From: a virus
Taxonomy: Duplodnaviria; Caudoviricetes
Virus record (IMG/VR): IMGVR_UViG_3300028805_002025
Coordinates: 32,001-96,000 of that record
Reading direction: 5' to 3' (one strand)
Length of the DNA: 64,000 nucleotides
In this document: positions 1 through 64,000 of the stretch, piece after piece
How positions within the stretch are numbered: the stretch's first letter is position 1
Layout: each line of letters starts with the position of its first letter
Notes under the pieces: model-generated
The model's input: the letters and a program-made list of their open reading frames with translations, nothing else
Told to the model about the DNA's origin: nothing
The model's database searches: none
Position numbers and translations under genes: made by a program

Positions 1-59
1 CAAATACTACTAAAATCTCATTCATTGTAACCATGACCTTATCTTTTTATTTTTCTGCT

Positions 60-93
60 TGCAAAATTAGACAAAAAATCTGAGATTACCAAA
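60..93 (-). promoter_or_regulatory. Bacteroidota primary-sigma promoter overlapping the nadE terminator
   Basis: TTTGG...TAATTTTGCA; hairpin AAAATCTGGGATTA/TAATCTCAGATTTT. Confidence 0.7.
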
Positions 94-132
94 TATAATC
101 CCAGATTTTTAATTTCTTTAACGTTATAGGTG

Positions 133-1074
133 TTACATCACCTTGCCGTTCTTCTCAGTAATCAGACCTCGGAAGATGTCGATGATGAACGGACGCTGCT
201 TGCGCTTGAACTCCGACTTGATGGAACGCTCGATGACCATTTCAACAGTAGCCTTTCCGTGCTTATTGCACAGGTCTTTAAACACTCCGTAGTCATAGTC
301 CTTGGCAACCACCATAGTCTTAATTCGTGGGTCAAGACCAACCCATGCACATAGAATCTCGTCCACGTCATCGTAGGTCTTTCCTGGGGCAATCTGAGCA
401 AGGTCTCCACCTTCTTTCACACCGTTACCATCGGTAGGCATAAGTGCAATGGATGCCTCAAGTGCCTTGGAATCCTTAAACACGTTCTTCTTCATCCACT
501 TAGCTAGACCGTACACCTCGTGCTTCCACAAACCACCGATTGGGTTGAAATCACCATCATCACCATGAATTGTCCAAAAGCCCAGGAAGTGCTCTGTGAG
601 GTTGTCAGTGTCCACCACCAGACCACGTGTCCTTGATGCAATGTCATACAGGGTGAGCATACGCAGACGTGCCTTAATGTTACCCTTTGAGATAGGAGTG
701 TCTGGAATTGTAGAAATGGTATTCTTGCAGAATTCACTCATAACTTCAAATGGCTTCTGGAGGTTAATCTCGTCAAAGGTGGTACAGAACTCATTACCAG
801 CCAGTGATGCAGCACTAATCTCGTCTTCCTTATTAGTTGAGCAAGGTAGACTGAATCCAGCAAGAACAGGTGCTTCACCACCCATGAACTTTGCCTGGTA
901 TCTTACCAGTGCTCTGTTGCACAATGCTGCGGTTACTGTGGAATCAATACCACCACTGATGCCCAATACAAGGCACTTAATGTTATTATCTGATACGTAC
1001 TGAACGATACCGTCTACGATGTTGTCAAACACCTTCTTGTAATTCAACGGTTCTGTTCTAAATGTCTCTACCAT
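133..1074 (-). CDS. nadE: NH3-dependent NAD+ synthetase (single domain)
   Basis: LGISGGIDS PP-loop, NIKARLRM, G-F-W-T-x-x-GD and LWKHEVY motifs; no glutaminase domain. Confidence 0.9.
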   Translation of the reverse strand: MVETFRTEPLNYKKVFDNIVDGIVQYVSDNNIKCLVLGISGGIDSTVTAALCNRALVRYQAKFMGGEAPVLAGFSLPCSTNKEDEISAASLAGNEFCTTFDEINLQKPFEVMSEFCKNTISTIPDTPISKGNIKARLRMLTLYDIASRTRGLVVDTDNLTEHFLGFWTIHGDDGDFNPIGGLWKHEVYGLAKWMKKNVFKDSKALEASIALMPTDGNGVKEGGDLAQIAPGKTYDDVDEILCAWVGLDPRIKTMVVAKDYDYGVFKDLCNKHGKATVEMVIERSIKSEFKRKQRPFIIDIFRGLITEKNGKVM

Positions 1075-1075
1075 A

Positions 1076-1888
1076 TTATTTCAATATTTTTAATTTTTGT
1101 TTATCTCTATATTCTTTATTATACTTTCTTATCTCCTCTTTATGGGTTTCACGATACTTTTTTTTCTTAGCCTTAAGTTCTTCTTTATGAGTCTCACGAT
1201 AAGATTTTATTTCTTGCTTATGGGCTTCACGCCATTCCCTAAGTTTTTTACTTATCTCTTCCCTATTAGCTTCACGATACTTTTTTTTATATTCTTTTTT
1301 TTCTTCCTTATGGGTTTCATAATACTCTTTATATTTTTCTTTATGATTATCATTATATGTTTTAAAATAGTCTTTTCTTTTTTCTTTTATTTCTTCTTTA
1401 TGAGAATGATAATAAACTCTTTGCAAAGCTAATAACCATTCTTTATTCTCTTCATAATATTTTTTAGTTATATTGTTAAGATGCTCTTTGTGCTCCCTAT
1501 AGTAACGTCTAGATTTTTCGTTGAAATATTCTTTATTAGCTTCATAATATTCTTTCTTGCGTTTCTTTTTTTCTCCATCAGTCAGTAGTGGCTTTTTACC
1601 TAGTTCACCACCTTTAGTCTTATTAAGAACAAAATAAGGACTATTATTACGATATTCACTTATCCAGTATTTTTCACGTTCAGCACCTTCTTCAACAGTC
1701 AAATCATTCTCAATGATTATCATTTTAGGATGCTCAACATGATGTTCGCTGCTGAATTTATATGTTGTTTCAGTTGAAATATGTTTATGCCTATAATGCC
1801 TTGACTTTGGATTAATGGTTCTACCAACATAAATGGTATTTAGTTCCTCCCATAGATAAACGTAAATATTATCTTTTTTCTCACTCAT
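1076..1888 (-). CDS. GIY-YIG-like putative homing endonuclease with long K/E/Y-rich helical tail
   Basis: YVY...IYVGRT...RH..H...E..WI..Y...LN motif; AT-rich insert between tyrS and nadE. Confidence 0.7.
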   Translation of the reverse strand: MSEKKDNIYVYLWEELNTIYVGRTINPKSRHYRHKHISTETTYKFSSEHHVEHPKMIIIENDLTVEEGAEREKYWISEYRNNSPYFVLNKTKGGELGKKPLLTDGEKKKRKKEYYEANKEYFNEKSRRYYREHKEHLNNITKKYYEENKEWLLALQRVYYHSHKEEIKEKRKDYFKTYNDNHKEKYKEYYETHKEEKKEYKKKYREANREEISKKLREWREAHKQEIKSYRETHKEELKAKKKKYRETHKEEIRKYNKEYRDKQKLKILK

Positions 1889-1941
1889 AGTAATATCTGT
1901 TTACTATAAATATTACTACAAGTGAGAAAAAGTCGATTTTT

Positions 1942-3231
1942 TTAAGAATTTTTCACAACTACAAGTGTATAATCTTTCTTACCCTTCTGGAGAAGCAGGT
2001 ATTTTCCGTTGATAAGGCTGCTCATGTCAATTACTGTCTTCTCGTCATTTACCTTCTCCTTGTTAATGGAGAAACCGTTAGCCTTGATGAGCTTACGAGC
2101 CTCTGACTTAGAAGGCACTTTATCGTGCATAGTAGCCAGGTCGATTACGGTCACACCACTGGAAAGCTGTTCCTTTGGAATCTGGGCAGTAGCAACCTCT
2201 CCCTTTATGAACTTCCATCCGTTCTCGTCTACGTCTTTGATATCAATGCCACCGAACAGGAATGCGGTAGCCTGTTCAACACCATCCAAGGCATCCTTGC
2301 CGTGAATCATGTCAGTCATGTACTCAGCCAGTCTTCTCTGCAATAAACGCTTGCTTGGGTTCTCACGGTGCTTGCTGATAAGCTCGGCAATCTCGTCTAA
2401 TGGGATAAGTGTGAAGAGCTTGATGTAACGCTCTGAGTCCTCGTCAGACTGATTCAGCCAGAACTGGAAGAACTCGTATGGGCTTGTCTTCTCTGGGTCA
2501 AGCCAAATGTTACCCTTCTCTGACTTACCGAACTTCGTACCATCAGCCTTCGTCACCAACGGCCAAGTCAACATACAGGCATCATCCTTACCAAGCATCT
2601 TACGAATCAGCTCAATACCAGTAGTACCGTTTCCGAACTGGTCACTACCACCAATCTGAAGCTTACAATCGTAATTCTTATACAGCTCAACAAAGTCGTA
2701 ACCCTGGAGAAGCTGATAGGTAAACTCAGTGAATGACATACCACTACCCTCACGTTCCAGACGCTTTTTAACAGAGTCCTTTGCCATCATGTAGTTAACG
2801 GTGATACACTTACCAACCTCACGTGCGAAATCGATAAATGAGAAGTTCTTCATCCAGTTGTAGTTATTGACCAGGATAGCAGCCTTGGGGTCATCGTTAT
2901 CAAAGTGAAGCAGCTTGCTCACCTGCTTGCGGATACCCTCGATGTTGTGCTCAACGGTCTCAGCACTCAGAAGCTTACGCTCCTCTGACTTAAATGATGG
3001 GTCTCCGATAAATGCCGTAGCACCACCCAAAAGAACAATAGGCTTGTGACCGTAGGACTGGAGCAACTTAGCGGTTGTAAACGCCAGCAAATGCCCAAGG
3101 TGAAGACTGTCCGCTGTGGGGTCAGTACCTACATAGAATACGGTTGGTTTACTAAGCAACTCTTCGAGGTTGCCAGAGAGACTTGCAATCAGTCCTCTCT
3201 CTTTCAATTCTTTAAGTAATGGATTATTCAT
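1942..3231 (-). CDS. tyrS: Tyrosyl-tRNA synthetase
   Basis: DPTADSLHLGH (HIGH), QIGGSDQ, KFGKS (KMSKS), C-terminal S4-like domain. Confidence 0.97.
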   Translation of the reverse strand: MNNPLLKELKERGLIASLSGNLEELLSKPTVFYVGTDPTADSLHLGHLLAFTTAKLLQSYGHKPIVLLGGATAFIGDPSFKSEERKLLSAETVEHNIEGIRKQVSKLLHFDNDDPKAAILVNNYNWMKNFSFIDFAREVGKCITVNYMMAKDSVKKRLEREGSGMSFTEFTYQLLQGYDFVELYKNYDCKLQIGGSDQFGNGTTGIELIRKMLGKDDACMLTWPLVTKADGTKFGKSEKGNIWLDPEKTSPYEFFQFWLNQSDEDSERYIKLFTLIPLDEIAELISKHRENPSKRLLQRRLAEYMTDMIHGKDALDGVEQATAFLFGGIDIKDVDENGWKFIKGEVATAQIPKEQLSSGVTVIDLATMHDKVPSKSEARKLIKANGFSINKEKVNDEKTVIDMSSLINGKYLLLQKGKKDYTLVVVKNS

Positions 3232-3247
3232 AAAATATTATCTAATG

Positions 3248-3484
3248 TTACAAACTATCTGTGTAAACTAGCAGTCTCCTTTTACTGAGTACAGCATTGA
3301 CGATTGAAAGCCTCTGCGCCTCCGTAATGGTTTCCTTCCTGGCTTTTCTCTTCTGCCTGGAGTTAGGGTTTCCATGCTCCTTTCTTCTAGAGCTGCTATT
3401 ACCCTTGTTTTTATTCTTGCCTCGCTTGAAAAAATACATAATCAATATAACAATCAATCCAATAACTAAATTTCTATTAGTCAT
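3248..3484 (-). CDS. Small basic membrane-anchored hypothetical protein
   Basis: Start moved to ATG just downstream of TAACTTTGCA promoter; N-terminal hydrophobic helix then K/R-rich tail. Confidence 0.5.
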   Translation of the reverse strand: MTNRNLVIGLIVILIMYFFKRGKNKNKGNSSSRRKEHGNPNSRQKRKARKETITEAQRLSIVNAVLSKRRLLVYTDSL

Positions 3485-3538
3485 TACGGGTGCAAAGTTA
3501 TAAAAAAAATCTGAAATAACAAAATTGTTTAACAAGTT

Positions 3539-4165
3539 TTAACCTGGCTGCTTAGGAATTAAGATTCTATACAGGTTACAACCTATTAAATTACCTAAAA
3601 GCTCAGATGCCCATATTGCCATTACACTGCCACTCAATATAATATGACTCTTGGTAAATACGAACTCCTGGCTACACAGGAAATAGAATGCATCTGCAAT
3701 ACTATGGGTGAAACCACACATGATAAAGAGAGGTACACCGAATAGCAATGGGGTGAGGTGTTTCTTTCTGGCAAAGTTAACTGCCGTTGTCATGATGAAT
3801 CCGCAACAGATGGCTGCAAGGAAGCAGTTGAAACAACCTGCACTAAGCCTCTTCTGGACTATCTGAGTAGACGTTTCGATAAGCTCTGGTGATGTACTCC
3901 ATAGAAGCATTGACATAAACCCACAGCCAATGGCATTGCCGAATATGATTATCATCAGCTCCATCCATTCCTTCGGACTCTTTGGATTGAAGAATCCTGC
4001 TGTACCAGTATAGAGTTTCAATGCATAGTGAACAACTGTGAGTAGTCCGAATGAGAAGAGTACAGCACCCCACAGACCGCCTACCTTCATAAACGCAGTA
4101 CCACCCATAGCGATACAAATACCAGCCAGGGCTGATGAATTAAACAATCTTACAAATTCCTTCAT
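3539..4165 (-). CDS. Formate/nitrite transporter (FNT) family channel
   Basis: About 6 TM segments, LAGICIAMG, LYTG, GNAIG, HSIAD, GNLIG motifs. Confidence 0.85.
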   Translation of the reverse strand: MKEFVRLFNSSALAGICIAMGGTAFMKVGGLWGAVLFSFGLLTVVHYALKLYTGTAGFFNPKSPKEWMELMIIIFGNAIGCGFMSMLLWSTSPELIETSTQIVQKRLSAGCFNCFLAAICCGFIMTTAVNFARKKHLTPLLFGVPLFIMCGFTHSIADAFYFLCSQEFVFTKSHIILSGSVMAIWASELLGNLIGCNLYRILIPKQPG

Positions 4166-4395
4166 AATTAATATCTTTTCTGCAAAGATATAAAAAATAA
4201 ACGAATTATCAAAATTACTTAACTCTATTTAACAAAAATGACCATCAACTCTCATCAATGGTCATTTAATTTATGGTAGAAATTAATCTAACTATAGTCT
4301 CGATTTTTTAATATTTTTTTAATAAAAATACTTGTTTTAATTACCCAAATGTTATTTTTTATGTGAGAGAGATATTTATTATAAAGATTTTAATT

Positions 4396-5523
4396 ATGGA
4401 AAAGATTACAGTTGAATGCATTAAAAAACTAGTTGGTAATAAGTATGATGTCATTTCATATAATGGAAGTAAAAAACCAGTTATATTATCTTGCCCCATT
4501 CACAGAGAATTTAAACTTAGGTTAGACCACATTAAAGAACACTTAAATGGAGACTTGTGCCCATACTGTATAAAAGAAAAAGAAGTCCACGAAAAGTTTC
4601 TTGAATTTGTGCGCAAGGGAAATGATACGCATAATGGGAAATATGTTTATCACGAAGAATGCTTCACCAATATGTCCACCAAAACAATAATAACCTGTCC
4701 GATACATGGAGACTTTGAACAAATTGCGAATAATCACGTCTGGGCTAAACAAGGATGCCCAAAATGCGCTAATGAACGTAAATTAGGGAAATACAAGTAT
4801 ACTAGAGAAAAGATTATTGAAATGTGTAAAAAAACTCATGGCGACAAATATATCTATGACGATATTGTGTTCCAAGGGATGAAGAAAAAAATACTCAACA
4901 TAAAATGTCCTAAACATGGGTATTTTGACCAAATTGCATATGACCATATAAAAGGATTTGGATGTGAACAATGCAAATTTGAAAATCAAACTATGGCAAA
5001 GGACGAATTTATTTCAAGGGCAACTGAGCTACATAATGGATTTTATAAGTATAATTCTGAAAATATGATATATGTTAACAACAATATTAAAGTTCCAATA
5101 ATCTGCCCAATTCACGGTGAATTCTGGCAAAGACCAGCATATCACTTAATGGGCGGTGGGTGTCCACATTGTCAAAGCTCAAAGCTAGAGTCAGAACTAA
5201 TGGACTTCTTTAAAGATAACGGCATCAACTTCATACATAAGTTCCATACAGACTGGCTTGGTAAACAGGAAATAGATTTATATCTGCCCAATTACAATGT
5301 CGGTATAGAATGCCAAGGGTTGCAGCACTTTGAAGAAGTAAAACAGTTTAAGGGTAAAGATGGACTTAAAGAAAGGCTAGAAAGGGACAGACGGAAGTTA
5401 ATATTATGTGGTGAAAATAATCTTAAACTACTATACTATAGTAATTTAGGGATTGAATATCCTTATCAAGTATTTGAGGATAAAGAAGAATTATTAAAAG
5501 AAATAAGAGGGACTAATGGTTAA
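4396..5523 (+). CDS. Zn-ribbon-repeat (DUF723-like) putative homing endonuclease with C-terminal PD-(D/E)xK domain
   Basis: Four CPxHG.F.Q...H..G.GCPxC modules, then DLYLP.YNVGIECQG.QH; AT-rich; opposite strand to neighbours. Confidence 0.8.
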   Translation: MEKITVECIKKLVGNKYDVISYNGSKKPVILSCPIHREFKLRLDHIKEHLNGDLCPYCIKEKEVHEKFLEFVRKGNDTHNGKYVYHEECFTNMSTKTIITCPIHGDFEQIANNHVWAKQGCPKCANERKLGKYKYTREKIIEMCKKTHGDKYIYDDIVFQGMKKKILNIKCPKHGYFDQIAYDHIKGFGCEQCKFENQTMAKDEFISRATELHNGFYKYNSENMIYVNNNIKVPIICPIHGEFWQRPAYHLMGGGCPHCQSSKLESELMDFFKDNGINFIHKFHTDWLGKQEIDLYLPNYNVGIECQGLQHFEEVKQFKGKDGLKERLERDRRKLILCGENNLKLLYYSNLGIEYPYQVFEDKEELLKEIRGTNG

Positions 5524-5534
5524 TCCCTCTTATT
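5502..5534. terminator. Bidirectional terminator hairpin
   Basis: AATAAGAGGGA...TCCCTCTTATT between convergent genes. Confidence 0.7.
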
Positions 5535-5543
5535 TTATTGCTA

Positions 5544-7214
5544 CTACAACTTAATGTAATTGAGTATTTCCTGGCTAAGCGCACTCATTACTAGTTCCTC
5601 AGCTGTTGGTCTACGGACTTGTCCAGTCTTCTCGTCTTTTACCATATCGTCTCCGACAAGCATACTGATAATACTTCCGTCAAATCCACTAAAGAAATGA
5701 CATCCTGGGTCATGGGCATTACCTTCATAATCGGTATTGCCATATCTAGCGGCAACATCCCACCAAATAAAGGTCATATTATCGACAAACTCAGCTGGGA
5801 ATACCTGCTTAAGAGTGTTCTTTGAGTACTCGTAATTGGTTGGCTGGGTACGCTCACGTGACCAGTAGCTTCCAGCAGGATTAAACTGCATATCCGATAC
5901 CGTTATAATGGTGGTAGGCCAGTCCTCCAGAGGAATCTCTGGGTGCTGCTTACGAATCTTCACAATCTCCTCGACGATTGACTGGAAGTTAGTTCCACCA
6001 GCAGGTACGCCTGGAAGCTGTGCAACTCTGTCGCAGAAGCCCTCACCCTTGATATCATATGGGTATGAAGTGTTATCGAACATGATAATCTTGTTGTGGA
6101 ATGCACCAGTGTTCAGCTCACCGAAGAACAGTGCGAGTGAGTTAGCAACATCACTGCAAGTAACACCGTTCAAGCCACGAACCTGTGAACCCATAGAGCC
6201 ACTGGTGTCAAGTGCGCACCACACATTACCAGTAATCTTACCGTTCTTACGTGCGGTATCCACCAGACCCATGAACTGAGCGTCGATGGTGTGCTTAACC
6301 TCTGGAGAGATTCTTGAAACACCGTAACCCCTGTACAGGCCAGCCTCACGAGCCTTCTTAGCAAGCTCGAACACGTAGCCAGTGAACTTAGCCACAGGCT
6401 TACCCATAATCCACTGAGTGTACGCATCCTTCAAGTTGTGATTTGCAAGGAACTTGCTGGTCACAAGAAGGTTCAATGCACGACCTGGGATATGATTCCA
6501 GTTCAGCTCACCATAGTTACGTGAACAGATAAGCTTCTGGAAGTCATGTGCATTACCACTGGTCTTGAGCTTGTTGTACTCCTTATATGAAAGGTTCATA
6601 AAGGAAGCAAACTCCTTAGCCAGCTTGTTGGTGGTTTTAGTCCACTCAGTCTTGCACTTGCTCTCGCTCTTGATACGAGGCATATACTTCTTCACCAGGT
6701 CAACATGGGTATCACAAAGAAGACCCTGGGCGATGATTTCGAACATTGCCTCATGCTTCAATGTGTTAAGACCCTCATGGATGTCGTAGAACAACATTGT
6801 CCAGATGTCCTTCCATGAACCAACAACAGGGAGTGCCCATAGGTTGTTGTAGAAGGTTGCAGGGTGTTCCTTTGCAATCCAAAGGAAACGCTTGAATGAC
6901 TCATCACGAGCACCCTGTCCGTTCTGAACCTTGTCGGTCTCGTTCTCCTTATTGACCTTGACCTTACGTGTAACCATACGAAGGTAGAATGGGAAACGCA
7001 GAGCTGCCTCAGCATTCTCATCCCAGATTCTAGACTGGTCGGTGAAGACATCTGCCAGAGGACGACCTCTGAAGTTACCTGCCTTACCGAACTGGTCAAC
7101 TATCTGGCTACCAGTTGTCACGTTTGTCACTGCACCATTCTCTGTGAGAGTGGTTGCTCTGAAACCTACTGTTTCAACGAACTTGTTCGTCTGTGTTCTT
7201 GTCTTCGTGTTCAT
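5544..7214 (-). CDS. DUF2828-like protein (TROVE-like helical domain plus vWA)
   Basis: TLTENGA N-terminus, GSWKD, K-Y-M-P-R, MIDAS DTSGSM, GTNF, SDMQF. Confidence 0.8.
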   Translation of the reverse strand: MNTKTRTQTNKFVETVGFRATTLTENGAVTNVTTGSQIVDQFGKAGNFRGRPLADVFTDQSRIWDENAEAALRFPFYLRMVTRKVKVNKENETDKVQNGQGARDESFKRFLWIAKEHPATFYNNLWALPVVGSWKDIWTMLFYDIHEGLNTLKHEAMFEIIAQGLLCDTHVDLVKKYMPRIKSESKCKTEWTKTTNKLAKEFASFMNLSYKEYNKLKTSGNAHDFQKLICSRNYGELNWNHIPGRALNLLVTSKFLANHNLKDAYTQWIMGKPVAKFTGYVFELAKKAREAGLYRGYGVSRISPEVKHTIDAQFMGLVDTARKNGKITGNVWCALDTSGSMGSQVRGLNGVTCSDVANSLALFFGELNTGAFHNKIIMFDNTSYPYDIKGEGFCDRVAQLPGVPAGGTNFQSIVEEIVKIRKQHPEIPLEDWPTTIITVSDMQFNPAGSYWSRERTQPTNYEYSKNTLKQVFPAEFVDNMTFIWWDVAARYGNTDYEGNAHDPGCHFFSGFDGSIISMLVGDDMVKDEKTGQVRRPTAEELVMSALSQEILNYIKL

Positions 7215-7253
7215 AATATATTTGACTTGTGTTTATCAATCTTTAATTCGTGG

Positions 7254-7324
7254 TGCAAAGATATATATTTTTTTTGAGATATCCAAATTTTTCGAGAACT
7301 TTTTTCGGAAAAAGTGTATTTATA
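7254..7324. promoter_or_regulatory. Back-to-back promoters: TTTG/TATCTTTGCA (minus) and TATTTATA (plus)
   Basis: Both motifs in the divergent gap; same layout at 4181-4380, 20498-20553, 32704-32777, 52526-52576, 63306-63375. Confidence 0.7.
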
Positions 7325-7356
7325 GGTATATTATAACGTTTATTAACTAAATTGAT

Positions 7357-7857
7357 ATGGACTATATAGCACAAATTATACGTGAAGAGGTGGAGAAGGT
7401 TATGCTTGACGAAAGGGTATATAAAAACCCAGAGGAGGAAAAGCATTTCAAGAACATAAGAAGACTACAACTCAAATACAAGAACAAGGGATACAGTGAT
7501 AAGGAAGCCCATGACCTTGCGGTTAAGAAGTACAAGGAAAAGATGAAGAAGAAAAAGGAAGCTGAGTACAGAATGCGTAAGAAAAAGGGCGGTGGTAGCG
7601 AGAAGTATGACTTCAAGAGGTATAAGGAAATGAACAAAGACGTGTCTTATGGAGACTGGAGACAGCTTGCAGACCGTATTGACCAGGAGAAGACAGATAT
7701 CGCAGCAGTAGCAAGAGAAGTGTTCCCAGACCATACTGATGAAGGCGGTCAGTCACAGCTTAGGAAGATTCTTAACGGTGAAAGACCTATGACCAACAGA
7801 GTTGCACAGAAACTCATGGATATGATTTCAAGTGGACAGATTGCAGTTAAGGCATAA
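7357..7857 (+). CDS. Basic hypothetical protein with possible C-terminal HTH
   Basis: 166-aa ORF; QSQLRKILNGERP resembles an XRE-type recognition helix; preceded by TATTTATA. Confidence 0.6.
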   Translation: MDYIAQIIREEVEKVMLDERVYKNPEEEKHFKNIRRLQLKYKNKGYSDKEAHDLAVKKYKEKMKKKKEAEYRMRKKKGGGSEKYDFKRYKEMNKDVSYGDWRQLADRIDQEKTDIAAVAREVFPDHTDEGGQSQLRKILNGERPMTNRVAQKLMDMISSGQIAVKA

Positions 7858-7863
7858 ATATAA

Positions 7864-7897
7864 AAAATGGACTATTACAGATTGTAGTAGTCCATTT
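7864..7897. terminator. Bidirectional terminator hairpin
   Basis: AAATGGACTATTACA-GAT-TGTAGTAGTCCATTT between convergent genes. Confidence 0.75.
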
Positions 7898-7901
7898 ATT
7901 T

Positions 7902-8864
7902 TTAGAGTGGGGCAGAGAAAAGTCTTTCCTGGTACTCCTTCCTCAGCTTTGCGAGGATTGTTGTCTCCATCTGTCTGATTCTCTCAGACGTAAGACCAAC
8001 TTCCTCAGCAACCTCAGAGAGTTCGAACTCTCTCTTGATTCCATTGACCTCTATGAGACCGAAACGCATCTGGATGACCTTCTGCTCACGTGGTGTCAGC
8101 ACTTCAAGCAGAGAAGAAACAAGTGCCTTCTGGAACTCTTCCTCAGACTTTGCCTCGAACTCGTTCTCACTTGCACTGGCACGGTTATAGTCCATGATTT
8201 CAGAGTGTCCTGCCGCATTCTCGTCAGTAACCTGGTAATCGTCAACCATTGTAACCTGTATGTCAAGAAGGTCGCTCTTGTCCTTGATGCCTTTCTTGAG
8301 TTTCTGGTTGACAATCTCCTTAAGCTCCTCTGAGCTTGGCATTCTCTCATTCTCCTGCATGAAGTCGCTTGTAGCCTTCGCAACGATACTCCAGGTCTTG
8401 GAGTTGTTGGTCCTATGTACAATGGGCTTTGTATTGTGATGGTATTCCTCAATAGCCCTCTTCACATACCACATGGCGTAGCTTGCAAACTTGAAACCCT
8501 TTCTGTAGTCGAACTTGTCAAGTGCCTCAGACAGACCGATGTTAGCCTCATTCACATAATCCAGAAGCGTGTCTGTTGTAGCCCAGTTCTTGGCTGCTGC
8601 TACACACAGTCTCTGGTTTGAATTGATAATGAGGTTACGAACCTCTTCTATCTTACCTTCAAGATAGATGCAGAGTTCCTTGTCGTTGTCATGCTTTGCA
8701 AGGGCAAGGGTATCCTTGTAGCCTTGCAGTTCTTCAAACATTTTGGTTTCCTCCTCCTTGGTAGGAACATCGAACTTTCGTATGTCGTTGTAGAAACGCT
8801 TGGTGTTCTCACTACGACATACAAGACCCGTGTCCGTTTGCTTCAGATTGATAACTAATGGCAT
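7902..8864 (-). CDS. Sigma70-family RNA polymerase sigma factor
   Basis: Region 2 (SNQRL, EANIGL..A..KFD, FASYAMWYV), region 3, region 4 (LTPREQ.VI..RFGL, LTSERIRQ). Confidence 0.92.
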   Translation of the reverse strand: MPLVINLKQTDTGLVCRSENTKRFYNDIRKFDVPTKEEETKMFEELQGYKDTLALAKHDNDKELCIYLEGKIEEVRNLIINSNQRLCVAAAKNWATTDTLLDYVNEANIGLSEALDKFDYRKGFKFASYAMWYVKRAIEEYHHNTKPIVHRTNNSKTWSIVAKATSDFMQENERMPSSEELKEIVNQKLKKGIKDKSDLLDIQVTMVDDYQVTDENAAGHSEIMDYNRASASENEFEAKSEEEFQKALVSSLLEVLTPREQKVIQMRFGLIEVNGIKREFELSEVAEEVGLTSERIRQMETTILAKLRKEYQERLFSAPL

Positions 8865-8897
8865 TGTTAATAAATTTTTATCGTTTGTAACTATTGT

Positions 8898-9425
8898 TTA
8901 ATTTTTCTTCTTTAATATCACAGATGTCCTGTTGCCCTCATCACGTGGAACTGTCTCTGGAACAGCGACATCCTCCAGCATAACGATGAACTCCAGTAAG
9001 GATTTCTTATTTTCCTCTCGCCTGGATAATTCCCTACCCTTCATGGTAAGTACCACTCTAACTCTGCTACCTTCCTCAATAAATCTCCTTGCGTTATTTG
9101 CCTTTGTTTCGAGGTCATGTTTAGCAATACTAACGCTAAGTTGTATCTCTTTAAGAGGTTTCGCATTCTGTTTAGTCTTCTTTGCGATTTTCTTAAGCTC
9201 ATATAACATCTTTTCGTAGTTGCATATCTTGAGTATAGGTATCTCCAGTTTACCCTGTATCTCCACCAGGTCTAACTCCATACCCTCTGCAATTCTACGT
9301 GCCTCCATTATTGGCACAACTTTGGACTCAATACCATCACCGACAATTCTTACATTGCCAGAGAAGTGAATATCATCATTAACCCTAAACCTTTGGGCTA
9401 AGTCATTTTTCTTTGGTTTCACCAT
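8898..9425 (-). CDS. infC: Translation initiation factor IF-3
   Basis: RVNDDI, VRIV, LDLVEI, KEIQL, I..HDL.TK, KGRE motifs; two-domain length. Confidence 0.93.
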   Translation of the reverse strand: MVKPKKNDLAQRFRVNDDIHFSGNVRIVGDGIESKVVPIMEARRIAEGMELDLVEIQGKLEIPILKICNYEKMLYELKKIAKKTKQNAKPLKEIQLSVSIAKHDLETKANNARRFIEEGSRVRVVLTMKGRELSRREENKKSLLEFIVMLEDVAVPETVPRDEGNRTSVILKKKN

Positions 9426-9705
9426 CTATTTGTTCTAGTCTCTTTATTTGCTCTTCTAATTCTTTTATTTCTTTTTCTTTCTCTTCCAACTGCCTTTTAT
9501 CGAAATCATAGACAATTTTCATACAGCTGAGTCTGCGCTCCAGTTCCTCCTTGGTGGGGGGTATCTTGGCTCGTTCCTCGGCTTTTCTTTCATTTTCTTC
9601 CATGATGCGGAGGAAACGTTCAGCATCCTCCCCTTCGAGAACTATTGGTCCTTTTCCAGAATCAGTAGCTAACGCACCTACTGGGTCATCTGGGTCGTAT
9701 TCCAT
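9403..9705 (-). CDS. Hypothetical coiled-coil protein
   Basis: Start placed at ATG downstream of TACTTTTGCA promoter; P-x-x-L-E-G-E-D-A-E-R-F motif. Confidence 0.6.
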   Translation of the reverse strand: MEYDPDDPVGALATDSGKGPIVLEGEDAERFLRIMEENERKAEERAKIPPTKEELERRLSCMKIVYDFDKRQLEEKEKEIKELEEQIKRLEQIDGETKEK

Positions 9706-9770
9706 AGCAGTTTCTGGTGCAAAAGTAGACAAATTTTTTGACTTAGCCAAAAATTTCCTCTTAAAAAATC

Positions 9771-10139
9771 TTAATCTTCCACTTTTTGCCATAGCAAATC
9801 CCTGTCTAGTGCCTTATAGTGACCAGGAACAACGCCCTCAGTACACTTCTGATGAATAAGAGTCTCTATATAATACAGATTGTCTGACACATAGTGATAG
9901 GTGTCCAGCAGGTATTTCTCCACATCGTCTGGGTATGCAGCACCGTCTGGGTCTTCCTCAGTACCCTTTATCGCCTTATCCCTGTATCCAAGGACTGTAG
10001 CCACATCATCCAAGATGTGCGTCTGCAACGTCAGCATGACGTTTTTGTTGATGGCGATTATGTCGTCATCCTTGTCCTCGATGTTGAGGAACTTGACCAA
10101 TTTCAAGTGGTCTTCTGTTAAATGCAAATGTATTACCAT
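9771..10139 (-). CDS. Hypothetical protein
   Basis: ORF fits operon packing. Confidence 0.65.
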   Translation of the reverse strand: MVIHLHLTEDHLKLVKFLNIEDKDDDIIAINKNVMLTLQTHILDDVATVLGYRDKAIKGTEEDPDGAAYPDDVEKYLLDTYHYVSDNLYYIETLIHQKCTEGVVPGHYKALDRDLLWQKVED

Positions 10140-10142
10140 ATT

Positions 10143-10748
10143 CTAATATCTCCTATGTCCGTTTTTCTTAAATCTTTCGTCAGCTTCTTTCTTTCTCTTA
10201 GCCACCATTTCGTAGTAAGCTTTCCTATCCTTTTCCTTCACCTTGAGTTCCTTCACCCTAATTTCCTTCATTTCCTCTGCTCTACTCTTCTGATAGTAGT
10301 CATAAATAGTGAGGTCTACGTCTGTAATGGTATCCTCGAATATCTTAAGTATCCTGTTCCTATCCCCATTACCATCAAATCGGCTTTCACCAAGAAGGGT
10401 GCATGCTACATGCTTCCCCTTATATAAAACATTAATGAGTTTAAGGCATTTTTCAAGTGATTCGTATGACAAATAATCCTTTTGCAGGTCTGGTCTGAAA
10501 TTGTAGCCATTCGTTATGAAGCATAGACAGAAGGTAGGCTCTCCATCAGATGCACATTCAAGAACAGTACCAAGTTTCTCTGGGTCTCCATACTTGGACT
10601 CCAGATTCTTCTCGTATACATAAGGATAATTAAGCATTACTTTCAACTGTATGCCCTGCGACATGGTGCAGTAGGTATTAGTACCTATCAACACCACATC
10701 ATATTCCTTAACATGTCCAAAAATGTCTTCATCCTTGATTATCTTCAT
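10143..10748 (-). CDS. Macro-domain-like (ADP-ribose binding/hydrolase) protein
   Basis: EDIF start, NTYCTMSQGI, KLGT, YESLEKCL resemble Poa1p/TARG-like macro domains. Confidence 0.6.
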   Translation of the reverse strand: MKIIKDEDIFGHVKEYDVVLIGTNTYCTMSQGIQLKVMLNYPYVYEKNLESKYGDPEKLGTVLECASDGEPTFCLCFITNGYNFRPDLQKDYLSYESLEKCLKLINVLYKGKHVACTLLGESRFDGNGDRNRILKIFEDTITDVDLTIYDYYQKSRAEEMKEIRVKELKVKEKDRKAYYEMVAKRKKEADERFKKNGHRRY

Positions 10749-11814
10749 CTGCTAATCTAAATCCCTTTACTATTGTATTATCACATTTAGCACCACATTC
10801 ACTCTTTTTAGGATAATCGGTATAACTTTCATCCCCGTCGTATTCCATTGGGTCAATTGGTACTGAGCAATCTTCTTCCGTCAATTGTTCCTCTGGCACT
10901 TTCTCTTTAACTTTAAAGCCAATTTGTTTAACCTCTTCCTCAGTAACTGTCACCTTACCATTTTTCTTGATGATATCATTAAGTCTATCAAAAAGCGCAA
11001 CTTCTGGAATCTGGTCTACATAGATACCCTGTATTACTTCCTTCAAGAAGTCAAAGGTGAAACCCTCTGTCTTTATGGTGTACCTCTCGATATCCTTCTT
11101 TACCTTCTCATCCTCAATGTCTATACCAGCATCCTTTAATTTCATTGTGATATAAGCCCTTCTTACATTCTCGTCTGGTTTCTTATACTCAATGACAAGG
11201 TTGAATCTGCTTGGTCTACAAGTAAACCTCTTCTCAAGTATCTGAGGGTAGTTTGTGGTTGCTATAGTGACAACGTTGTCAAACTGGGTATTGCCATCCA
11301 ATAACTGCAATAACATAGCAGTGTAGTGGTCATCCCTTGAAAGACGCTCGAAATCCTCTATAATGGTGACAATCTTCCTATTAGGCTCAATGTCCCTAAG
11401 CCTTTCCATACAGATATGGTAGGAACTGAGTGCCGATGTGTTGTCGATAAATATTACAACACCGTCATATTCATCTATCAGCTTGTGAGCCAATATGTTA
11501 ATCAACGATGTCTTACCATTACCTGGTAATGAATATAGAAGTATATTCCTTTTATATACATTACCAAACTGCCTATACCTTTCTTCTGAATCCCAGAACC
11601 TCTTAATGTCATTGAGTATATTCATCTGGATTTCATTAGGCAGTACATACAACTTAGGCATAATTATCTCCTTTTGTCTAAAGAACGCCTTTCCATGATA
11701 GGAATCAAATACAGGTTCATAGAACCCAGAAGGAAGAATGTCCCTTGTCTCGCCTATTGGCTGGAAGGTGTTGTCACTCTTCACGTAACGTGTGAAACTC
11801 TTTTCTCTTTCCAT
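10729..11814 (-). CDS. AAA+ ATPase (BCS1-like)
   Basis: YKRNILLYSLPGNGKT Walker A, IIEDFE Walker B, LDG, TTN, RPSRF arginine finger. Confidence 0.85.
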   Translation of the reverse strand: MEREKSFTRYVKSDNTFQPIGETRDILPSGFYEPVFDSYHGKAFFRQKEIIMPKLYVLPNEIQMNILNDIKRFWDSEERYRQFGNVYKRNILLYSLPGNGKTSLINILAHKLIDEYDGVVIFIDNTSALSSYHICMERLRDIEPNRKIVTIIEDFERLSRDDHYTAMLLQLLDGNTQFDNVVTIATTNYPQILEKRFTCRPSRFNLVIEYKKPDENVRRAYITMKLKDAGIDIEDEKVKKDIERYTIKTEGFTFDFLKEVIQGIYVDQIPEVALFDRLNDIIKKNGKVTVTEEEVKQIGFKVKEKVPEEQLTEEDCSVPIDPMEYDGDESYTDYPKKSECGAKCDNTIVKGFRLADEDNQG

Positions 11815-11825
11815 AAATTATATTG

Positions 11826-12902
11826 TTACTTAAAATTGTCCTTTTCACAAAGTTCTCCTAAAAGCTTTTTGTCGTTGTCGTCTAATTTCTTAGGCATTAC
11901 GAGTTTCACAACTCCAATCATATTACCCCTGGTATCTGAATTGAAAAGTGGCATACCATAGCCCTTGAATCTGAGCTGAGTACCATCTTCAGTACCCTGT
12001 GGTATCTTTGCCGTTATCGTCTTACCGTCTATGGTTTCAATTGTTGTCTCACCTCCAAGAATACCCTTCAGCACAGGTATATCAATAGTAAAATACAGGT
12101 CATCACCATTTCTTTCAAACTTCTCGTCTGGCTTCTGTACAACCCTAACAAGAAGGCTTCCTGGTGTACCATTTCCGTGAGGTGGGAAATTACCCAATCC
12201 TACAAACTGGAATATCTGTCCGTCAGCAGCACCTTTATTGATTTTAATTTCAACCTCTGTAGATGCCTGTACAACGCCATGACCGTTACACTTCTTACAT
12301 GGGTTCTCAATGACATAGCCCTTTCCACCACACTGAGGACAGGTGCTTGTCATTCTCATGTTGAATCCACCAAATCCACCAGACTGGAACACCGTACCAG
12401 TACCACCGCATGACTTACAGGTTCTCTTGCGACTATTGGATGTTAAGCCACTTCCACCACATTCGTCACACAGCTCAAAACGGTTGTATTTAATCTTCTT
12501 GGTAACACCATTGAACAACTCTTCGAGAGTAAGTGGGAAAGTAATCTGTATGTTAGTACCCACTACCTGCCTTGGTTTTCTTTCCTCACCAAAGTCGAAA
12601 TCACCAAAGCCACCGAAACCGCCAAAGTGTTTCATTATTTCATCGATGTTCATGCCACCGAAATCTGGACCACCGCTAGCATAGAAATCAAAGTTGGATG
12701 CTGGGTTGTCGTATTGCTTACGTTTCTCGTCATCACCAAGTACCTCATAGGCTTCTGCAACCTCCTTAAACTTTTCCTCGGCTTTCTTATCGCCCTGGTT
12801 ACGGTCTGGATGATACTTGATACTGAGCTTTCTGAAAGCTTTCTTGATATCGTCCTTTGATGCGTCCTTGGATACCCCAAGAATCTTATAGTAATCTTTC
12901 AT
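11826..12902 (-). CDS. dnaJ: Class A J-domain co-chaperone DnaJ
   Basis: [13 protein letters not shown]-rich linker, four CxxCxGxG motifs. Confidence 0.97.
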
Positions 12903-12942
12903 TATTAAAAAAAGTTATAATTCTTATGCAAAGATATATATT

Positions 12943-13377
12943 TTATTTGAGATAACCAAATTTTTCATCAATTATTTCAAATTTATTTTGTAGAACCAGA
13001 TTAAATTTATTCCTGCTCTCCCTAGAAATAATCTCGTAGAAATCAACTTCTGGTATTTGTTTTCCATTGAGTTCAAAGAATGAACTGCATTTCAAATCCG
13101 CTGGATTTGGCAGTTCTTCCATCTTGCAAAGGAACAAGTGAATATCCTTTTTCTTGTTATGATGGTAAACGCCAATGTCAACCAGATTTTCCTCATGGAG
13201 AATATATCCAGTTTCCTCACGCAATTCACGAATGGCTGCGTCGATATCAGTCTCTCCCTCGTCAACCTCACCCTTTGGAAAATCAAATCCATAGTCCTTT
13301 GGCTTACCAGTTCCGTGACAACCAAGGATATTTCCATCGTTGTCAATCATCACTACTGCTGCTGTTACTTTCTTCAT
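12943..13377 (-). CDS. NUDIX hydrolase
   Basis: Nudix box PKGEVDEGETDIDAAIRELREETG. Confidence 0.92.
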   Translation of the reverse strand: MKKVTAAVVMIDNDGNILGCHGTGKPKDYGFDFPKGEVDEGETDIDAAIRELREETGYILHEENLVDIGVYHHNKKKDIHLFLCKMEELPNPADLKCSSFFELNGKQIPEVDFYEIISRESRNKFNLVLQNKFEIIDEKFGYLK

Positions 13378-13396
13378 ACTCTATTAACGTCAAAAA

Positions 13397-13427
13397 TCTG
13401 AGGAAGTTGTTGGGTAACTCCCTCAGA
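13397..13427 (-). terminator. Intrinsic terminator after dnaK and the small Zn-ribbon ORF
   Basis: TCTGAGGGAGTT-loop-AACTTCCTCAGA followed by TTTT on the minus strand. Confidence 0.7.
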
Positions 13428-13467
13428 CAAATACGAAATTATGTTTACAAACCTTGCCAAGTCATAA

Positions 13468-13638
13468 CTATGCTGTCTGTGCTGTGAACACTGAGTGACA
13501 ATGAGGACACGTTGCCTCTACATGCCCGTGACCTCCAGAACGATGCGGAGGAGTAGTTACGTCCTCGTAAAAACTACCCCCGCAATGTGGACAATGGACA
13601 TAGAAATGCCCAATGTAGAGATTGCTCTTGTACTTCAT
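13468..13638 (-). CDS. 56-aa Zn-ribbon protein (not in ORF track)
   Basis: [56 protein letters not shown]; TAATG overlap with dnaK stop. Confidence 0.7.
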   Translation of the reverse strand: MKYKSNLYIGHFYVHCPHCGGSFYEDVTTPPHRSGGHGHVEATCPHCHSVFTAQTA

Positions 13639-15542
13639 TAGCTGACCTCCTCGAACTCAGCATCCTGTACCTCTGGTTGCTCAGAAGCTGGCTCTGATGC
13701 AGCTGCCTCCTCAGTTGCCTGTGAAGTCTGTTGGGTCTGCTGCGAAGCATAGATTCTCTGGGAGATTCCATTCCACGTGTCGTTGATGGTCTTCTCCAGT
13801 TCTCCAATCTTGTTGGCATCCTTAGCTGCCACAGCGTCTTTAAGGCTGCTTACAAGCCCATCAAGCTTCGATTTCTCGTCAGTGGTAAGATTACCCTTCT
13901 GCTCCTCGATAAGCTTCTCCTGGGCAAAAATAAGCTGGTCGCCCTTGTTGATGGCATCAGCCACCTCACGCTCCTTCTTGTCAGCCTCAGCATTAGCCTC
14001 AGCCTCAGCCTTCATGCGCTCGATTTCCTCCTTGCTAAGACCAGAGGAAGCCTCGATACGGATAGCCTGCTCCTTGCCTGTAGCCTTGTCCTTTGCAGTA
14101 ACCTTAAGGATACCGTTGGCATCAATATCGAATGATACCTCAATCTGAGGAATACCACGCTTTGCTGGCATGATACCAGTAAGATTGAACTTACCGATGC
14201 TCTTGTTCTGAGCTGCCATAGGACGCTCACCCTGGAGCACGTGGATTGTCACCTCAGTCTGGTTGTCTGCTGCGGTAGAGAACACCTCGCTCTTCTTGCA
14301 TGGAATTGTGGTATTAGCATCAATCAGCTTGGTCATCACACCACCAAGGGTCTCAATACCCAGTGTCAATGGGGTAACGTCAAGCAGCACAATGTCGCCT
14401 ACTCCACCTTCCTTGTTGAGCACAGCACCCTGTACGCAAGCACCAAGTGATACTGCCTCGTCTGGGTTCACTGCCTTAGATGGCTCACGTCCGAAGACAT
14501 CCTTCACAATCTGCTGCAATGCAGGGATACGTGTAGAACCACCCACAAGGATAACCTCGTCAATGTCAGCTGCTGTCAACTTAGCATCCTCCAGTGCCTT
14601 CTTACAAGGCTCGATGTGACGCTTAAGCAGAGAATCACACAACTGCTCGAACTTAGCACGGCTAAGGGTCTTATCCATGTGCTTAGGCTGTCCGTTCACA
14701 GGCATGATATAAGGAAGGTTGATGTCTGTGCTGTTAGATGAAGACAGCTCAATCTTAGCCTTCTCAGCAGCCTCCTTAAGACGCTGCATTGCCATTGGGT
14801 CAGTAGTAAGGTCTGCACCCTCGTCGTTCTTGAACTCCTGTACCAGCCAGTCGATAATAGCCTGGTCGAAGTCATCACCACCAAGGTGGGTATCACCATT
14901 GGTAGAAAGCACCTCGAACACACCGCCACCGAACTCCAAGATGGAGATATCGAATGTACCACCACCAGCATCGAATACAGCAATCTTCATGTCCTTGTCA
15001 GCCTTGTCGATACCGTAGGCAAGGGCAGCAGCCGTAGGCTCGTTCACAATACGCTTAACCTCCAGACCAGCAATCTGTCCAGCCTCCTTGGTGGCTTGAC
15101 GCTGTGAGTCAGAGAAGTAGGCAGGTACTGTGATGACAGCCTCTGTAACCTCCTGTCCAAGGTAATCCTCAGCGGTCTTCTTCATCTTCTGGAGAATCAT
15201 TGCTGAAATCTCCTGTGGCGTATACTTACGTCCATCGATGTCAACACGAGGATAACCACCCTCGTTCACAACATTGAAAGGAACACGGTCAATCTCCTTC
15301 TTACACTGCTCATAGGTCTCACCCATGAAACGCTTGATTGAGTAGACAGTGTTCTTAGGATTGGTAACAGCCTGTCTCTTAGCTGGCTCACCAATCTTAC
15401 GTTCACCATTCTCAGCGAAACCCACAACTGATGGGGTTGTACGCTTACCTTCACTGTTTACAATAACAGTTGGTTCATTTCCTTCATACACCGAAACACA
15501 TGAGTTTGATGTTCCAAGGTCAATTCCAATAATTTTTCCCAT
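13638..15542 (-). CDS. dnaK: Chaperone DnaK (Hsp70)
   Basis: [37 protein letters not shown]; acidic C-terminus DAEFEEV. Confidence 0.99.
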
Positions 15543-15566
15543 TTCTTTAAAACTTTTATATCAATG

Positions 15567-15812
15567 TTATTTTATTTTCGTCCACCTTTCGTCGAGAGTA
15601 CCATCTGAATATTTGCTGAATGGAATTGATGACTTAACCTTGGCATTTGGGTTGCCATACTCAATCCTCAAACCCTTTCCTGCGGTTGTAAACCTAGGGG
15701 ATTCCTCATCAACCACTCTGTCACCGCAATACCAGGTAAGCTTCAGCGTACCATCGTCGTATATGATTAAGAGGTATTTTGCGCCCTGCATGACACACTC
15801 ACCCTCGTACAT
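15567..15812 (-). CDS. Hypothetical protein upstream of dnaK
   Basis: ORF between sigma54-like promoter and dnaK; start uncertain. Confidence 0.5.
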   Translation of the reverse strand: MYEGECVMQGAKYLLIIYDDGTLKLTWYCGDRVVDEESPRFTTAGKGLRIEYGNPNAKVKSSIPFSKYSDGTLDERWTKIK

Positions 15813-15832
15813 TTCTCTTACACTCTTATCCA

Positions 15833-15848
15833 TGCAAAAACTATGCCA
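15833..15848 (-). promoter_or_regulatory. Sigma54 (RpoN)-type -24/-12 promoter
   Basis: TGGCAT-AGTTT-TTGCA matches TGGCAC-N5-TTGCW spacing, upstream of the dnaK operon. Confidence 0.65.
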
Positions 15849-15874
15849 AACTCTATATTATAACAATTTTTTTT

Positions 15875-16210
15875 TCAATATCCTACTGGTAACGCTGGGG
15901 CAACTTCCTTACCATCTACAATGAATGATTCAAACATTAGTCCCATGTTGTCTATATAGTCTTGCCTATGGAATGTCTTACCATCATAGTAGATAAAGTA
16001 ACACTTAGTAGTCTCACCCCAAGGATTTTGTCTTATCACCCTGTAGAGGATACCGTCACAAACATTCTTCTCATACAGTTCCTTGGCTTTGTTGCGTATT
16101 TCGCTCATTGACCAAGAACCACCGATGAATGAGAATATGTATGGGCTTTCACCTCTATGGTCTTTCGCTACCTTGCCTTCTACTTTCCAATAGTTGATAT
16201 AAGCACTCAT
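15875..16210 (-). CDS. Hypothetical protein
   Basis: ORF fits operon packing. Confidence 0.6.
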   Translation of the reverse strand: MSAYINYWKVEGKVAKDHRGESPYIFSFIGGSWSMSEIRNKAKELYEKNVCDGILYRVIRQNPWGETTKCYFIYYDGKTFHRQDYIDNMGLMFESFIVDGKEVAPALPVGY

Positions 16211-16211
16211 A

Positions 16212-16313
16212 TTAATCTCGTGAGATTATCTTTCTAATGCGGTAACGTGACACACCTTCCATTAATGCTGCCAACGCAATCACCGCTGTTCCAATTAATA
16301 TAATCTTATTCAT
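16212..16313 (-). CDS. 33-aa membrane peptide (not in ORF track)
   Basis: MNKIILIGTAVIALAALMEGVSRYRIRKIISRD fills the gap between neighbours exactly. Confidence 0.45.
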   Translation of the reverse strand: MNKIILIGTAVIALAALMEGVSRYRIRKIISRD

Positions 16314-16325
16314 ATTTCTTTTATA

Positions 16326-16517
16326 TTACCACCAGAATATTCCTCCCCAAATGAGGATAAGTAAAACAGTCACTACAGTCAACGCCAGGTATTTGATAGC
16401 ATCATATAGTCCAGCAAAAAAGTCTTTTTCCTCTTCCACAAACAGTTTGAACAGGAAATAAGCCAGAGCTATAATCAGCACTATACCTACAATGTTATAC
16501 CACGCAATCGTAATCAT
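16326..16517 (-). CDS. Small two-TM membrane protein
   Basis: Two hydrophobic helices; directly after a TATCTTTGCA promoter. Confidence 0.65.
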   Translation of the reverse strand: MITIAWYNIVGIVLIIALAYFLFKLFVEEEKDFFAGLYDAIKYLALTVVTVLLILIWGGIFWW

Positions 16518-16610
16518 GTTGTTTTAATTTTGGTGCAAAGATATAAAAAAAGACTGAGATAACCAAATATCTCAGCCCTTTTTAATTTTTTTTAACTATT
16601 CTCCAGCTTA

Positions 16611-17027
16611 TTATTCTGGAAGGTAGTCGTCAATGTTCTCTGTCATGTAGTTCAACTTAACAAATAACTCGGCCATAATTGCATCGTCAGTAAGCATGGT
16701 GACACTGTTTGTCTCAAGGACACCAAGGTTATCGCCAGCAGCGATTCTAGCCTTTGCCACTTCAATACCCTTCTCCTCGTCAAATTCATCCAATGGGTGA
16801 CAAATTGACGCACCGATTGTCAGCTTTCTCTTGAAGAACTTTCGAGCATATTTCAGCTCGCCATTAACGAATGAACCAGGCTTAACTTCAACTGGAATTG
16901 GGTCGTTGAACTCCTTCTTCTCAGTTCCCTGCTCCAACTTTCCTACCACCGTAACTACGTGGTTCTTTCCATCCAGACCCTGTGCATTTCCGTAAAGATG
17001 GAAAAATCTAGTTTTTAATCTACTCAT
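16611..17027 (-). CDS. Hypothetical phage protein
   Basis: ICHPLDEFDEEKG...AKAR motif typical of small phage proteins. Confidence 0.65.
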   Translation of the reverse strand: MSRLKTRFFHLYGNAQGLDGKNHVVTVVGKLEQGTEKKEFNDPIPVEVKPGSFVNGELKYARKFFKRKLTIGASICHPLDEFDEEKGIEVAKARIAAGDNLGVLETNSVTMLTDDAIMAELFVKLNYMTENIDDYLPE

Positions 17028-17044
17028 AACTATATAGTTTTAAA

Positions 17045-17374
17045 TCAATTATTTTTCATTTCTGCTTCATACACTTTATCCCTTCTCTCAATCTCATCAA
17101 ATGGAGATACACCAGGATTAAGTGTAGTTATTTTATCAAATCCGTTTGCCTCTGTAATTAAAGATTCCTTCTCTGGAACACACCCATCGTATCTCTCACC
17201 ATACGACCCTGTAATTTTACCTGTTGCTGGGTCTATATCACCCCAATCAGCAGCACGTGGTGTTCCTATTACCTCAACAAAATACTTCTTTCCTGTGACC
17301 TTGGACGTTACTATAAACCTTCCTGTATGGTCACTATCCTTTAAAAATCTACTACTATCCATATTAGAATTCAT
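17045..17374 (-). CDS. Hypothetical protein
   Basis: ORF; start may be 17362. Confidence 0.65.
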   Translation of the reverse strand: MNSNMDSSRFLKDSDHTGRFIVTSKVTGKKYFVEVIGTPRAADWGDIDPATGKITGSYGERYDGCVPEKESLITEANGFDKITTLNPGVSPFDEIERRDKVYEAEMKNN

Positions 17375-17564
17375 TCTTTTGTATTGTTACCTTTCTTGTG
17401 TATTCCTTATCATCACAAATTTTTTTAAATAGGGAGTTCCACACTGGTGGAATAGGTCCTCCATTCAAATAGTACTGTCCTCTAAAGAATCTTATGTCAC
17501 TACCCTCTGGCAGTGTTCCATAGTTACATACGTAAGGTTTGATTAACACATATTTCTCATTCAT
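17364..17564 (-). CDS. Hypothetical protein
   Basis: ORF with ATGA overlap to upstream gene. Confidence 0.6.
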   Translation of the reverse strand: MNEKYVLIKPYVCNYGTLPEGSDIRFFRGQYYLNGGPIPPVWNSLFKKICDDKEYTRKVTIQKNEF

Positions 17565-18046
17565 AGTCTAACTTTATTTAATGTGGCACTTATCTCTTCG
17601 AGAATCGGTGTCATTATTTCATCTACCTTATCCCAATCAACTGATGGTCTATTACAACCTTCTGCCATAATGACAGGTGTTCCTATGTTACGGTCATCAA
17701 TCGAGAAGACAGCCCAAGCCTTCGTAACCTCATTACCGTCCTTATCCTGCTGTGGGTTCTTCCTAATACCATACAGCTCTATGCCGTTTTCCATCAATAT
17801 CTTCAATGGTTCTTCTAGTATTCCGTCATGCCTCATGGTGTCAAGGATAAATCCTACGTTATAATCCTTAATCCAACGCTTCATAACCTTGAAAGCCTTG
17901 TAATTGATTTCCATAGTTCCATCCTTCCATGATGAACAACTTGTGATGGTGAAATCCCAGTCAACTGTAATAGGGATTATCCACCTTCCGTCCTTACTTC
18001 TCTCCCCGTAATAGAGGATTTCATCTATAATTCCCTCGTATTTCAT
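17561..18046 (-). CDS. HAD-superfamily hydrolase-like protein
   Basis: TVDWDFTI (DxDxT motif I), T-M-R, K, IDDRN motif IV. Confidence 0.7.
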   Translation of the reverse strand: MKYEGIIDEILYYGERSKDGRWIIPITVDWDFTITSCSSWKDGTMEINYKAFKVMKRWIKDYNVGFILDTMRHDGILEEPLKILMENGIELYGIRKNPQQDKDGNEVTKAWAVFSIDDRNIGTPVIMAEGCNRPSVDWDKVDEIMTPILEEISATLNKVRL

Positions 18047-18090
18047 AACTATTTAAAATATAATAAGAATAACAATAAAAACCAATATAA

Positions 18091-18705
18091 TTACAATCTC
18101 TTTTGATTATTTAATTTCCAAGCCTCACTAGTTCTCTGCCTGTTTATCTCCCTAACTGGTGTGTTAACAAGCTCTTCTGGATACTCCGTATCCTTCTTTT
18201 CATACATACCAAGTCCGTGTTTCTTCCAGTAGGCGTGGTTAAGCCTTGATAGAACACCATAATTATACATCGTTGTATAGTCGTTTCTGTCCTCATAGTC
18301 AAGAGGTATGTCATGTTCCCTACAGAACCTATATATGAACTCCGCGAACGCTCTAGACCTGCTCATTCCAGCCCTACAGTGTATAAATACCTTCTCTGGA
18401 TGCTTTTCTATCATTGATTCAATGAAATCCACTGCCTTCTCAGCCTGCTCCATAGTTATCGTCTTGAACAGATGACCATTGTATAACACATCGTCCCCTA
18501 TGTCGTCGAAATCGAGATTTAAGACGTTCTGGTGGTCTTTGAAGTAGTGCTTGGTGTCTCCTTCATCCAAGTAGTAATTAAGACATTCTGGAGTACCTAT
18601 GATGGATATGTAAAAGTTTCCTGTGTCCTCTACATTATTATCATTGATTCCAAGCTTCTTCATATTCTCATCAAACCAGTAATGAGACAATACTATTATT
18701 TTCAT
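18091..18705 (-). CDS. Cys-based protein tyrosine/dual-specificity phosphatase
   Basis: HCRAGMSRS (CX5R) and upstream FDD general-acid loop. Confidence 0.88.
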   Translation of the reverse strand: MKIIVLSHYWFDENMKKLGINDNNVEDTGNFYISIIGTPECLNYYLDEGDTKHYFKDHQNVLNLDFDDIGDDVLYNGHLFKTITMEQAEKAVDFIESMIEKHPEKVFIHCRAGMSRSRAFAEFIYRFCREHDIPLDYEDRNDYTTMYNYGVLSRLNHAYWKKHGLGMYEKKDTEYPEELVNTPVREINRQRTSEAWKLNNQKRL

Positions 18706-18708
18706 TTC

Positions 18709-19149
18709 TTATCTATTTAATATTGTAGTTGTTATCCACCCATCATAGAAATTATAAGCATTGGTAGTCGTAGTGGTAGAATAATTGGAATTTATTGCAC
18801 TATTAGAAGCCGATGAACCAATGGAATACGTTCCATATAATCCATTTATTGTCCACGACCAATCATCCCAATCATCAACATCCCAATAAGGAGAATAATA
18901 CCCAATTTTCTTTTTCTTCGGTACATATCCTACTTTCTTTGGCTTCCCGAATGAACTCCTCTTTATTTTGCAATATTTATCCTTCAACTCGTAATATGCA
19001 ATATACAATGCATCAACTTCATTTTCTGTCTTCGTGTTAGCGTCATCTATTGCCAAATCCACAAGCCCTGGGCTTATAACCTTCTTAAGGTTTTCTAGGC
19101 GTTTCTCCATGACCTCCTTGCTCCATCGCTTCTCTATATAATCACTCAT
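18709..19149 (-). CDS. Hypothetical protein
   Basis: ORF fits operon packing. Confidence 0.55.
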   Translation of the reverse strand: MSDYIEKRWSKEVMEKRLENLKKVISPGLVDLAIDDANTKTENEVDALYIAYYELKDKYCKIKRSSFGKPKKVGYVPKKKKIGYYSPYWDVDDWDDWSWTINGLYGTYSIGSSASNSAINSNYSTTTTTNAYNFYDGWITTTILNR

Positions 19150-19297
19150 ACAAATTAGTACTTAAAATCCCACACTTGAAGCCCATTATCAAGCTTTCTT
19201 ATAACCTTTTTCACAAACCTGTAGAAATAGGTAGATGATATGAAGCTGGTAAGCAACACACCTATTACACTACCTAATACAATTTTCTTTGTTGTTG

Positions 19298-19597
19298 TCA
19301 TAAAACACTCCTTAATCTATTAACTAATTCATCATCAATATCTTTAAAAAAAATATAATTTTTATCAATATAAAATTCTTTAAATACGTTTGTATTTCTA
19401 TATCTGTAAGGAATAATGTAAATTACATTGATTCCATTATCCTTGCATTGCATATATTTCAGATTATCCCTATCCAGTCTTATTTTTAAATCATCTTCTC
19501 CTCCATATTTTTTTACTGGTACAAAATGCTGTCCTCCTTGACACTCTATTGCTGTTTTACCACATAAAAAATCCAATAAATATATACAAATAACCAA
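19298..19597 (-). pseudogene. Truncated relic of the Zn-ribbon/PD-(D/E)xK endonuclease family
   Basis: Retains only LDF...AIECQGGQHF...RDNLK..C..NGI; Zn-ribbon repeats absent; no ATG start. Confidence 0.65.
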
Positions 19598-19626
19598 AAA
19601 ATTACTATTGGTAACAGTTTTTTTGC

Positions 19627-20481
19627 TTAAAAAGCGTTTTTAAACCACTCTTCTTTATAAAGTAAATTAATCGGTATTAGTTCATAAGTACCGTCATCCT
19701 TTAGCCATATAACTCTAGCCGCTATCGGTGGAAGTCCTATTCCAGCCAAGCATAAACTATATAAATTTAACTGGAGTGTGTAGTAAGACAGAGGTTCTTC
19801 AAAATAATTGGAAAATGGAGGCAAAAGCATTTTTTCGTGTTCCCTACTAAAATCTTTTTTCAGTTCTTTATTAGTCTTCCAATCAAGCACAACTAACCCA
19901 CTTTTTGATTTGTCATCTGGATTATCATAATACATCAACAAATCAAAAGTACCACAAAAAGGTTTTTTTACTTCTGAAACCTCACTTTTATTCGAATATA
20001 CCTTAGTCTCAGCCAATACGAAGTGAAGGTTAGGGTTCAGTTCATTGTAGAACTTTAACACAGCCTCTTCCTTTGGTCTGGTAGGTATCAACCAGTTCTT
20101 CCCCTTCACATACTTTGGCTTACATGAATCTGGTAGAAACTCTGGGTGTCCGTTCTTTAACCATCCAAGACCTTCCCCATACTCGTGCGTTAGTGTACCA
20201 GACGTTGTTGCCACCAGGTTGGTGAATTTCCACTTGTCAAGCCAGTACTGGGCAGTCTCTCCGTGAGTCTCTGCGTATCTCTCTGCCTGTTCCTTCTCAT
20301 TGAATGGGTAGGCACAGAAATGGTGCGTTACCTCTGATACTGATGGTAGCTGGACTCCATCAAGGAAATACTTGTGTCCTTCCTCTATGAAGACCAGCCC
20401 ATCAAACTCCCTCAATATCTTATTCCTTATCTCTGTAACTTCCTTGGGTTCTCCCTTAACTTTTATTGTCTTTGAAGCCAT
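19627..20481 (-). CDS. PD-(D/E)xK exonuclease (RecB/Cas4-like fold)
   Basis: HKY, LPSVS, GTLTHE, E, GTFD, LDWKT, QLNLY motifs. Confidence 0.85.
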   Translation of the reverse strand: MASKTIKVKGEPKEVTEIRNKILREFDGLVFIEEGHKYFLDGVQLPSVSEVTHHFCAYPFNEKEQAERYAETHGETAQYWLDKWKFTNLVATTSGTLTHEYGEGLGWLKNGHPEFLPDSCKPKYVKGKNWLIPTRPKEEAVLKFYNELNPNLHFVLAETKVYSNKSEVSEVKKPFCGTFDLLMYYDNPDDKSKSGLVVLDWKTNKELKKDFSREHEKMLLPPFSNYFEEPLSYYTLQLNLYSLCLAGIGLPPIAARVIWLKDDGTYELIPINLLYKEEWFKNAF

Positions 20482-20556
20482 TATATCACAAATTTTATGC
20501 AAAGATATATAAAAAATATTAAAAAAACAAATTTTTATTAAAAAATATTTATTAAT

Positions 20557-20748
20557 ATGAAGATATTATATAAATCGATTATCGTATTAATATTAGCTAT
20601 ATTATTAGTATCTTGTAAAACAGCTAATACTGTTGTAGTAATGGATAATAATGTATACTACGACTATGATGCTGTGATTGCTAATGACCTGTATAACGAG
20701 TTATATAATAATGGAGTAATCAAGAATAAACCAATAGTGATAAAATAA
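20557..20748 (+). CDS. Small lipoprotein
   Basis: Signal peptide ending in LLVSC lipobox; preceded by ATATTTAT. Confidence 0.65.
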   Translation: MKILYKSIIVLILAILLVSCKTANTVVVMDNNVYYDYDAVIANDLYNELYNNGVIKNKPIVIK

Positions 20749-20780
20749 AAATAGTAACCAAGGTGTGGTTACTATTTTTA
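20746..20780. terminator. Bidirectional terminator hairpin
   Basis: AAAAATAGTAACCA...TGGTTACTATTTTT. Confidence 0.7.
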
Positions 20781-21166
20781 TTTTATTGATATACTTCCAA
20801 TATCTGTATTATTTCACTTCCCTATTTATAAGTAGGGTTATAATACATTGTTACTCTATAAGTACCTATAGCTACTATTTCCTCTGAATAGTGAGGATGA
20901 AGTTCTCCTCCAGAGCTTCTATCTACATTATACATTCTCACTTTAGCACGTGTTGCACAATTACCTCCATCTCTTATTTGCACGCTAGTATACATCAGTA
21001 TCAATGTCGGCAATACTATCAACCTTACGACCTTTCTTCTTGGTGCTTACTGGTTGTGTTGGTTTTTCGCCCTGTTTTACAATATAGATAAAAGAATCAT
21101 GCTCCATAATATAAATATTTTTTTATAAATACTTGTGTTTTCATATTTTTTCATTATATTTTATAC

Positions 21167-21637
21167 ATGGGACATGTTTATTTAATAGGCGCACGTGACC
21201 TACCAGGTAGATACAAGATAGGGTCTACCAGGGGTAAGAACGTTAACAAGAGACTGAAGCAGCTCCAGACTGGAAGCTCCTCAGAACTATACATAAAAGA
21301 ATCATATGAAACAGAGCATCCTTTCAAACTTGAAAAAATGCTCCACAATCACTTTGAATCATCAAACCTTATAGGGGAATGGTTCGAGCTGCCCGAAGCC
21401 GATACAAGGGACTTTAGGAGGCTCTGCGAGGACAAATCGAAGGTGATTGAGTCACTAAAAGACAATCCGTTCTATTTTAATGCAAGAATTGTACCCATGA
21501 AGATTGATTTTGAGAAGAAAAACAGCAACGGCAGGGTGTATAGCCAGGAAATGATGAAATCACTGATTGAAGACTTTAATACAAGATTAAGGGAATTTGG
21601 TGATGTGTTAGGAGAGCTTAATCATCCTGTGGAATAA
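21167..21637 (+). CDS. T5orf172-type GIY-YIG nuclease fused to an N-terminal fragment of a T4 gp21-like prohead protease
   Basis: VYLI...YKIG...RLKQLQTG...LEKMLH...GEWF followed by KNSNGRVYS...LGELNHP. Confidence 0.75.
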   Translation: MGHVYLIGARDLPGRYKIGSTRGKNVNKRLKQLQTGSSSELYIKESYETEHPFKLEKMLHNHFESSNLIGEWFELPEADTRDFRRLCEDKSKVIESLKDNPFYFNARIVPMKIDFEKKNSNGRVYSQEMMKSLIEDFNTRLREFGDVLGELNHPVE

Positions 21638-21669
21638 AAAAAGGAGAAACTTAGTCGGTTTCTCCTTTA
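21638..21669. terminator. Bidirectional terminator hairpin
   Basis: AAAGGAGAAAC...GTTTCTCCTTT after the GIY-YIG fusion. Confidence 0.7.
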
Positions 21670-21774
21670 TTTATAAGCTTCTCATAGAACTTGTCTATGG
21701 CATACTTTAATTCTCTTTCCGTATCACGGGACGATATGAATGGTAGCGTTCTCATCATGTCGGCTACCACCTCG

Positions 21775-22182
21775 TCACGTATCCTGTTCTTTTCTTGCTC
21801 GTCTTGCATTCCTCATTTCCTCCATCTTCTCCTTCAAGAGCTTCTTCTGTAGCTCCTCAGCTATCACATCACCATGACAAGGCTCTGGTTTACAGAAGCA
21901 TGCAAGCCAGATGTCCTCACCGTTCTTGTAATGCTCGTATATCTCGTCGAATACCTTGGTAAGCTCTGTATCCTTACCATAAGCTTTCTCAAAATATATC
22001 CTGTAGGCATTAATGGCTTCCTCACGTGTCTTGAATGATAGCTTCGCCAGATTACTTCTCTTGCCGTTGTGGGTGAATGGATTTCCAAGAGGATTACCAT
22101 GCTTAGACCTACCTATGTACCAGTTATTATCTTCTGAGGTGTGGTCTTCTTGGTGAAGATTGTAAACGTGTATTTGTCCCAT
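21775..22182 (-). CDS. DUF4326-like protein
   Basis: YIGR, LGNPF, LACFCKPEPCHGDVI. Confidence 0.85.
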   Translation of the reverse strand: MGQIHVYNLHQEDHTSEDNNWYIGRSKHGNPLGNPFTHNGKRSNLAKLSFKTREEAINAYRIYFEKAYGKDTELTKVFDEIYEHYKNGEDIWLACFCKPEPCHGDVIAEELQKKLLKEKMEEMRNARRARKEQDT

Positions 22183-22660
22183 TCTTCTTATCCTTTAGTA
22201 CAAACTGATTATCTTCTCCTTTTTTAAAACAACTGCAAGCTTTCTTATTGCTTTTATCCCAATCGACCCTATATTCAAGAAAGTGATGCCAACGGTCAAC
22301 GTAGTATTTGACATACACACCAGTACCCTTTTTATTCATTACTCCCATCCACCAGTGCCTCCAGTATCTTTCATCAAAATCCTCTTCGTCCTTGTATCTG
22401 TCATAGAGCATTTGCCACCTTGGGTTTGAGTTTCTTCTCTTCACAAGGTTTGGTGCTAATATGAATAACCTAGTTACAAAGCATCTAAGCTGTCTGTTAT
22501 TCCTGGACAGATACCCTTCAACAAAGTCCTTCTTGAAGAGGGGTCTTGTTTTGAAGTATCTGTTTCCTGGATTATGTGATATGATTTCCCTAAAGAACAG
22601 ATACTCACCCAAGGTACAATTCTCCCGTAGGAACTGCAAGAATAGTTGGGTGGCTGTCAT
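22127..22660 (-). CDS. Hypothetical protein
   Basis: ORF fits operon packing. Confidence 0.6.
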   Translation of the reverse strand: MTATQLFLQFLRENCTLGEYLFFREIISHNPGNRYFKTRPLFKKDFVEGYLSRNNRQLRCFVTRLFILAPNLVKRRNSNPRWQMLYDRYKDEEDFDERYWRHWWMGVMNKKGTGVYVKYYVDRWHHFLEYRVDWDKSNKKACSCFKKGEDNQFVLKDKKNGTNTRLQSSPRRPHLRR

Positions 22661-22662
22661 GG

Positions 22663-22863
22663 TTAAATCATTTCATTGATAGCCTTCAGAACCTTGTTTA
22701 TCTCCTTTGGATTCTTCTTTGCCATCTTGTTGAACACCTCAATAGCCGTAGCCCTATCAATCTCATTGCTCTTGAAAGCCTCAGCAGCATTCAAGATAGC
22801 GTCAACCTGCTCCATAGGCATGTTTAACGCTGATGCCATTGTCTTCTTTACAAAAATATTCAT
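22663..22863 (-). CDS. Hypothetical protein
   Basis: First ORF after TATCTTTGCA promoter at 22894. Confidence 0.6.
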   Translation of the reverse strand: MNIFVKKTMASALNMPMEQVDAILNAAEAFKSNEIDRATAIEVFNKMAKKNPKEINKVLKAINEMI

Positions 22864-23158
22864 AACAGTCTTATTTAAAATTTGTCTCTATAGTGCAAAG
22901 ATATATATTTTTCTTGAGAAATACAAGAAATTACCTAATAAATTTGTCTTTCACACTGTCAAGACCCTCATAAATCTCCCTAACGTCGTCTCTGGAAAGG
23001 GTGATTTCATCGATGTAATGACCATATACATCATACATGGCTAAAATAAACTCCATAGTATCGTCATTGTATTTCAGCTCAACCTTTTCGTTACTTATTA
23101 TATTACTCATATCCTTTAGTTTCTGAATAAATATAATGCCATTTCAAAAAGTTATTTT

Positions 23159-23395
23159 TCAATCCCAGAACCACAACTCGTAGTTATTCATCTTCTGATG
23201 GCTAAGTCTTTCTCCATCAAACTCTTTGAACCATTTCTTATTCCTGTAGTACCACTTGAATTTTTTATGCCTTCTCCCGAAAACATGAGGACTGGTTTTC
23301 CTCCATGACTGAACCGAATATGAAGGACGCTTGGTCTTATTGCGCATATTCTTCCAGAACCTCTTAGGTGTGTTAAATTTCTTACCTTTGCTCAT
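23159..23395 (-). CDS. Small basic hypothetical protein
   Basis: ATGA overlap with upstream gene. Confidence 0.55.
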   Translation of the reverse strand: MSKGKKFNTPKRFWKNMRNKTKRPSYSVQSWRKTSPHVFGRRHKKFKWYYRNKKWFKEFDGERLSHQKMNNYELWFWD

Positions 23396-24264
23396 CTTTT
23401 TTTCATTAAACTATTCCTTCTTTGGTTATACGTCATACCATATCTGTCATTAACCTCATATGCTTCCATTTCACCTTTATTAGAATAGTAGTCTTTTTCC
23501 AACTCTTCAAATCCAGGATATTTTTTCAATCTATCTTGTGCGTCTTTAATATATTCATCAATAGTATCTCCGTTTTGAACCCACAACGCAATGTCTACTA
23601 GAGAATTCCTTTCTGGAGAGTCCTTATCATATGATTTAGACATATTGTAGATTTCTTTCCAATCAAGCCCCCTAACTTTTTCTGCTAACTCCATACTTGT
23701 CTCTATTTCTTTTTTAATTTTTTCATATGTCAAAAGATTAGGGGCTGGTGCTCCACCTTCCCAATTCTCATACCATTGAATTACATGTTGTATTTCGTGC
23801 TGAATTGTTGAATTACACTGGCGTTTTAAAAAATCTAACGGTAAAGCTGTCTTATTTTCCCACCATATCAAAGAAGGAGGTATTTGAATAAAATCAGGTC
23901 CTGTTTGTGCAAAATTACCACCATCCCCATATGCTAATAATATTCGTGTATTTCTAAGGTTGGGATACCACTTGTACAAATCGTCATCATCCCACAAATC
24001 AGATAACACTCGTATACTAGAGCTAGGAACTTGTTTGACAGTACCATCAACACCTTCATATTTCCAGTTTCCATCATACCCTATCTCCCAGCCTGTGGTT
24101 TGTTTTATTTTAAGAGGGTCTTCATTTTTTTCCATCATGGTCTTAGCGTTCTGTAATGCCAGCATTTCTGGTGACTCCTCACCTAGGTTAGCAAGACCAC
24201 GCTCCCCTCTAAACGATTCTGAAAACAATCTTTTGAATTTAGATTCTGTAAGTTTAATAATCAT
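23392..24264 (-). CDS. LPD23-like (polyvalent-protein) domain with zincin HExxH motif and LTES leader
   Basis: A..M......I...TGW..G.DG.WKYE, HEIQHVIQ, Y....GE.EA; N-terminus MIIKLTESKFKRLFSE. Confidence 0.7.
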   Translation of the reverse strand: MIIKLTESKFKRLFSESFRGERGLANLGEESPEMLALQNAKTMMEKNEDPLKIKQTTGWEIGYDGNWKYEGVDGTVKQVPSSSIRVLSDLWDDDDLYKWYPNLRNTRILLAYGDGGNFAQTGPDFIQIPPSLIWWENKTALPLDFLKRQCNSTIQHEIQHVIQWYENWEGGAPAPNLLTYEKIKKEIETSMELAEKVRGLDWKEIYNMSKSYDKDSPERNSLVDIALWVQNGDTIDEYIKDAQDRLKKYPGFEELEKDYYSNKGEMEAYEVNDRYGMTYNQRRNSLMKKR

Positions 24265-24289
24265 ATAGAAACGTTTTCTATATAAATAG

Positions 24290-24327
24290 TTGGGACAGTG
24301 GGATTCGAACCCACAATGACAGCTCCA
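24290..24327 (-). pseudogene. 3' half of a split tRNA-Gln
   Basis: TGGA-GCTGT-CATT-GTGGG TTCGAAT CCCAC-TGTCCCA-A: anticodon remnant, T arm and acceptor 3' strand. Confidence 0.8.
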
Positions 24328-25194
24328 TTAGTGCCTTTTTAAATATTCTGGATTTCCGTTATTAAATTTCCATTTTATTTTTTCATTAAAAATCTCTCTT
24401 ACATAATTTCTCATTTCAACGGAATAAGTTGGTAAACTATATTTTTCACACCATTTCACAACGGCTTTATCACTAACACCATATTTTCTCCCAACGCCAG
24501 TAAAAGAACCAATTTTTCTAAAATCATTCAATAGCTGTTCTTTTGAAATTATTTTATTAGATTTTGGCTGCTTATTAACTATTTTCATTTTTTTCAATTT
24601 ACGTCCACAATAGTTATCTGTTAAAGTGTGACAATTAGGGCATAATAATTGTAAATTTTCAAGCCTATTATCAGTTCTATCACCATTAATATGATGTAGC
24701 TGTAATGGGATAGGTTTGCCATACCATTCTGATAAGCCACATTCTGGATTTTCGCACTTATGTTCTTTTATTCCTTCATTTAACAACCTTTCTCTTAATC
24801 TTGGTATAGAAATTGTTGAACCTTTAACTAGATACTCTTCTATTGAAATCTTTTTTTTAATACAACCTGGTTTATATGGTTCATATTCATTAAAATGTGA
24901 TATATCAATTTTATTTTCTTCTAAAATTTTCCTTATTTGTTTATAATATTCATTTGTTCCTTTTTTACCTAATATATGTAGTATTTGGTTAATATTGGTA
25001 CATTTTTTAGCAAGTTCGCATACCATATCTACATATTTTTGGTGCGATGATTTTTTTTCATCGTATTCATCAAGATTAATCTTATTGCAGTAGCAAGCGT
25101 TTGATTTGGTAATCAAAAGTTCTTTAGCTATTTCTCCAAAGCTTTTACCAGCTTTTCTTAATTTCTGTACTTGTACTATTATTTCTCTATCCAT
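24328..25194 (-). CDS. HNH homing endonuclease with flanking HTH-like domains
   Basis: CENPEC...LQLHHINGDRTDNRLENLQLLCPNCH; AT-rich; start set at ATG after ATATTTAT. Confidence 0.9.
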   Translation of the reverse strand: MDREIIVQVQKLRKAGKSFGEIAKELLITKSNACYCNKINLDEYDEKKSSHQKYVDMVCELAKKCTNINQILHILGKKGTNEYYKQIRKILEENKIDISHFNEYEPYKPGCIKKKISIEEYLVKGSTISIPRLRERLLNEGIKEHKCENPECGLSEWYGKPIPLQLHHINGDRTDNRLENLQLLCPNCHTLTDNYCGRKLKKMKIVNKQPKSNKIISKEQLLNDFRKIGSFTGVGRKYGVSDKAVVKWCEKYSLPTYSVEMRNYVREIFNEKIKWKFNNGNPEYLKRH

Positions 25195-25262
25195 AGTATA
25201 ATCGTTTTTATATAAATATCTAAATCCTCCAAAAAAAATACGATTATACCACATTTATTTTG

Positions 25263-25334
25263 TAGGGAACAATTGAGTTGAACAATTACCTGTCGAGTCA
25301 AAGTCGCTTGTGCAGACCGCTACACCAGTTCCCC
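25263..25334 (-). tRNA. Atypical tRNA-Gln(TTG), copy A
   Basis: Acceptor GGGGAAC/GTTCCCT, D stem GTGT/GCAC, loop CT-TTG-AC, T arm AATTG TTCAACT CAATT; only 3 Watson-Crick pairs in anticodon stem. Confidence 0.7.
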
Positions 25335-25337
25335 ATA

Positions 25338-25363
25338 TTGTGTTACCATTACACCATGTCCCA
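25338..25363 (-). pseudogene. 5' half of the split tRNA-Gln
   Basis: TGGGACA-TG-GTGTAATGGTAACAC-A; TGGGACA is exactly complementary to TGTCCCA of the 3' half. Confidence 0.75.
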
Positions 25364-25368
25364 GTATG

Positions 25369-25440
25369 TAGGGGTGGAATGAGTCGAACATTCACCTGTT
25401 GAGTCAAAGTCACTTGTGCAGACCGCTACACCACACCCCC
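25369..25440 (-). tRNA. Atypical tRNA-Gln(TTG), copy B
   Basis: Acceptor GGGGGTG/CACCCCT, same D arm, loop CT-TTG-AC, T arm GAATG TTCGACT CATTC. Confidence 0.72.
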
Positions 25441-25560
25441 AGATACGAAAATAGGGTATTCGGATTCCTGTTACAGACCGTAATACCCTGGTGTGCCTTA
25501 CGTTCAAGGCACTAAGCAATAAGTCATTTGACAATGAAGTCAAATACCAATCGACAAAAG

Positions 25561-25655
25561 TACCCCTGGAGGCTCTCGAAACCTCACTCCTACCGTTTAT
25601 CACTTCGGAACACAGATTCTCAACCGTGCGCGTCTTCCCTTTCCACCACAGGGGT
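25561..25655 (-). tRNA. Atypical tRNA-Leu(GAG)-like with 8-nt anticodon loop and long variable arm
   Basis: Acceptor ACCCCTG/CAGGGGT-A, Leu-type D arm, stem CACGG/CTGTG around TTGAGAAT, T arm GAGGT TTCGAGA GCCTC. Confidence 0.6.
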
Positions 25656-25697
25656 ATATATTGTGGGTATTACGTTCAAGTAACACCCTGTTGTTGC

Positions 25698-25958
25698 TTA
25701 AATACCATCATACATTCCTAATATTTTCTTTATTTTATCTCTTCTTTCTTTGCTCTTAGCTTCTTTATCATCAAACGTCTTAACCCATTCATTACCTTGA
25801 CTGGTAAGCTCCCAGGTCTCGCCATCAATGCTGATACATGATAGCCCACTCAACCTTCCGACACCACTCTCCCCAATTATGGCAGTAAGTTCATCAATGT
25901 CTCCACTACCATTGGTTATAATGGGATGTTGTATCATCTGTTTAAAAGTCAGCTCCAT
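25698..25958 (-). CDS. Hypothetical protein embedded in tRNA array
   Basis: Start moved to ATG just downstream of a tRNA-Leu; the longer ORF-track version overlaps tRNAs. Confidence 0.6.
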   Translation of the reverse strand: MELTFKQMIQHPIITNGSGDIDELTAIIGESGVGRLSGLSCISIDGETWELTSQGNEWVKTFDDKEAKSKERRDKIKKILGMYDGI

Positions 25959-25962
25959 AATG

Positions 25963-26045
25963 TACCTCCAGTGAGACTCGAACTCACACGTTTCATAACA
26001 GGGGCCTCTCGAACCCCCCTGTCTACCCGATTCCAGCATAGAGGT
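25963..26045 (-). tRNA. tRNA-Leu(GAG) with C33
   Basis: Acceptor ACCTCTA/TGGAGGT-A, stem GGGGT/GCCCC, loop TC-GAG-AG, T arm GTGAG TTCGAGT CTCAC. Confidence 0.75.
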
Positions 26046-26056
26046 ATGTAAATATG

Positions 26057-26144
26057 TACCCTCGGTGGGACTCGAACCCACACACTACTGTTATTTCGCA
26101 CCAGATTCTTAGTCTGGCATGTCTACCAATTCCATCACAAGGGC
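26057..26144 (-). tRNA. tRNA-Leu(AAG)
   Basis: Acceptor GCCCTTG/CGAGGGT-A, stem CCAGA/TCTGG, loop CT-AAG-AA, long variable arm, canonical T arm. Confidence 0.85.
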
Positions 26145-26150
26145 ATGATG

Positions 26151-26273
26151 TATCACCTGCTGTGTGAGCCAACGCCCGTACCCGTTGACACTCCGACCCT
26201 GCTCACATCACACATACAGACTGTACTCAAAAGAAGTGCAACATTGGACTTACCTTCTCGGTCTTACAGGTGA
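26151..26273 (-). ncRNA. Unassigned structured RNA within the tRNA array
   Basis: Closing stem TCACCTGT/GCAGGTGA, internal stems GAC/GTC, GCACT/AGTAC, GTGAGC/GCTCAC, CAACG/CGTTG; ends in TAC like flanking tRNAs. Confidence 0.45.
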
Positions 26274-26276
26274 ATG

Positions 26277-26358
26277 TATCCCTGGTGGGGGTCGAACCCA
26301 CATGTCCTCTCGAACATACGGTCTGAACGTACTGCGTCTACCATTGCGCCACAGAGAT
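26277..26358 (-). tRNA. tRNA-Leu(CAG)
   Basis: Acceptor ATCTCTG/CAGGGAT-A, stem GTACG/CGTAT, loop TT-CAG-AC, T arm GTGGG TTCGACC CCCAC. Confidence 0.85.
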
Positions 26359-26364
26359 ATGTTG

Positions 26365-26448
26365 TAGCTCTAGAGGGACTCGAACCCTCACGCCATCGCT
26401 GACACTTGATTTTGAGTCAAGCCTGTCTACCAATTCCAGCATAAAGCC
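26365..26448 (-). tRNA. tRNA-Leu(CAA)
   Basis: Acceptor GGCTTTA/TAGAGCT-A, stem CTTGA/TCAAG, loop CT-CAA-AA, canonical T arm. Confidence 0.9.
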
Positions 26449-26570
26449 ATATTAGATTTCGTGACCTACACGAGACCGCTAGTCTCCGTCCTACCACACA
26501 CCATCGCCTCGGCTACTTACATTATGATAACAAAAAAACACCGTGAAACAGTCACTTAACTGAATCACGG

Positions 26571-26605
26571 TGCAAAGATATGGATTTTTTTTTAAAAAAC
26601 CAAAT
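26571..26605 (-). promoter_or_regulatory. Bacteroidota primary-sigma promoter driving the tRNA array
   Basis: TTTGG...TATCTTTGCA followed by hairpin CACCGTGA...TCACGGTG. Confidence 0.75.
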
Positions 26606-26618
26606 TTTTTGTAATTTT

Positions 26619-26750
26619 TTAACGGATAATTCTTTTTTCCGTTCTTAGCCCTCTCACTCCATTTGATGTTGGCCTTGGCTTGTTGATAGCCTCATTTGTT
26701 GGCTTTGGAGCTGCTTGAGCTGCTTGATTCTTTTTACATCCGCATGCCAT
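26619..26750 (-). CDS. 43-aa MACGCKK peptide (not in ORF track)
   Basis: MACGCKKNQAAQAAPKPTNEAINKPRPTSNGVRGLRTEKRIIR with A-rich upstream region. Confidence 0.6.
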   Translation of the reverse strand: MACGCKKNQAAQAAPKPTNEAINKPRPTSNGVRGLRTEKRIIR

Positions 26751-27041
26751 AGTTAGTTTAATATTTTAATAACGTTATTATTTTCCTACAGACATGATTG
26801 CATCGTGATATCATGGGTGGAAACTCTGTTCCATCCTTACCTAGCGAGTCGTTGCAATCGTAGCTGACCTGCTGATATCATTATGCTATCACTAATATTC
26901 CTCATATCTGTATTATAAATATAACAATTTATTAAAAATATCAAATAGAAACCCTAAAAAATTATCTTTTTTTCCATTCGATATACAAATTGTAGAACAG
27001 GAAGTATGCCACAAGACTTAAAAAGTCCACAAACAGCATTA

Positions 27042-27470
27042 CTAAGAATTTAACCCTAAATATGCTAAAATAGGTAGAACATTTTTTCTAACTTCTTCTA
27101 TTTCATCTTTAGTGTATTTACTATCTTTACCACTTATAATGTAGTTTGCTTCTTCAAAAGCTGTCCTTGGGGCAGAGTATTTAGTATAACGAGAAGCCTC
27201 CCAATCTATCACAGCAGCAAGCCAATCAACCTTATTCAATCCATAGTGTCTTCCAGAGAAGATATGGTGCTTGTTGTGATACTTATGCCACTTCTGGACT
27301 TTCTTGTAATCACCCCAGATAAGCTTCAGCCAAGGCTTCTCTATATCATGAAGTAAGTACTTTGGCTTCCATACACCAAGCTTCCATGCAACCCAGTTAT
27401 AAGCGAGCCAGTGCCAAAACCAATAATCGAAATTACTTCTCTCTTCCTTTGAAAATTTCTTAAATGTCAT
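27042..27470 (-). CDS. HD-like metal-binding protein (DUF5662-like)
   Basis: H...HDIEK...H..HNKHH...DW motif pattern. Confidence 0.6.
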   Translation of the reverse strand: MTFKKFSKEERSNFDYWFWHWLAYNWVAWKLGVWKPKYLLHDIEKPWLKLIWGDYKKVQKWHKYHNKHHIFSGRHYGLNKVDWLAAVIDWEASRYTKYSAPRTAFEEANYIISGKDSKYTKDEIEEVRKNVLPILAYLGLNS

Positions 27471-27792
27471 TTGTTTCGTAATCTAAGTCAATCAATTCGT
27501 TATCAACCTTTTCAACACCGTTTCCGTCAAATTCAAGTGCCCTGTCAATCCTGTCTATCATGCCATTATATGCTTGCAATTTGGTAGGAGCACAAGCAAC
27601 AAGGTAATAAGTGGAATGTCCATCTGATACATTTGGTATATATCCATCTGTCTCATTACCAACATCATAGTTATCAGACTTTTCATTCCCATAATATGTG
27701 TAATTCCACCATCCCTGTAAGGTGTCGCCTGTCATGGGTTTGACTACGAGTTCAAACTCCTTGTCATTTATCTTGATTCTCTTGGGTATCAT
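27460..27792 (-). CDS. Hypothetical protein
   Basis: ORF in overlapping operon. Confidence 0.6.
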   Translation of the reverse strand: MIPKRIKINDKEFELVVKPMTGDTLQGWWNYTYYGNEKSDNYDVGNETDGYIPNVSDGHSTYYLVACAPTKLQAYNGMIDRIDRALEFDGNGVEKVDNELIDLDYETNDI

Positions 27793-28090
27793 ATCCTGGT
27801 ATTTTATTATCCCTGTTCTTACCTACGTGGTATCCGTCACAGAAGAGACACTTGTAGAATGAGAAGTGTACACCACGCTTCTTGGTCATATTCTCAGCAG
27901 CTTTCTGTGCTGACTTCACACTATTGTACATTACTTTAGGTTGACCAGTATGCTGATTAATGTGTGAGTTGATAGAAAACGCACCCCACGCATTACCAGT
28001 GATGAAGAAATTGGTAAACCACCTCTTCCTCTTAATTTGGTCAACTAACCAAATTCTCAAGTTCCTGTATTTAATTCTTGTTCCGAACAT
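27764..28090 (-). CDS. Hypothetical protein with YxCxxCxxYH Zn motif
   Basis: K..Y.S...A..AA...FYKCLFCDGYHVG. Confidence 0.65.
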   Translation of the reverse strand: MFGTRIKYRNLRIWLVDQIKRKRWFTNFFITGNAWGAFSINSHINQHTGQPKVMYNSVKSAQKAAENMTKKRGVHFSFYKCLFCDGYHVGKNRDNKIPGYDTQENQDK

Positions 28091-28746
28091 AACGGTTCTC
28101 CAAATTCTTTTTCAAAGCGTTCTTTGCTTTTTTCATATAATTCAGTATACCACTTGACAGTAGTACCATCTGGTAACTTGCAGTTTTCCTTCATTTTCAA
28201 GAGACTTTCTCTTTCACTAGCTTTACGCTTTTCTTTCTCAGCCTCTTCGTCAACACCGACATATTCACATACTTTCCTTGCAATGTATTCGATGTTGTTG
28301 GTTGTAAATAGCGGTATACCATATCTCTTGCAGACAACCCTAACATTGCCGTATCTGTAGAACGTCTTTGGACAGAACACAATAAGCTTATTGGCTCTTG
28401 CGAAGAGTCCAATCTCCATGAGTGATATTGGTGACTTGGAGTCAGCCAAGATGTTCATTACAATCAAGTCGGCTTTCTCCAAGTGGTCTAACTCCCAGTT
28501 AATTTGAATGTCAATCTCACGATAGTTGTCACTGGAAGGCCAATCCTCACGACGTGGATTATATATATGAACTGGTTTGACCAGCTCAATGTTGGACACA
28601 GCGGAAATCAGCTCCTGTTGCCAGTCAGCTGACCCCCCGTTGTCAATTGTACCACCAAGGAATATGTTGAATGGAACTTTACCATCCTCGTTATATTCCA
28701 TGTCATCAATCTTTAATGGTGGTGTGTAGATATCAACTTTGCTCAT
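28057..28746 (-). CDS. Nucleoside 2-deoxyribosyltransferase-like protein
   Basis: IFLGGTI, DWQ, YNPRR, QINWE, SPISLMEIG, R.GNV. Confidence 0.8.
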   Translation of the reverse strand: MSKVDIYTPPLKIDDMEYNEDGKVPFNIFLGGTIDNGGSADWQQELISAVSNIELVKPVHIYNPRREDWPSSDNYREIDIQINWELDHLEKADLIVMNILADSKSPISLMEIGLFARANKLIVFCPKTFYRYGNVRVVCKRYGIPLFTTNNIEYIARKVCEYVGVDEEAEKEKRKASERESLLKMKENCKLPDGTTVKWYTELYEKSKERFEKEFGEPLCSEQELNTGT

Positions 28747-28903
28747 CCTTTACCTCCTCTATCTTTTCTCGGTAGAATACAAACGTCTTGAGTCTCCCAG
28801 ACCCAGTAACGTGACACAGAATCCATCCCAAATCCCCCAGGTTGTTGAGGTCATTCAATGTCATGTGTTCTGCATTCTTTATCTTATATTCGTACTTCTT
28901 CAT
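28733..28903 (-). CDS. DUF4177-like small protein (not in ORF track)
   Basis: MKKYEYK...LNNLGDLGWIL...FVFYRE; immediately after TATCTTTGCA. Confidence 0.65.
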   Translation of the reverse strand: MKKYEYKIKNAEHMTLNDLNNLGDLGWILCHVTGSGRLKTFVFYREKIEEVKDEQS

Positions 28904-28945
28904 ACCGTGCAAAGATATAATTTTTTTATTTAATTTACAAGTAAT

Positions 28946-29626
28946 TTACTCTTTTTTTTCTTTTATTAACACTTTATCAGCAATACCAAGGTCAACAGCC
29001 TCCTGTCCTATGAACCAGTTGTTCCTGTCACAGAGTGCTTCCATTTCCTCTAACGATTTTCCAGTGTTATCTGCAAGTATCTTATACACGTCATTCTTGC
29101 ACCTTCTCGTCTGTTCAAGCTCAATCTCAAGGTCTTTCAACACACCCTGTGCTCCGCTACTAACCTGGTGTATCATAACCCTACTGTGAGGTAATACGAA
29201 TCTCTTTCCTTTTACACCATTACTGAGTAGTACTGCACCCATTGATGCCGCCATACCAATACACAGTGTTGATACGTCACAACTAATATAGTTCATTGTG
29301 TCTATGAGTCCAAGCCCATCTATTACACTCCCACCCGCTGAGTTCACATAAAGACTAATATCTCTTTCATCAACGGATGCAAGATATAGCAATTGTGCGA
29401 CTGCTGTATTACAAGTATCATCGTTAACCGTACCCATGAAATACACAATCCTGTCATACATAAGTCTTGAGAACACGTCAAATGTAGCGACGTTCAGCTG
29501 TCTCTCCTCAAGGATATAAGGTGTCAGCAAGTTATTCTGTTTCTTAATCACATCATCCACAACAGATGCGGATGCCTTTGTCTTATCAATGGCGAAATGC
29601 CTAAAGTCCTTTGTTAAATTCTCCAT
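28946..29626 (-). CDS. clpP: ATP-dependent Clp protease proteolytic subunit
   Basis: DVFSRL..DRI, YVNSAGGSV, GMAASMG (Ser), RVMIHQ (His), DRN (Asp). Confidence 0.96.
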   Translation of the reverse strand: MENLTKDFRHFAIDKTKASASVVDDVIKKQNNLLTPYILEERQLNVATFDVFSRLMYDRIVYFMGTVNDDTCNTAVAQLLYLASVDERDISLYVNSAGGSVIDGLGLIDTMNYISCDVSTLCIGMAASMGAVLLSNGVKGKRFVLPHSRVMIHQVSSGAQGVLKDLEIELEQTRRCKNDVYKILADNTGKSLEEMEALCDRNNWFIGQEAVDLGIADKVLIKEKKE

Positions 29627-29631
29627 ATCTT

Positions 29632-30162
29632 TTAAATTTTACCCATTTCTACTAATGCATTCAATATCAATCCACTTATGTGCTTCGCAGCACCCTCTAT
29701 TGGGAGAGTGGTATAGTCAATCCTATTGTCATCTAAGACCTTCTTGACAACCTTGTCAACCTCCCTGGATTCTTCCTCAGTCTGAACCCTTCCAGCCTCC
29801 TGGTACTCACTTCCCCTCTCAAGAAGGAAATTGTAGTTATCGAACTTGTCGAACTGCTCCATTATAAGCTGGTGGAATGACTGTGAGTTCTCCTTGTCAT
29901 ATACAATGGATATTGGCAGTGGTGAGTCACAGATGATGACATCTACCTTATCCTTCAACCTCCATATCCTGTGGAACTGCTTGCCGAAAATGTAAATCTG
30001 GTCATCCATAGTCCTAAAGGATTCCTCCCAAACCTTGTCCTTAGCAAACTCAAGTGCCATTTCGCAATTTACACCGTGAAGCTTAAGCTCTGCGAACACA
30101 CGAGCAGCTGTGGTGCTCTTTCCTACACCAGGTCCTGCAAACAAATTAATTACTATTGCCAT
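29632..30162 (-). CDS. NadR/AAA_28-type P-loop kinase
   Basis: INLFAGPGVGKST, EFAKD, ICDSP, GRVQ. Confidence 0.75.
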   Translation of the reverse strand: MAIVINLFAGPGVGKSTTAARVFAELKLHGVNCEMALEFAKDKVWEESFRTMDDQIYIFGKQFHRIWRLKDKVDVIICDSPLPISIVYDKENSQSFHQLIMEQFDKFDNYNFLLERGSEYQEAGRVQTEEESREVDKVVKKVLDDNRIDYTTLPIEGAAKHISGLILNALVEMGKI

Positions 30163-31055
30163 TACTTACCCCTTTCCTTTGGATATTCGTATACTTTATT
30201 TAATTCCAAGAATTTCTTCCTAAGCTGTTTTGTCTCTTTCTTATCTCTACCAAGAACAAATGCATACTTATGCTTCGATGGAAACTCTATCTTCTTGGCA
30301 TTCTTGAACATTTCCTTAGAGTAGTCCCTTAGTTTCTTCTCCACATCATCTGGTACATTTTCCCATAGCATACATTGGTCAGTGTTCCAGTTCTTCTGCC
30401 ACTCTATACCTAGGTCTTTGGCGTACCTCTTATAGAAGCTCCTAGCCCTAAACGCCCTGTCAGTAACAATCTTCTCTGGATTGTAAGGATTCACACATCT
30501 TACGTTAGTACCACTGCCCTGTCCTAGGTAGAAGAAATTGAGTCCTTGATAAATACTACCAACCTCCTTAGCTTGTGGGTCTGAATAGCAGGTAAACAGT
30601 CTGTATTGTGTATTATCAACCATCCACTTGATGCACCACATAAGGAACTTGCTACCAAGATTCATCGGACACCAGGATGCTGAAGCACCTCTAGCTATCA
30701 ATCTCTCTATCTCTCTTGTATCCTCACCAAGAAGTTTTGAGAAAGCATTTGGCATGCCCATAATGATTACACCTCCAAGTATCCCCTTATATCTTGCTGA
30801 AAACCAATGAGTAGGGAATGACCCAACAGTGCCAAGCCACTCGTATCTCTTTATGAACTCTGTGGCTTCCTCCTTTTCTTCTTTAGACTCTATGAATGTG
30901 AACTCGAAATCGTCAAGGCTTATACCAGCCACATATTCCTCAGTCCATCCATACTTGTCCATATCCTCCTGTAGGGTGTCAAGCCTTTTCTGGTACTGGT
31001 AACACCAGGGTTTATCATACTCTGCTATCTTATTGAGTAGTTTTATATCACTCAT
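30162..31055 (-). CDS. Mom-like DNA-modifying GNAT acetyltransferase
   Basis: FI...EWLG, GVIIMG, E.ERL, YSDP....GSIYQGLNF.YLG, KHKY as in the phage Mu Mom family. Confidence 0.7.
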   Translation of the reverse strand: MSDIKLLNKIAEYDKPWCYQYQKRLDTLQEDMDKYGWTEEYVAGISLDDFEFTFIESKEEKEEATEFIKRYEWLGTVGSFPTHWFSARYKGILGGVIIMGMPNAFSKLLGEDTREIERLIARGASASWCPMNLGSKFLMWCIKWMVDNTQYRLFTCYSDPQAKEVGSIYQGLNFFYLGQGSGTNVRCVNPYNPEKIVTDRAFRARSFYKRYAKDLGIEWQKNWNTDQCMLWENVPDDVEKKLRDYSKEMFKNAKKIEFPSKHKYAFVLGRDKKETKQLRKKFLELNKVYEYPKERGK

Positions 31056-31103
31056 GATTTAAGATGTTAAAAGGGAGCTTTACCCAAGCCCCCTTGTTAT
31101 TAA

Positions 31104-31808
31104 TTAGGTGCTGCTAAGCTTGATACCAAGGTCTTTCTCATACTCAGCTGTGTTCTTTGTTGCCTCTTCATCAAGAGTTGCTGCGAATGCAAGCGTTGTG
31201 TCTGCCAACGATGCTCCTGTTGCTGCCATACTCCTATATGCGTTGGTTGCACAGTTGATAATGTTGTAATTGTTAGCGAACTTAGACCTTGAGCTGAATG
31301 TCTTGAACTTGAATCCAAGGGCATCAGCAGCCTTTGTAGTTGTGATATCAGTACCCATATAGATGAACTCCCATGAATACTTTTCAGTCTGCTCCTTAAT
31401 CTTAGCCTGTACCTGTGCCAAGGTGTACTCCTTTGAGGCATTCTCCATGCCATCAGTCATTACGACTACAAGGGTTTTACCAGGCATTTCAGCATTCACC
31501 CTGTCTTTCTCGTAAAGCCACTTTCCAACCTCATCGATTGCAGTACCGATACCGTCATTCATTGCAGTCATACCATCTGGAGAATAGTGGAACTCCTCAA
31601 TCTCATTGATGTCCTTTCCAAGATATACCTGCTTTACGTTCTCATTGAAGGTGTAGAGTGATACAGTCACCTTACCATCCTTATTTGCTTTCTGCTCCTC
31701 GATTGTCTTCTTGAAGCCTCCGATAACATCCTCCCTTGATGAGAACATGCTACCACTCTTGTCGATTACAAAGACAAGATTAATCCAATTAACATTGATG
31801 TTACCCAT
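31104..31808 (-). CDS. vWA-domain protein
   Basis: FVIDKSGSM MIDAS, GMTAMNDGIG, MTDGMENAS, WEFIYMG. Confidence 0.88.
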   Translation of the reverse strand: MGNINVNWINLVFVIDKSGSMFSSREDVIGGFKKTIEEQKANKDGKVTVSLYTFNENVKQVYLGKDINEIEEFHYSPDGMTAMNDGIGTAIDEVGKWLYEKDRVNAEMPGKTLVVVMTDGMENASKEYTLAQVQAKIKEQTEKYSWEFIYMGTDITTTKAADALGFKFKTFSSRSKFANNYNIINCATNAYRSMAATGASLADTTLAFAATLDEEATKNTAEYEKDLGIKLSST

Positions 31809-32030
31809 TTAGTTTAAACTATTTAAATCCTTATTTTTGTCATACATTATTTTGACATTGCCGTTGCTGTCCACAGCAACATTTGCGTTGTCTATGAGGG
31901 CGAACGCTTTCTTCCTCTCCTCTGGACTTTCCATGAGCTTAGGATACTCCTTTAACAGCTCTCTCTTAGCCTTGAGTCTAAGTTTCTCGCTCTTCTTTCT
32001 GAAGATTCTGCCTGCTGAACTCTTTGTCAT
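31809..32030 (-). CDS. Hypothetical protein
   Basis: ORF with TAATG overlap. Confidence 0.55.
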   Translation of the reverse strand: MTKSSAGRIFRKKSEKLRLKAKRELLKEYPKLMESPEERKKAFALIDNANVAVDSNGNVKIMYDKNKDLNSLN

Positions 32031-32506
32031 TATCCTTGATTCCTTTTCTTAGCTGCCCTTTCCTCAGCCTTCCTTAGTTTCTCTTCCTCTTTCCTACGTC
32101 TCTCCTCGTCCTCAATGGTCTCGATAACGATGTAGGCGGTCTCTACCATGTCCACGTAGTTCTCGTACTTCCTGCGCATTCTGAACATTTCCTTGGCAAT
32201 GTCACCCTCTACGTTGAGTTTATCCTTCTCCGTGTCGTAGCTTACATTGCTGAGTACTCCTTCCATAAGCTTGTTCTTGAACTCGTCTGACAGCCTGTCG
32301 AACGCCTCCTCATACACTGTGAGAATTATGTCCTTGTTGGTAAGCGCATGTGTGATTGCGCTGGCTCTAGATACCTTCAAGATACTCTTCGCCTTTGTAA
32401 CTGAAAGTACCTTCAAATCAACTCCCATCTGTGCAAGACCAGTATCTTCGAACTTATCCTGCGCCATTTCAGCAATATCTGCTGCTGTTTCAAAAATTTT
32501 TGCCAT
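32030..32506 (-). CDS. Hypothetical protein
   Basis: ORF in operon. Confidence 0.65.
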   Translation of the reverse strand: MAKIFETAADIAEMAQDKFEDTGLAQMGVDLKVLSVTKAKSILKVSRASAITHALTNKDIILTVYEEAFDRLSDEFKNKLMEGVLSNVSYDTEKDKLNVEGDIAKEMFRMRRKYENYVDMVETAYIVIETIEDEERRRKEEEKLRKAEERAAKKRNQG

Positions 32507-32514
32507 ATACTCTA

Positions 32515-32697
32515 TTATTTAGATGTTAATTCATTAATATCCAGGTTCACTATGTTGGCATTCAAGTGTTCCTCACCATTCTTGGTGTGGGTATACTTGC
32601 CATGCCTAATCCTTACGATTATGCATAAATTACCTTTATACATGCTGTAGAGGTAGTATTCCTTGCCTTTATACCATACAATATCACCTACTTTCAT
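32515..32697 (-). CDS. Small SH3-like (MKVGD) hypothetical protein
   Basis: First ORF after promoter at 32704. Confidence 0.55.
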   Translation of the reverse strand: MKVGDIVWYKGKEYYLYSMYKGNLCIIVRIRHGKYTHTKNGEEHLNANIVNLDINELTSK

Positions 32698-32831
32698 TTC
32701 TAGTGCAAAGATATATAAAAAATTTTAAAAAAACAAATTTATTCTTTAAAAAAACAAAAAAAATGTTATTATTTATAGAGAAAGTATAATAGAAAATGTA
32801 TTGAAATTAGTAACGATATAATAAAATAGTT

Positions 32832-33173
32832 ATGGAATTTGAAAAACTGATAAAGACGTTAAATACACTGGAGGACAGGATAAGTGATTTAACAGAAGAC
32901 GAGAAAACAGCACTCGGTGAAGCCAAGAGAACACTTGAACTTTACGAAAGAAAACAGGAAGAACAGATTGACTTCCAGGGATGGCCTCTTCGCCACCATA
33001 CAATGAAAGACCTTCGTGAGTTCATGAAGAGAAATAAGAACCTTGACGGTGAGACAAAGATACTTGTCCTTGAGGACGATGGAATGGCATACGGGGCACG
33101 TAATGGCTACTGTACTGAGATTTCAGTATCTGACAACGGAAAAGGAGGTAAAGAAGTCCACATCTGGTACTAA
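32832..33173 (+). CDS. Hypothetical protein
   Basis: Preceded by TATTTATA; TAATG overlap to next gene. Confidence 0.65.
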   Translation: MEFEKLIKTLNTLEDRISDLTEDEKTALGEAKRTLELYERKQEEQIDFQGWPLRHHTMKDLREFMKRNKNLDGETKILVLEDDGMAYGARNGYCTEISVSDNGKGGKEVHIWY

Positions 33174-33868
33174 TGGCTTGCAAACCTAAAAAGAACCTAT
33201 ATCACATAATACTGGTCAATCATGGCAAACAACTGCGTGACCTCTTCTTCACACCATCAGAGTCGAAGGTAAACAAGGAGTTTACCAAGATGCTCAATGA
33301 GAACAAGAAGGTTGTGTTCCCTATGATGTGGAACAACGAGAAGCACGTCATGGTTGAAGCTGAGTATGAGCTGGTGATAATAAAGGGAAAGGAACACTTT
33401 GACAGTCCTGTGTCGAAGCTTAGGGATGGATACGGTAAATTCATCAACTACGAGTCATCAGACGATGACTGGATTATATATGACAAAGCACCGTACTACC
33501 TGGAAGAGACATTCTGGGTATATGGTTATCACCCTAAGCTACAGAGGAAGGACTTCAACTGGATATTCGACTCTTTCATAACAAAGGATGCCAAGAACAA
33601 GTATATGTTCAAATCGGTACAGGTCTACAACAACAAAGTCTTAATTGACTGTAACGGAAAACTGGAAATGGTCATCTGTAAGAATAAGAAGGATGCTATC
33701 AGAATGTATAATATGATAGAGGAGAAGTCAAAAGCCAAGAAATACAAGTATATTGCATTTATGGGAGACGTTGGAAATGGGAAATATGTTGCACAATGGA
33801 TTGACAGAATACAGGAACTTACACACTGGAGCAGGCATAAAATTAAAAGAGGGTCTACAAGACCATAA
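33173..33868 (+). CDS. Hypothetical protein
   Basis: 231-aa ORF followed by bidirectional hairpin. Confidence 0.7.
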   Translation: MACKPKKNLYHIILVNHGKQLRDLFFTPSESKVNKEFTKMLNENKKVVFPMMWNNEKHVMVEAEYELVIIKGKEHFDSPVSKLRDGYGKFINYESSDDDWIIYDKAPYYLEETFWVYGYHPKLQRKDFNWIFDSFITKDAKNKYMFKSVQVYNNKVLIDCNGKLEMVICKNKKDAIRMYNMIEEKSKAKKYKYIAFMGDVGNGKYVAQWIDRIQELTHWSRHKIKRGSTRP

Positions 33869-33900
33869 AAAGAGAGTGAGGATTTCTCCCCACTCTTTTT
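33867..33900. terminator. Bidirectional terminator hairpin
   Basis: AAAAGAGAGTGAGGA...TCCCCACTCTTTTT between convergent genes. Confidence 0.65.
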
Positions 33901-33902
33901 CT

Positions 33903-34307
33903 TTATGCATGCGTCAGTACGCCAAACGTCAGTACTATAGCGAAGACTACCATGACCAGGAAGCCTGTAACAACCTCCGACCCATTGAACGAGATAGATT
34001 CTCCACTGAAGTTTCCAGCGATTGCACAGATGTTGTTGTTCTCCTTTCGCATCTTGAGATATGAACCAACAGGATGTGCATCATATTCACTCTCACCATC
34101 CAGGAACTTCTCCATTGCCTTCTGCTCTTCGTCAGTGCTGATATAACCCTTGTAAGTGGGTGATGTCATTACTGCCAGCATGTGGTAGAAGTTAAACATG
34201 TTCTTGCTCTTCTGAGCCTTCTCTACAATCTTCTCCTCATTCTTGATGGAGTACGCTGCGACTGCCACCAGCAGTGCAATAACAGCAATAACAATATACG
34301 TAATCAT
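33903..34307 (-). CDS. Two-TM membrane protein
   Basis: Start moved downstream of promoter at 34331; N- and C-terminal hydrophobic helices. Confidence 0.6.
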   Translation of the reverse strand: MITYIVIAVIALLVAVAAYSIKNEEKIVEKAQKSKNMFNFYHMLAVMTSPTYKGYISTDEEQKAMEKFLDGESEYDAHPVGSYLKMRKENNNICAIAGNFSGESISFNGSEVVTGFLVMVVFAIVLTFGVLTHA

Positions 34308-34372
34308 GTCTCTTGTTTTTAAAATTCTGCTGCAAAGATAAACAAAAAAAATGAGATAGCCAAACAACTACC

Positions 34373-34621
34373 TCATTTTTTAACTTTTATTATAATTTTC
34401 ACTTCACCATACTTAACATTTATCTCACCTTCAGAAGGAATGAACTCATCCTCTTCACTTTTCCTGTTTCTGTAGAACAAATCCTCATCTACCTTCTTGA
34501 AGTTCTCCTCATCAAGGTATACCGTTATTTCACCTCCAGGAACACCATACTCAGACAGCTTCTCTGATATGGTTCTTCCAAGGTCTATGATACCTACATA
34601 TCCAAAATTAAACTCTTCCAT
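34373..34621 (-). CDS. Hypothetical protein
   Basis: ORF in operon. Confidence 0.6.
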   Translation of the reverse strand: MEEFNFGYVGIIDLGRTISEKLSEYGVPGGEITVYLDEENFKKVDEDLFYRNRKSEEDEFIPSEGEINVKYGEVKIIIKVKK

Positions 34622-34623
34622 AG

Positions 34624-34812
34624 TTATAGCATTCTTAAAAACTTATCAACCTTATCCCAGAAGGTCATCTTCTTCTTTACAATTTTATTGATGTCATTGC
34701 CCATTTCACCCCTAAGTTGTTCTGCAAGCCTCTGCTGGTGTCCCTTCAAGGCTAGTTCTGCCATCTTCCTCTCACTCTCAAGGGTCGTTAGCTCTCTATC
34801 TATCTCACTCAT
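34624..34812 (-). CDS. Small coiled-coil protein
   Basis: ORF in operon; ATG start chosen. Confidence 0.55.
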   Translation of the reverse strand: MSEIDRELTTLESERKMAELALKGHQQRLAEQLRGEMGNDINKIVKKKMTFWDKVDKFLRML

Positions 34813-35170
34813 TAGAATTACTATTTGCCTCAAAATAATTTTGTACTGTATTTATTAGCCAATTACTACTACTAACAAACGCTCCATCTAAAAACATTGT
34901 TACATACCAATATTCTAATGGCAAACCAATCATAATCATTGGTGTTAATATCACACTTGGTAATATCCATAAATTAAGTGCTGACATTCCAAATCCTAAC
35001 CACCACCCAGAACATATAAAACAAGAGAGCATTTCATCCAACTGTGGATGAATCTTTTTAGCTATTTCGTGCATTTTAACAAAACAATGAAATGGACCGT
35101 TTGCATAAATTATAGTATTTGCAATACCATAACAAACAATCATATAAATAACTAATATTAACCAGTACAT
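34805..35170 (-). CDS. DUF1360-like membrane protein
   Basis: Three TM segments with LSCFICSGWW (CxxC) motif. Confidence 0.6.
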   Translation of the reverse strand: MYWLILVIYMIVCYGIANTIIYANGPFHCFVKMHEIAKKIHPQLDEMLSCFICSGWWLGFGMSALNLWILPSVILTPMIMIGLPLEYWYVTMFLDGAFVSSSNWLINTVQNYFEANSNSNE

Positions 35171-36060
35171 ATTTTAATTAATTCATTTATTTTATTTTCT
35201 AACTTGTCATTATAATTTATATAAAACAAATTCACATTATTCTCAGTACATAATTTCAATTTATTTCTATCTAAATTTTTTCTATACTCAAACATTTTTT
35301 CTCCACCAAAAAATTCTATTGGCTCAAAATGCTGTATACCTTGACATTCTATTGCTATATCATATTTTGGTAAATAAAAATCTAAGCTTTGTTTACCTAA
35401 CCACGATAAAATTTCCTTCTTACAATGCCATATGTATTCTAAATTATTCTTTTCCAATTCTCTAGCAACTTTTTCTTCCAAAATACTGTTTTGACAATGT
35501 GGACATCCAACACCTCTCATATGATGCATAGGATAAGTATAAAATTCTCCATGTTTAGAACAGATAACACATACCTTTGTTTTCTGATTTATATATACTG
35601 TTTTACTATAATCATATTTCTCACCATACAATTCTTTACAAATTGAAATAAATTCATCTGTCGTATAATTATGTCTCAAAGAACATTTTTTACATCCATA
35701 ACCCTTTAAATGATGTTGTGGAGTTTGCCAGAACTCTCCATGAATAGGACAAATTATGCATACTTTAGTTTGATTATCCACATAATTTACATTAGAATAA
35801 TCATATCTATTACCGTGAATTTCCTTTGCTTTATTTATAAATTCTTCTAATGTATACTTAGTGCTCCTATGTGAACAATGAGGACAATTCTGACCATGTA
35901 AATGGTCTAAAGGACGTTGAAAAAAGCTTCCATGAATTTTACAAACGATTTCAACTGGTTTTTGAGTTGATTCATATATGACTTTCGAATAATCATATTT
36001 ATCTCCATGTACATTTTTAGCTTGTTCAACAAACTCCTCAGTTGTCTTTCTTTTCGCCAT
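35158..36060 (-). CDS. Zn-ribbon-repeat (DUF723-like) putative homing endonuclease
   Basis: Three HG.KYDYS.V.Y...C..HG.F.Q.P..H..G..C..C modules plus DFYLP.YDIAIECQG.QH; overlaps both neighbours. Confidence 0.82.
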   Translation of the reverse strand: MAKRKTTEEFVEQAKNVHGDKYDYSKVIYESTQKPVEIVCKIHGSFFQRPLDHLHGQNCPHCSHRSTKYTLEEFINKAKEIHGNRYDYSNVNYVDNQTKVCIICPIHGEFWQTPQHHLKGYGCKKCSLRHNYTTDEFISICKELYGEKYDYSKTVYINQKTKVCVICSKHGEFYTYPMHHMRGVGCPHCQNSILEEKVARELEKNNLEYIWHCKKEILSWLGKQSLDFYLPKYDIAIECQGIQHFEPIEFFGGEKMFEYRKNLDRNKLKLCTENNVNLFYINYNDKLENKINELIKICTG

Positions 36061-36532
36061 CTTTCAATAGTTCTTCCATATCATCGTTAGTTTCAGTTTG
36101 AGGCTCTTCTGCTGCCTTCTCAGCCTCTTTCTTCTTCTTGGTATACTTCCTCTTAGGCTTAACCTCTTTCTTCGCCTGTGTGACAAATTCTAGGGTTACA
36201 AGTTCCTCATATGGAAGTCTTGAGAACATTTCCTTAAGCTCCTCCACCTTATCCTTAAGCAGCTTCAGCTTAAGCACAATATCCTGGTTAGCCTTGATTG
36301 TCTCCTCAACCAGGTCGAATATGTCCTCATACGTAGCCTCAGCAGAGTCAGCATAGTAAATAACCTCATTTGCATTGGTCTCTGATGGTGTAACCTTTAT
36401 AACACTGTCCTGCCTGTCATATACCTTCCAATTTGAAGGGAATATGACTCTAACCATCAAGGCATTGTTATATACCTCTATAGCCCTAAAGTAGGGCTTC
36501 ATATCATTCATTCTCTCTTGTAACGATTTCAT
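36038..36532 (-). CDS. Hypothetical protein
   Basis: ORF in operon. Confidence 0.65.
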   Translation of the reverse strand: MKSLQERMNDMKPYFRAIEVYNNALMVRVIFPSNWKVYDRQDSVIKVTPSETNANEVIYYADSAEATYEDIFDLVEETIKANQDIVLKLKLLKDKVEELKEMFSRLPYEELVTLEFVTQAKKEVKPKRKYTKKKKEAEKAAEEPQTETNDDMEELLKDGEKKDN

Positions 36533-36533
36533 A

Positions 36534-36728
36534 TTAAAATCCCGTAAACATTATTGTTAGTATGTAAGCTAAAGCTATTCCGAAAACAATCAGTCCCTTA
36601 TCAGATGATATAATCTTGCCAGACTTGAGTCTGAATACGCTTACAACATGGAATATATCACCCAGTATTACGAATAGAGACATTATGAACAGGAAAACCT
36701 TAATCTGTAGTAATAGTGTTGCTATCAT
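36534..36728 (-). CDS. Small two-TM membrane protein
   Basis: Two hydrophobic helices; ATGA overlap. Confidence 0.6.
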   Translation of the reverse strand: MIATLLLQIKVFLFIMSLFVILGDIFHVVSVFRLKSGKIISSDKGLIVFGIALAYILTIMFTGF

Positions 36729-36922
36729 GGCTCTTCATTTTCTAATTGGTTATTCTTAACACTTATGACATCTTTTTCTGACACGAATTTTTCCTCACCA
36801 TTATCATCAACCACAAAAGATGTTCTTGGTTGTAAGTTAAATGGGTTATAAAGTGCCATCATTCTTTTTAATGTATATTCACCACCCTTGGTGACTACTA
36901 CACTTCCTTCTTTAAATTCCAT
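36725..36922 (-). CDS. Hypothetical protein
   Basis: ORF in operon. Confidence 0.55.
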   Translation of the reverse strand: MEFKEGSVVVTKGGEYTLKRMMALYNPFNLQPRTSFVVDDNGEEKFVSEKDVISVKNNQLENEEP

Positions 36923-37017
36923 AGTTTCAACATTTTATTAAGTTAAATATGTAAATCTTTATAAAATATAAAAAAAATGCCTAGAAAATAAAGATTTCCA
37001 AGCACTTTGTTTAAAAA

Positions 37018-37707
37018 TTATTCTAAATTAAATGTTATTCCAACACCAGCCATAACTCCCCACTCCTTGTGGCACACATCATAACCAGCTGTAACGGAAG
37101 GTCCTATAGAAAACTTTGAAAGTATACTTTTCTTTTTTTCCTTCTTGAATGCTGTTACATCTGTAATAGTGCCACCATTTTCAGAACCAATGGTTGTATG
37201 ATTCATACCGTTGTCCTCCTTGTTGACTATGGTAAACTTGTTCTTCACCTTAGCCTGGATGGAATACCAGTTAGGCTCTGTGAATGAGTTGACATTAAGC
37301 TTATACTGGAACGTGTCATTAGGCTCACTTATATACTCGAATGTCTTGGCAACTTGAGGGATTGTAACTGGTATGGTGTCATATACGATACTGTCCTTTA
37401 CCTTAGGTTTAGTAGTAACCTGTCCAGTGTTATACTCCTTCTCATGTGTAAACTGTATTACGATATCCAACTTATCCTTATATTTCTTAAGGGAGTCATA
37501 CAGTTGTTCATTCTCTTTCTTTAGGTCGCTGAACGCCTTACTATAATATATCTTATTGTATCTATTAAGGCTATCATAGTATTCAACTTCCTCCACAAGT
37601 CGCCTGGTGTTATTGTATGATTTGTCAGCATACCACACCAGACCACACGTTATTAGGAATAGTATTAAAACAATCCAAAAACATTTTTGTTTAAACGGAT
37701 TCTCCAT
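37018..37707 (-). CDS. Membrane-anchored protein, possible spanin-like lysis accessory
   Basis: N-terminal TM, coiled coil, C-terminal amphipathic beta-hairpin FSIGPSVTAGYD...GVGITFNL; next to holin-like gene. Confidence 0.4.
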   Translation of the reverse strand: MENPFKQKCFWIVLILFLITCGLVWYADKSYNNTRRLVEEVEYYDSLNRYNKIYYSKAFSDLKKENEQLYDSLKKYKDKLDIVIQFTHEKEYNTGQVTTKPKVKDSIVYDTIPVTIPQVAKTFEYISEPNDTFQYKLNVNSFTEPNWYSIQAKVKNKFTIVNKEDNGMNHTTIGSENGGTITDVTAFKKEKKKSILSKFSIGPSVTAGYDVCHKEWGVMAGVGITFNLE

Positions 37708-38524
37708 TTCTCTTAGCCTCCTCTAATTTTTTTTCTTCTTCTAATAGTCTCTCTTGTTGCTTCTTAAGGTCTAGAAGGGTCGCAATGTTAAGACCATATG
37801 CCTCAACCTTCTTTTCTATTGCGTCTTTACTTGGTACTCTATCCATACTATGGAAAGAAACTCCCAAGAATCCAAGAGGACCTTCACCGTGACTCAAGTA
37901 GATAAAAGATGTATATTTACCACCATCTTCCTTCATATGTTTTGCAAACTCATAATCAATTTTAGATAGTTCATCTATTGTACCAATAAAAAACTTATTA
38001 TTACGCATATAAGTCGGAAAAGTGTACATTGTCAGTGGAACATCCTTATACTTGTAATATACTCTGTCCACACCTCTCTCTCTATTTGCGACCTCATAGT
38101 TCATATTAGCAAACTCGAATGGTAACCCACTAGGATTTGTTACACCATTGTGACATTCGAAAATGAAAACCCTATCAGCATTAAGGCCATACAGTATCCT
38201 ATCAATATTTTCCTGGATAATTGGAGTTACATCTGTTCTGATTTTCTCCTTCTCTTTCTCTATGGCTTGTCTTTTCTTATGGTCATCTTCCAGTATCTTC
38301 TCTGTTGACTTATCAACAAATTTCTCGCTCTTAACTACGTTATAAAGATAAAATCCCGTTAAAGCTGTGGCTAGGAAGAAAAACGTAACAAAGTAAACCT
38401 TAAGTATTTTAGTCCATTTAGCATTTGCTATTGTATTTACAACCCATTTTGTTGCTTGTATGTAAACAGGTTCTTTCTTGCCTTCATTTGGGCTGATATT
38501 AATGTTTATGTCCTTGTTTTTCAT
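37691..38524 (-). CDS. Single-TM protein with GAF-like domain, possible T4 T-type holin
   Basis: One TM followed by ADRVFIFECHNG...GLPF...GFLGVSF. Confidence 0.5.
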   Translation of the reverse strand: MKNKDININISPNEGKKEPVYIQATKWVVNTIANAKWTKILKVYFVTFFFLATALTGFYLYNVVKSEKFVDKSTEKILEDDHKKRQAIEKEKEKIRTDVTPIIQENIDRILYGLNADRVFIFECHNGVTNPSGLPFEFANMNYEVANRERGVDRVYYKYKDVPLTMYTFPTYMRNNKFFIGTIDELSKIDYEFAKHMKEDGGKYTSFIYLSHGEGPLGFLGVSFHSMDRVPSKDAIEKKVEAYGLNIATLLDLKKQQERLLEEEKKLEEAKRNGESV

Positions 38525-38551
38525 CTTTCTTCACATAAAATTAAATCGTTA

Positions 38552-39367
38552 TTAGTTCATTAACTTCCTAGCCTTATTGACCATATCGTTGAACTCTTTG
38601 CCCTCCTGGACTCTGAATGAAGGTGTCGTCCTGTTTGCCTCTGCGCTCTTGTAGCCCCAAAGCTGCTTGATTCTATCCTTCTGTTCGTTTACGAGGGTCA
38701 TGTTGACCTTCTTGGTTACTTTAGGTTCTCTTTCGTTCCACTCAACAAGATATTCATTGTCTGCCGTGTCTCTCATAATGAACTTCTTGCCCTCAACTTT
38801 CAGCTCATCTGGAATCTTTGACATCATATGTCCTTCAGATATGAACTGGGTCTTGAATGTAAGTCTCTTAATTTTCTTGTTCTCGTACATAGTGCTGTCG
38901 TTGTCTTCTATGTCCTTTTTCTTTAGTTCTCTACCAGTAAGTCCAATCTCAGCTGCCGTATCCTTGCCCTGCTTTGCTGCCTCGGCATGGTCTTTAGCTG
39001 CATCATAAATCTTACCGTTGTCGTCGAATGTAGCGTTACCAAACTCATCGTTCTTGTGCTTGTCCTCTGCATCCTTTGATACGTAGCCCTTCATCTGGGA
39101 CTTCGTTCTCTCCATAAATGGCTTGTTGATACTGTCATAAGTAAGGTCATGCATCCCCTTGTTATCAGTTGCTGAGATACCCCCACCTGGCTTCTGGTTC
39201 TTCTTTCCGACACCACCATCATACTTTTCGGTTTCCTTCTTGATGTCAGAATAGGCTTCATCATTGATTTTTTTCGTCTCCTTATCACCAAAAACAACTG
39301 GTTTAAACTCGTTGGTGCTTTCCTTGATGACTTTTCTCAATTCACCCACATTAATTCTAGTTACCAT
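38552..39367 (-). CDS. Hypothetical, possible head-internal/scaffold protein
   Basis: N-terminus RINVGELRKVIKES resembles the LTES leader; charged composition. Confidence 0.6.
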   Translation of the reverse strand: MVTRINVGELRKVIKESTNEFKPVVFGDKETKKINDEAYSDIKKETEKYDGGVGKKNQKPGGGISATDNKGMHDLTYDSINKPFMERTKSQMKGYVSKDAEDKHKNDEFGNATFDDNGKIYDAAKDHAEAAKQGKDTAAEIGLTGRELKKKDIEDNDSTMYENKKIKRLTFKTQFISEGHMMSKIPDELKVEGKKFIMRDTADNEYLVEWNEREPKVTKKVNMTLVNEQKDRIKQLWGYKSAEANRTTPSFRVQEGKEFNDMVNKARKLMN

Positions 39368-39378
39368 AATTTTATAAT

Positions 39379-39546
39379 TTATTGATTATTAAATTGATTT
39401 ATATACAATCCCCTTAACATCTGCTCAAACATGAGCCGTGTCATTTTACCACCGTCTGGTTTTTGCTTCTTGCGCTCCGTCTGAAGCTGCTCATCAATCT
39501 CCTGTATCTTCTCGATGGTCTCCTTATTTGCCTCGTAGTCTATCAT
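39379..39546 (-). CDS. 55-aa hypothetical protein (not in ORF track)
   Basis: MIDYEANKETIEKIQEIDEQLQ...; ATATTTAT overlaps its ATG. Confidence 0.55.
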   Translation of the reverse strand: MIDYEANKETIEKIQEIDEQLQTERKKQKPDGGKMTRLMFEQMLRGLYINQFNNQ

Positions 39547-39563
39547 AAATATCTGTTACTTTC

Positions 39564-40262
39564 TCATTTTGATGGTAAAAGGTCAACTTTTTGTAAGGCA
39601 TATTTGACAACATCATGTCTAAATTCCTTGGTCATCCTATTACCACTGGCTTTTAGCTGCGCTATACGCATCTTAATAATATTCATAAACTGTGCCGCAT
39701 TCTCACCATCATTCATAACCAAGATGTGATTAACTGTATCATTCACAGTACTGATTCTACTTATATTCACCAAATTGCGATACAGCTCCTGTTTTAAATT
39801 TGTAGGAAGTACGGATGATATCTCCCTAAGCTCTTCACTACTGAATAGGCGTTCCTCTCCATTCATTACCCTGCTTGTAAGCTCCCTGTCGGATAACCTG
39901 TTTAGATATCCTGGATTAAGACCTTTCTTTTCAATCCCATATTTCAAGATGTGATGAATGTTATCCCAAGGATTATCCCACACACCCTGTATGTCAAACC
40001 TGTCAAAACCAAGCAACTGGAAAGCTGCTTCTTCAAGGTACGATGACAATGAACCAAACAGTCTTCCAGTCGAAAATATCTGCCTATTAGGGTGATTATC
40101 ATATTCCTTATTGTGAGCAAGTTGCTCTATCCTATCCCTATCTCTAGCAGCTATTTCTTTTCTCTTTGCAGTGCCGTATACAGGATAATTAAGAACATTT
40201 TCAACAGATTCCCTTATAATCCTGTGTAACGCACTTTCAGTAAGTATTATTTTTTTACTCAT
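39564..40262 (-). CDS. LTES-leader protein
   Basis: MSKKIILTESALHRIIRESVENVL then unrelated body. Confidence 0.75.
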   Translation of the reverse strand: MSKKIILTESALHRIIRESVENVLNYPVYGTAKRKEIAARDRDRIEQLAHNKEYDNHPNRQIFSTGRLFGSLSSYLEEAAFQLLGFDRFDIQGVWDNPWDNIHHILKYGIEKKGLNPGYLNRLSDRELTSRVMNGEERLFSSEELREISSVLPTNLKQELYRNLVNISRISTVNDTVNHILVMNDGENAAQFMNIIKMRIAQLKASGNRMTKEFRHDVVKYALQKVDLLPSK

Positions 40263-40525
40263 TTCTTTATTACAGACTCACCAATAGGATTAACGGAGAT
40301 TGAATGATTATTTCCACCATCTCTACTAATACCTGGTCTTGGGTCAAGGCTTTTAACAACCTCATCTGTTGGGTCGCCAACTGGAGAAGGTCTTCTCATC
40401 ATAGGAAATACAGGGCGATTCACATCACCAGAAGAACTAGCATCTGTCTCTGCAAGTATCTTCTGTACGGATTCCTTCACAAGTCTATGAAGTTCGCTTT
40501 CTGTAAGTCTAATTATTTGCTTCAT
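40259..40525 (-). CDS. LTES-leader small protein
   Basis: MKQIIRLTESELHRLVKESVQKILAE; ATGA overlaps on both sides. Confidence 0.75.
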   Translation of the reverse strand: MKQIIRLTESELHRLVKESVQKILAETDASSSGDVNRPVFPMMRRPSPVGDPTDEVVKSLDPRPGISRDGGNNHSISVNPIGESVIKK

Positions 40526-40770
40526 CCTTTATGCCCTACTGGTTTTTCAGATTTATTCATTGCAATATCTTCTCTACCATAAGTTGGGTCATCGTCATCT
40601 ACCAACCCCTTAGCTGGATATGCAATACCAAAAGAAGAGTCAGCTGAACCATCAGCATTTACTCCAAAAGTGGTATTAGCACCGCCATCAAATTCTTTAA
40701 GAATATTTTTAACAGATTCCTTAACGATTCTATGAAGGTCACTCTCTGTAAGTCTAATTATCTGTTTCAT
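40522..40770 (-). CDS. LTES-leader small protein
   Basis: MKQIIRLTESDLHRIVKESVKNILKE. Confidence 0.75.
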   Translation of the reverse strand: MKQIIRLTESDLHRIVKESVKNILKEFDGGANTTFGVNADGSADSSFGIAYPAKGLVDDDDPTYGREDIAMNKSEKPVGHKG

Positions 40771-40790
40771 ATTATGTTATACTTTTTGTG

Positions 40791-41360
40791 TTATGCACCT
40801 GCTGCTTTTCTCCTGCTTCCTGCTGCTGGTGTACCTGCTGCTGTAGGAGTTGTAGCGGTTGTAGTTGCTGCACCTGGAACTGCTGTTCCTGCTGCTGGTG
40901 TACCTGCTGCTGTAGGAGTTGCTGTAGCTGCTGGCTGTGTTCCAGCCTGCTTCTTAGCTGCCTTAGCTGCCCAAGGGTCTTGAACTGATGTATTCATTGG
41001 AGTACCCTTAGCAACCTGGTTAGCCATCTTTGTATAACCAGCTGCGGCTCTACCAAGCATTGTACTTATACTACCAAGCTGTTTAGCAATGGTTTGGTTC
41101 TTTGTCTGCTGAGCAATTGTTTTCATCTGTACAAGAGCATTTTGTGCCTCCTGTGCATAACTGTTAAACGAAGATGCCCAGTTACCAGCCTTATATGTCT
41201 GTCCAACATTAAAGTTCCAGTTCTTAGCACCCTGCCAAACATTCTTAAGACCGCCCCAAACACCTTCTCCAAGTTCATTCTCGGTAAGATACGTCTTAAC
41301 AGCATCCTCAACAAGCATATGAAGGTCTTGTTCTGTCAATTGAATAGACTTGTTATTCAT
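40791..41360 (-). CDS. LTES-leader protein with Ala/Thr/Pro-rich tail
   Basis: MNNKSIQLTEQDLHMLVEDAVKTYLTE; repeated TPTAAGTPAAG. Confidence 0.75.
   Translation of the reverse strand: MNNKSIQLTEQDLHMLVEDAVKTYLTENELGEGVWGGLKNVWQGAKNWNFNVGQTYKAGNWASSFNSYAQEAQNALVQMKTIAQQTKNQTIAKQLGSISTMLGRAAAGYTKMANQVAKGTPMNTSVQDPWAAKAAKKQAGTQPAATATPTAAGTPAAGTAVPGAATTTATTPTAAGTPAAGSRRKAAGA
40818..40921. repeat. Direct repeat encoding TPTAAGTPAAG
   Basis: TCCTGCTGCTGGTGTACCTGCTGCTGTAGGAGTTG occurs twice, 69 bp apart. Confidence 0.8.
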
Positions 41361-41375
41361 AGTTTTATTTCGTGT

Positions 41376-41576
41376 TTAAGCATTATCTTCAGTTCCACCA
41401 GTTACATCCTCATCGTCGTCAGACTCCTCTTCAGATTCTTCTTCCTCCACAGGAACGATGTATTTCATGTTCTTGACTTCCTTAACCTTTGATACTGGGA
41501 AATGGTCAACGTCACCCAACATTGTGCTGTTATAATCAAATCCGTAAAACTCAAGTGTTCTAACTTTCTTTTTCAT
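41376..41576 (-). CDS. Small acidic-tail protein
   Basis: ORF in operon. Confidence 0.6.
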   Translation of the reverse strand: MKKKVRTLEFYGFDYNSTMLGDVDHFPVSKVKEVKNMKYIVPVEEEESEEESDDDEDVTGGTEDNA

Positions 41577-41593
41577 TGTTATGTAATTTTTTA

Positions 41594-41959
41594 TTAATTA
41601 TTTTCGAATAATTTCTGATATAGTCTCTTTATCTTCTTTTTAAAGTCTTTCTTCGGAACTCTATAGGAGAGATAATATCTTGACTCCATTTCTCCAGTTT
41701 CTTCACTGTGAGGCTCATCAATTCTCTCCTTCATGGTGATGACACTTTCATCACGAAGCAATTTCCTCAGCTTACCACTGGTGAATCCCCTTATGGCTAG
41801 TTTCTGGCTAGGTTTTGCATTTATAGGGTCTTCCAGGAGGTCAACTATGAATTTCTTTATTTCCCTAAAGAAGTCGAAGAATGGTAGTTTCTCCTCTGAT
41901 TCATCAAGGAGTGACTTAATCTCTGGTATCCTGTCTTCCTTTATGTATATTACCTTCAC
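41594..41959 (-). CDS. Hypothetical protein with degenerate leader
   Basis: MKVIYIKEDRIPEIKSLLDE. Confidence 0.65.
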   Translation of the reverse strand: MKVIYIKEDRIPEIKSLLDESEEKLPFFDFFREIKKFIVDLLEDPINAKPSQKLAIRGFTSGKLRKLLRDESVITMKERIDEPHSEETGEMESRYYLSYRVPKKDFKKKIKRLYQKLFENN

Positions 41960-42171
41960 CTAACAACCCCTCCCTTCCAAGAACTGCTTCTGTTGAACAG
42001 GGTCTTGTAAAGGTCTTCTATGGCATCAGCCACAATTTCCTTTACCTTCCTCTCAAACTCCTTAGTGTCATATGAAGACGATATTTTATTAGCAACGATT
42101 GAATTAACTTCATTCTTGCTTAACTCCTCTGTAATTATCTGGTCTATCCTATTTTCTGAAATTGTCCTCAT
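41956..42171 (-). CDS. Hypothetical protein with degenerate leader
   Basis: MRTISENRIDQIITE; first gene after ATATTTAT at 42189. Confidence 0.65.
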   Translation of the reverse strand: MRTISENRIDQIITEELSKNEVNSIVANKISSSYDTKEFERKVKEIVADAIEDLYKTLFNRSSSWKGGVVR

Positions 42172-42188
42172 ATGTACATTATTTTCTA

Positions 42189-42197
42189 TATAAATAT
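42189..42197 (-). promoter_or_regulatory. ATATTTAT phage-specific (late-type) promoter candidate heading the LTES cluster
   Basis: Motif recurs a short distance upstream of about 14 starts in the window. Confidence 0.6.
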
Positions 42198-42234
42198 CAC
42201 TAAATACAAAAAAAGGACGCTATCTCTAGCATCC

Positions 42235-43221
42235 TTAATTATCTCTGTTTGCAGCCCTATTCAATTTTTCCATTATACGATTACAATCGGTATACACTTC
42301 ATATGGAAAATCATATTCTTTGTCTGAATAATATATGATATCTATACCATGCTCTTTACAAAGTTCTTTTTTAACACTATCGTTATTTTGCTGACGTTTT
42401 AGGTAATCTTCTCCACCAAAATATTTTATTGGTTTAAAATGTTGTAAACCTTGACATTCTATAGCAATATTGTATTCTGGTAAATAAAAATCTAAACTTT
42501 TAACACTTTTACCATTCACAAGCCAATCGAAAACTTTCTGTTGTTCAAAAACTATCTTATTTTCCTCAAGTAGTTTACTAATATGTATCTCCATCTTGGA
42601 TAGTTTGCAATATGGGCATCCTTCTTTATGTATTAAATGATTATGAGGTGTCACATAAAAGCTCTTTCCACACTTTTTGCAAGTAACTTTAATTGGAATT
42701 TTATTACCTAAATATTTACACTCAGTATAATCATACATATTTCCAAAAAGCTTTATACTATCAGAAATAAACTGTTCTTTACTCTTCCTTTGTATAATAT
42801 GATTACTTTCACTAAAACATTTTGGACAACCATTTGATTTTAAATGATTATATGGCGTTTGATGAAAAATTCCGTGAATTGGGCATATGATATCAACTTT
42901 TGTATCACAGTTAACATATATTACTTTGGAGTAATCATACCTGTCCCCAAACTTTTCTACTGCTCTTTTTACGAATTCTTCTTTACCAAGAGAATTATAT
43001 CCTACTCCTCGTTTTTTTCTAGGTTTAGAACTACTACATTTCTTACACCCATGACCATCTAAATGATGTGACGGTCTCTGCCAAAACTCACCATGTTCTG
43101 GACATATGATACATACATTGGTTTTACTATTGACATAATTAACCTTTGAATAATCATACTTATTTCCATGAATTTGTTTAGATAATCTAATAAATTCTTC
43201 CTGTTTTATGGGTTTAGACAT
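42235..43221 (-). CDS. Zn-ribbon-repeat (DUF723-like) putative homing endonuclease
   Basis: Three YDYS...C..HG.F.Q.P..H...GC..C modules plus DFYLPEYNIAIECQGLQH. Confidence 0.82.
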   Translation of the reverse strand: MSKPIKQEEFIRLSKQIHGNKYDYSKVNYVNSKTNVCIICPEHGEFWQRPSHHLDGHGCKKCSSSKPRKKRGVGYNSLGKEEFVKRAVEKFGDRYDYSKVIYVNCDTKVDIICPIHGIFHQTPYNHLKSNGCPKCFSESNHIIQRKSKEQFISDSIKLFGNMYDYTECKYLGNKIPIKVTCKKCGKSFYVTPHNHLIHKEGCPYCKLSKMEIHISKLLEENKIVFEQQKVFDWLVNGKSVKSLDFYLPEYNIAIECQGLQHFKPIKYFGGEDYLKRQQNNDSVKKELCKEHGIDIIYYSDKEYDFPYEVYTDCNRIMEKLNRAANRDN

Positions 43222-43222
43222 A

Positions 43223-43807
43223 TTATTCTCTTTTAGCTGCTTTATGAAGCTTTTCTAATAAATCACCGTCTTGTGTAATACTATCCCTCCAATTTAAATA
43301 TGCATTCCTTAATTTTCCTATAGTTCTTGTATTTTCTTCAGTAAGTTGCATTGCTTCTGTCCACACATAAAGACCGTTTGCTCCAGAAGGGTCGTTATAT
43401 CTAAACTGGAACGACATGTTTAAAGTGTTAATCTTACCCTCTAGGGTCATGTCGTCAGAGTCTGGGTAATACTTGAGAGCATCGTTCTCAAGCTTTATGT
43501 TTTCACCGATGGTCTTCTTAAGGGTTTCCTCCTGGGCAACCCTAACATCACCGAACTGTGGAGTATCCTTCCTTATCTCGAAGTAGTTCTTGTGACCGTC
43601 GTCAGACTCATTTTCAGCCTCCTCCTCAGTTAAGATTTTTTTTTTACTTTCTTTTACAGCTTCCTCCATGAGAGTTTTTGACCTGTTAAGAAAATTATCC
43701 TTCTCAGTATCCTCCATTACGAATTGCTCTGCTGCTTCTCTAGCCTGCCTGTCCTTATTTTCTCTAAGCTTGGCAAGCATCTTCTTTGTTACGCTCATTT
43801 CGCTCAT
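43223..43807 (-). CDS. Hypothetical protein
   Basis: ATG start adjacent to upstream stop; contains KKKILTE. Confidence 0.65.
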   Translation of the reverse strand: MSEMSVTKKMLAKLRENKDRQAREAAEQFVMEDTEKDNFLNRSKTLMEEAVKESKKKILTEEEAENESDDGHKNYFEIRKDTPQFGDVRVAQEETLKKTIGENIKLENDALKYYPDSDDMTLEGKINTLNMSFQFRYNDPSGANGLYVWTEAMQLTEENTRTIGKLRNAYLNWRDSITQDGDLLEKLHKAAKRE

Positions 43808-43808
43808 A

Positions 43809-44222
43809 TTAAATGTCCATTTCTTGTCCGTTCCAAAGATAGCCAAACACACGGCTAATTATGTTTTTCTTTGGTTTATTTTCAGTGTGATGAATTATTT
43901 TCCTTGCATTTGGTACTGGCTCTTCCTCAGCTGGCTCTTCTGTCTTTATCTCCTCAACTGGAGCAGCTTCTTCAATAGGTACTACCTCTTCCTCCTCTGG
44001 TGCTTGTTCATCCTGTGGTATTTCTTCCTCAATAGGTGCTTCCTCTTCAATTGGAGCTACTACTGCTGGGTCTCCGTTCATTATATCAAGTGCCTTCTCA
44101 GCGTCTTCCACTGTAGGTACTTGTTCTGGTTTGCTTTGTGTAATTACAACTGGTTCTTCCTCTTTTGCAGTAACCTTCTTTTTCTTAGGTGCTGCCTTCT
44201 TTGCGGTTTCTTTCTTTGCCAT
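43809..44222 (-). CDS. Low-complexity protein (basic N-terminus, E/P-rich body)
   Basis: MAKKETAKKAAPKKKK, repeated PIEEE; preceded by ATATTTAT. Confidence 0.65.
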   Translation of the reverse strand: MAKKETAKKAAPKKKKVTAKEEEPVVITQSKPEQVPTVEDAEKALDIMNGDPAVVAPIEEEAPIEEEIPQDEQAPEEEEVVPIEEAAPVEEIKTEEPAEEEPVPNARKIIHHTENKPKKNIISRVFGYLWNGQEMDI

Positions 44223-44248
44223 AACTGTTTTATTTAATATAAATATTA

Positions 44249-44971
44249 TTAAGTAAATAATTCTTCGGTATTATTGAGCAACATTGCATTTGAGCGTAAC
44301 TTTCTTATTGCATTTATTTTTATTTGTCTAGCACGTTCACTGCTAATACCCATCTTATTTCCTATCTCTACGAAGTTAAGCTTCTCGTTTCCGTTAAGTC
44401 CAAAGTAGTAGTTTATTACTGACTCCTCCCTGGTGGTGAGTGTCGGCATTATGCTGTTAAGTGCGTCGTTCTGATTTCTACAAACCTCACGCCTCCTCTC
44501 ATCCGATGAGTTGGAGAACGAAGTCTCCATCAGTGAGACCGATTCATCCTCAGAATCGGATGCTGTGTTTTCATATGAATTACCATATATATCTTCCTGT
44601 TCTACCTCCACTGAGAACATCAGTTTCTTCTTCTTGATAGCATCCAGCATGGCATGCCTTATCCACCATACAGCATATGAAATAAACTTTACATCCTTTT
44701 CTTCATCAAACTTGGTGATGGCGTATATCAGAGCCATATTCCCTTCGGATATAAGGTCTGATATTGGTACGCCTTTTCCAGTATATTTCTTAGCCATGTC
44801 GAAAACAAACCTAAGATTGCTTTCTAATATTTCATTTCTGGCTTTTATATTTCCATGTTTGGATAATCTTAGGAGACGCTTCTCCTTAGCCCTTGACATA
44901 GGCTTGGTACTCTTCAAATCATCAAAATATATTTTGACAGTATCCGTAAAATCATTTGCATATTGATTCAT
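44249..44971 (-). CDS. Second sigma70-family sigma factor (short, no clear region 3)
   Basis: SNLRFV, DLISEGN, KFD, FISYAVWWIR, LTTRE..VI..YFGL, ISSERARQI. Confidence 0.9.
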   Translation of the reverse strand: MNQYANDFTDTVKIYFDDLKSTKPMSRAKEKRLLRLSKHGNIKARNEILESNLRFVFDMAKKYTGKGVPISDLISEGNMALIYAITKFDEEKDVKFISYAVWWIRHAMLDAIKKKKLMFSVEVEQEDIYGNSYENTASDSEDESVSLMETSFSNSSDERRREVCRNQNDALNSIMPTLTTREESVINYYFGLNGNEKLNFVEIGNKMGISSERARQIKINAIRKLRSNAMLLNNTEELFT

Positions 44972-44980
44972 ATTTAAAAG

Positions 44981-47359
44981 TTAAACACCCTGTTTCAAAC
45001 TAAGGCTTGAAACATTATTTTCCTTTCTCACTACTATGTGGTCTTGACACCAGTCTTTAATTTCATCAAGATGACTTATAAGGAATATATGATTATAGTT
45101 ATTAGCTATTTTTTCAGTAAGTGTCCTTATATTGTCATAATTTTCCTTAGAAACTCTGCCAAATATTTCATCCCATACAATACTCTCACACTGAGGTATC
45201 GTAGACATTTCAGCAAGTACTGACCTAAGTGCCAGTGCCGATGCTGTAAGCTCGAATCCGCTTGCTCCACATAAATCTGAATATACACCATCCTTTATGA
45301 GATAGAACATAACATCGTTCTTCGCATCTATTCCAACCTCAACATCAAAATCACATACATCATTCAATAATTGTGACAGTCTTGCGTTGATGATTGGTAA
45401 CGTCTTCCTAAGAACCATCTTAGATATACCATTCTTTCCAACAAGTTCAAGATAAATCTTCCAGTTCTTTATAAGTTTGTCCTCTTCTTTCATCTTCTCA
45501 AGGACATCCTTTCTATCTTGAATCTGTTTCTTCTCTGTCTTAACCTCGTTGTCATTCCTTGATATACACGCAAGGTTGGTATCCCTTGTAGCTCTCTTTC
45601 CAGCAATGAGGACATCTGAGTTTCTTATCTCTATGTCTATCTTATTGTTGGTATCGATAGCTTCCTTGTTCCTCTCGTATTCTTTCTTGATGGATATATT
45701 CTCCTTATATTCACCTCTAAGTTTCTCGACGTTAAGTTCAAGTGCTGCTTTCTTCATGACAAGCTGGGACTTGGTATTATACTTCTCCCTATTATCTTTC
45801 ATCTTATCAATTTCTTTCTTGATAGATTCAACAGCTTTCCTCTTCTCCTTACCCTGCTTCGCAATATCCTCAACCTCATGTGCAAGCAATGCAAGCTTGG
45901 CTTTATCAAAGTTCTGCATTTCCCTTCCACACACAGGACATAGCCTGCTGGATTCAAGATGCTTAAGGTTCTGACTTGCAGTCCTGTACCTCTCCTCGAT
46001 GACAACCATTTCGTTGTTTGCCTTACCAAGACTCTCCTGGAGTTCATCGTACTGTTCCACTGAGAAATCAACGTCACCAAGTTCCTTCAATTTCTTCTCA
46101 ACCTCTTCAAGTTCAGATGCCTTGGTCTTACCTTCCAATATAAGTCTGTCTATTTTACCCTGTAGCGTTGTGATATCAATCTGCATCAAGGTGCTATCAA
46201 CACCCCTCTTAGAAGATAACAGAGTGTTCTTAGTGCCCTCAAGCTTCGTGACCTCTGCTTCAATCTTCTTATTCTCAGCCTTGTATCGTTTATTCTCGTC
46301 TGTAAGCGTCTTGATATTAATCTCATATGCCTGTATCTCCTGTAATAATGTTTCAGAATTATACTGATTTGACAAAAGGTATGGTTTAATCTCTGAATTG
46401 AATTTATCCCTTGCTATAATATCCTTCTGCTCAATTGGCAACAGCCCAATCCACCTGGCAAGCAATCTACCTCTCTCAGTCTCTTTCTTTTCAACAAGGT
46501 CATCAAGAGTCTTGTCAGTGACCGACATAATGAGGTCAAAGTCACTCTCACGTCCTATAGCCTCCTTGATGGCTTTATTTGTCTGTACACTGTTTTCCTC
46601 CTGCTGGTTGTCTATGAACTCTTCAAGCTCTTCCTTATTCTCACCAACAATCTTGTAATATTCCACCTTCTGAGTTGTCTTACTCTTGGCGGTTCTTCTC
46701 TCAAGTGATGGTCTGGTAAGTGTTCTCTTGATTATATAGTCAACTCCATCAATGGTAATGCAACCCTCAACCACTACGTTTGTAGCTGCTGGGAGGTGCT
46801 TGTTGAAGAATTTATCCTGTGTCTTGTATTTGGTAGTAGTACCGAACAACAGGAATCTGATAAGGTCTATACAGAAGGTAGTCTTACCTCCCTGGTTGGC
46901 TGGTTCACTGCTTAGAAGGACAAGTTGTCCAATATTGGTAAAATCAAAAAAGTTACCTGCTCCATAGCTAAGGAAATTGTCCCAGCGTATCCATTTAATA
47001 CTATACCTCTTATACTTGTCGTAAATCTGGTAATCAATTCTCGCATTTATCTCAGAATCTATTTTCTTTATGAGTTCGAAATCACAGTCAGTTATATTGT
47101 TCAATTGAAGGTAATCCTGGAATAACTTCACCTGGAACGAAGGGTCCTGTATGTTCTGTATAATGTCAGAATTTATTGGTATATCCTCTCCCTTCTCGTT
47201 CAACATGATGAACTCTGGGATAACCTTTACCTTATCCTTCGGTATGCCGTATTTCTTGCTTACCTTGAGTGCTACAGCATTTTCCTTCTCCTTGGTGTAG
47301 TCATAAGGTGATACCTTCCAGTGTAAGTGAATCTTTGATTTTTCTTTAACGTCAATCAT
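44981..47359 (-). CDS. SbcC/Rad50 (T4 gp46-like) ATPase
   Basis: NFLSYG, NQGGKTT Walker A, coiled coil with CPVCG hook, SGFE signature, WDE Walker B, ISH. Confidence 0.9.
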   Translation of the reverse strand: MIDVKEKSKIHLHWKVSPYDYTKEKENAVALKVSKKYGIPKDKVKVIPEFIMLNEKGEDIPINSDIIQNIQDPSFQVKLFQDYLQLNNITDCDFELIKKIDSEINARIDYQIYDKYKRYSIKWIRWDNFLSYGAGNFFDFTNIGQLVLLSSEPANQGGKTTFCIDLIRFLLFGTTTKYKTQDKFFNKHLPAATNVVVEGCITIDGVDYIIKRTLTRPSLERRTAKSKTTQKVEYYKIVGENKEELEEFIDNQQEENSVQTNKAIKEAIGRESDFDLIMSVTDKTLDDLVEKKETERGRLLARWIGLLPIEQKDIIARDKFNSEIKPYLLSNQYNSETLLQEIQAYEINIKTLTDENKRYKAENKKIEAEVTKLEGTKNTLLSSKRGVDSTLMQIDITTLQGKIDRLILEGKTKASELEEVEKKLKELGDVDFSVEQYDELQESLGKANNEMVVIEERYRTASQNLKHLESSRLCPVCGREMQNFDKAKLALLAHEVEDIAKQGKEKRKAVESIKKEIDKMKDNREKYNTKSQLVMKKAALELNVEKLRGEYKENISIKKEYERNKEAIDTNNKIDIEIRNSDVLIAGKRATRDTNLACISRNDNEVKTEKKQIQDRKDVLEKMKEEDKLIKNWKIYLELVGKNGISKMVLRKTLPIINARLSQLLNDVCDFDVEVGIDAKNDVMFYLIKDGVYSDLCGASGFELTASALALRSVLAEMSTIPQCESIVWDEIFGRVSKENYDNIRTLTEKIANNYNHIFLISHLDEIKDWCQDHIVVRKENNVSSLSLKQGV

Positions 47360-47362
47360 TTC

Positions 47363-47740
47363 TTAGTTCTTTTTAATCACACGAATCTTCCTAACTGTTA
47401 CTGGTTTTATTACCCCAGTGTCAAGTTTGGGTTTGTTTTCCTCGCTGCTCTCTTCTTTTCCTTGAAGAACTGTGCTAACGTCTTCTTTCTTTTCACGCTG
47501 TTTCTCCTCTTCAGATACTCCTGGTTGTTCTTTTCTTTTCTTTCTACTTTCATTTTTTAAATCTTTAATACCATTATTTTCTCTTTTTATATTATCGGCT
47601 GGAGACAACCCATACTTCACGATGTTGAAACCCTGTGTCGCACACCTGTTTGCAAAGTTGTTGATGTCCTCAATACCATTTAATTCACAATATTCTTGTA
47701 TTGCCTTGCAGAGCATAGGCTTTAGATATAGTCTGTCCAT
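47363..47740 (-). CDS. Hypothetical protein
   Basis: YCELN.I.D...F...GF...KYG motif; ORF in operon. Confidence 0.65.
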   Translation of the reverse strand: MDRLYLKPMLCKAIQEYCELNGIEDINNFANRCATQGFNIVKYGLSPADNIKRENNGIKDLKNESRKKRKEQPGVSEEEKQREKKEDVSTVLQGKEESSEENKPKLDTGVIKPVTVRKIRVIKKN

Positions 47741-48003
47741 TATACTTTCAGTTCTTTCTTAACGTACTCAACAGTCATTTCATCAATGATTTTCTTAATC
47801 CTCTCGTTAGAATCTGATGTAAGCTGGTAAATATCGTATTTAAGTTTATTAAGCTCGTACTTAAGGTCGCATATCTCATTCTCAAGACTTTCTATTTTCT
47901 TCTGTGAGTCAACAACATAACTACCTACATCAACCCTGTTGGTTGTACATGTAAGCGTCATGGGGTCATAATTCGCAACTGTAATATAGCCATAATCATC
48001 CAT
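47740..48003 (-). CDS. Hypothetical coiled-coil protein
   Basis: First ORF after promoter at 48023. Confidence 0.6.
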   Translation of the reverse strand: MDDYGYITVANYDPMTLTCTTNRVDVGSYVVDSQKKIESLENEICDLKYELNKLKYDIYQLTSDSNERIKKIIDEMTVEYVKKELKV

Positions 48004-48125
48004 AATATATTCTTTTTATATATGCAAAGATATATATTTTTTTTGAGAAAACAAAATTTTTGTTAAAAAATGTTTAAATTATCTATAATATTATTAGATT
48101 TTATATAAAATATTTAATAGATATT

Positions 48126-48905
48126 ATGGATAAGAATGGTAATAAGATAGCTATGGGTCTTGATGTCAGTACCCAGACCATCGGTGTTTGTATACTAATA
48201 GATGATGGCTCTGACTATGGTAAGATTGCAGAGCTTACTCACATCAACCCCAAGGTTTCAACTAAGATAAAGGGAATAGAGCAACTGTTCCTAAAGAAAA
48301 AGATATTCGAGGAGTTCCTTATCAAGTATAGGGACTTCGGTATTGACGAGGTTATAATAGAAGAACCTCTACTTAGGTCTAACAACGTTAATACTGTATC
48401 CACGCTGTTGAGATTCAACGGCATGGTATCAGACTGCGTGTATAATATACTTGGCATTGTTCCAGTCTATATATCATCGTACAACGCCAGGGAGTATTCC
48501 TTCCCAGAACTTATGTCGATAAGGAAATACGGTAAAGATGAGAAGCAGTATCCGTATACCAAGATTATGAAAGAGATTAAGGAGTGTAAGTTGGTGTTGT
48601 TCGGTGGGTATCCTTGGACGATTGATAAGAAGACCGTTATCCAGGGTAAGGTATCTGAATTATTCCCAGACATTGAATGGTTGTATGACAAGAAGGGAGA
48701 GCTGAAGAAAGAGAACTTCGATGCCTGCGATGCATATGTGGCTGTGCTCGGTCACTTGAACATGCAAAAGCATGGTGAGCTTAACTTCACAGTCGAGGAA
48801 CTTGGTGCTAAGAATGAGCCTGGAAATGCCATTATAGTTGACTACAACGTGCATTACTGGGATAGGGTGGAGAAGAGAACCACCTATATAGAACACAAAA
48901 GCTAG
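48126..48905 (+). CDS. RuvC-like Holliday junction resolvase
   Basis: MGLDVST..IG, IIEEP, K..V, DACDAY acidic catalytic set. Confidence 0.8.
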   Translation: MDKNGNKIAMGLDVSTQTIGVCILIDDGSDYGKIAELTHINPKVSTKIKGIEQLFLKKKIFEEFLIKYRDFGIDEVIIEEPLLRSNNVNTVSTLLRFNGMVSDCVYNILGIVPVYISSYNAREYSFPELMSIRKYGKDEKQYPYTKIMKEIKECKLVLFGGYPWTIDKKTVIQGKVSELFPDIEWLYDKKGELKKENFDACDAYVAVLGHLNMQKHGELNFTVEELGAKNEPGNAIIVDYNVHYWDRVEKRTTYIEHKS

Positions 48906-48926
48906 GAGCGAATCCTAGCTTTTTTA
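48897..48926. terminator. Bidirectional terminator hairpin
   Basis: AAAAGCTAGGA-GCGAA-TCCTAGCTTTT between convergent genes. Confidence 0.75.
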
Positions 48927-48927
48927 T

Positions 48928-50463
48928 TTAATACTGATTAAATGAATCATACATTGCACTGTTCATAGCCTTCCTGGAGGCAATTAACTGATTAAACATT
49001 TCCTTGTTCTTCAACCTTCTTTCTTGAGCATCTGTACCTAGAATGTTTGGCTTGTGTCTTGCAGGAATAAGGCGGTTTCTAACGTGTCCGCTTTTCCACT
49101 TGAACCATTCTGACTTGTATATGTATTTGTCAAGATAAACGATAGATACATCTTCGTTTTTCCATGCTGCATAATTGAATGATAATTGGTCTCTATGGGA
49201 GTTATTCATAAGTTCATCAGACCATGTTTCCATTAACCTTATACAATCTTCCTCATTGTGCATTCTAAGCATTATGTTGCTCTGCAAGAGTCCGTAGTTA
49301 GAGGGAAACCCCTCATCCTTATATCTATCCATTTGAGGCTTTACATTCTCAGCCTTATCCTTTCTCATCTTTATCACTGCATCTGCCTCTTCATATGTAC
49401 AATTTCTTTGTGGGTGCTGAGGTACATAGACCGATGTGCCGCTTACTTCAACGCTGTTGACGAACTTATTTAAATCTCCAGTAATGTCAACGTTACCATC
49501 AACCCATATGGATAGTTTGTATTCTGGAAGAACCTTATGCGCATTTATCTTTACATATCTTTGTTTCTTTACCTGTGATAAACCATTTGTTTCTTCTGGA
49601 AGAGGTCTTATATCCCAGGTAGTACTTGTTAAATCCATGTTGTCTGTAAAACATACATAATCAAATCCTAGTGTAACCTTCTTAGGCTCTATCAACCTGT
49701 CATAAGAACCTGTTATGCAGGTATACACTACTTTATCACCATTAACCATGCCCTTTTTATACCAATATTTCTTATTTCTTTCAAGCCATTCATCACAGGA
49801 TATTGTCTTATACCCATGATATTTCTTTGCGTCCTCGACCCATGAAGCTGCCTTGTAATGCACAACATATTCTGAGAGGTTTATCCTCTTGAATTTGAGT
49901 TTCTTGCTTGCTATCTCCTCATGGAAGAAAGCACCAGTGTCATACCTATCACCCTTCTTCGTAAGACCATGTATGTGCTGGTCGTCAAAATACCTAATCC
50001 CATACTTCTTGCACTTATCAACGTTAATGAAGCAGATGTATGGTATAATCCTTGGTCTTGACTTCCAGGTTTCGGTTGCTGCGATTGCAATCTCCTTTTC
50101 GTCAAATAGGTTGGATACGTCCCTCTTCAGCAATACATCTGAATCAAGCAGCAGGAAATTCTCATCCAGCAACTCTATACATTTTTGGATGGTGTAACAG
50201 TGTTTTGCACTTGCATAATGATTCATCTTGGCAGAAGAAATAGCAGTCTCTGGGTATTTCTCCAGCCACTTATCGAAATCAATTATCTGTCCCTTCGTAT
50301 TATCGATAACTATCACATTTTTGAACTCTGCCGTGAATGGTAACTTGTCGCTATTGTCGAAGATGTAGATAATAGCATTCTTCACAAACATATTAATACT
50401 CCTTACCAAGCACTCTGTCATGTAAGGAGTATTATAGTGTACAATTAGGATATTCTTGGTCAT
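48928..50463 (-). CDS. Two-domain glycosyltransferase (GT-A/GT2-like plus DUF616-like)
   Basis: VHYNTP...FDNS...LDSD; then VVYTCITGSYD, FTD, RYVK, WVDGN, HPQRNC, RDQLSF. Confidence 0.8.
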   Translation of the reverse strand: MTKNILIVHYNTPYMTECLVRSINMFVKNAIIYIFDNSDKLPFTAEFKNVIVIDNTKGQIIDFDKWLEKYPETAISSAKMNHYASAKHCYTIQKCIELLDENFLLLDSDVLLKRDVSNLFDEKEIAIAATETWKSRPRIIPYICFINVDKCKKYGIRYFDDQHIHGLTKKGDRYDTGAFFHEEIASKKLKFKRINLSEYVVHYKAASWVEDAKKYHGYKTISCDEWLERNKKYWYKKGMVNGDKVVYTCITGSYDRLIEPKKVTLGFDYVCFTDNMDLTSTTWDIRPLPEETNGLSQVKKQRYVKINAHKVLPEYKLSIWVDGNVDITGDLNKFVNSVEVSGTSVYVPQHPQRNCTYEEADAVIKMRKDKAENVKPQMDRYKDEGFPSNYGLLQSNIMLRMHNEEDCIRLMETWSDELMNNSHRDQLSFNYAAWKNEDVSIVYLDKYIYKSEWFKWKSGHVRNRLIPARHKPNILGTDAQERRLKNKEMFNQLIASRKAMNSAMYDSFNQY

Positions 50464-50465
50464 TT

Positions 50466-50855
50466 TTATACTTTCTTTATTGTAACGTCAACGTACCAGT
50501 CCTCTGGTCTAATAGCTGTCATAGGGTGCAGAATCTGGATATATTGCTTCGGTATCCTGTCTGTAAGGGCTTTAATAAACTCATGCCTGTATATTGGCTT
50601 ATGTGTATAGAAATAGCCCATAGGATAGCATCTATGGGTAATACTGTCTTCTTTTTCTATATCATTAGAAGAGTCATGCGCCCAACCACTTTCCTTCTCT
50701 ACCTCCCTAAGTATCTCCTCCAGCTTCTTGTTGCCTTCCTCGCGGAACTTGTCAACTTCATCCTGGTTCATGAACAGGTCATACTGTCCATCTGGAAATA
50801 CACCATTAGCTTCAAATAACCTTCGTAACTGTGATTCGTTTAATCTGATTTTCAT
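50466..50855 (-). CDS. LTES-like leader protein
   Basis: MKIRLNESQLRRLFE. Confidence 0.7.
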   Translation of the reverse strand: MKIRLNESQLRRLFEANGVFPDGQYDLFMNQDEVDKFREEGNKKLEEILREVEKESGWAHDSSNDIEKEDSITHRCYPMGYFYTHKPIYRHEFIKALTDRIPKQYIQILHPMTAIRPEDWYVDVTIKKV

Positions 50856-50856
50856 A

Positions 50857-52227
50857 TTAATATCTCTTTGATATATAATCCATTCCAGAATTAGACTTTC
50901 TGCCTATCTGTTTGTTCATAGCTCTAAGAGCCTCCCTGTTAGCCTTGTACTGTTCTGGAGTATCTGCATCTTCCCAGTTAGGGTCGTAGTTTTCAAAGTG
51001 ACCATTTCCAATCTGTGCGTCCCTTATAATCTGTTTAAGCATCTTTGCAGCATCCTTCCAGCCATTATTCATATAATCGCCTGGATAAATTCTAATTCTG
51101 CCACCAGCTCTTGTAAGAACCTTAATTTTTTCTGGCGTGTACATACCATAAGCACCGTTGAATGGGATAATTATATAACCCCTACCATTAAGCTTTATAT
51201 CACCAGTAAGTCCATATGGAGTACCTTCTTTGTCCATAAGTGGCCACCTTTCTGACTCACCCTGTACCTCTAGTGCATGATGATAAGCGTCATTAGCCTG
51301 CTGTATGAGCTGCTGTATCTTGATTGTAGGGCCTGCTGCCATTTCAGTTATAATCTTCATTGCAGCTTCCTTCACGACCTGCTTAAGCTCAGATTCTGTA
51401 AGAGTGAGTTTATTGGAATATCTGCTTGCCATTTCCTGTAGTGTAGCAAGGTCTTCTTGGTATCTCTGCTTGGCAATACTGATGAAGTCCTCTGGTGCTA
51501 TGTTTATGTCATTTACAGCTCTTGTCAATCTGTCATTGATGTAAATAATCTTTTCACCATTGATAGTAGCAGCAATCCAGAGAATAGAGTTTGACTCAAA
51601 GTTCTTGTACCTCATGTGAAGCTCAGCTTCCCTTTTGATAAACTCTTGTATTCTCTCTTCCTCTACACCCATGTCTCTAAGTGCCTTAACGCCACTGACA
51701 GGAGCTTTTGCTTTAAGATATGGCTTAACCTGTTCTGGAGTAAGCTCTTGAATAATATGACCATCTGTACCAACAGCATATGTAACACTCTTTATTTTAG
51801 CACCATATGTATTCTGTGCATTGTATGAGTGAGACTTCAAAGCATCGTTTCCACCATTGTAAAGGTCTGGACCGTTACTTCCCCAGTTAGAACCAGTTTT
51901 ATAACTCTCTTTGTCCTGCATTGGGGCAATTCCGTATTCTGCTCTAAGGTCGTTGAATGCTTTTTTATATTCACCATACTTCTTATTTACGGTGTCCCTA
52001 TGATTATACTGCATGTTGTAACTGGTAATCTTCACAAGAGCACCAATATCCTCGCCAAATACACTATAGTCATCATATTTTTTCATCCTGTTTGTTGCAG
52101 GATTCTTCCTAGATACGGTAGGAACTGCAAGATTAGCTCCAGATACATATCCTATAGTTATGAACTTACCTCTACCAATCTGGTCTAGCAAGTCAAAAAA
52201 CTTATCAGAACTTTCAATTCTTCTCAT
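50857..52227 (-). CDS. Two-part hypothetical protein with internal LTES motif
   Basis: Internal NKLTLTESELKQVVKEAAMKIITE at about 51345-51415. Confidence 0.75.
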   Translation of the reverse strand: MRRIESSDKFFDLLDQIGRGKFITIGYVSGANLAVPTVSRKNPATNRMKKYDDYSVFGEDIGALVKITSYNMQYNHRDTVNKKYGEYKKAFNDLRAEYGIAPMQDKESYKTGSNWGSNGPDLYNGGNDALKSHSYNAQNTYGAKIKSVTYAVGTDGHIIQELTPEQVKPYLKAKAPVSGVKALRDMGVEEERIQEFIKREAELHMRYKNFESNSILWIAATINGEKIIYINDRLTRAVNDINIAPEDFISIAKQRYQEDLATLQEMASRYSNKLTLTESELKQVVKEAAMKIITEMAAGPTIKIQQLIQQANDAYHHALEVQGESERWPLMDKEGTPYGLTGDIKLNGRGYIIIPFNGAYGMYTPEKIKVLTRAGGRIRIYPGDYMNNGWKDAAKMLKQIIRDAQIGNGHFENYDPNWEDADTPEQYKANREALRAMNKQIGRKSNSGMDYISKRY

Positions 52228-52233
52228 AGTAAA

Positions 52234-52503
52234 TTACCAATTTTTAAGCCAGATAGCCTTCTGGAAGGTCTCTAGCATTTCATTATTATCTGTGTAGTAT
52301 TTTTCTGCTGCTGTAGTAGCACTTGCGGACTCCAGGTTGCTCTCGCTGTTGTAGTCCTTGTCACCGAACACACTGCTTACCTTGGTGATATCGTAATATG
52401 CACCAACAGCGTAGTGACCGTTAGCACCAAATACGACTGAATCCTCGTCAAGGTGCATAGCCATAGCCTTCAGTATATCACTGTCCTTAATCTTCTTTGC
52501 CAT
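52234..52503 (-). CDS. Hypothetical protein
   Basis: Start moved to ATG downstream of ATATTTAT at 52526. Confidence 0.6.
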   Translation of the reverse strand: MAKKIKDSDILKAMAMHLDEDSVVFGANGHYAVGAYYDITKVSSVFGDKDYNSESNLESASATTAAEKYYTDNNEMLETFQKAIWLKNW

Positions 52504-52593
52504 AGTTAAAAAATGTTTAATTACAAATAAATATCTCCCAAAACTTGTTTTTCTCGCAAAAAACATATATCTTTGCAAATAAAAAGACAAATC

Positions 52594-53133
52594 ATGAGTG
52601 TAATAGCATTTAAAGTTAACGGAGACAAAATACAGGTTGCTGCTGATGGCAGAGCTGTTATTGATGACAGAATTGCAAATGAGCATTTCAAGAAGATAAT
52701 TCAGATATCCGATAACCTCATAATTGGGGCTACTGGACTTGCTGGTTCAATAGGTATCTATGAGAAGTTCGTAAAGGCTAATGAGCCTACATTCGGTATG
52801 TTAAGCAACTCCACAGATGCCATACCACTTTTCAAGAGATTCAAGGACTACATGGTTGATAACTACGGATATAGCGAGGATACATTGAAGGAACTCGGTG
52901 GCTTCCTAGTGGTTAACAGGAGGTTTCATGCTGTTTTCTACTATGACGATGCATTGACCCCATACGCTGTATATGACACTGAGTGCGACCAGTTTGCATT
53001 CGGGTCAACAGGCATCTATACATCAGCATTGATTGATTGTGGTATCCCAATCGATGAGGCCATAAAGAAATCAGCTGAGAAATATACATCCATTAACGCT
53101 AACGTGACATTGCTTGAGATAGCTAGAAGATGA
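52594..53133 (+). CDS. HslV/proteasome beta-like Ntn hydrolase
   Basis: M-S-V-I-A...AADGR...KKI...GATG...AFGSTG; start at ATG after TATCTTTGCA. Confidence 0.65.
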   Translation: MSVIAFKVNGDKIQVAADGRAVIDDRIANEHFKKIIQISDNLIIGATGLAGSIGIYEKFVKANEPTFGMLSNSTDAIPLFKRFKDYMVDNYGYSEDTLKELGGFLVVNRRFHAVFYYDDALTPYAVYDTECDQFAFGSTGIYTSALIDCGIPIDEAIKKSAEKYTSINANVTLLEIARR

Positions 53134-54164
53134 TACATGAGTTAGAGAAGCTGTACGCAATACTGGTTTCGTTCCTTGGTGAAGCTAAGAATGGCTTCAG
53201 TGAGCATAACCTTGAACTGGAGTTTCCATGCCCATGCTGTATTGACAGAGAGGGTAATGGAGAAGCCAGGAAGTATAACCTTGCCGTAAATCTTCAGAAG
53301 CAGGTATTCCAGTGCTGGAAGTGCTCTTCTATGGGTGAACCGATGAAAGGTTCTATCGTGAAGCTTATAAGGCTGTATGGCAATGAGGAACTACTGGAAC
53401 AGTACAAGGAAATTATTCGTTCCATACATGAAAGTGAACTATACAAGCTGCATTTCTCTGAAAAGGACTTTAATATTGACACATCACTTGTTACAAGAGA
53501 GGACTTAAAATTCCCAGACAGTTTCCAATATTTTGATAGAAAAAAGACGAATCATTGGTCAGCCCTTAAATACCTACTGGATAGAGGATTGACCTGGGAT
53601 ATTATTGAAAAATATAAAATGGGGTATACCCTTCGTGAAGAAACACCAGAGAATAGGAAATATTCTTACAGGGTCATTATACCATCATTTAACGCCGTAG
53701 GTGAGCTTAACTACTGGGTAGGTAGAGATTTCCTGCCAAAGGACGATAGGTTCACCAGGACGAAATACGCCAATCCAAAAACAGAGAAAAAGGAGATTAT
53801 ATTCAACGAGGAAAAGGTGCAGTGGGACGCTGATATAACGCTCGTAGAGGGTGCATTTGACCACATCGTAGTACCTAACTCCATCCCACTGCTTGGAAAG
53901 GCTCTGGACAAAGATTATAAGCTCTACTGGGACTTAATAACCCGTTGCAACGCAAAAGTGAATTTGATGCTTGATGCGGATGCCTATCAAACGGTTAAAG
54001 AAATATATAAGTTCCTTAATCACGGTAGACTGTACGACAAGATTAGATACATACCAATTGAAGAAGGTGAAGACCCGTCTTCATTATTTAAGAAGGGTGG
54101 ATATAAAGAAATTGCCAGGCACTTAGCCAATGCCCAGCAAATCGATGAAGTCTACTTACAATGA
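53130..54164 (+). CDS. DnaG-type DNA primase
   Basis: CPCC...FQCWKC Zn finger, YL..RG, RVIIP, GR, KYANP, TOPRIM VEGAFD and LDAD. Confidence 0.9.
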   Translation: MIHELEKLYAILVSFLGEAKNGFSEHNLELEFPCPCCIDREGNGEARKYNLAVNLQKQVFQCWKCSSMGEPMKGSIVKLIRLYGNEELLEQYKEIIRSIHESELYKLHFSEKDFNIDTSLVTREDLKFPDSFQYFDRKKTNHWSALKYLLDRGLTWDIIEKYKMGYTLREETPENRKYSYRVIIPSFNAVGELNYWVGRDFLPKDDRFTRTKYANPKTEKKEIIFNEEKVQWDADITLVEGAFDHIVVPNSIPLLGKALDKDYKLYWDLITRCNAKVNLMLDADAYQTVKEIYKFLNHGRLYDKIRYIPIEEGEDPSSLFKKGGYKEIARHLANAQQIDEVYLQ

Positions 54165-54467
54165 TAACCAACCAATTTCAATGCCTATGTCATAACTGTA
54201 GGTAACAGTTGTTACGTCAAAGCCATTTGACTTGTATTTTGTCTTAATTCTGTCTGCAAGCATATTCAATTGCCCCATTGAGAGAGTGAGTCCCATATAC
54301 TTCTTAACCATACCATCAAGATAGAACCCTATTGACATTTTGCCGCGTTTCGATACATCCTCTATCTTGTTGTCAATCCCGTCATACAGTCTCTTCATTG
54401 CGTCTGCATTACAATCCACACCTACATTTTTATAGGCATAACTACGTGCCGTTGCTGCATTAATCAT
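54156..54467 (-). CDS. Hypothetical protein
   Basis: ORF in operon. Confidence 0.6.
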   Translation of the reverse strand: MINAATARSYAYKNVGVDCNADAMKRLYDGIDNKIEDVSKRGKMSIGFYLDGMVKKYMGLTLSMGQLNMLADRIKTKYKSNGFDVTTVTYSYDIGIEIGWLSL

Positions 54468-54469
54468 AT

Positions 54470-54832
54470 CTAATCTAATTTTTCAAGTTTAACTTCAATT
54501 ACGCCACCCTGCCACTCAGACAGGAACATCACACCACCTGTCTTCTGTGACATCCATATTGGCGACTGGTCTGTAAAGAACTCGTCTCCGAACATGTCGT
54601 AGAGCTTTGCCTTTATAGACCCAATCTCTCTTTTCAGCTCCTCAGCCTGGTCTGGATGCTTTTTCTTGTTCAAATCAGCTAAGGCAAGCTCCAACTCCTG
54701 CTTACGTGCATTCCACATCTTGTACGAGTTAACATAGTCCTCGTGCGAGATAAGATTCTTCACCTGGGACGTATTGTTATACCCAGGGTACGTAATCTTG
54801 TATATTCCTAAAATCTTACTTGGTCTTTTCAT
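54470..54832 (-). CDS. Hypothetical protein
   Basis: ORF in operon. Confidence 0.6.
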   Translation of the reverse strand: MKRPSKILGIYKITYPGYNNTSQVKNLISHEDYVNSYKMWNARKQELELALADLNKKKHPDQAEELKREIGSIKAKLYDMFGDEFFTDQSPIWMSQKTGGVMFLSEWQGGVIEVKLEKLD

Positions 54833-55088
54833 ATTCTTCTAACTCCTTTTTACCATTCATTGTTAGATAATATCCAGTGAAGTTCTTGTCATAGGTGACA
54901 AGACCCAGTTTTCTCAGTTTACCAATCTGAGACCCGACTTGCAGCCAGCCCTTCCTGGTGTAGGACATATGCTCGGTCTCTGGGTTTCCTCCCCAGAGTT
55001 TCCATGAAATCCACTTGGCACAGATACCCTCAAAGTAAGTACCCTTCTCAAGCAGTTTCAATAATTTGTACTGATACTTTGTAATCAT
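54816..55088 (-). CDS. Winged-helix-like small protein
   Basis: L.KLGLV...YYLT..GK winged-HTH pattern. Confidence 0.55.
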   Translation of the reverse strand: MITKYQYKLLKLLEKGTYFEGICAKWISWKLWGGNPETEHMSYTRKGWLQVGSQIGKLRKLGLVTYDKNFTGYYLTMNGKKELEEYEKTK

Positions 55089-55091
55089 ACT

Positions 55092-55343
55092 TTACGGAAC
55101 TATTACGTCTATTCTTAAGCCAATTGATTTTGAGGGATAATACTCATTATCCATGAACTCCTCAGTGTGGATAATTTCTTCTGCATCATCATCCTCAGTA
55201 CCCTCTGGAATCCAGAAATGTAATCCACTGTTGCCACCACCACCATCAATGACAAGTGACACAACACCTTCCTCCTGTAGTTTCTTGAGGTTATTTACCG
55301 CTTGTCTGGCTAGTTTCTCCTGCCTCTCGTTTAACTGTTTCAT
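55092..55343 (-). CDS. Hypothetical protein
   Basis: ATG start chosen. Confidence 0.55.
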   Translation of the reverse strand: MKQLNERQEKLARQAVNNLKKLQEEGVVSLVIDGGGGNSGLHFWIPEGTEDDDAEEIIHTEEFMDNEYYPSKSIGLRIDVIVP

Positions 55344-55497
55344 ATGCAAAACAAAAATTGTTACAATGTTTACCTTCACTAGCTAGTTTTACCTTACCAG
55401 TTATGCTACATTTTCGACCATTCTTTAATAGTCCGTTTCTTACCGTTGTGGACGGTACTGTTACATCCCACCAATCACAATATTGACACTGTTTCAT
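55291..55497 (-). CDS. Small Cys-rich protein
   Basis: CQYC...C...C pattern. Confidence 0.5.
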   Translation of the reverse strand: MKQCQYCDWWDVTVPSTTVRNGLLKNGRKCSITGKVKLASEGKHCNNFCFAYETVKREAGETSQTSGK

Positions 55498-55532
55498 ACT
55501 CCTGGAAATCTTGGTCTGTAAAATATGTGGTC

Positions 55533-55973
55533 TTACCCATTGTTCCAGCTTCTAAACAGTTCCTCGATAATGTGATGCTGAAGGCAATTGAGACCCTTTA
55601 CCTCCATAACGTGGTTATCGGTATCATCCCAAGTGATTTTGGGCTTTCCAACCTCTGGAACGTCATCGTCCTTGAGTTCGTTATCGTCCTCGTCGAAGTA
55701 ATACCCGAACTTCTCCATCATTGACAGAAGAAGACACTGCTGGGCATTTGTCGCCTCCTTAAACATGAACTCCTTTCTGGACTCAGTTGCGTGTCCAAGA
55801 TGGGTTGTCCCATCAGATACATTGAACTGGTTTCTGTCTATGTCGAATGAGCAGAGCCAGTAGATGAGGTTATCCTCCACACGGTCAAACATATAAATCT
55901 CGCCAATGGAATCTCCATAGGTTATGAACATAATGTCACCCTTCTTTGCTGTAGTAAAATCAACGTATTTCAT
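55533..55973 (-). CDS. Hypothetical protein
   Basis: First ORF after promoter at 55998. Confidence 0.65.
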   Translation of the reverse strand: MKYVDFTTAKKGDIMFITYGDSIGEIYMFDRVEDNLIYWLCSFDIDRNQFNVSDGTTHLGHATESRKEFMFKEATNAQQCLLLSMMEKFGYYFDEDDNELKDDDVPEVGKPKITWDDTDNHVMEVKGLNCLQHHIIEELFRSWNNG

Positions 55974-56067
55974 AACTTATAATTTTTTTAATTCTGCTGC
56001 AAATTTAGACAAAAAAACTGGAACTACCAAATGTAATCCCAGTTTTTTAAGATTTTTTAACATTTTT

Positions 56068-58380
56068 TTAATGACCATTATAATGCTCATATACATTACT
56101 TTGCATTATCCTAGATGCTCTACAGTATGCTTCATTCAGTGATGAAACATAATCGCTCCATTTTTGTCCTACACTTGGTGTTGGTAGAGTATATTTATCT
56201 CTGTTATATACAACTATTCCCCTATACCTATACCTCTGATTTTCTTGAGTCGTTGATGGCGTTACATTCCATTTATCCGTTCTGACCCTTATCCAACCAG
56301 TATTATCAGAACTGCTAGTAGGGGCAATATTAATACCAATCACAAAATCATCATTAACGGTTACATAATGTTCTACATCACTATCGCTATATCCACTATA
56401 ATCATTAACGCCAAGAGATACTGTTGCAAGTACACCAAGTATTTTTGATTCATTACCATACGTCTCTTGTGTACTTGGGTCAATATCACCACTACTCTTA
56501 TATGTTGTTTCCTCAGTAAGTTTTACTATCATAATTGAGTCCATATATTGTCCATTTACTACACCGCTTTCATAGTTATCGCAAACTCCGAACATATATC
56601 CGTACATTGCAGCACCTTGTGAATAATTAGAAACACCACCACCATCATCATAGTGTATTCCTTCGGTGTCGTCATAACCAAGAAGCAAATTGGTTTGGAA
56701 GTAAGCATTCTTTGATACATACTCCTCATCAGCATCACAATTTTCAAACTTTTGTTGTATTATATCCGTGATACATGAGTTTCTAGTGCATAATCCAGTT
56801 CTCTCGCAATCAGTGCATGTATCCATACAGTATGCATCACCAATCTTAGGATATATCTTAACCATTACGTATCTTTCAATCTTGTCAGAACCAATATTTT
56901 GTTGTACATTGAACTTGATACCTCTATATTGTTGGTCATGATGATATGTCCATACTAGTTCATTAACGCCACTTTCTGCCTTGAACCAAAAACCATCATA
57001 AATATCGTGTTTTGTTTCAGCTTCAACAAGATTTCCATCTTGATATACTGCAATTAGGGCATCACTAAGGTTGCTATTAGAGTATCCTACCACTTTATAC
57101 TCTCCAGAACCAGCATATGCACAAGTTGCTTCATGTGCTGCTTTAATTTGGTCGAATGTTGGATTCTGAACTCCAGGAACTGTTGTATTAACATTATGAG
57201 TTCCATGTGATGAACGGTGTTCAATTAATGGAGTTATATCGTAAATTTCAACTCTAACATCTTTCCACATTTCATCAAGTATGTCATATGAACTTGCTGT
57301 ACCAAGTATGTATTCTGTTTGGCTAGCGGCTAATGCCAAACCATCAGTATGCTCAAGATAATAGTAATCAAAGCTATTTGCATAAGGATGATGCCAATGA
57401 TGGAAATCTACTTCGCTACATGTAGTAGGCTTATCAGAAGATGGCTCATCACACCCAGTTCCTTTAGGCTGTGTCAAAGACGTAGAAGAGCCATCTTCTG
57501 CTGTTAGATTAATATATCCATCATATGTAAAACCAATATTTGACCAAGTACGACTACCCTCAGTATTATTCCTAGTATACGTAATCATAATATCACCTTT
57601 ACCACTATTAGCATTACTTGGCACTGGTGTTCCAAACTTTACAGTTTCAATCCACGTTGGAAACTCTTGAGTATTTCTTCCAACTACTGAAAGGGCTGAA
57701 TTGTTTACGCTATTACATCCATTATAATAATATTCGCCTATTTTTTCTTGAAAATTGCTTCCACACCCATTAAGTGATGTTGCTGTTATGCTATATGATA
57801 ACTGTGCATTTTCACATGGTACTTGTGAAACGTTAGAAGTTCCAGCTCGTCTTCCTGCGTATGTAACCTCAATAGTTCCATAGACTGGCTGCGCTGTGTA
57901 TCCCCAAGATGCTACAACATCTCCTTGACCATTAGTAGGTTCAGTAAAACTGATTGACAAACCAGGTATACTTGATGTTGCACTCATTCTAGAAACGCTA
58001 AATGATGGAGAAGATGTGGTATACTGACCAATTATTTGATTTTCTCCAGAACAATCTAATTGCGTTTTAGTAATATTTAATGCATCAATACCAGTATCAG
58101 TAGGATTATTAGCAGCCTGTACCACTTTAAGCCTTTTATCGCCAGTACAATGAGAACCATTAATGACTGCTGTTATATAACCAATCCTTTCTTTATCGCT
58201 TTCGTTCGTTAAAACAGACACTCCAACTGCGTTTTCTGTTGAGGTGATTGCTGTTGATAGCCATCCTTCAGGACTTTCTGAGTCATATGATACGTCAAAA
58301 CTAGGTTTAGCACAAGTAGACGGTAAATTATATTTAGCGTTTTGTGTACTACCCTCGCTTGTAAAATACTTAGTAACCAT
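56068..58380 (-). CDS. Large Cys/Ser/Thr-rich virion-surface-like protein with BACON/Ig-like modules
   Basis: W-L/I...N....R.G.I...V.Q modules, beta-rich composition. Confidence 0.6.
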   Translation of the reverse strand: MVTKYFTSEGSTQNAKYNLPSTCAKPSFDVSYDSESPEGWLSTAITSTENAVGVSVLTNESDKERIGYITAVINGSHCTGDKRLKVVQAANNPTDTGIDALNITKTQLDCSGENQIIGQYTTSSPSFSVSRMSATSSIPGLSISFTEPTNGQGDVVASWGYTAQPVYGTIEVTYAGRRAGTSNVSQVPCENAQLSYSITATSLNGCGSNFQEKIGEYYYNGCNSVNNSALSVVGRNTQEFPTWIETVKFGTPVPSNANSGKGDIMITYTRNNTEGSRTWSNIGFTYDGYINLTAEDGSSTSLTQPKGTGCDEPSSDKPTTCSEVDFHHWHHPYANSFDYYYLEHTDGLALAASQTEYILGTASSYDILDEMWKDVRVEIYDITPLIEHRSSHGTHNVNTTVPGVQNPTFDQIKAAHEATCAYAGSGEYKVVGYSNSNLSDALIAVYQDGNLVEAETKHDIYDGFWFKAESGVNELVWTYHHDQQYRGIKFNVQQNIGSDKIERYVMVKIYPKIGDAYCMDTCTDCERTGLCTRNSCITDIIQQKFENCDADEEYVSKNAYFQTNLLLGYDDTEGIHYDDGGGVSNYSQGAAMYGYMFGVCDNYESGVVNGQYMDSIMIVKLTEETTYKSSGDIDPSTQETYGNESKILGVLATVSLGVNDYSGYSDSDVEHYVTVNDDFVIGINIAPTSSSDNTGWIRVRTDKWNVTPSTTQENQRYRYRGIVVYNRDKYTLPTPSVGQKWSDYVSSLNEAYCRASRIMQSNVYEHYNGH

Positions 58381-58528
58381 TTTTAATACCTATTTTATTT
58401 CCTTTCTTATCTAAAAGGGCGTATACTGGTATACCATTTTGTCTGATAAACCAAACGACCTTATCATACTTAATATTTTTCTCAACCGATGACCATGTTA
58501 AATCGGTCTCATCATACATCTTACCCAT
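58370..58528 (-). CDS. 52-aa hypothetical protein (not in ORF track)
   Basis: MGKMYDETDLTWSSVEK... fills the gap and overlaps next start. Confidence 0.5.
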   Translation of the reverse strand: MGKMYDETDLTWSSVEKNIKYDKVVWFIRQNGIPVYALLDKKGNKIGIKNGY

Positions 58529-58546
58529 ACTTCACCACTTTATTGC

Positions 58547-59194
58547 TTATTTTCTAAGGTAATCTATAAAATCAATTATCCCTTCTACGTGTAACCTTAC
58601 GACACCGTGAACACCCTCCTCTGAGGTAAGGTACTCAAGGTCATCCTTGTTATCATAGAAGAAATTCTCCGTAAGAACCGCTGGGCAATAAGACTTTTTA
58701 ATCATATAGAAGTCAGCTTCCTTGTCCCTATCACCATCTGTCCAGTCCTCTCTTATCTTTCTTCCCTTGAGGTTACTATCTGCCCTCTTATATAGGAAGT
58801 CAGCTAGTATGTCTGATTTGGTCTTACCCCTTGTAGTATAAGCCTCCCAGCCCTTTGCATTTTCCCAGGCAGTACCGTTGCCCTTTGCATTTGAATGAAC
58901 TGAAATCATAAGGACGTTACTACTACCTTCCTTATTGCAGATTGTGTTAATACGCCTTATTCTCTCTGACAGAGAAATGTCTTTATCCTCTGGAACAACC
59001 AGCCTAGCATCATAGCCCATTGACTTCAGTTTGTCAACAATCTGCTTTGCTATGACCCTGTTGTATTTCCACTCACGGAATCTTCCACCATTGGTGAACT
59101 CACCTCCGATGTTCATTGAATTGTCAAGTAATGGGCTAAATTTTCCACGTGCCTCAGATGTAACACCATGCCCGTTATCTATTAATATAATCAT
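58547..59194 (-). CDS. N-acetylmuramoyl-L-alanine amidase (Amidase_3), probable endolysin
   Basis: IDNGHG, E, SVHSNA, GWEAY, PAVLTENFF. Confidence 0.92.
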   Translation of the reverse strand: MIILIDNGHGVTSEARGKFSPLLDNSMNIGGEFTNGGRFREWKYNRVIAKQIVDKLKSMGYDARLVVPEDKDISLSERIRRINTICNKEGSSNVLMISVHSNAKGNGTAWENAKGWEAYTTRGKTKSDILADFLYKRADSNLKGRKIREDWTDGDRDKEADFYMIKKSYCPAVLTENFFYDNKDDLEYLTSEEGVHGVVRLHVEGIIDFIDYLRK

Positions 59195-59204
59195 AATTAT
59201 TTTT

Positions 59205-62200
59205 TTATTGTTTCTTTAATATTACGAAATCAGTTACATATGATGTACTTTCACATTGAGTAGAATCTCCTCCAGCAAGATTACGTCTCTGTAGATATAC
59301 CTCTACTGCGACAGTATTAACTGGCTCGCTAGTAGGTTTTATCATACCATGAATAATCCACTTTTTATTAGATTCGTCTAGTTCAACATGGAGATATTCT
59401 CCATCTGGATAAGGAGTAAAACTTCCATGATGCGTTGTCTTAGCTATTAAGTCGAAACATCTATTTGCTTCTATACTATCATAGTAATAGTCATATGGTA
59501 TTGGAATTTCGAATAATGACCTGTCAGTTTCCCCATTTCCCTCATAGAATGCTGAAAATGTTTTTCCTCCACTTTCATATGTGGTGTCACGATAAGAAGT
59601 GAAGGCTGGTATTGGCAATTTTGGTATTGCATCGTCGCAAGCCATACAATCTCCAGAGTATCCTTCTTGAGTAACAGTTATTTCTTTCTCTCCACACTGT
59701 ACTCCATTGATTTTAAGTCTGTTTCCTTCTGAATCTATGAAGAATACACTAATCTTAGCGCACCTAGAAGTTGTTGAGTGGTCACGCTCTGTTGATTTGT
59801 TTACAGTGTTTTCAATATACAAAGTATCAGTATTATTACCGCTTCCAGGTTCAATCTTGGTTATCCATGATGTATCACCACAGCCCTGGCTTTGAACAGT
59901 CACACCACTAAGTCTAACGTCATCCCTTAGTACTGGGCGCATATAAGCAACGCCATCCCTGGTCTTAGTTGCTTGTACATCTATACTATATGTTTTGATA
60001 GAGTCTAACAACTGCTGACAAGTTACATCAATTACAGCTTCTTGTGTAAACTTAATCTCCCATATACACTCTTCTGACTGTTTAGCAGAGTCGTAGTTAA
60101 GCTTTATCTTAAAGGCATAATCTCTTTCACTTCCAGTATTTGCTAATGCTTTATATGCTACATGTAGATAGCATTTCTCTGGTGAAGTAGTATATGACCT
60201 AACATCTAAGTTAATTGACAACCAGTTATTTACTGCAACATAGTTATCCTCAGTAAAGAAAGCACTTGGGTCACTAAATGCACTCTCATAGCCTGGTACA
60301 ATAGTTCCTATTGGGGTAAACTTGAGACCAGTACTAACGAAGCAATCGTTTCTAAGATTATCACTGTTGAATGATGATTCAGCACCAAAATATCTAATTT
60401 CAATCTCTTTAGGCCCTAGACAGTTGCAATTAAGCGATTCGTCTCCCTGCTGTGTTACAGTAACAGTGAAAGGCTGGTTTATACAGTCTTCACAAATTCC
60501 GTATATTTGCCTTAACTTATCTTTATTATAATTTATCGTAATTGTATTTGTCCTAGGCTTAGCAGATGGGTTAGCCTCGATTTTACCTCTGAGATATATA
60601 GTAGTTCTAGTGACGAAAAAATTAATTGTTGATGCATCTATCCAATCATGCTCTGTACTAAATGATGATGATGTGATTATATTACTTCCACTTAGCGCAC
60701 TGAAAGCAATAAATCCATCGTCATCGTCTAGTTTTGCCAAGAATGCATTAACATTTGATGTATATGCTGGGTTGTCATCTACAAAATTTATTTTACGTAC
60801 CCTAGCACAATTAACATAGTCTTCCTTCTGCCATATTCTATATATATGGTGGCAATCTGCTAATGCTTGACCGCTTTCAAGTGAGAATATGTCAATATCA
60901 ATTGGCGCATCTGGCTGACTTGTTGTTGGTGTGAATTCGTAAAGTTTAACACTAACGTCATAACCATCATCACTTTCAGTTATTATTACCTTGTCAACTT
61001 GACTTGATGTTGATATTCCACTAAATTCACCACATCCAACAACTCCGAATGTTCCCAATGGATAAGTATCTGCTGCTGTTGAAACTTGCCTTTGTATACA
61101 AGCATCGTCAGGCAGCAATTCTTTACATTTACAAGCTGGATTATATATAACGGTTATAAAGTTAGTCCACAACCCATCACCGCAATTTTTTCCAGTTGCT
61201 AGTGCGTAATCGAAGTATATGTCTATCTGATTAGGGTCTTTATTTGGATTTGGCTTTATTTTGATAAAACTTTTACCGTCAGTAGTCTTACCTGTATTAA
61301 TTATAAAATATTCTGCATCTGTAGAGTCATAAGAGAAGGTTACGTCAGTTCCTTCAAAACAAGCCTCTTTTCCTTGGTTGAAAATGTAGGTGAATGTATA
61401 TTCTTCATCAACTGATTCGAGAAATACGTTTTTTCCCCAATCAACTTCCTCCCAATCAACTTCCTCACTTTCTCTTGCTATCACTATCAAATCTCTACAA
61501 TCACATTCAATTGCTGGTTCTACTGTAATAGTATCTGACATTCCTGTAGCATTCGTACAAATTTCACCATTAACATTTAACTGATAGCCAACCTTAAAAT
61601 CGCAGCTAGACGAAACATCTGATGTCTTTGCTGATACATAATAATAACCACCACTTTCATAAACTCCGCTACTAGCAACGCAGTTACCTTCTGTTATAGC
61701 ATATAACTGCCCACAAGTTTTATCAACTTTCCATACAGTTATTACATCACCACCAACTATCTTTGTAGGTAATTCTTCCATTACAGCACTTACAAAAGCA
61801 TTTTCGCAAGTACATCCAGCACCGTCATGTTTAAGAGTTATTTCCTTGTCTTCGCATTCAACCCCATATCTAAGGAATTTGACATGAAGCGTCGAATTAT
61901 AAGGTTCAATTCTAGTGTTGACTATAGCAGGCCAAATGGCTACATAAGAACCAGAACCATCAATAACGGTTTGAGCAGAGAAGTGCCCCATATCTTCAAT
62001 ATGTTCTGGAGATTCATAAATATTGCCAACTGTTACGCAATCACTAGTTGTATAATATCTGCGTTTAGGGTCTGTTTGATTAGATTCCCAGTTACAATAT
62101 GTTGTGTCAAATGTAACATCACATTCACATGCATTATGAGTAAGAGTTATTTCTTTATCTACACATTCAGCCCCATCTTTAAGGAATTTGACATGAAGCG

Positions 62201-63281
62201 TCGAATTATAAGGTTCAATTCTAGTATTGGCTATAGTAGGCCAAATGGCTATGTAAGTACTAGAACCTTCGACAAAGGTTTGAGCAGAGAAGTGTCCCAT
62301 ATCTTCAATATGTTCTGGAGATTCATAAATATCACCAACTGTAATACAATCTCCTATTGTATAATATCTGCGTTTAGGGTCTGTTTGTCCAGCATTCCAG
62401 TCACACTCTTCTGTGTCAAATGTTATATCATCACAAGTGCATCCAATTGGCTTTTGTGTAAGTGTTATTGCACTACTACAAGTATTCGTACCAGCTTTAT
62501 ATGAAATGATAAGTGTCTCGATGTGAGGCTGTTCTCCAGGATTAGTATTCTTTGGAGCAACAGTTACAACACCATTTCCAAATGTTGCATTAAAATAACT
62601 AAGTGAGTTTTTAGATATATTAGTGATACAAGTGGCAGATGTGATAGTAAATTCGTATGTCTTACTACTATCATCATTAGCTTCCCACGTATGAGAAGCA
62701 GGTGAAACCTTCAAATTCTCACATTTACAACCAGACGCTTGCTGAGTGGCTTTTATTGTTGCCCAACCAGTACACTCTTTTCCATCACTTGTAGTTCCAG
62801 TAATGGCTATTATAACATCTCTAGCTTCACCAGTATTTGCCTCAGCAGTACCTGTTATTACTCCATTACTAGCACTAACGTTTTTGAGCCACCCATTATT
62901 TGGTGAAACATTAACAACTGTTACATTAAATAAACAACCAGCAACAGTTGAATTATATGTAGCTGCTGTAACATTACCTCCAGCATTGGAGATATTCGTA
63001 TTAGGGGTTACAGACAAATAACTACATTCACAAGTCTGTACTGGTGCTGTATTTACCTTTATTTTATAGTCATTACAAGGATTTCCATTAACCGTTGGCG
63101 TTATTGTACCATTTACGCCATCATTTACCGTTAATTCAAACGTGTATTTTCCACCTTGTGCGCTCGTTTGTTTTATGTCAACGCCAGATGGTTTATCAAA
63201 GTCTATAGTACATCCTTGCTTGATAGTCACATTGATAGTGTAAGTTCCTGCGACTGTTATTGGTTGTATTGAATTTGCCAT
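59205..63281 (-). CDS. 1358-aa Cys-rich modular virion-surface/adhesin-like protein
   Basis: About 12 modules of ~100 aa delimited by CxC and ending I-T-x-T-Q (BACON-like); preceded by ATATTTAT. Confidence 0.65.
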   Translation of the reverse strand: MANSIQPITVAGTYTINVTIKQGCTIDFDKPSGVDIKQTSAQGGKYTFELTVNDGVNGTITPTVNGNPCNDYKIKVNTAPVQTCECSYLSVTPNTNISNAGGNVTAATYNSTVAGCLFNVTVVNVSPNNGWLKNVSASNGVITGTAEANTGEARDVIIAITGTTSDGKECTGWATIKATQQASGCKCENLKVSPASHTWEANDDSSKTYEFTITSATCITNISKNSLSYFNATFGNGVVTVAPKNTNPGEQPHIETLIISYKAGTNTCSSAITLTQKPIGCTCDDITFDTEECDWNAGQTDPKRRYYTIGDCITVGDIYESPEHIEDMGHFSAQTFVEGSSTYIAIWPTIANTRIEPYNSTLHVKFLKDGAECVDKEITLTHNACECDVTFDTTYCNWESNQTDPKRRYYTTSDCVTVGNIYESPEHIEDMGHFSAQTVIDGSGSYVAIWPAIVNTRIEPYNSTLHVKFLRYGVECEDKEITLKHDGAGCTCENAFVSAVMEELPTKIVGGDVITVWKVDKTCGQLYAITEGNCVASSGVYESGGYYYVSAKTSDVSSSCDFKVGYQLNVNGEICTNATGMSDTITVEPAIECDCRDLIVIARESEEVDWEEVDWGKNVFLESVDEEYTFTYIFNQGKEACFEGTDVTFSYDSTDAEYFIINTGKTTDGKSFIKIKPNPNKDPNQIDIYFDYALATGKNCGDGLWTNFITVIYNPACKCKELLPDDACIQRQVSTAADTYPLGTFGVVGCGEFSGISTSSQVDKVIITESDDGYDVSVKLYEFTPTTSQPDAPIDIDIFSLESGQALADCHHIYRIWQKEDYVNCARVRKINFVDDNPAYTSNVNAFLAKLDDDDGFIAFSALSGSNIITSSSFSTEHDWIDASTINFFVTRTTIYLRGKIEANPSAKPRTNTITINYNKDKLRQIYGICEDCINQPFTVTVTQQGDESLNCNCLGPKEIEIRYFGAESSFNSDNLRNDCFVSTGLKFTPIGTIVPGYESAFSDPSAFFTEDNYVAVNNWLSINLDVRSYTTSPEKCYLHVAYKALANTGSERDYAFKIKLNYDSAKQSEECIWEIKFTQEAVIDVTCQQLLDSIKTYSIDVQATKTRDGVAYMRPVLRDDVRLSGVTVQSQGCGDTSWITKIEPGSGNNTDTLYIENTVNKSTERDHSTTSRCAKISVFFIDSEGNRLKINGVQCGEKEITVTQEGYSGDCMACDDAIPKLPIPAFTSYRDTTYESGGKTFSAFYEGNGETDRSLFEIPIPYDYYYDSIEANRCFDLIAKTTHHGSFTPYPDGEYLHVELDESNKKWIIHGMIKPTSEPVNTVAVEVYLQRRNLAGGDSTQCESTSYVTDFVILKKQ
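61826..62432. repeat. Tandem in-frame duplication, period 309 bp
   Basis: AAGGAATTTGACATGAAGCGTCGAATTATAAGG at 61872 and 62181; QTDPKRRYY...YESPEHIEDMGHFSAQT repeated. Confidence 0.9.
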
Positions 63282-63382
63282 ATTATTATAAACATTTAAC
63301 TTTTAGATAAATATCCACTATGTGAGTATTTTTACCCAAAATTTGTTTTTTAGGAAAAAAATATATATCTTTGCACTATATT

Positions 63383-63766
63383 ATGGCTAGACTAGGTAAA
63401 AGGAAAAGAAATATGCACGAGAAAGATTTTAAGGATGGAGTTTACTATCTAAAGAAACTGCTATGTGAACAAGGACTTTACAACAAGACAATGAATTGCA
63501 AGTGGATTATACCACTCAGTAAATTATTGTCTGAATATGGAGTGTGTAAAGATTTCTGGTATAACACATATTCACAAGGTCGTCTTGAAAGAATACGAGG
63601 GTGCGATACCCTAAGCGACCTGTTCTATCGTCATGAGACATATCTCTTTGATTGGTATTCCACTGAACAAGGACATTCGTATTGGGAGCGTATAGCAACG
63701 GAGCTAATGAGAAAGTATGGAACTAATGAAAAATTAAATAAACTATGCAAATTAATTGAACAATGA
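63383..63766 (+). CDS. Hypothetical protein
   Basis: ATG directly after TATCTTTGCA; FDW..T.QG..YW motif. Confidence 0.6.
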   Translation: MARLGKRKRNMHEKDFKDGVYYLKKLLCEQGLYNKTMNCKWIIPLSKLLSEYGVCKDFWYNTYSQGRLERIRGCDTLSDLFYRHETYLFDWYSTEQGHSYWERIATELMRKYGTNEKLNKLCKLIEQ

Positions 63767-64000
63767 TAAAATGTATAATCCATTGTGCGGACATTCATAT
63801 AAGGAATTATTCAAGGCATGAAGAATACGCTGAACAACTGGAGAAATTCGTGGAAAAGTGTAGGGAGATAGCACAGAAATACGAGGAAGGGGAGGTAAGA
63901 ATTCTCATAGCTGGAGACCTCGTAAATCAGAAAAACAACATAAGCAACGAGCTTATTGTATTCTCCAGTCTGTTCCTAAGAAAACTAGAAGAGATAGCCC
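63763..64000 (+). CDS. SbcD/Mre11-like metallophosphoesterase (partial, runs off window)
   Basis: MIKCIIHCADIHIR...IAGDLV; ATGA overlap. Confidence 0.85.
   Translation, partial: MIKCIIHCADIHIRNYSRHEEYAEQLEKFVEKCREIAQKYEEGEVRILIAGDLVNQKNNISNELIVFSSLFLRKLEEIA

Follow-up and report, generated by a model that had tools for sequence, protein, structure and literature searches.

The DNA analysed here, referred to throughout as the window, is a stretch of 64,000 nt that spans bases 32001-96000 in a viral record of 241,681 bases; the completeness of this record is put at about 75%. Sheep, goat and cattle gut runs contain DNA of the rumen jumbo phage or of close kin. On the minus strand of the window, a tRNA-Gln gene and an HNH endonuclease gene lie between the two parts of another, broken tRNA-Gln gene. 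The features are listed below in their 5' to 3' order on that strand.

25368..25440, minus strand: copy A, an intact atypical (B-type) tRNA-Gln(UUG), called by ARAGORN and by Rfam (tRNA, 51.3 bits).
4 nt, minus strand: spacer between copy A and the 5' half.
25338..25363, minus strand: 5' half of a broken canonical tRNA-Gln(UUG), 26 nt comprising the acceptor 5' strand, the D arm and the next two bases.
3 letters, minus strand: TAT between the 5' half and copy B.
25262..25334, minus strand: copy B, the passenger tRNA-Gln(UUG), B-type, 73 nt, called by ARAGORN and by Rfam (45.2 bits).
67 nt, minus strand: spacer between copy B and the HNH ORF.
25193..25252, minus strand: inverted repeat between copy B and the HNH gene, seen by RNA fold and conserved in relatives.
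24328..25194, minus strand: HNH endonuclease gene P0001 (288 aa), with its ATG at 25194 and its TAA at 24330-24328; Pfam HNH_3, PHROG 10822.
24290..24327, minus strand: 3' half of the broken tRNA-Gln(UUG), 38 nt from U35 to the discriminator A.

The 3' half begins with U35-A38 of the old anticodon loop, with no gap between U35 and the HNH stop codon TAA, and continues with the 3' strand of the anticodon stem, the variable loop CATT, the T arm, the 3' strand of the acceptor and the discriminator A. Its T stem is intact at 5 bp, with the loop TTCGAAT, and the 7-mer of the 5' half pairs perfectly with the acceptor 3' strand at 24297-24291. Neither half is called as a tRNA by ARAGORN or Rfam, while both programs call copies A and B. 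Over the whole 241,681-base record ARAGORN found 43 tRNAs, and Gln(UUG) is represented only by copies A and B; another Gln(UUG) gene could nevertheless exist, because the record is incomplete.

Exact-pattern scans of viral contigs located an intact 72-nt tRNA-Gln(UUG) in L002 (2956-3027, minus strand) and L003 (10695-10766). These two unrelated contigs are not syntenic with the window and, at 14% and 23% completeness, are small fragments; as far as such partial records can tell, they contain no HNH relative. The 5' half of the window is identical to this allele at 26/26 positions, and identity extends to the opening 9 nt of the 3' half, TGGAGCTGT. Relative to the intact allele, the window lacks exactly 7 nt, CAGTTTT, which are tRNA positions 28-34. 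With these 7 nt restored between the halves, ARAGORN calls a tRNA-Gln(UUG); with the halves joined directly, it finds no tRNA. The same genome encodes a canonical Gln(CUG) (genome c[22816,22887]) whose D arm and variable loop CATT agree with those of the halves, and the broken gene was therefore the UUG partner of Gln(CUG). An earlier note on this DNA had placed the halves at the positions given above, with a perfect 7-bp acceptor match and about 7 nt of the anticodon arm missing; the coordinates are correct, the halves match the intact allele, the acceptor match is confirmed, and the loss can now be stated as exactly 7 nt. The note had also described the insert as an intact atypical tRNA-Gln(UUG) plus an HNH gene whose TAA abuts the anticodon remnant, without an evident group I intron core. 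ARAGORN, Rfam and Pfam agree with the former, and on the latter point there is no Rfam match and the insert is filled by the tRNA, the 67 nt and the ORF.

The HNH ORF, which is the sole ORF of the insert, scores 28.9 bits against Pfam HNH_3 (cut-off 24.8) and matches PHROG 10822 at E 1e-32. Residues H167, H168, N180 and H189 are present together with C147, C152, C185 and C188, all of them invariant across 27 homologues; homologues in total number more than 1,400. The gene is not in frame with any protein gene, and its own ATG is conserved in all relatives (MDR or MDK start). Values of dN/dS range from 0.05 to 0.25 overall and from 0.06 to 0.20 for the window gene against relatives; synonymous sites are saturated in each comparison of the window with a relative. 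Judged from sequence, the enzyme is under purifying selection. A sequence search of the PDB with the HNH profile returned nothing useful. Hints of a helix-turn-helix at both ends of the HNH protein remained below threshold. That the enzyme cuts the intact tRNA-Gln allele is our inference, and cleavage has not been shown.

The inverted repeat upstream of the gene folds as RNA into a 13-bp stem (-14.7 kcal/mol, z -2.8). Its 3' arm covers the A and the U of the HNH start codon, its 5' arm holds TGGTATAAT, which resembles an extended -10 element, and its loop holds TATTTATATAAAAA. Both arms are nearly invariant in 9 relatives, among which no compensatory change was found, so that the hairpin has no support from covariation and its arms are simply conserved. 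We infer for the repeat a role as promoter and a role in masking translation, which would give low or timed expression. Such expression is common for genes of the homing-endonuclease type. The string TATTTATATA was considered as a general promoter and rejected, as only 3 copies of it are present in the window. One metatranscriptome has contigs on the HNH gene and copy A, which is no proof of transcription.

The same split, syntenic with the window, is found in independent assemblies from other samples, namely L006, L007, L012/L013 and L182. In every one of them a 5' half is followed by a B-type tRNA, the conserved spacer, the HNH gene and finally a 3' half. The HNH protein is 82% identical to that of the window in L006 and L007 and 58% identical in L012/L013. 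The neighbouring proteins of the syntenic relatives are 70-86% identical, and the recurrence of the split in such independent assemblies excludes an artefact of assembly. The contigs available from four rumen runs are fragmentary; none of them joins the halves, reads through an empty site or spans the cassette. In one rumen run, contigs (X6 records 26 and 29) end at the inner edges of both halves. A search of INPHARED with the 3.1-kb region gave short tRNA or HNH matches only and no relative.

The B-type tRNA and HNH pair also occurs in other surroundings. In L008 it lies between tRNA-Lys and tRNA-Ser with no halves left, in L009-L011 it lies between tRNA-Leu(CAA) and tRNA-Tyr with a decayed 5' half preceding the B-type gene, and in L016 it adjoins another 3'-half allele. 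The HNH gene of L014 follows tRNA-Lys; there the B-type gene is internally deleted, and the unit adjoins the 3' half of another Gln allele. In L006 the T stem of the 3' half is broken. Altogether, the pair adjoins 3' halves of at least 5 different Gln alleles. The tRNA arrays of related phages are highly rearranged between relatives, and one relative has an interrupted tRNA-Leu with an ORF-free insert of about 480 nt, a probable intron (L177 1211-1770).

A filled and an empty site are known for a sister cassette, for which L134 on the one hand and L026/L113 on the other come from near-identical genomes. At the empty site of L134, tRNA-Ser(GCT) is separated by a 63-nt spacer from an intact canonical tRNA-Gln(UUG). 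The filled site of L026/L113 has the same tRNA-Ser and spacer, followed by a B-type tRNA-Gln, the HNH gene, 10 nt, the tRNA-Gln sequence from U35 onwards and identical downstream DNA; in L026 the B-type gene stands exactly in place of the canonical 5' half. Over the 124 C-terminal residues that could be aligned, the HNH proteins of L022 and L026 are 92% identical, and L022 keeps its 5' half up to U34. Taken together, these sites locate the insertion within the anticodon, between nt 34 and 35. Since sister cassettes retain nt 1-34 and 35-76, this is also the original insertion point, and the 7-nt loss in the window is inferred to be a secondary, later erosion of the left junction, which is retained up to nt 29 in L012 and L006. 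There is also a reciprocal case: the tRNA-Glu(UUC) that is intact in L026 is split in the anticodon loop in L134 by a different HNH gene of the same family. This split tRNA-Glu has no passenger tRNA, and compensation by a spare tRNA is thus not universal in the HNH family. For the window's own allele, a search through LPD23 homologues found no syntenic cassette-free relative with an intact copy. It returned L177, which has neither the cassette nor the canonical gene; L179, in which a different HNH gene lies 14 nt upstream of an intact Gln(UUG); and L182, the further filled site mentioned above. Presence/absence polymorphism at the window's own locus is indicated only indirectly, by the intact allele of the non-syntenic L002/L003 and by the occurrence of the cassette in other contexts.

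The insertion point bears on whether tRNA-Gln could still be made from the halves, either because the insert is a group I or other self-splicing intron or because its RNA is processed through the embedded tRNA and religated. Group I introns of bacterial tRNA genes occupy the position used by this family, between nt 34 and 35; relatives of the phage do contain an interrupted tRNA-Leu, as in L177; and the halves are unusually well conserved. However, the 7 missing nt of the anticodon arm include U34, so that a direct join is not a tRNA, and a 73-nt tRNA, 67 nt and an ORF reaching to its last base take up the whole insert, without space for a ribozyme core. The halves also erode in relatives, with a broken T stem in L006, a decayed 5' half in L009 and none left in L008. 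The lack of any Rfam intron match at E values up to 1 adds only a weak negative, because Rfam also missed the probable intron of L177, which served as control. We leave next to no room for this explanation.

The tRNA of the cassette differs from the gene that it interrupts. A covariance model of the B-type (R1) scores 87.4 bits on copy A and 89.3 bits on copy B, and these are the only matches above 80 bits in the window's genome. We scanned three other phage genomes (G004, G006 and G007; 348 kb, 166 kb and 148 kb) with the same model, and matches above 80 bits were found only at the HNH-adjacent tRNA; the B-type tRNA is therefore cassette-borne. Copy B is 97-100% identical in L006, L007 and L009 and is always 65-74 nt upstream of the HNH start. 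Copy A lies just upstream of the broken gene without an HNH gene of its own and has G1.U72 as well as A27.C43 and G28.A42 mismatches; in relatives its slot is occupied by a long-arm tRNA(UUG) of 86-87 nt. B-type and canonical Gln genes have the D-arm core GGTGTAA in common, and a search of viral contigs with the exact pattern of the B-type D arm gave no match. Between copy B and the target allele, 10/17 positions of the anticodon arm differ, which would fit immunity of copy B to a sequence-specific enzyme. Neither the immunity of copies A and B to the HNH enzyme nor the functional compensation of the broken gene by copy B has been shown; both are inferences.

A broader view of the family came from 160 further HNH-relative loci collected by alignment-based searches of viral contigs (a single-protein locus search gave one weak locus). 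A same-strand tRNA lies within 150 nt upstream of the HNH gene in 73 of 136 non-redundant loci, Gln(UUG) being the commonest with 23. We also counted orphan T arms, that is, T arms belonging to no called tRNA, and used the remainder of the same loci as background. In the 58 nt around the HNH stop, 16 were observed against 2.6 expected, a 6-fold higher density (P 1.7e-8), and most of them end in CCA-A or CCCA-A, as Gln genes of this kind typically do. Loci whose HNH protein is 34-47% identical repeat the order 5' half, tRNA, HNH, 3' half. The passenger tRNA is preceded by a free, complementary 5' half in L029-31/L116/L117 and L115 (HNH 39% identical), in L065 (46%) and in L044 (34%), as well as in L069 (47%), where the passenger is a tRNA-Phe; the identity of the split tRNA of L069 is unresolved, and this locus was left out of the same-anticodon cases. 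The possibility that the L065 stop codon derives from the anticodon was rejected, as the ORF ends 6 nt earlier. In several phages with distant relatives of the gene, an open HNH ORF requires that TAG be translated as Gln, and the internal TAGs lie on columns where the family has Gln.

This recurrence also has to be weighed against a passive origin, in which the locus is a scar of recombination among similar tRNA genes in a dense array and the HNH gene is an uninvolved neighbour. The rearranged state of the arrays would suit such an origin, the GGTGTAA core that B-type and canonical Gln genes have in common could mediate the exchange, and the B-type gene of L026 lies exactly where the canonical 5' half was. 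On the other hand, a scar would not be expected to give the same order and breakpoint in different target alleles and with HNH proteins down to 34% identity, nor the enrichment of orphan 3' halves right after the HNH stop. The HNH enzyme is also kept by selection, and the B-type tRNA was seen only beside HNH genes in the three other genomes. We consider a passive scar improbable.

The histories of cassette and flanks are uncoupled. L006 and L007 have HNH genes that are 94% identical in DNA, and yet their 5' halves differ at 3/25 aligned positions and their 3' halves have different T-stem alleles with compensatory changes. Similarly, the HNH DNA of L014 and L016 is 93% identical, and their 3' halves differ in acceptor and T-stem, each still pairing. 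The opposite is seen between the window and L012, where 4-fold degenerate sites of the HNH gene are 38% identical and the 5' halves are identical at 24/25 positions (P about 1e-9). Among the window, L006 and L012 in general, 5' halves are 24/24 to 24/25 identical at 38-53% identity of the HNH 4-fold sites (P 2e-7 to 1e-9), and between the window and L007/L012 the pairing of the T arm is kept through compensatory changes. The halves are thus far better conserved than the HNH 4-fold sites and are not simple neutral debris. The simplest account of both the conservation and the discordant histories is repeated entry of the cassette into a conserved functional target, the outer half parts coming from the recipient. 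Uncoupled histories of this kind are compatible with super-Mendelian inheritance in mixed infection, although the phage is uncultured and such inheritance has not been shown.

The conservation of the 5' half and the compensatory changes in the T arm could also mean that the halves themselves are functional RNAs or DNA signals, for instance a tRNA-half decoy, a processing or termination signal for copy B and the HNH mRNA, or a split tRNA annealed in trans. For a split tRNA of the Nanoarchaeum type, however, positions 28-34 are absent and no complementary sequence was found after the 5' half or before the 3' half that could bring the two together; the anticodon itself is missing. Furthermore, the halves are lost or eroded in L006, L008, L009, L014 and L016 while the cassette is kept. 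Their conservation is explained equally well by recent, repeated insertion into a conserved functional gene, because flanks and cassettes have uncoupled histories. Selection on the halves as homology arms, or a role at the RNA level, is not excluded, but as an explanation of the locus we regard functional halves as quite improbable.

We are therefore fairly confident in the reading of the locus as a two-gene mobile cassette, consisting of an atypical tRNA-Gln(UUG) and a free-standing HNH gene, that interrupts the canonical tRNA-Gln(UUG) gene of the phage in its anticodon arm and has inactivated it. As the design recurs in many other phages, the cassette has the look of a gene-drive-like element that substitutes for the gene it destroys. 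In the mechanism that we propose, the enzyme would cut the DNA of the canonical tRNA-Gln gene of cassette-free genomes in or near the anticodon stem-loop during co-infection. The donor cassette would then be copied by recombinational repair, with the tRNA halves and the neighbouring DNA serving as homology, and the insertion would destroy the recognition site. The passenger tRNA, with its 10/17 differences in the anticodon arm, may thereby escape cutting and would maintain decoding of CAA and CAG, so that the cost to the phage would be small. Expression of the enzyme is probably kept low or timed by the conserved inverted repeat that overlaps the start codon, and in the window the left junction would have eroded later with the loss of 7 nt.

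The earlier note had inferred a homing element that destroys its target tRNA, and this is supported by the architecture, by the recurrence in different contexts and alleles and by the empty and filled sites of the sister cassette. It had proposed looking for an intact tRNA-Gln without the HNH gene in related phages; such genes exist in L002/L003 and, for the sister cassette, at the syntenic empty site of L134. Its term isoacceptor for the passenger is loose, since copy B and the broken gene do not differ in their anticodon.

The closest described system is SegB of phages T4/T6, a free-standing GIY-YIG homing endonuclease in a tRNA gene cluster, which recognises a motif of the T-psi-C stem-loop, cuts near the 3' ends of many tRNA genes and drives preferential inheritance of itself and of neighbouring tRNA genes in co-infection; genes of this kind are statistically associated with tRNAs (PMC2330249; PMC13096335). 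The window cassette is likewise a free-standing nuclease gene inside a phage tRNA array. SegB, however, is a GIY-YIG enzyme encoded between intact tRNA genes and there is no description of it interrupting a tRNA gene at the anticodon or forming a fixed pair with a same-anticodon tRNA, whereas the enzyme of the window is of the HNH type and lies inside a split tRNA. HNH genes embedded in tRNA clusters have been reported in mycobacteriophages and other viruses and were proposed to spread tRNA genes (PMC6409571; PMC5966550). These reports describe co-occurrence only, with no split target, insertion point or paired replacement tRNA (PMC6409571; PMC5966550). Our full-text searches of the literature found no case of an endonuclease gene that carries a same-anticodon tRNA and interrupts a tRNA gene at its anticodon.

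Several other arrangements resemble the cassette in part. Group I introns with homing endonucleases occupy anticodon loops of bacterial tRNAs, as in cyanobacterial tRNA-Leu(UAA) and in tRNA-fMet with I-Ssp6803I. They also are endonuclease-bearing inserts in the anticodon loop of a highly conserved target, where they disrupt the recognition site; but their ribozyme restores the tRNA, while the insert of the window has no ribozyme, leaves the gene dead and carries a second, complete tRNA. Free-standing endonuclease genes are known to split protein genes, as mobA does between genes 39 and 60 of T4 and mobE within nrdA of Aeromonas phage Aeh1 (for mobE, PMC2790892). In these cases, as here, an intron-less endonuclease gene inside a host gene leaves two pieces, which in mobA and mobE still give a working protein, whereas the pieces in the window cannot make a tRNA and a substitute is supplied. 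Islands and prophages of the integrase type insert in tRNA genes, carry a copy of the tRNA 3' end and use a tyrosine or serine recombinase. They resemble the cassette as mobile elements that target a tRNA gene and carry sequence keeping the tRNA function; but they restore the same gene by a short 3' duplication, while a whole different tRNA gene is supplied in the window. No integrase or recombinase gene and no direct repeats were found in the window insert, and the halves are complementary parts of one gene.

Two ways are known in which homing endonucleases avoid harm to their host: they reside in self-splicing introns or inteins, or they are placed between genes. The cassette described here looks like a third way, in which the element enters an essential-type gene at its middle, inactivates this target and brings a complete substitute. 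Sequences are available for the enzyme, for the target allele and for the putatively immune allele. If the enzyme targets the anticodon region of tRNA-Gln, it would provide a simple mechanism by which tRNA genes turn over in phage arrays and non-canonical tRNAs spread, and it would account for nested tRNAs and 'tRNA fragments' that are overlooked or misinterpreted by gene finders. It would also define a nuclease family whose tRNA-gene specificities can be read from the flanking halves. A more far-reaching possibility, which is speculative and may well prove wrong, is that the HNH gene and its tRNA form a co-evolving gene drive on phage tRNA repertoires, removing the canonical tRNA-Gln gene of competing or co-infecting phages and installing an unusual tRNA-Gln. 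In the installed tRNA the 1-72 pair is weak and the T loop odd, and in the present case the anticodon stem is mismatched; such a tRNA may withstand tRNA-cutting defences of the host, and the conserved halves would be kept as homology arms for the next round of homing. Should this be true, cassettes of this kind would be among the main forces behind the large and odd tRNA arrays that jumbo phages have.

The intact tRNA-Gln(UUG) lying just upstream of the broken gene's 5' half (copy A, window 25368-25440, minus strand) has a B-type tRNA body with the acceptor stem GGGGGTG / CACCCCT. This stem is similar to that of the long-arm tRNA(UUG) occupying the same slot in relatives (the comparison was made with L006 3739-3825), and copy A may be a chimera that arose from gene conversion. 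A little upstream of copy A (window 25455-25500, minus strand) lies a conserved element of the form GGGTATTACGGTCTG ... GAATCCGAATACCC with a run of T after it. It is retained in the syntenic relatives L006, L007 and L012, in which the DNA around it is only 55-72% identical, and it resembles an RNA element or a hairpin of the terminator type.

The long-arm tRNAs are 86-90 nt in length and combine a long variable arm (a Leu/Ser/Tyr-like shape) with a UUG or CUG Gln anticodon and U1-A72. They are putative Gln tRNAs, by anticodon. In L018 and L097, two loci with relatives of the cassette HNH, the tRNA immediately upstream of the HNH gene is of this type.

Long-arm tRNAs with Gln anticodons.
L006 3739-3825
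L012 2735-2820
L177 (relative without the cassette) 2075-2163
L018 1344-1432
L097 1353-1442
Own genome c[22616,22703], outside the window

Other members of the HNH family were also seen at tRNA genes. Outside the window, the own genome has a second paralogue on the minus strand at about 11908-12400. It is 47% identical over the catalytic core, and its stop codon extends into the 5' end of a tRNA-Ser(GCT) gene, c[11825,11910], which is intact. The member in L134 (about 1390-2200) splits tRNA-Glu(UUC) in the anticodon loop without a spare tRNA; compared to the intact allele of the near-identical genome L026 (935-1011), the split allele has compensatory differences in the anticodon stem.

The 10-mer TATTTATATA has only 3 copies in 64 kb, including those at window 24279-24288 and 25209-25218 (minus strand). 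Two copies stand 14-15 nt upstream of start codons, those of the HNH gene and of the LPD23 gene that comes after the 3' half of the broken tRNA-Gln. Presence of LPD23 varies among relatives, with L006 and L007 lacking it.

In L177 (1211-1770) the anticodon loop of a tRNA-Leu gene is interrupted by about 480 nt having no ORF. This insert is probably a group I intron; Rfam 15 gave no detection in it at E up to 0.01. A matching motif occurs at 2700-2787 of L014, where the HNH has another tRNA context. L004, from a 360-kb phage, carries an odd 97-nt tRNA-like gene (4576-4672, minus strand), called Ile GAU by ARAGORN; the final 25 nt of this gene match the window's 3' half without a difference.

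The HNH ORF of L113, a near-identical genome to L026, has TAA at one of the columns where the HNH family conserves Gln, and may be broken. The HNH ORFs of L022, L026, L032 and L115 have internal TAG at such columns, and because of this position TAG is probably read as Gln in these gut phages.

Follow-up and report, generated by a model that had tools for sequence, protein, structure and literature searches.

Two neighboring tRNA-Gln(UUG) genes in a phage tRNA array share an anticodon stem of three normal pairs where five are usual. The locus raises the question of why two such genes are present, whether they work, and why the stem is short. They lie in the window, the whole stretch of 64,000 nucleotides that was analyzed, which is part of a 241,681-bp viral record with a completeness of about 75%; complete relatives are about 412 kb in length. 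The record is represented in sheep and cattle gut sequencing runs. The nearest relatives of the phage ClpP are Bacteroidales proteins, and the host is therefore probably a member of the rumen Bacteroidales. Outside the window, the genome (G000) encodes about 45 tRNA genes, including two Gln(CUG), and a tmRNA. A separate Leu/Gln array at 25263–26448 is the sole site of intact Gln(UUG) genes in the sequenced part. INPHARED blastn matched short tRNA-Gln stretches only and returned no cultured relative. An exact 20-mer search among viral contigs gave zero matches, and one further sequence-pattern search gave only chance matches in protein-coding DNA.

The twin genes and their array

Copy 1 (25369–25440, reverse strand) is a resident type without a link to an HNH gene, and is also found in the HNH-free strain L184 with one loop change. 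Copy 2 (25263–25334, reverse strand) is the passenger of a cassette. Both are 72 nt in length, counted to A73, and were called tRNA-Gln(UUG) by ARAGORN. Covariance-model scoring, a check proposed in the initial annotation, gave 51.3 bits for copy 1 and 45.2 bits for copy 2 on Rfam RF00005, above the gathering score of 29. The copies differ at 13 positions, 12 of which form six two-sided pair changes. These are acceptor pairs 5–7 (AAC/GTT versus GTG/CAC), anticodon-stem pair 29-41 (C-G versus T-A), and two T-stem pairs (AATTG/CAATT versus GAATG/CATTC), exactly as the initial annotation had described them. The remaining difference is G57/A57 in the T loop. Both copies have A27.C43, G28.A42, and G1.U72, and the RF00005 alignment flags exactly 27.43 and 28.42 as non-standard in both. 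The minimum-energy fold of either copy lacks a cloverleaf (z about −0.7), which is common for unmodified tRNAs. A contig of RNA run X3 spans 25356–25510, including copy 1, at a depth of 3 like its neighbors, and may derive from DNA.

The rest of the array (25560–26448, reverse strand) encodes tRNA-Leu with CAA, CAG, AAG, and GAG anticodons, plus a Leu-like tRNA whose anticodon loop has 8 nt, as identified by ARAGORN, Rfam, and the syntenic arrays L119–L129 and L180–L184. Ahead of the array is a terminator-like hairpin with a U tract (26532–26573, reverse strand), present in the MFE and centroid folds and absent from a simple scan. A 22-codon leader ORF (26837–26905, reverse strand) with clustered Gln (CAG, CAA) and Leu codons is conserved in L121, L180, and L184, and is a possible attenuator candidate.

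Several other tRNAs of these phages are unusual. The Leu-like long-arm tRNA (25560–25655, reverse strand) has an 8-nt anticodon loop with a GAGA or AAGA reading and a U53.G61 pair, is conserved in relatives (L123, L180, L184, L221), and could be a frameshifting or non-decoding tRNA. In the window it lies midway inside a structured non-coding element with complementary ends (about 25450–25700, reverse strand), which precedes the Gln genes in many relatives (L181, L182, L247). The tRNA-Leu AAG (A34; 26057–26144, reverse strand) is of a type rare in bacteria and is conserved in most relatives. Long-variable-arm tRNA-Gln genes (UUG, CUG) are found in L121, L122, L124, L181, L182, L218–L220, and L248 and at 22616–22703 of the genome, and G000 also encodes long-arm Trp, Thr, Lys, Arg, and Ile tRNAs. 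The relative G002, which reads as code 11, encodes an amber-suppressor-type tRNA (CUA, long arm) at 134142–134227 (L233).

Copy 2 entered with an HNH gene

The twins flank half of a canonical tRNA-Gln(UUG), its 5′ part with acceptor strand and D arm (25340–25363, reverse strand). The 3′ half, from U35 to A73, lies at 24290–24327 (reverse strand). L180 and L184 have an intact canonical gene with a 5-bp stem whose ends match both halves exactly; the halves equal the first 24 and last 38 nt of the L184 gene. Between them are copy 2 and a gene encoding a 288-aa HNH endonuclease (24328–25194, reverse strand; 27% GC), whose stop codon abuts the canonical 3′ half. In two independent runs, 24327 is joined to 25340 with 9 letters between, which represents the empty site. 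From the empty-site reads and L180 and L184, copy 2 and the HNH gene therefore form a 1,012-bp insert (24328–25339, reverse strand) that replaces 9 nt (positions 26–34) of the canonical gene. Copy 2 and the HNH gene thus arrived together, as one cassette, and broke up a canonical tRNA-Gln(UUG) gene. Two copies are present because one is the passenger of that cassette, a point that the initial annotation of the twins had missed.

Two other origins were rejected. Tandem duplication is ruled out by the empty-site strains and the 13 differences. A self-splicing or tRNA intron is ruled out by the loss of 9 nt of the split tRNA, and Rfam found no intron family in the window. The HNH gene was identified by Pfam (HNH_3), PHROGs (HNH), alignment, and GC content, and its HNH and zinc motifs are intact. 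Its predicted structure is poor (pLDDT 62), and a PDB sequence search with the protein gave only a weak match to McrA. An LPD23-domain gene (23392–24264, reverse strand) directly follows the split tRNA; it is absent at this place in L180 and L184, and so appears to be a second recent insertion.

HNH proteins of related cassettes are 75–83% identical. The same cassette splits the canonical Gln gene in L181, L182, and L247 and leaves mosaic 3′ halves; L247 is an independent twin with the same layout as the window. Only a 5′ remnant of the canonical gene, fused to another tRNA, is left in L218–L222. The cassette is found in other arrays in L183, L215, and L255. A copy-2-type tRNA lies 68–75 nt before the HNH start in L181, L182, L183, L215, L218, L220, and L247, and one also precedes it in L255. 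The tRNA-HNH link is not absolute. In L225 and L226, an HNH homolog (74%) precedes the 3′ half of a tRNA, and of the passenger tRNA only both ends remain; the HNH gene was kept after the tRNA was deleted, so the passenger is dispensable there. In L248, a 63% HNH homolog follows a long-arm Gln gene. Short-stem genes of the resident copy-1 type occur without HNH in L127–L129, L169, and L184.

Traces of further rearrangement were seen. At L130 (431–529), in an unrelated tRNA array without HNH, a copy-2 gene identical to that of the window comes after the 5′ half of a canonical Gln gene, which appears to be a case of nuclease loss with the passenger kept. At L180 (9374–9510), a copy-1-type gene is itself split by a canonical tRNA-Gln(UUG), with no nuclease gene left, apparently a second round of tRNA-in-tRNA replacement. 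In L218–L222, directly upstream of the cassette, the canonical tRNA-Gln 5′ end joins the 8-nt-loop Leu-like gene at the D loop, and this chimeric tRNA is likely a co-conversion edge. A second HNH domain lies between two tRNA-Ser genes outside the window (genome 11935–12129).

The cassette has the features of a homing endonuclease: an intact nuclease domain, an allele absent from close relatives, and co-converted, mosaic flanks (L181, L218–L222). From the mosaic halves, recombination appears to have taken place within the D and T loops. T4-type SegB cuts tRNA genes and co-converts the region, a process termed intronless homing (PMC2330249), and the anatomy of the cassette fits homing of this type. 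It is likely that the HNH protein is a free-standing homing endonuclease that cuts the canonical tRNA-Gln genes of co-infecting phages, and that repair after the cut copies in the nuclease together with a replacement tRNA which it spares.

One possible reason for keeping the altered arm is immunity of the gene to the HNH endonuclease at the DNA level. The insertion point is in the anticodon arm (positions 26–34) in the window, L181, L182, and L247, and divergence there should give self-immunity. However, immunity requires different letters rather than unpaired ones, the mismatches are kept in HNH-free phages, and the split copy-1-type gene in L180 was interrupted by another tRNA-Gln. As a cause of the short stem, such immunity is quite improbable, and it is likely a side benefit.

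Positions 27.43 and 28.42 across the family

Homologs were retrieved without fixing the stem letters, using a D-arm pattern, a loop pattern, HNH linkage, and synteny. One retrieval pattern did fix the mismatch letters, and L127–L131 are therefore a biased sample; the unbiased loci are L169, L181–L184, L215–L223, L247, and L255. Among 11 distinct aligned variants, 19 of the 21 pairs are always paired (209/209 cells) and 8 pairs show two-sided change, whereas 27.43 and 28.42 are paired in 0/22 cells. A 12th variant (L255) agrees. The positions stay unpaired even where their letters change, as in L183 (A27.G43 and A28.G42) and in L215–L217 and L255 (A27.A43). A bulged register, with G28-C43 paired and A42 looped out, was rejected because it is broken in L183, L215, L216, and L255. 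Covariation in the alignment exceeds all 500 shuffles and all slid controls. The two window genes represent a conserved tRNA-Gln(UUG) variant found in rumen jumbo phages, in which 27.43 and 28.42 stay non-Watson-Crick while the rest of the cloverleaf is clearly under selection and kept by compensatory change.

The initial annotation had proposed that the structure is under selection, that the mismatches are maintained, and that the genes are not decaying, and it had named homologs with 5-bp stems as contrary evidence. All three proposals stand, and every UUG homolog retrieved without fixed stem letters has both positions unpaired. Pseudogene decay could be read from the two mismatches, from an Rfam score below that of typical tRNAs, and from copies broken in L180 and deleted in L225. 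It is hardly conceivable given the pair counts and covariation of the 11 variants, on which it was rejected. The G1.U72 pair, which the initial annotation had listed with the mismatches, is present in both window copies and is not invariant in the family, where L129, L131, and L169 have A1-U72.

The stem pattern was found in none of 613 other distinct viral tRNAs, 80 of these being Gln(UUG), and in none of 75 viral Gln(UUG) chosen via D arm and loop. Bacterial tRNAs with anticodon stems of 2, 3, 6, or 7 bp account for 0.2% combined (PMC13092985). The anticodon loop varies within the family, switching between viral and host types at position 37 (A or G) and position 32 (C or U), and the constant oddity is therefore the stem and not the loop. 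All variants have one common D arm and variable loop and therefore derive from one ancestor. The nearest outside relatives are phage Gln(CUG) genes (L185–L187, L198) that share the D arm, variable loop, and G1.U72 and have 5-bp stems; L171, a phage tRNA-Gln with G1.U72 and a normal 5-bp stem, is also among the nearest outgroups. Across a genome collection, the D-arm motif was found in His, Phe, and Asp tRNAs of bacteria, all with normal stems, and never with a UUG anticodon, which gives no indication of a host origin.

Descent from one ancestor suits the view that the short stem is a tolerated, frozen quirk of an ordinary working tRNA-Gln, which arose once, was fixed by its fit to the tRNA body (U21, 4-nt variable loop), has no defense role, and spreads as a hitch-hiker of the HNH gene. 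Four substitutions were seen at the four mismatch positions and none restores a pair, an outcome with a chance of about 0.12, and single-mismatch stems are frequent in these phages (9/38 in G000, 11/47 in G002). However, no variant has the transition A27G or C43U, either of which would by itself bring back a pair, although 8 other pairs changed on both sides. The related Gln(CUG) genes have the same body and 5-bp stems, so the body does not need the mismatches, and HNH-free copies persist. A frozen quirk is thus unlikely, though far from negligible. Because the variants share an ancestor and the chance is about 0.12, active selection against pairing at 27.43 and 28.42 is suggested, not proven.

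Decoding, nuclease resistance, and known systems

Related arrays with a readable Leu/Gln cluster each have at least one Gln(UUG), and canonical, long-variable-arm, and short-stem genes are interchangeable in this slot. Many relatives carry 5-bp Gln(UUG) only, and five arrays (window, L247, L129, L131, L169) have no intact Gln(UUG) other than short-stem genes. As the variant fills the slot, sometimes alone, it is probably a working elongator. G2-C71, G3-C70, G10, U35, and G36 are among the GlnRS identity determinants (PMC9976931); all are invariant in the 11 variants, which have Y34-U35-G36. U33, the D-loop GG, the T loop, and R37 are invariant or canonical in the family, and the cloverleaf elbow is intact. 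The 1.72 pair (G.U or A-U) is weak and differs from the usual U1-A72, and position 21 is U; weakened 1-72 pairs favor Gln insertion (PMC9976931). The A73 of the variant is also the discriminator of Bacteroidales tRNA-Gln, whereas E. coli has G73. CCA is encoded in L127–L129, L131, and L169. Most Bacteroidetes use GlnRS (PMC3927822), and no phage GlxRS or CCA-adding enzyme was found in the phages searched (G000 being about 75% complete). The usual 5-bp anticodon stem of an elongator tRNA-Gln is absent throughout the family. Together, slot replacement, GlnRS determinants, CCA, and the leader and terminator favor a probable working elongator. We are fairly confident that the variant would be charged by host GlnRS and decode CAA and CAG, with the top of the anticodon arm held by stacked purine-rich mismatches.

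These features bear on three other roles. The initial annotation had raised a non-ribosomal aminoacyl donor, comparable to the staphylococcal non-proteinogenic tRNA-Gly, and no support for this was obtained. The altered arm and a T stem rich in A and U could reduce use on the ribosome; EF-Tu compensation, however, makes a weak T stem the expectation for tRNA-Gln. The T loop and D-loop GG are intact, as are U33 and R37, four related phages yielded no FemAB or CDPS gene (with G000 about 75% complete), and the gene sits in a Leu/Gln array behind a leader of Gln and Leu codons, all of which make a donor role extremely unlikely. Near-cognate readthrough, in which an unpinned 27.43 raises first-position wobble and the UUG anticodon reads UAA or UAG as Gln, has precedents. 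In yeast and E. coli, Gln-type tRNAs show more first-base wobble when the anticodon stem is mutated (PMC3664417, citing Schultz and Yarus 1994), and a 4-bp-stem tRNA-Trp reads UGA (PMC13092985). It is very improbable here, as the genome reads as code 11 with TAA as the main stop (138/184). Nine stops were found inside 57,000 residues aligned with G002, none facing Gln, and recoding was rejected. Lastly, in the decoy reading that the initial annotation had also raised, an uncleavable look-alike could bind a host tRNA nuclease or sensor as a decoy or competitive inhibitor and do little decoding. The two lost pairs exceed those of any rescue tRNA in PMC12445682, and competition by viral tRNA has been raised as a possibility for AriB (PMC12409363). 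However, rescue in the OLD study was by replacement and not inhibition (PMC12445682), and synthetase, T-stem, and elbow features are kept. The variant is also the sole Gln(UUG) in several clusters, which makes a decoy less likely; we judge it improbable overall.

A working elongator may have a short stem to resist cleavage, in line with the nuclease-resistant class suggested in the initial annotation, for which the literature offers a direct parallel. P2-OLD cuts the anticodon stem, and phage tRNA-Thr6 and tRNA-Thr21 resist it by a shortened stem and a changed CNG motif, losing one pair versus two in the short-stem tRNA-Gln; stem amputation lets the nuclease escape ligases (PMC12445682). AriB also cuts within the anticodon stem (PMC12409363). 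CAG/CUG stands at 28–30/40–42 in the split phage gene and in each of six Bacteroidales tRNA-Gln genes. In the short-stem variant, C28 is never present and the paired C28-N-G30/C40-N-G42 motif is lost, so relative to the inferred host tRNA it shows both the shortened stem and the CNG loss. P2-OLD substrates also need A37 (PMC12445682), and host tRNA-Gln has G37. An RtcB RNA ligase (genome 29075–30298, outside the window), encoded in all four related phages, is consistent with a tRNA-cutting conflict. No Bacteroidales host nuclease targeting tRNA-Gln was identified. By analogy, the short stem and CNG loss may shield the variant from a host nuclease with a requirement for a double-stranded anticodon stem, for which an OLD- or AriB-type Toprim enzyme would be a candidate, and so keep Gln decoding going during host defense. 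We consider this the most probable reading of the short stem, at slightly less than even odds. More tentatively, and less probably than not, the whole could be a selfish two-part cassette, in which the HNH endonuclease cuts the canonical, cleavable gene, puts a nuclease-resistant 3-bp-stem tRNA-Gln in its place, and so spreads this tRNA among jumbo-phage populations; homing would then deliver an anti-defense allele, which would imply an undescribed Bacteroidales defense that cuts the anticodon stem of tRNA-Gln.

A natural family with three Watson-Crick anticodon-stem pairs, which supplies some phages' only intact array Gln(UUG), tests the minimal helix length in decoding. The family predicts a tRNA-Gln stem-cutting defense in rumen Bacteroidales, and the variant, a repaired variant, and the canonical gene of the empty-site strain are matched substrates for finding it. 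The cassette offers a mechanism for fast turnover of tRNA alleles in phage arrays, as a homing nuclease would swap isoacceptor genes.

Phages are already known to encode resistant tRNAs with shortened stems, and homing nucleases within their tRNA arrays. In a literature search, mostly without subscription papers, neither a 3-bp-stem phage tRNA nor an HNH cassette with a same-anticodon replacement tRNA was found to be described. Phage rescue tRNAs, namely Thr6 and Thr21 against P2-OLD (PMC12445682) and T5 tRNA-Lys(UUU) against PARIS AriB (PMC12409363, PMC11464382), likewise have the host's anticodon, a stem shortened at 27.43, and a changed CNG at 28–30/40–42. Here the tRNA is Gln rather than Thr or Lys, two pairs are lost rather than one, the probable host is Bacteroidales, carriage is by a probable homing cassette, and the type of nuclease that would be resisted is suggested by resemblance. 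Canonical bacterial and phage tRNA-Gln(UUG) (PMC9976931) have the same anticodon, G2-C71, G3-C70, and G10, and the variant has the viral Gln loop type and A73 as in Bacteroidales; it differs in R1.U72 for U1-A72, U21, and unpaired 27.43 and 28.42. The 4-bp-stem tRNAs (Blastocrithidia-type tRNA-Trp; bacterial survey PMC13092985) are also a natural, conserved unpinning of the anticodon-stem top, whereas the tRNAs described here have three pairs, are phage-encoded, and have no recoded stop codons found with them. The SegB gene of T4 and T6 (PMC2330249, PMC13096335) is likewise a nuclease gene in a phage tRNA array that is absent from close relatives and moves with neighboring tRNA genes; SegB cuts tRNA genes and can raise anti-defense tRNA dosage. 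SegB is a GIY-YIG enzyme that favors no isotype, whereas the cassette encodes an HNH enzyme, is lodged in and destroys one tRNA gene, and carries one fixed passenger with the same anticodon.

What the first reader, a model, noticed from the sequence alone, without database searches (positions are those of the whole stretch)
25561..26144. Non-canonical Leu anticodon arms: A34, C33 and an 8-nt loop
Seen: tRNA-Leu(AAG) with wobble A34; tRNA-Leu(GAG) with C33 instead of U33; and a 95-nt Leu-like tRNA whose best stem (CACGG/CTGTG) encloses 8 nt. Established: A34 is rare in bacteria outside tRNA-Arg, U33 is near-invariant, 8-nt loops promote +1 frameshifting, and LeuRS largely ignores the anticodon. 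Inference: five Leu isoacceptors diversified at the loop while remaining chargeable; one could be a quadruplet decoder or decoy.
Basis: partly seen in the sequence, partly recalled or inferred. Interest (0 to 1): 0.6.

Follow-up and report, generated by a model that had tools for sequence, protein, structure and literature searches.

The report
Odd leucine tRNAs in rumen phage
A giant phage from the sheep and cattle gut carries three leucine tRNA genes with irregular decoding loops, and one of them, with an eight-base loop in place of seven, is kept intact in distantly related phages, so it is a working RNA and not a sequencing error or a dead gene.

Summary
All three features are present at the stated coordinates, on the minus strand of a 241,681-bp uncultured jumbo phage with 43 tRNA genes. 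They are Leu(AAG) with A34, Leu(GAG) with loop UCGAGAG (C33), and a 96-nt Leu-type gene with the 8-nt loop UUGAGAAU. Contigs from other studies carry the same letters, so these are not assembly errors.

- **A34:** a conserved family trait. Eight relatives carry Leu(AAG), with strong covariation. CUU is the phage's commonest Leu codon (39%).
- **8-nt-loop gene:** two further distinct homologues exist in related phages. All 24 base pairs are kept, two through compensatory changes. The loop is always 8 nt, and only position 34 varies (G or A, both CUY readers).
- **Leu(GAG)-C33:** found only in this lineage, inserted together with an 86-codon gene. Evidence that it functions is weaker.
- **Quadruplet reading:** three tests gave no support. 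There is no +1-split gene, and in-frame CUC-A is common.

Most likely these are in-frame CUY decoders. The loop changes may be tolerated, or selected to evade host tRNA nucleases; the phage also encodes RtcB and Tpt1. Charging, modification and decoding remain untested. I rate it a new variant of a known kind, of moderate interest. Earlier notes of this scan reported C33 as a conserved trait of tRNA arrays in other genomes.

The parts
25560..25655 (-). 96-nt class-II Leu-type tRNA gene. It has A73, no encoded CCA, an 8-nt anticodon loop UUGAGAAU closed by CACGG/CUGUG, a 24-nt variable arm, and U53-G61 in the T stem.
   Evidence: ARAGORN. Rfam 25.8 bits, below the cut-off of 29. The MFE fold is the cloverleaf. 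Homologues in G015/L078, L085 and L086 keep the 8-nt loop and show 2 compensatory pair changes. Only G015 scores above 62 bits with model R1 among 48 records.
25698..25958 (-). 86-codon gene of unknown function lying between the two GAG genes. Its ATG sits 5 nt after the Leu(GAG) gene, whose 3' acceptor strand UGGAGGU supplies a GGAGG ribosome-binding motif.
   Evidence: Sequence. 9 of the 13 distinct substitutions seen in X4/X15 contigs fall on third codon positions (my count). Homologues P0121 (97%) and P0122 (53%, same N-terminus). No Pfam or PHROG family.
25962..26045 (-). tRNA-Leu(GAG) with anticodon loop UCGAGAG (C33 = window 26011), a U31-G39 closing pair, an extra base in the D loop and a 12-13-nt variable region.
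   Evidence: ARAGORN. Rfam 36.6 bits. 0 differences in the X4 contig. No homologue in 48 related records, IMG/VR or INPHARED.
26056..26144 (-). tRNA-Leu(AAG), loop CUAAGAA (A34, A37).
   Evidence: ARAGORN. Rfam 53.3 bits. Leu(AAG) genes found in 8 relatives. In the 10-gene alignment, 12 of 21 pairs have changes on both sides and 0 of 500 shuffles reach the observed values.
26276..26358 (-). tRNA-Leu(CAG), loop UUCAGAC. A canonical-looking member of the cluster, absent from the relatives examined.
   Evidence: ARAGORN. Rfam 45.1 bits. No Leu(CAG) in the tRNA regions fetched from G001, G002, G003 and G005.
26364..26448 (-). tRNA-Leu(CAA), canonical. It is 85/85 identical to the copy in relative G002.
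   Evidence: ARAGORN. Rfam 54 bits. BLAST.
25262..25440 (-). Two tRNA-Gln(UUG) genes that close the cluster. The order Leu(CAA)-Leu(AAG)-(8-nt gene)-Gln-Gln is shared with relatives.
   Evidence: ARAGORN. Synteny in L078, L085, L086, L069 and L090.

Best explanation
The three genes are real tRNA-Leu genes of a rumen jumbo phage that supplies much of its own decoding set. They serve the CUY codons; CUU is the phage's commonest leucine codon. Leu(AAG) is an ordinary, strongly selected member of the family's repertoire, and its A34 is fixed by selection. Whether A34 is read as A or as inosine depends on the unknown host's TadA, since no phage deaminase was found.

The 96-nt gene is a conserved class-II Leu-type tRNA whose anticodon loop carries one extra base 3' of the anticodon (UU-RAG-AAU). 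Most likely LeuRS charges it through A73 and the Leu-type body, and it reads CUY triplets in frame, as the 8-nt-loop mitochondrial tRNA-Thr1 of yeast reads CUN. Leu(GAG)-C33 is a lineage-specific extra CUC/CUU reader that arrived in an insertion with a small gene.

Inferred and not shown: the loop irregularities (C33, the extra base, A37 in place of G37) persist because they make these tRNAs poor substrates for host tRNA-directed nucleases or toxins, which cut or recognise the anticodon loop. That would fit the phage's own RNA-repair genes (RtcB, Tpt1).

Shown: presence, conservation, covariation and the match to codon use. Inferred: charging, in-frame decoding and nuclease evasion.
For: - The sequence is confirmed in contigs of three further runs from other studies.
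- Leu codon use: CTT 39%, CTC 9%. Relative G002 lacks Leu(GAG), Leu(CAG) and the 8-nt gene but has Leu(UAA). It uses CTT 31%, CTC 6%, CTG 4% and TTA 26%, against 39, 9, 11 and 15% here. The tRNA set therefore tracks codon use.
- Leu(AAG) was found in 6 of the 7 near-complete relatives examined, and also in L085 and L086. The AAG anticodon is invariant across three different anticodon-arm lineages. In the alignment, 98.1% of cells are paired, 12 of 21 pairs change on both sides, and 0 of 500 shuffles reach that.
- This phage's copy is a mosaic. Its acceptor and T arms match the AAG lineage, while its anticodon and variable arms match G005's Leu(UAG) 'AUUAGAA' lineage, yet the anticodon is AAG.
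- The 8-nt gene has three distinct sequences (this phage, L085, G015, which is identical to L086). 72 of 72 cells are paired, with 2 compensatory pairs and 2 one-sided changes. None of the 13 variable columns breaks a pair. The loop length is 8 in all, and the only loop change is G34 to A34.
- Precedent: an 8-nt loop that decodes CUN triplets in frame, in yeast mitochondria (PMC3113583, passages read).
- Non-canonical loops recur in the family. Five of 43 genes here have them, and relatives carry non-U33 and 6- or 8-nt loops.
- RtcB and Tpt1/KptA are encoded.
- Literature on phage tRNAs with anticodon-loop changes that escape anticodon nucleases: PMC10264068 (abstract start and one passage). 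RtcB acting together with array tRNAs under translational stress: PMC8421152 (passage).
Against: - No host, no host nuclease and no host tRNA set is known, so nuclease evasion is pure inference.
- No raw reads or tRNA-seq were available. The RNA-library contig may derive from DNA, so expression, processing, CCA addition, charging and modification are all unshown.
- The 8-nt gene scores below Rfam's tRNA cut-off (25.8 against 29 bits). It has U53-G61 where G53-C61 is near-universal (recalled), which may hint at a non-decoding role.
- Only three distinct sequences support its covariation, and 69 of 500 shuffles reach the observed values, so the statistics are weak.
- Only 1 of the 8 IMG/VR relatives at least 90% complete has the gene, so it is dispensable for the family.
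- Leu(GAG)-C33 has no homologue anywhere searched. Its only sign of constraint is 0 changes in 84 + 28 nt of two variant contigs, where I estimate about 2.8 would be expected. That is not significant.
- The codon-use comparison rests on two genomes.
Confidence: 0.45

Rival explanations
1. The 96-nt RNA, and perhaps Leu(GAG)-C33, is a tRNA look-alike that does not decode. It would act as a decoy or sponge that occupies a host tRNA-directed nuclease, toxin or modification enzyme, or as a processing or regulatory element of the tRNA-mRNA transcript.
For: - Below Rfam's tRNA cut-off, with an 8-nt loop and U53-G61.
- The anticodon stem and loop are letter-for-letter invariant apart from position 34, while other stems vary.
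- It always sits directly beside a canonical Leu(AAG) that could do the decoding.
- The Leu(GAG) 3' end doubles as the ribosome-binding site of the next gene.
- Earlier notes of this scan describe conserved phage tRNA mimics elsewhere (unchecked).
Against: - The acceptor stem, A73, D loop and T loop (UUCGAGA) are all kept as in a chargeable Leu tRNA.
- The single loop change swaps one CUY anticodon for another (GAG to AAG), as expected for a decoder.
- Strong conservation of the anticodon arm is also usual for decoding tRNAs (recalled).
Confidence: 0.2
2. The 8-nt-loop tRNA is a natural +1 frameshifting or quadruplet-decoding tRNA. It would read CUCA (CUUA in G015) or UCUC (UCUU in G015), and be used for programmed frameshifting or to corrupt host translation.
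For: - The 8-nt loop with its extra base on the 3' side of the anticodon resembles SufB2/SufA6-type suppressors (recalled; listings).
- All four CUN readers of the cluster have A37. They therefore lack the G36-G37 context for m1G37, which guards the frame (loops; role of m1G37 recalled).
- The loop is conserved.
Against: - The 24 overlapping +1 ORF pairs each start with their own ATG, GTG or TTG at the overlap. The one with CUC-A (window 22127-22660 / 21775-22182) has a complete DUF4326 domain downstream.
- tBLASTn of 551 ORFs from G002, 198 of them with hits, against this genome gave 0 adjacent different-frame pairs of alignments consistent with a frameshift. The single candidate was a repeated motif.
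- In-frame CUC-A occurs 214 of 415 times and UCU-C 92 of 903 times, so neither is avoided. Efficient quadruplet reading would wreck the phage's own proteins, the same argument as in PMC3113583.
Confidence: 0.07
3. The irregular genes are decaying or neutral duplicates (pseudo-tRNAs) in an over-large, redundant tRNA set. This applies mainly to Leu(GAG)-C33.
For: - Leu(GAG)-C33 has no homologue outside this lineage.
- The set holds many duplicates and odd bodies.
- The fold z-scores are modest, -1.3 to -1.8.
Against: - For the 96-nt gene, conservation over phages whose sheath proteins are about 73-75% identical, with no change that breaks a pair, rules out decay.
- Leu(GAG)-C33 keeps every stem, G18G19, G53-C61 and a canonical T loop, and scores 36.6 bits.
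- It is unchanged in a variant strain whose flanks differ.
- CUC and CUG use is higher in this phage than in G002, which lacks these genes.
Confidence: 0.15
4. The oddities are assembly or sequencing errors.
For: None found.
Against: The same letters occur in contigs of runs from three other studies. The 8-nt loop is also present in IMG/VR and two other metagenome records.
Confidence: 0.01

Closest known systems
Phage tRNAs with anticodon-loop changes that escape host anticodon nucleases (van den Berg et al. 2023, eLife, PMC10264068; T5-type tRNA sets)
   Same: A large phage-encoded tRNA set with deviations concentrated in anticodon loops, in a phage that also carries RNA-repair genes.
   Different: No host, no nuclease and no cleavage data here. 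The deviations include C33 or G33 and 6- and 8-nt loops, which go beyond the base substitutions I saw discussed. I read only the start of the abstract and one passage, and the words U33, position 33 and loop size do not occur in the main text.
Yeast mitochondrial tRNA-Thr1(UAG) with the 8-nt anticodon loop UUUUAGGU (Su et al. 2011, PMC3113583)
   Same: A naturally conserved 8-nt anticodon loop on a tRNA for the CUN box. In-frame triplet reading is inferred from abundant in-frame CUNA sites.
   Different: There the extra base lies 5' of the anticodon, on a class-I His-derived body that is charged with Thr. Here it lies 3' of the anticodon, on a class-II Leu-type body with A73, and in a phage.
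+1 frameshift suppressor tRNAs SufB2/SufA6 (tRNA-Pro, extra G at 37.5), SufJ and SufD
   Same: An eight-membered anticodon loop, with the extra base 3' of the anticodon as in SufB2.
   Different: Those are laboratory mutants that rescue frameshift mutations. Here there are no frameshifted targets and no avoidance of the matching quadruplets.
Bacterial tRNA-Leu(AAG)/(IAG) of Lactobacillales and Streptococcus (PMC13249217, PMC11472039; listings only) and engineered ANN tRNAs in E. coli (bioRxiv 10.64898/2026.05.15.725136; abstract)
   Same: [quoted passage not shown]
   Different: This one is phage-encoded, and no TadA-like deaminase was found in 239 of the 241 predicted ORFs scanned. The same anticodon arm as in the relatives' Leu(AAG) occurs in Verrucomicrobiota MAG tRNA-Leu(AAG) genes: 3 of 5 pattern hits.
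Long tRNA gene arrays of bacteria (trn operon of Anabaena, Santamaria-Gomez et al. 2021, PMC8421152)
   Same: A large accessory tRNA set with non-canonical members, linked functionally to RtcB under translational stress (passage read).
   Different: That array is cellular and plasmid-borne. I found no mention of U33 or C33 in its main text. The C33 link comes from earlier notes of this scan.

Membership tests
Canonical elongator tRNA (Rfam RF00005) | Scores at or above the gathering score (29 bits) | tested here: inconclusive
   Leu(AAG) 53.3 bits and Leu(GAG)-C33 36.6 bits meet it. The 96-nt gene at 25.8 bits does not.
Canonical elongator tRNA (Rfam RF00005) | Seven-membered anticodon loop with U33 | tested here: not met
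   Met by Leu(AAG) (CUAAGAA). Not met by Leu(GAG) (UCGAGAG, C33) or by the 96-nt gene (UUGAGAAU, 8 nt).
Canonical elongator tRNA (Rfam RF00005) | Cloverleaf maintained by selection (covariation) | tested here: met
   AAG/UAG family: 12 of 21 pairs change on both sides and 0 of 500 shuffles reach that. 96-nt gene: 24 of 24 pairs kept, 2 compensatory, but only 3 sequences and 69 of 500 shuffles. Leu(GAG)-C33 could not be tested because it has no homologues.
Bacterial-type tRNA-Leu (LeuRS substrate, class II) | Discriminator A73, long variable region, Leu-type D loop with A14 and G18G19 (identity set recalled from E. coli work) | tested here: met
   All five cluster genes end ...A73-C, have variable regions of 12-24 nt and have GGAAnnGGnAGAC-type D arms.
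Bacterial-type tRNA-Leu (LeuRS substrate, class II) | Aminoacylation with leucine | not testable with these tools
   No LeuRS is encoded by the phage among the ORFs scanned. Charging would be by the unknown host's enzyme.
+1 frameshift suppressor / quadruplet-decoding tRNA | Eight-membered anticodon loop | tested here: met
   UUGAGAAU here, UUGAGAAU in L085 and UUAAGAAU in G015/L086.
+1 frameshift suppressor / quadruplet-decoding tRNA | Genes that need a +1 shift at the matching four-base site | tested here: not met
   None among the 24 overlapping +1 ORF pairs. 0 split alignments for the 198 shared ORFs of G002. CUC-A and UCU-C are not avoided.
Nuclease-evading phage tRNA (sensu van den Berg 2023) | Phage tRNA whose anticodon loop differs from the host's cognate tRNA at the nuclease's recognition or cut site, and which resists cleavage | not testable with these tools
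   The host and its tRNAs are unknown. Only context is available: RtcB and Tpt1 in the phage, and recurrent loop irregularities in the family.
A34/I34 wobble tRNA (TadA substrate) | A34 in the gene, and a deaminase able to act on it | tested here: inconclusive
   A34 is present and conserved. No deaminase family was found at E<=1e-5 in the 223 ORFs, or at E<=0.001 in the 16 ORFs. The two giant ORFs were not scanned. The host's TadA is unknown.

The most novel reading that the evidence does not exclude
A clade of rumen jumbo phages maintains a natural leucine tRNA with an expanded, eight-base anticodon loop as a working part of translation. It would either be a nuclease-proof CUY decoder, or a tRNA that shifts the reading frame at a low, useful rate on host or phage messages. 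That would be the first such tRNA shown to be kept by selection in a virus of bacteria.
Probability: 0.3. Interest if true: 0.8.

Novelty: new variant of a known kind. Interest (0 to 1): 0.5.

Why it matters
Eight-base anticodon loops are otherwise known from laboratory frameshift suppressors, engineered quadruplet decoders and one yeast mitochondrial tRNA. My searches turned up no paper describing a conserved one in a phage. They cover open-access papers and preprints only.

If this tRNA is charged and used, it offers a naturally evolved scaffold for studying how ribosomes keep frame with an expanded loop. It would also extend the idea that phages reshape anticodon loops to survive tRNA-targeting immunity.

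The A34 result adds a viral case, and by-catch in Verrucomicrobiota MAGs, to the open question of why unmodified ANN anticodons are so rare. The family is large: more than 4,800 sheath homologues, with genomes of 230-430 kb. It is rich in irregular tRNAs, so it is a good place to test these ideas.

Tried and rejected
- **Close relatives by single proteins.** The deoxyribosyltransferase-like protein and ORF86 found nothing in IMG/VR. ORF86 found nothing in JGI metagenomes.
- **Exact anticodon-arm pattern in IMG/VR.** It gave one chance hit, L001, with no tRNA and no similarity.
- **Megablast of 24 kb against INPHARED.** No match. BLASTn of the cluster found only generic tRNA parts.
- **D-arm pattern of Leu(GAG)-C33 in IMG/VR.** 0 hits.
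- **Unbiased pattern for the 96-nt gene in IMG/VR.** It found only G015 again.
- **Promoter and terminator scan.** Nothing above the shuffled expectation.
- **Origin of Leu(GAG)-C33.** Global alignments gave only about 68-69% identity to every Leu gene, so the source is unresolved.
- **Joints that skip 25466/7 to 26055 (X1, X15).** I first read them as variants lacking the module of 96-nt gene, ORF86 and Leu(GAG). The sides are short (29-40 nt), what lies between is unknown and likeness was set to 85%, so I draw nothing from them.
- **Cover in the RNA run X3.** The run has no contig over 25904-26035 (Leu(GAG)). That says nothing about expression.
- **Alternative registers giving a 7-nt loop or U33.** Rejected by inspection, because they create G-G or C-U mismatches. 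If the U31-G39 pair does not form, Leu(GAG) could also be read as a 9-nt loop UUCGAGAGG holding U33 plus an inserted C.
- **Host inference.** The genome-contig hits are Verrucomicrobiota MAGs. This is too thin to name a host.
- **L085's record.** It could not be searched with model R1 because it is not held.
Full report
**What is there.** The window is bases 32001-96000 of a single 241,681-bp contig with 39% G+C. It is an uncultured myovirus-like jumbo phage.
- Its gene content includes a T4-type sheath, gp19 and gp25, an NrdD, family B DNA polymerase, two sigma factors, DnaK/DnaJ, ClpP, IF3, TyrRS and NAD-salvage genes.
- Runs that hold the sequence come from sheep, bovine and other gut metagenomes of 12 studies.
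- ARAGORN finds 43 tRNA genes and a tmRNA. Most lie in an array at genome 2-24 kb. A separate cluster lies at window 25262-26448 on the minus strand.
- The cluster order is Leu(CAA), Leu(CAG), Leu(AAG), Leu(GAG), an 86-codon ORF, a 96-nt Leu-type gene, Gln(UUG), Gln(UUG).

- Leu(AAG), 26056-26144, has loop CUAAGAA.
- Leu(GAG), 25962-26045, has stem GGGGU/GCCCC and loop UCGAGAG, so C33.
- The 96-nt gene, 25560-25655, has stem CACGG/CUGUG around UUGAGAAU.
- Rfam's tRNA model gives 53.3, 36.6 and 25.8 bits against a cut-off of 29.
- None of the cluster genes encodes CCA. All have A73.

Contigs of four public runs were laid on the cluster. X1 may be the source sample. X3 is an RNA library of another study, and X4 and X15 come from two further studies.
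- The odd positions are identical wherever they are covered.
- In the variant strains X4 and X15, the only change inside the 96-nt gene is at the unpaired position 26. Leu(GAG) has none over the 84 nt (X4) and 28 nt (X15) covered.
- The spacers and the ORF carry the remaining differences: 8 of X4's 11, and 14 of the 15 listed for the X15 contig, which has 20 in all.
- In a second X15 contig (26095-26393), all 5 differences lie in the 131-nt spacer and none in the 168 nt of tRNA sequence.

These are contigs, not raw reads, so they show presence but not expression.

**Relatives.** The phage's sheath protein has more than 4,800 homologues at E<=1e-20, many on contigs of 230-430 kb. An alignment of 15 of them recovered 48 IMG/VR loci. 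Five long records hold 47, 46, 17, 2 and 34 matches to the Rfam tRNA model. I fetched their tRNA regions and ran ARAGORN on them.

**A34.**
- Leu(AAG) is present in G001, G002, G005, G015, G018 and G032. That is 6 of the 7 near-complete relatives examined; G003 showed none in the regions fetched, and G042 was not examined. It is also present in metagenome contigs L085 and L086.
- An alignment of eight AAG genes and two related UAG genes keeps 98.1% of cells paired. 12 of 21 pairs change on both sides, and no shuffle of 500 reaches this.
- The AAG anticodon is invariant across three different anticodon-arm lineages.
- This phage's copy is a mosaic. Its acceptor and T arms are those of the AAG lineage. 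Its anticodon and variable arms are almost those of G005's Leu(UAG), loop AUUAGAA, but with C32 and A34. A34 is therefore selected, not accidental.
- CUU is the commonest Leu codon, at 39% of 4,100 Leu codons in ORFs of 150 aa or more.
- A-starting anticodons are rare but functional, and least costly in four-fold boxes (abstract). Leu(AAG)/I34 is described in Lactobacillales and S. pyogenes (listings).
- The relatives' anticodon arm also occurs in tRNA-Leu(AAG) genes of three Verrucomicrobiota MAGs.
- No deaminase family was found in the 239 phage ORFs scanned.

**The 8-nt-loop gene.**
- BLAST of the 615-nt module against the 48 records hit one, G015, at 87% identity over exactly the 96-nt gene.
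- A pattern that avoids the anticodon arm found two more in metagenome contigs: L085, and L086, which is identical to G015.
- The three distinct sequences are all 96 nt, and all have an 8-nt loop: UUGAGAAU, UUGAGAAU and UUAAGAAU.
- Of the 13 variable columns, four form two compensatory pairs. These are acceptor 7-66, G-C to A-U, and a variable-arm pair, U-A to G-C. Two are one-sided and still pair. The rest lie in loops, and none breaks a pair.
- With three sequences the shuffle control is weak (69 of 500), but the slid controls drop to 32-61% paired.
- A covariance model built from them finds only G015 above 62 bits among the 48 records. The gene therefore belongs to a subclade.
- In that subclade the order is Leu(CAA), Leu(AAG), 8-nt gene, Gln, Gln. 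This phage has in addition Leu(CAG), and Leu(GAG)-C33 with the ORF.

**Leu(GAG)-C33.**
- No homologue was found in the 48 records, IMG/VR, INPHARED or by global alignment.
- It keeps every stem, G18G19, G53-C61 and a canonical T loop.
- Its 3' strand UGGAGGU lies 5 nt before the ATG of the 86-codon ORF.
- The ORF is itself real. 9 of 13 substitutions in the variants fall on third codon positions (my count), and it has a 53%-identical homologue.

**Wider pattern.**
- Five of the genome's 43 tRNA genes have irregular loops. Besides the two above they are Val(UAC) CCUACAA, Gly(UCC) CGUCCAG and a 6-nt loop AUUUUA.
- Relatives show the same kinds: an initiator-like Met with G33 in two phages, Gly(UCC) with C33, the 6-nt-loop gene in three, and two further 8-nt loops.
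- The phage encodes RtcB and Tpt1/KptA.

**Tests of the quadruplet idea.**
1. Among adjacent ORFs of 70 aa or more, the 24 that overlap by at least 8 nt in the +1 frame all begin with their own start codon at the overlap.
2. In-frame CUC is followed by A in 214 of 415 cases (overall A is 36.5%; TCC-A is likewise 54.9%). UCU is followed by C in 92 of 903 cases (overall C is 13%). Neither is avoided.
3. I rebuilt relative G002, which lacks the gene, and ran its 551 ORFs of 100 aa or more against this genome. 198 had hits. None gave adjacent alignments in different frames consistent with a frameshift, and the one candidate was a repeated motif.

The yeast mitochondrial tRNA-Thr1 shows that an 8-nt loop can read CUN triplets in frame.

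**Codon use and repertoire.** G002 (34.5% G+C) has Leu(UAA) but no Leu(CAG), Leu(GAG) or 8-nt gene. It uses CTT 31%, CTC 6%, CTG 4% and TTA 26%. This phage uses 39, 9, 11 and 15% and lacks Leu(UAA). The direction fits decoding use, though it rests on only two genomes.

**Conclusion.**
- The genes are real.
- Leu(AAG) and the 8-nt-loop gene are under selection.
- The most economical reading is in-frame CUY decoding by LeuRS-charged tRNAs.
- Evasion of host tRNA-directed nucleases is the most plausible, but untested, reason for the irregular loops (PMC10264068; PMC8421152).
- A decoy role is not excluded. Quadruplet decoding is unlikely. Decay remains possible only for Leu(GAG)-C33.

Supplements of the papers cited were not read.

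Noticed in passing
L003:5522-5592 (genome 21522-21592, minus strand); relatives L062:19527-19598, L068:9606-9677, L071:2373-2442: A tRNA-like gene with a 6-nt anticodon loop AUUUUA lies between the His and Pro genes. It is conserved in this phage and three relatives, and its anticodon stem changes compensatorily (CCUGG/CCAGG, CUUGG/CCAAG, CUUGG/CUAAG).
   Followed up: partly
L002:7691-7779, L002:9408-9492, L002:10769-10851, L002:15639-15727, L003:6616-6703: Several tRNAs with class-I identities carry long variable arms and Ser/Tyr-type D arms: Trp (89 nt), Thr(UGU) (85 nt), Lys(CUU) (83 nt), Arg(ACG) (89 nt) and Gln(CUG) (88 nt). Most sit beside a normal-length copy of the same or a synonymous anticodon. 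Relatives have the same kinds (for example Trp 87-88 nt, Gln 87-89 nt).
   Followed up: no
window 1942-3231 (-): The phage encodes a full TyrRS, yet ARAGORN finds no tRNA-Tyr, tRNA-Met or tRNA-Cys in its 241 kb. Relatives G001, G002 and G005 carry Tyr(GUA) and Met genes, and G002 and G005 also Cys.
   Followed up: no
L003:13045-14409 (-) and L009:4168-4713 (+): RNA-repair genes are present: RtcB ligase (E 4.5e-56) and the RNA 2'-phosphotransferase Tpt1/KptA (E 5e-42).
   Followed up: partly
L061:14172-14263, L067:5506-5597, L071:14569-14646: Relatives G001, G002 and G005 carry an amber-suppressor-type tRNA (anticodon CUA) on a class-II-like body. This phage has none. 22 of the 198 shared G002 ORFs still end in TAG.
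   Followed up: no
L061:10442-10515 and L067:5603-5677: Two relatives carry an initiator-like tRNA-Met (C1/A72-type first position, G-C-rich anticodon stem) with G33 (loops CGCAUAA and UGCAUAA).
   Followed up: no
L002:5722-5800 and L003:2338-2412: Two more non-U33 genes occur in this genome: Val(UAC) with loop CCUACAA, and one of the two Gly(UCC) genes with loop CGUCCAG. G001's Gly(UCC) has CCUCCAA.
   Followed up: partly
window 25962-26358 and 25560-25655: All four CUN-reading Leu genes of the cluster have A37 after G36. The relatives' Leu(AAG) genes and this phage's Leu(UAG) have G37, the usual site of m1G37 (role recalled).
   Followed up: no
window 25958-25970: The 3' acceptor strand of Leu(GAG), UGGAGGU, doubles as the ribosome-binding site of the next gene. 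3' maturation of the tRNA and translation of that gene from the same transcript should therefore exclude each other.
   Followed up: no
G001:C1:240556-240678, G001:C1:264718-264838, G002:C1:273739-273862, G003:C1:500-620: Matches to the Rfam tRNA model that span 121-124 nt suggest tRNA genes with insertions of about 50 nt (introns or inserted elements) in relatives.
   Followed up: no
L006:12133-15396 (-): The anaerobic ribonucleotide reductase NrdD is interrupted by an intein with Hint and LAGLIDADG homing-endonuclease domains. HNH, GIY-YIG and DUF723/DUF4379 endonuclease-like genes are scattered through the genome, including one directly downstream of the Leu/Gln cluster (window 24328-25254).
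   Followed up: no
L002:2353-2426: A 74-nt class-I-shaped gene carries the Leu anticodon CAA and a mismatch in the acceptor stem. Its identity is unclear.
   Followed up: no

Follow-up and report, generated by a model that had tools for sequence, protein, structure and literature searches.

The gap between tRNA-Leu(CAG) and tRNA-Leu(AAG) in the tRNA array of a cattle-rumen jumbo phage holds a short element that we take, with a probability of roughly 0.6, to be the gene of a small non-coding RNA from a family outside Rfam, an RNA that would be released alongside the tRNAs, would bind a protein through its core and is dispensable to the phage. The element is best read as an RNA of the same kind as RNAC and RNAD of phage T4, with a fold of its own and a narrow distribution. 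An earlier note, made from the letters alone, had described an unassigned multi-stem RNA in a tRNA-sized slot at this place, and such an RNA is indeed genuine. It matches no Rfam family and its fold covaries.

Location and distribution of the element

The stretch of DNA analysed, here called the window, is 64 kb long and comprises bases 32001-96000 of a 241,681-bp IMG/VR virus record, which is estimated to be 75% complete and carries 43 tRNA genes and a tmRNA. The complete relatives of the window phage are 412-kb rumen phages. Every gene surrounding the element lies on the minus strand. Positions within the element are numbered n1 to n124 (window coordinate = 26274 - n), and in coordinates of the whole record the element occupies 58150-58273. 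The local array, in its own order, is as follows (tRNAs from ARAGORN/Rfam calls).

26448-26364, minus strand: tRNA-Leu(CAA), first in the local array order
26276-26358, minus strand: tRNA-Leu(CAG), the upstream neighbour, which directly precedes the element in every copy found
26150-26273, minus strand: folded RNA element, 124 nt, defined from the sequence and the homologue alignment A4
26056-26144, minus strand: tRNA-Leu(AAG), the downstream neighbour
26045-25962, minus strand: tRNA-Leu(GAG), after tRNA-Leu(AAG)

The gap is filled by a discrete unit (26273-26150), as the earlier note had it, with spacers of 2 nt from tRNA-Leu(CAG) and 5 nt to tRNA-Leu(AAG). The G+C content of 0.49-0.52 is tRNA-like and, again in line with the note, higher than that of the nearby intergenic DNA (0.20-0.33). 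An exact-protein look-up of the neighbouring 87-aa ORF gave no match. The differences between the lineages described below have no 3-base periodicity, and the sense frames contain stops. An antisense ORF on the plus strand (26164-26367) was discarded, as it runs across tRNA-Leu(CAG), which is encoded on the other strand, and the differences lack codon periodicity.

Relatives were collected with the prohead-protease gene 2.7 kb upstream as bait, which fetched 36 IMG/VR loci and 80 metagenome loci. Among these the Leu/Gln tRNA array is syntenic yet mosaic. The sole blastn homologue of the element among the fetched loci, L050:10831-10938, is 83% identical; the full homologue spans 10820-10942 and starts 5 nt past the tRNA-Leu(CAG) of that phage. 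L050 is a 161.6-kb metagenome contig of a second rumen phage lineage, and its protease is 84% identical to that of the window phage. Exact-protein look-ups added further L050-type copies from several samples (L135/L157, L136, L152 and, in part, L139). A one-base variant of the L050-type element, G68A, is found in other samples (L137/L153), and L134 holds an identical copy of the window-type element. The L152 array is unbroken and reads Leu(CAA), Leu(CAG), 5 nt, element, 7 nt, Leu(GAG), Leu(AAG). The tRNA after the L050 element is disrupted by an HNH cassette, and its intact counterpart is found in L152 (5420-5506).

L050:10948-10975: 5' fragment of a tRNA-Leu directly after the element, followed by the HNH gene
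L050:10948-11501: tRNA-Leu cut past the D arm, with the cassette (a 149-aa HNH-like gene), then a complete tRNA-Leu(GAG)

With the covariance model R2 the element scores 153 bits and is the sole copy in the genome of the window phage. Over the 36 viral loci, the close metagenome relatives and three complete relatives, this model found L050-type copies only; the element is absent from the three complete 412-kb relatives, and a search of six close relatives with the filters off gave no match. It is also absent from L002 (protease 91% identical) and L051, although both have tRNA-Leu(CAG), which in L051 is 95% identical and has no element behind it. A blastn search of 50,697 phage records gave no match, nor did scanning IMG/VR for exact patterns taken from four separate parts of the element, and an 18-mer scan of 185,579 prokaryote genomes gave four, all of which were judged to be chance by the covariance model. 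The element is known from no more than two lineages of rumen phages.

Towards L002 and L051, homology ends exactly at the two boundaries of the element, so the element behaves as a module, like tRNA genes. Since close relatives lack it, it cannot be essential: any role is accessory, and the RNA is dispensable.

A polymorphism on a larger scale was seen among strains of the L050 phage. L150, L151, L155 and L156 share an identical 139-aa upstream protein with L152, and the Leu block (four tRNAs and the element) is either present or absent. Strains without the block have a 121-aa ORF at that place. The block is thus a presence/absence polymorphism, and some near-identical strains are without the whole of it.

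Fold and covariation

The window and L050 copies were compared in alignment A4, which has 27 differences in 124 columns and a gap within columns 8-12. The overall identity of 83% is near the 77-80% seen in the coding DNA on either side, which makes conservation by itself weak evidence. RNAalifold on A4 gave six helices (P1, P2a, P2, P3, P3a and P4) with 37 pairs, and all 37 form in both lineages. Six pairs carry compensatory double changes (one in P1, two each in P2a and P2, one in P3) and three have one-sided changes kept as wobble, each count being one pairwise comparison because there are only two independent lineages. The alignment of homologues that the earlier note had proposed as a check does contain covariation. 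When the 3' partners were slid by 1-3 columns as a control, 35-46% of the cells paired, with 0-1 double changes. In a random-substitution null for the first model, which had 30 pairs, at least four compensatory changes with at most one broken pair occurred in 7 of 100,000 trials (P = 7e-5). The parts of the fold are listed below; all lie on the minus strand.

n1-7 with n115-121: P1, closing stem, 7 conserved pairs (RNAalifold)
26266-26273 (n1-8): P1 5' strand, pairs with n114-121
26261-26263 (n11-13, GAC): P2a 5' strand, pairs with n53-55 (GUC)
26231-26259 (n15-24 with n33-43, A37 bulged): P2 hairpin, 8-nt loop GUCCA(A/G)UG at n25-32
26219-26230: invariant 9-nt internal loop UUGAGUACA (n44-52), then P2a 3' strand, n53-55 (alignment A4)
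26208-26214 (n60-66): P3 5' strand, pairs with n107-113 (26161-26167)
26181-26211 (n63-93): invariant core, 31 nt identical in both lineages, the longest identical run
26192-26207 (n67-82): P3a, predicted small hairpin in the invariant core, loop GCAGGG (RNAalifold)
26168-26189 (n85-91 with n100-106): P4 hairpin, 8-nt loop GG(U/A)ACGGG
26153-26160 (n114-121): P1 3' strand, then a 3-nt UAC tail (26152-26150)

The window copy has the 8-bp closing stem that had been noticed from its sequence (U1-A121 to U8-G114). Seven of these pairs are retained in L050, one of them through a change of C5-G117 to U-A. The remark that the unit ends in TAC like the tRNAs is correct for the window copy and fails for the homologue, which ends in UUU, i.e. 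the tail is not conserved. P2a reads AGC/GCU in L050, with two of its three pairs compensatory. The conserved pairs of P2 (n15-19 and 21-24 with 33-36 and 39-43) include two compensatory changes of A-U to G-C and one change of A-U to G-U; G20-C38 becomes U-U. The covariation in P3 is the change of U62-A111 to C-G. Note that the P3 register was picked after the data had been seen; both this change and G68A in L137 speak against the alternative, in which n68-73 would pair with n105-110.

The 43 nt of n63-105 contain a single change. The pairs that RNAalifold predicts for P3a (67 and 69-71 with 78-80 and 82) do not vary between the lineages, and P4 is mostly invariant, keeping seven pairs with G85-C106 changed to G-U and a single loop substitution. 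P3 plus P4 make up the long third arm, which has no T loop and had been pointed out earlier. The minimum free energy of -40.6 kcal/mol is unremarkable against dinucleotide shuffles (z = -1.4 to -1.6). In the corresponding single-sequence structure n53-60 pairs with n93-100; this inner helix has two breaks in the homologue and gave way to P3/P4.

Taken together, the alignment shows a conserved, covarying fold of the predicted RNA, in which P1 closes a side arm (P2a/P2) and a long arm (P3 with P3a and P4). As the 3' strand running through P4, P3 and P1 has a single unpaired base (n114), these three helices could stack into one rod, with P2a/P2 and P3a branching off the 5' strand. UCC in the P2 loop and GGG in the P3a loop, both invariant, could pair with each other.

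Known RNA classes and alternative explanations

A tRNA is recognised by its cloverleaf with D, anticodon and T arms, the last of which has a GTTCRANYC loop. What the element has in common with a class II tRNA such as tRNA-Leu is its place in a tRNA slot, a terminal stem of 7-8 bp, a G+C content like that of tRNAs and its linkage to the Leu tRNA block, with which it travels. It differs from a class II tRNA in that it has no cloverleaf, T loop or anticodon arm. Neither the default settings of ARAGORN nor lowered thresholds (-ps60 to -ps90), its intron option or its mitochondrial mode yielded a tRNA in the element. Rfam 15, which the earlier note had named as a check, returned no family at gathering level or at E<=10, RF00005 included, and the L050 copy had no match at E<=5. 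Ancestry from a tRNA was rejected, local alignment to 95 tRNAs of the phage group scoring within the shuffle range. The D-arm-like hairpin of the earlier note (GAC with GUC, 25-27) can be drawn in the window copy, yet it weakens to AGC/GUC in L050 and is contradicted by the covariation, in which G11-A12-C13 pairs with G53-U54-C55 and G15-A24 with U33-U43. The region taken for an anticodon-like hairpin is the 3' strand of P2 together with the invariant internal loop. A tRNA mimic in the cloverleaf sense is thus not borne out, with no T loop, a contradicted D arm and similarity to the 95 tRNAs at shuffle level. An antitoxin RNA had also been suggested. Type III antitoxin RNAs (ToxI-like) are short-unit tandem repeats beside the gene of a toxin endoribonuclease; the element has tRNAs on both sides, no neighbouring toxin gene and, in a search within it, no tandem repeats.

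Two explanations would do without a working free RNA. The element could be a decayed remnant, e.g. a former tRNA-Leu that had its interior exchanged as a homing-endonuclease cassette came and left, the closing stem being the surviving acceptor strands. HNH cassettes do split tRNAs in these arrays, and the L050 element is directly followed by such a tRNA-Leu fragment and HNH gene. Moreover, the window P1 (CACCUG/CAGGUG) is identical to the acceptor stem of the L050 tRNA-Leu(GAG), and the dispensability of the element is consistent with decay. However, a dead remnant would not keep up its interior helices, and P2a, P2 and P3 contain five of the six compensatory changes; none of the 95 tRNAs is significantly similar to the element, and ARAGORN is negative even at relaxed thresholds or with introns, so that we regard a remnant as unlikely. 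It is slightly less probable still that the element is a cis-acting folded insulator, which aids the folding or cutting of the neighbouring tRNA precursors and has no role once released. Its constant position flush against tRNA-Leu(CAG) would suit such a function, and the closing stem would prevent interference with the folding of the neighbours. Nevertheless, most tRNAs in these arrays are only 5-12 nt apart without any such element, the 95% identical tRNA-Leu(CAG) of L051 does without it, and the invariant 31-nt core and five helices exceed what an insulator needs.

The earlier note had also named a Y-like RNA, and the phage offers reasons to consider one. It encodes a Ro60-like (DUF2828) protein (window ~6747-7145, minus strand, i.e. 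G000:C1:38747-39145; 38 bits, in a 562-aa open frame) and an RtcB RNA ligase (G000:C1:29075-30298, 190 bits), and it carries YrlA-like RNAs among its tRNAs (G000:C1:18418-18542 and 20961-21037). The element might then be a Y-RNA-like partner of the Ro60-like protein, of a type without the usual handle. With the YrlA-type Y RNAs (RF02553; Chen et al. 2014, PMC4201824) it shares the small size, a terminal stem formed from both ends, a genome that encodes a Ro60-like protein and RtcB, and short string similarities in the core: the 11-nt string GUGAUGUGAGC of the invariant core is identical to the 5' end of M. smegmatis YrlA (primer sequence, PMC4201824), and GUCGGAG in the core is one base off the motif GNCGAA(N)G, although these short matches were noticed after the fact. 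YrlA RNAs have near-invariant T and D stem-loops and are encoded no more than ~4 kb from a same-strand Ro60 (TROVE) gene, whereas the element has neither stem-loop and is ~19 kb from the DUF2828 gene; no TROVE-domain protein was found in the 241.7-kb record. Single-family genome searches with Rfam YrlA (RF02553) and Y_RNA (RF00019) gave no match at 58150-58273, and the L050 copy matched neither family. The element resembles the RNAs with an ACAGCAA handle in its place among the tRNA genes of the same phage and in its closure by a 7-bp terminal helix, but ACAGCAA is absent beside this clamp: the P1 5' strand is followed by UAAGACC in the window and by GUAGCC in L050, and the ACAGCAG on the 3' strand of the window copy reads GCAACAAG in L050. 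On balance a Y-RNA-like partner is a rather improbable identity for the element.

The two YrlA-like RNAs fill gaps between tRNA genes. Both lie on the minus strand outside the window (also L141:1501-1625 and L140:1501-1577) and consist of a tRNA 3' half, about 16 nt and the matching 5' half. Both gaps are enclosed by a GGAAAC.../...GUUUCC stem with ACAGCAA after it, and with Rfam YrlA they score 32-37 bits (genome E 1.6e-7 to 3.3e-6), which is below the gathering score of 69. The Y-RNA-like tRNA mimics of the phage are these two split-half gap RNAs and not the element studied here. No CCA-adding enzyme was found in the 241.7 kb, though no tRNA gene there encodes CCA.

The closest parallel is found in T4, whose stable RNAC and RNAD (species 1 and 2 RNAs) have no assigned role (PMC3014915, PMC9697503). 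T4 rnaD (119 nt) lies 1 nt after tRNA-Arg, and rnaC (139 nt) follows 6 nt further, beside the homing-endonuclease gene segB. The element is likewise a non-tRNA RNA gene of similar size within a phage tRNA cluster with spacers of a few nt (window 2 and 5, L152 5 and 7, T4 1 and 6), and in L050 it too lies beside a homing-endonuclease gene. The folds differ, however: rnaC has a canonical T arm, which the element lacks, and rnaD has a 5' hairpin outside its long-range stem, while the helices of the element are all enclosed by P1. A direct relationship, in which the element would be a diverged homologue of rnaD, is very improbable. It would account for two 8-mers that the window copy and T4 rnaD share at similar positions, GGUAAGUC near the 5' end and CACAGCAG near the 3' end. 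Yet these strings occupy non-equivalent structural places, the L050 homologue differs at both (GUGAGUC and CGCAACAA), and the covariance model R1, built from nine T-even rnaD sequences and run with the filters off, gave no match on the element at E<=10. The resemblance was treated as chance.

T4 rnaD itself has no Rfam family. In the alignment of T4 rnaD (L040:1554-1672) with its eight T-even homologues (A2), the 5' 49 nt and the 3' 22 nt are almost invariant, whereas the central hairpin varies with compensation (10 pairs with double changes).

Proposed mechanism and wider context

No sigma-70-type promoter-like or terminator-like sites were found between the flanking tRNAs, and the array can accordingly be viewed as one transcription unit. 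The element would be transcribed together with the tRNAs from a promoter ahead of the array. Since the tRNAs on both sides are only a few nt away, excision along with them is the natural expectation. By analogy with tRNA processing and the T4 precedent, the 5' end would be released by 3' trimming of tRNA-Leu(CAG), and RNase P cleavage at the 5' end of tRNA-Leu(AAG) would set the 3' limit of the precursor. The freed RNA would be ~125-130 nt long with its ends locked in P1, and this closing stem would shield it from exonucleases, as with T4 RNAC and RNAD.

The invariant core and the loops form a putative surface to which a protein of tRNA or RNA metabolism would bind, and the RNA may act on it as a decoy or an adaptor. 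A search for antisense targets in the phage genome found a longest complementarity of 12 nt, and shuffles reach 11-15 nt. As no target stands above chance, action as an antisense regulator is unlikely and a protein-binding role for the core is favoured, with low confidence. A more specific and unlikely proposal is that the RNA mimics the shape of a tRNA without its sequence. The P1/P3/P4 rod and a contact between the P2 and P3a loops would form an elbow-like corner. A host factor that reads the shape of tRNA-Leu, e.g. a tRNA-cleaving defence nuclease, would be the target of this decoy or adaptor. The phage that carries the RNA with its Leu-tRNA block also encodes RtcB and Ro60-like RNPs, and such a tRNA-shape decoy, if true, would be a new class of phage counter-defence RNA.

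The tRNA region of the host phage is rich in other tRNA-associated RNAs, and the same phage encodes the RtcB ligase and the Ro60-like protein. Several peculiarities of this region and of the related arrays deserve mention. At 25560-25655 of the window, minus strand, there is a Leu-like tRNA of class II, 96 nt long, whose anticodon loop has 8 nt and for which ARAGORN gives a 4-base anticodon, 'gaga' or 'aaga'; it is kept in at least two relatives (L005:13302-13397, L049:6721-6816). In L011:13416-13700 and in L004 from ~13370, structured sequence extends for more than 200 nt beyond the 5' part of a tRNA-Leu (acceptor, D arm, anticodon stem) and resembles a group I intron placed in the anticodon loop. 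Many relatives have a conserved hairpin, GGGUAUUA(C/U)GG...CC(G/A)AAU(A/G)CCC, with a AAAUCACGUU-like box before it, just upstream of tRNA-Gln, and this hairpin may be a phage promoter or a processing signal.

25441-25559 and 25656-25700, minus strand: hairpin and box upstream of tRNA-Gln, also in L002:14150-14185, L003:13660-13700 and L008:13550-13585

The 183-nt G+C-rich gap between tRNA-Leu(GAG) and tRNA-Leu(AAG) of L050 (11590-11772) contains CUGAUGAG, has no Rfam match at E<=5 and may hold another array-embedded RNA. Finally, two tRNA-sized gap fillers that ARAGORN missed lie on the minus strand outside the window (G000:C1:10852-10957 and 21593-21709). One of them has an acceptor stem, a UUU anticodon arm and a T arm, but its D region is enlarged; the other combines an acceptor stem and a T arm with a 5' domain that is aberrant.

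Extra stable RNAs in phage tRNA clusters have been known since RNAC and RNAD of T4, and their role is unsettled after fifty years. The element provides an unrelated second example of this kind, with a fold that is backed by covariation. Its reach is limited to two rumen phage lineages with an uncultured host. Nevertheless, it is a small, defined and dispensable target for asking what the non-tRNA RNAs of such arrays do, e.g. in conflicts over tRNA cleavage and repair.
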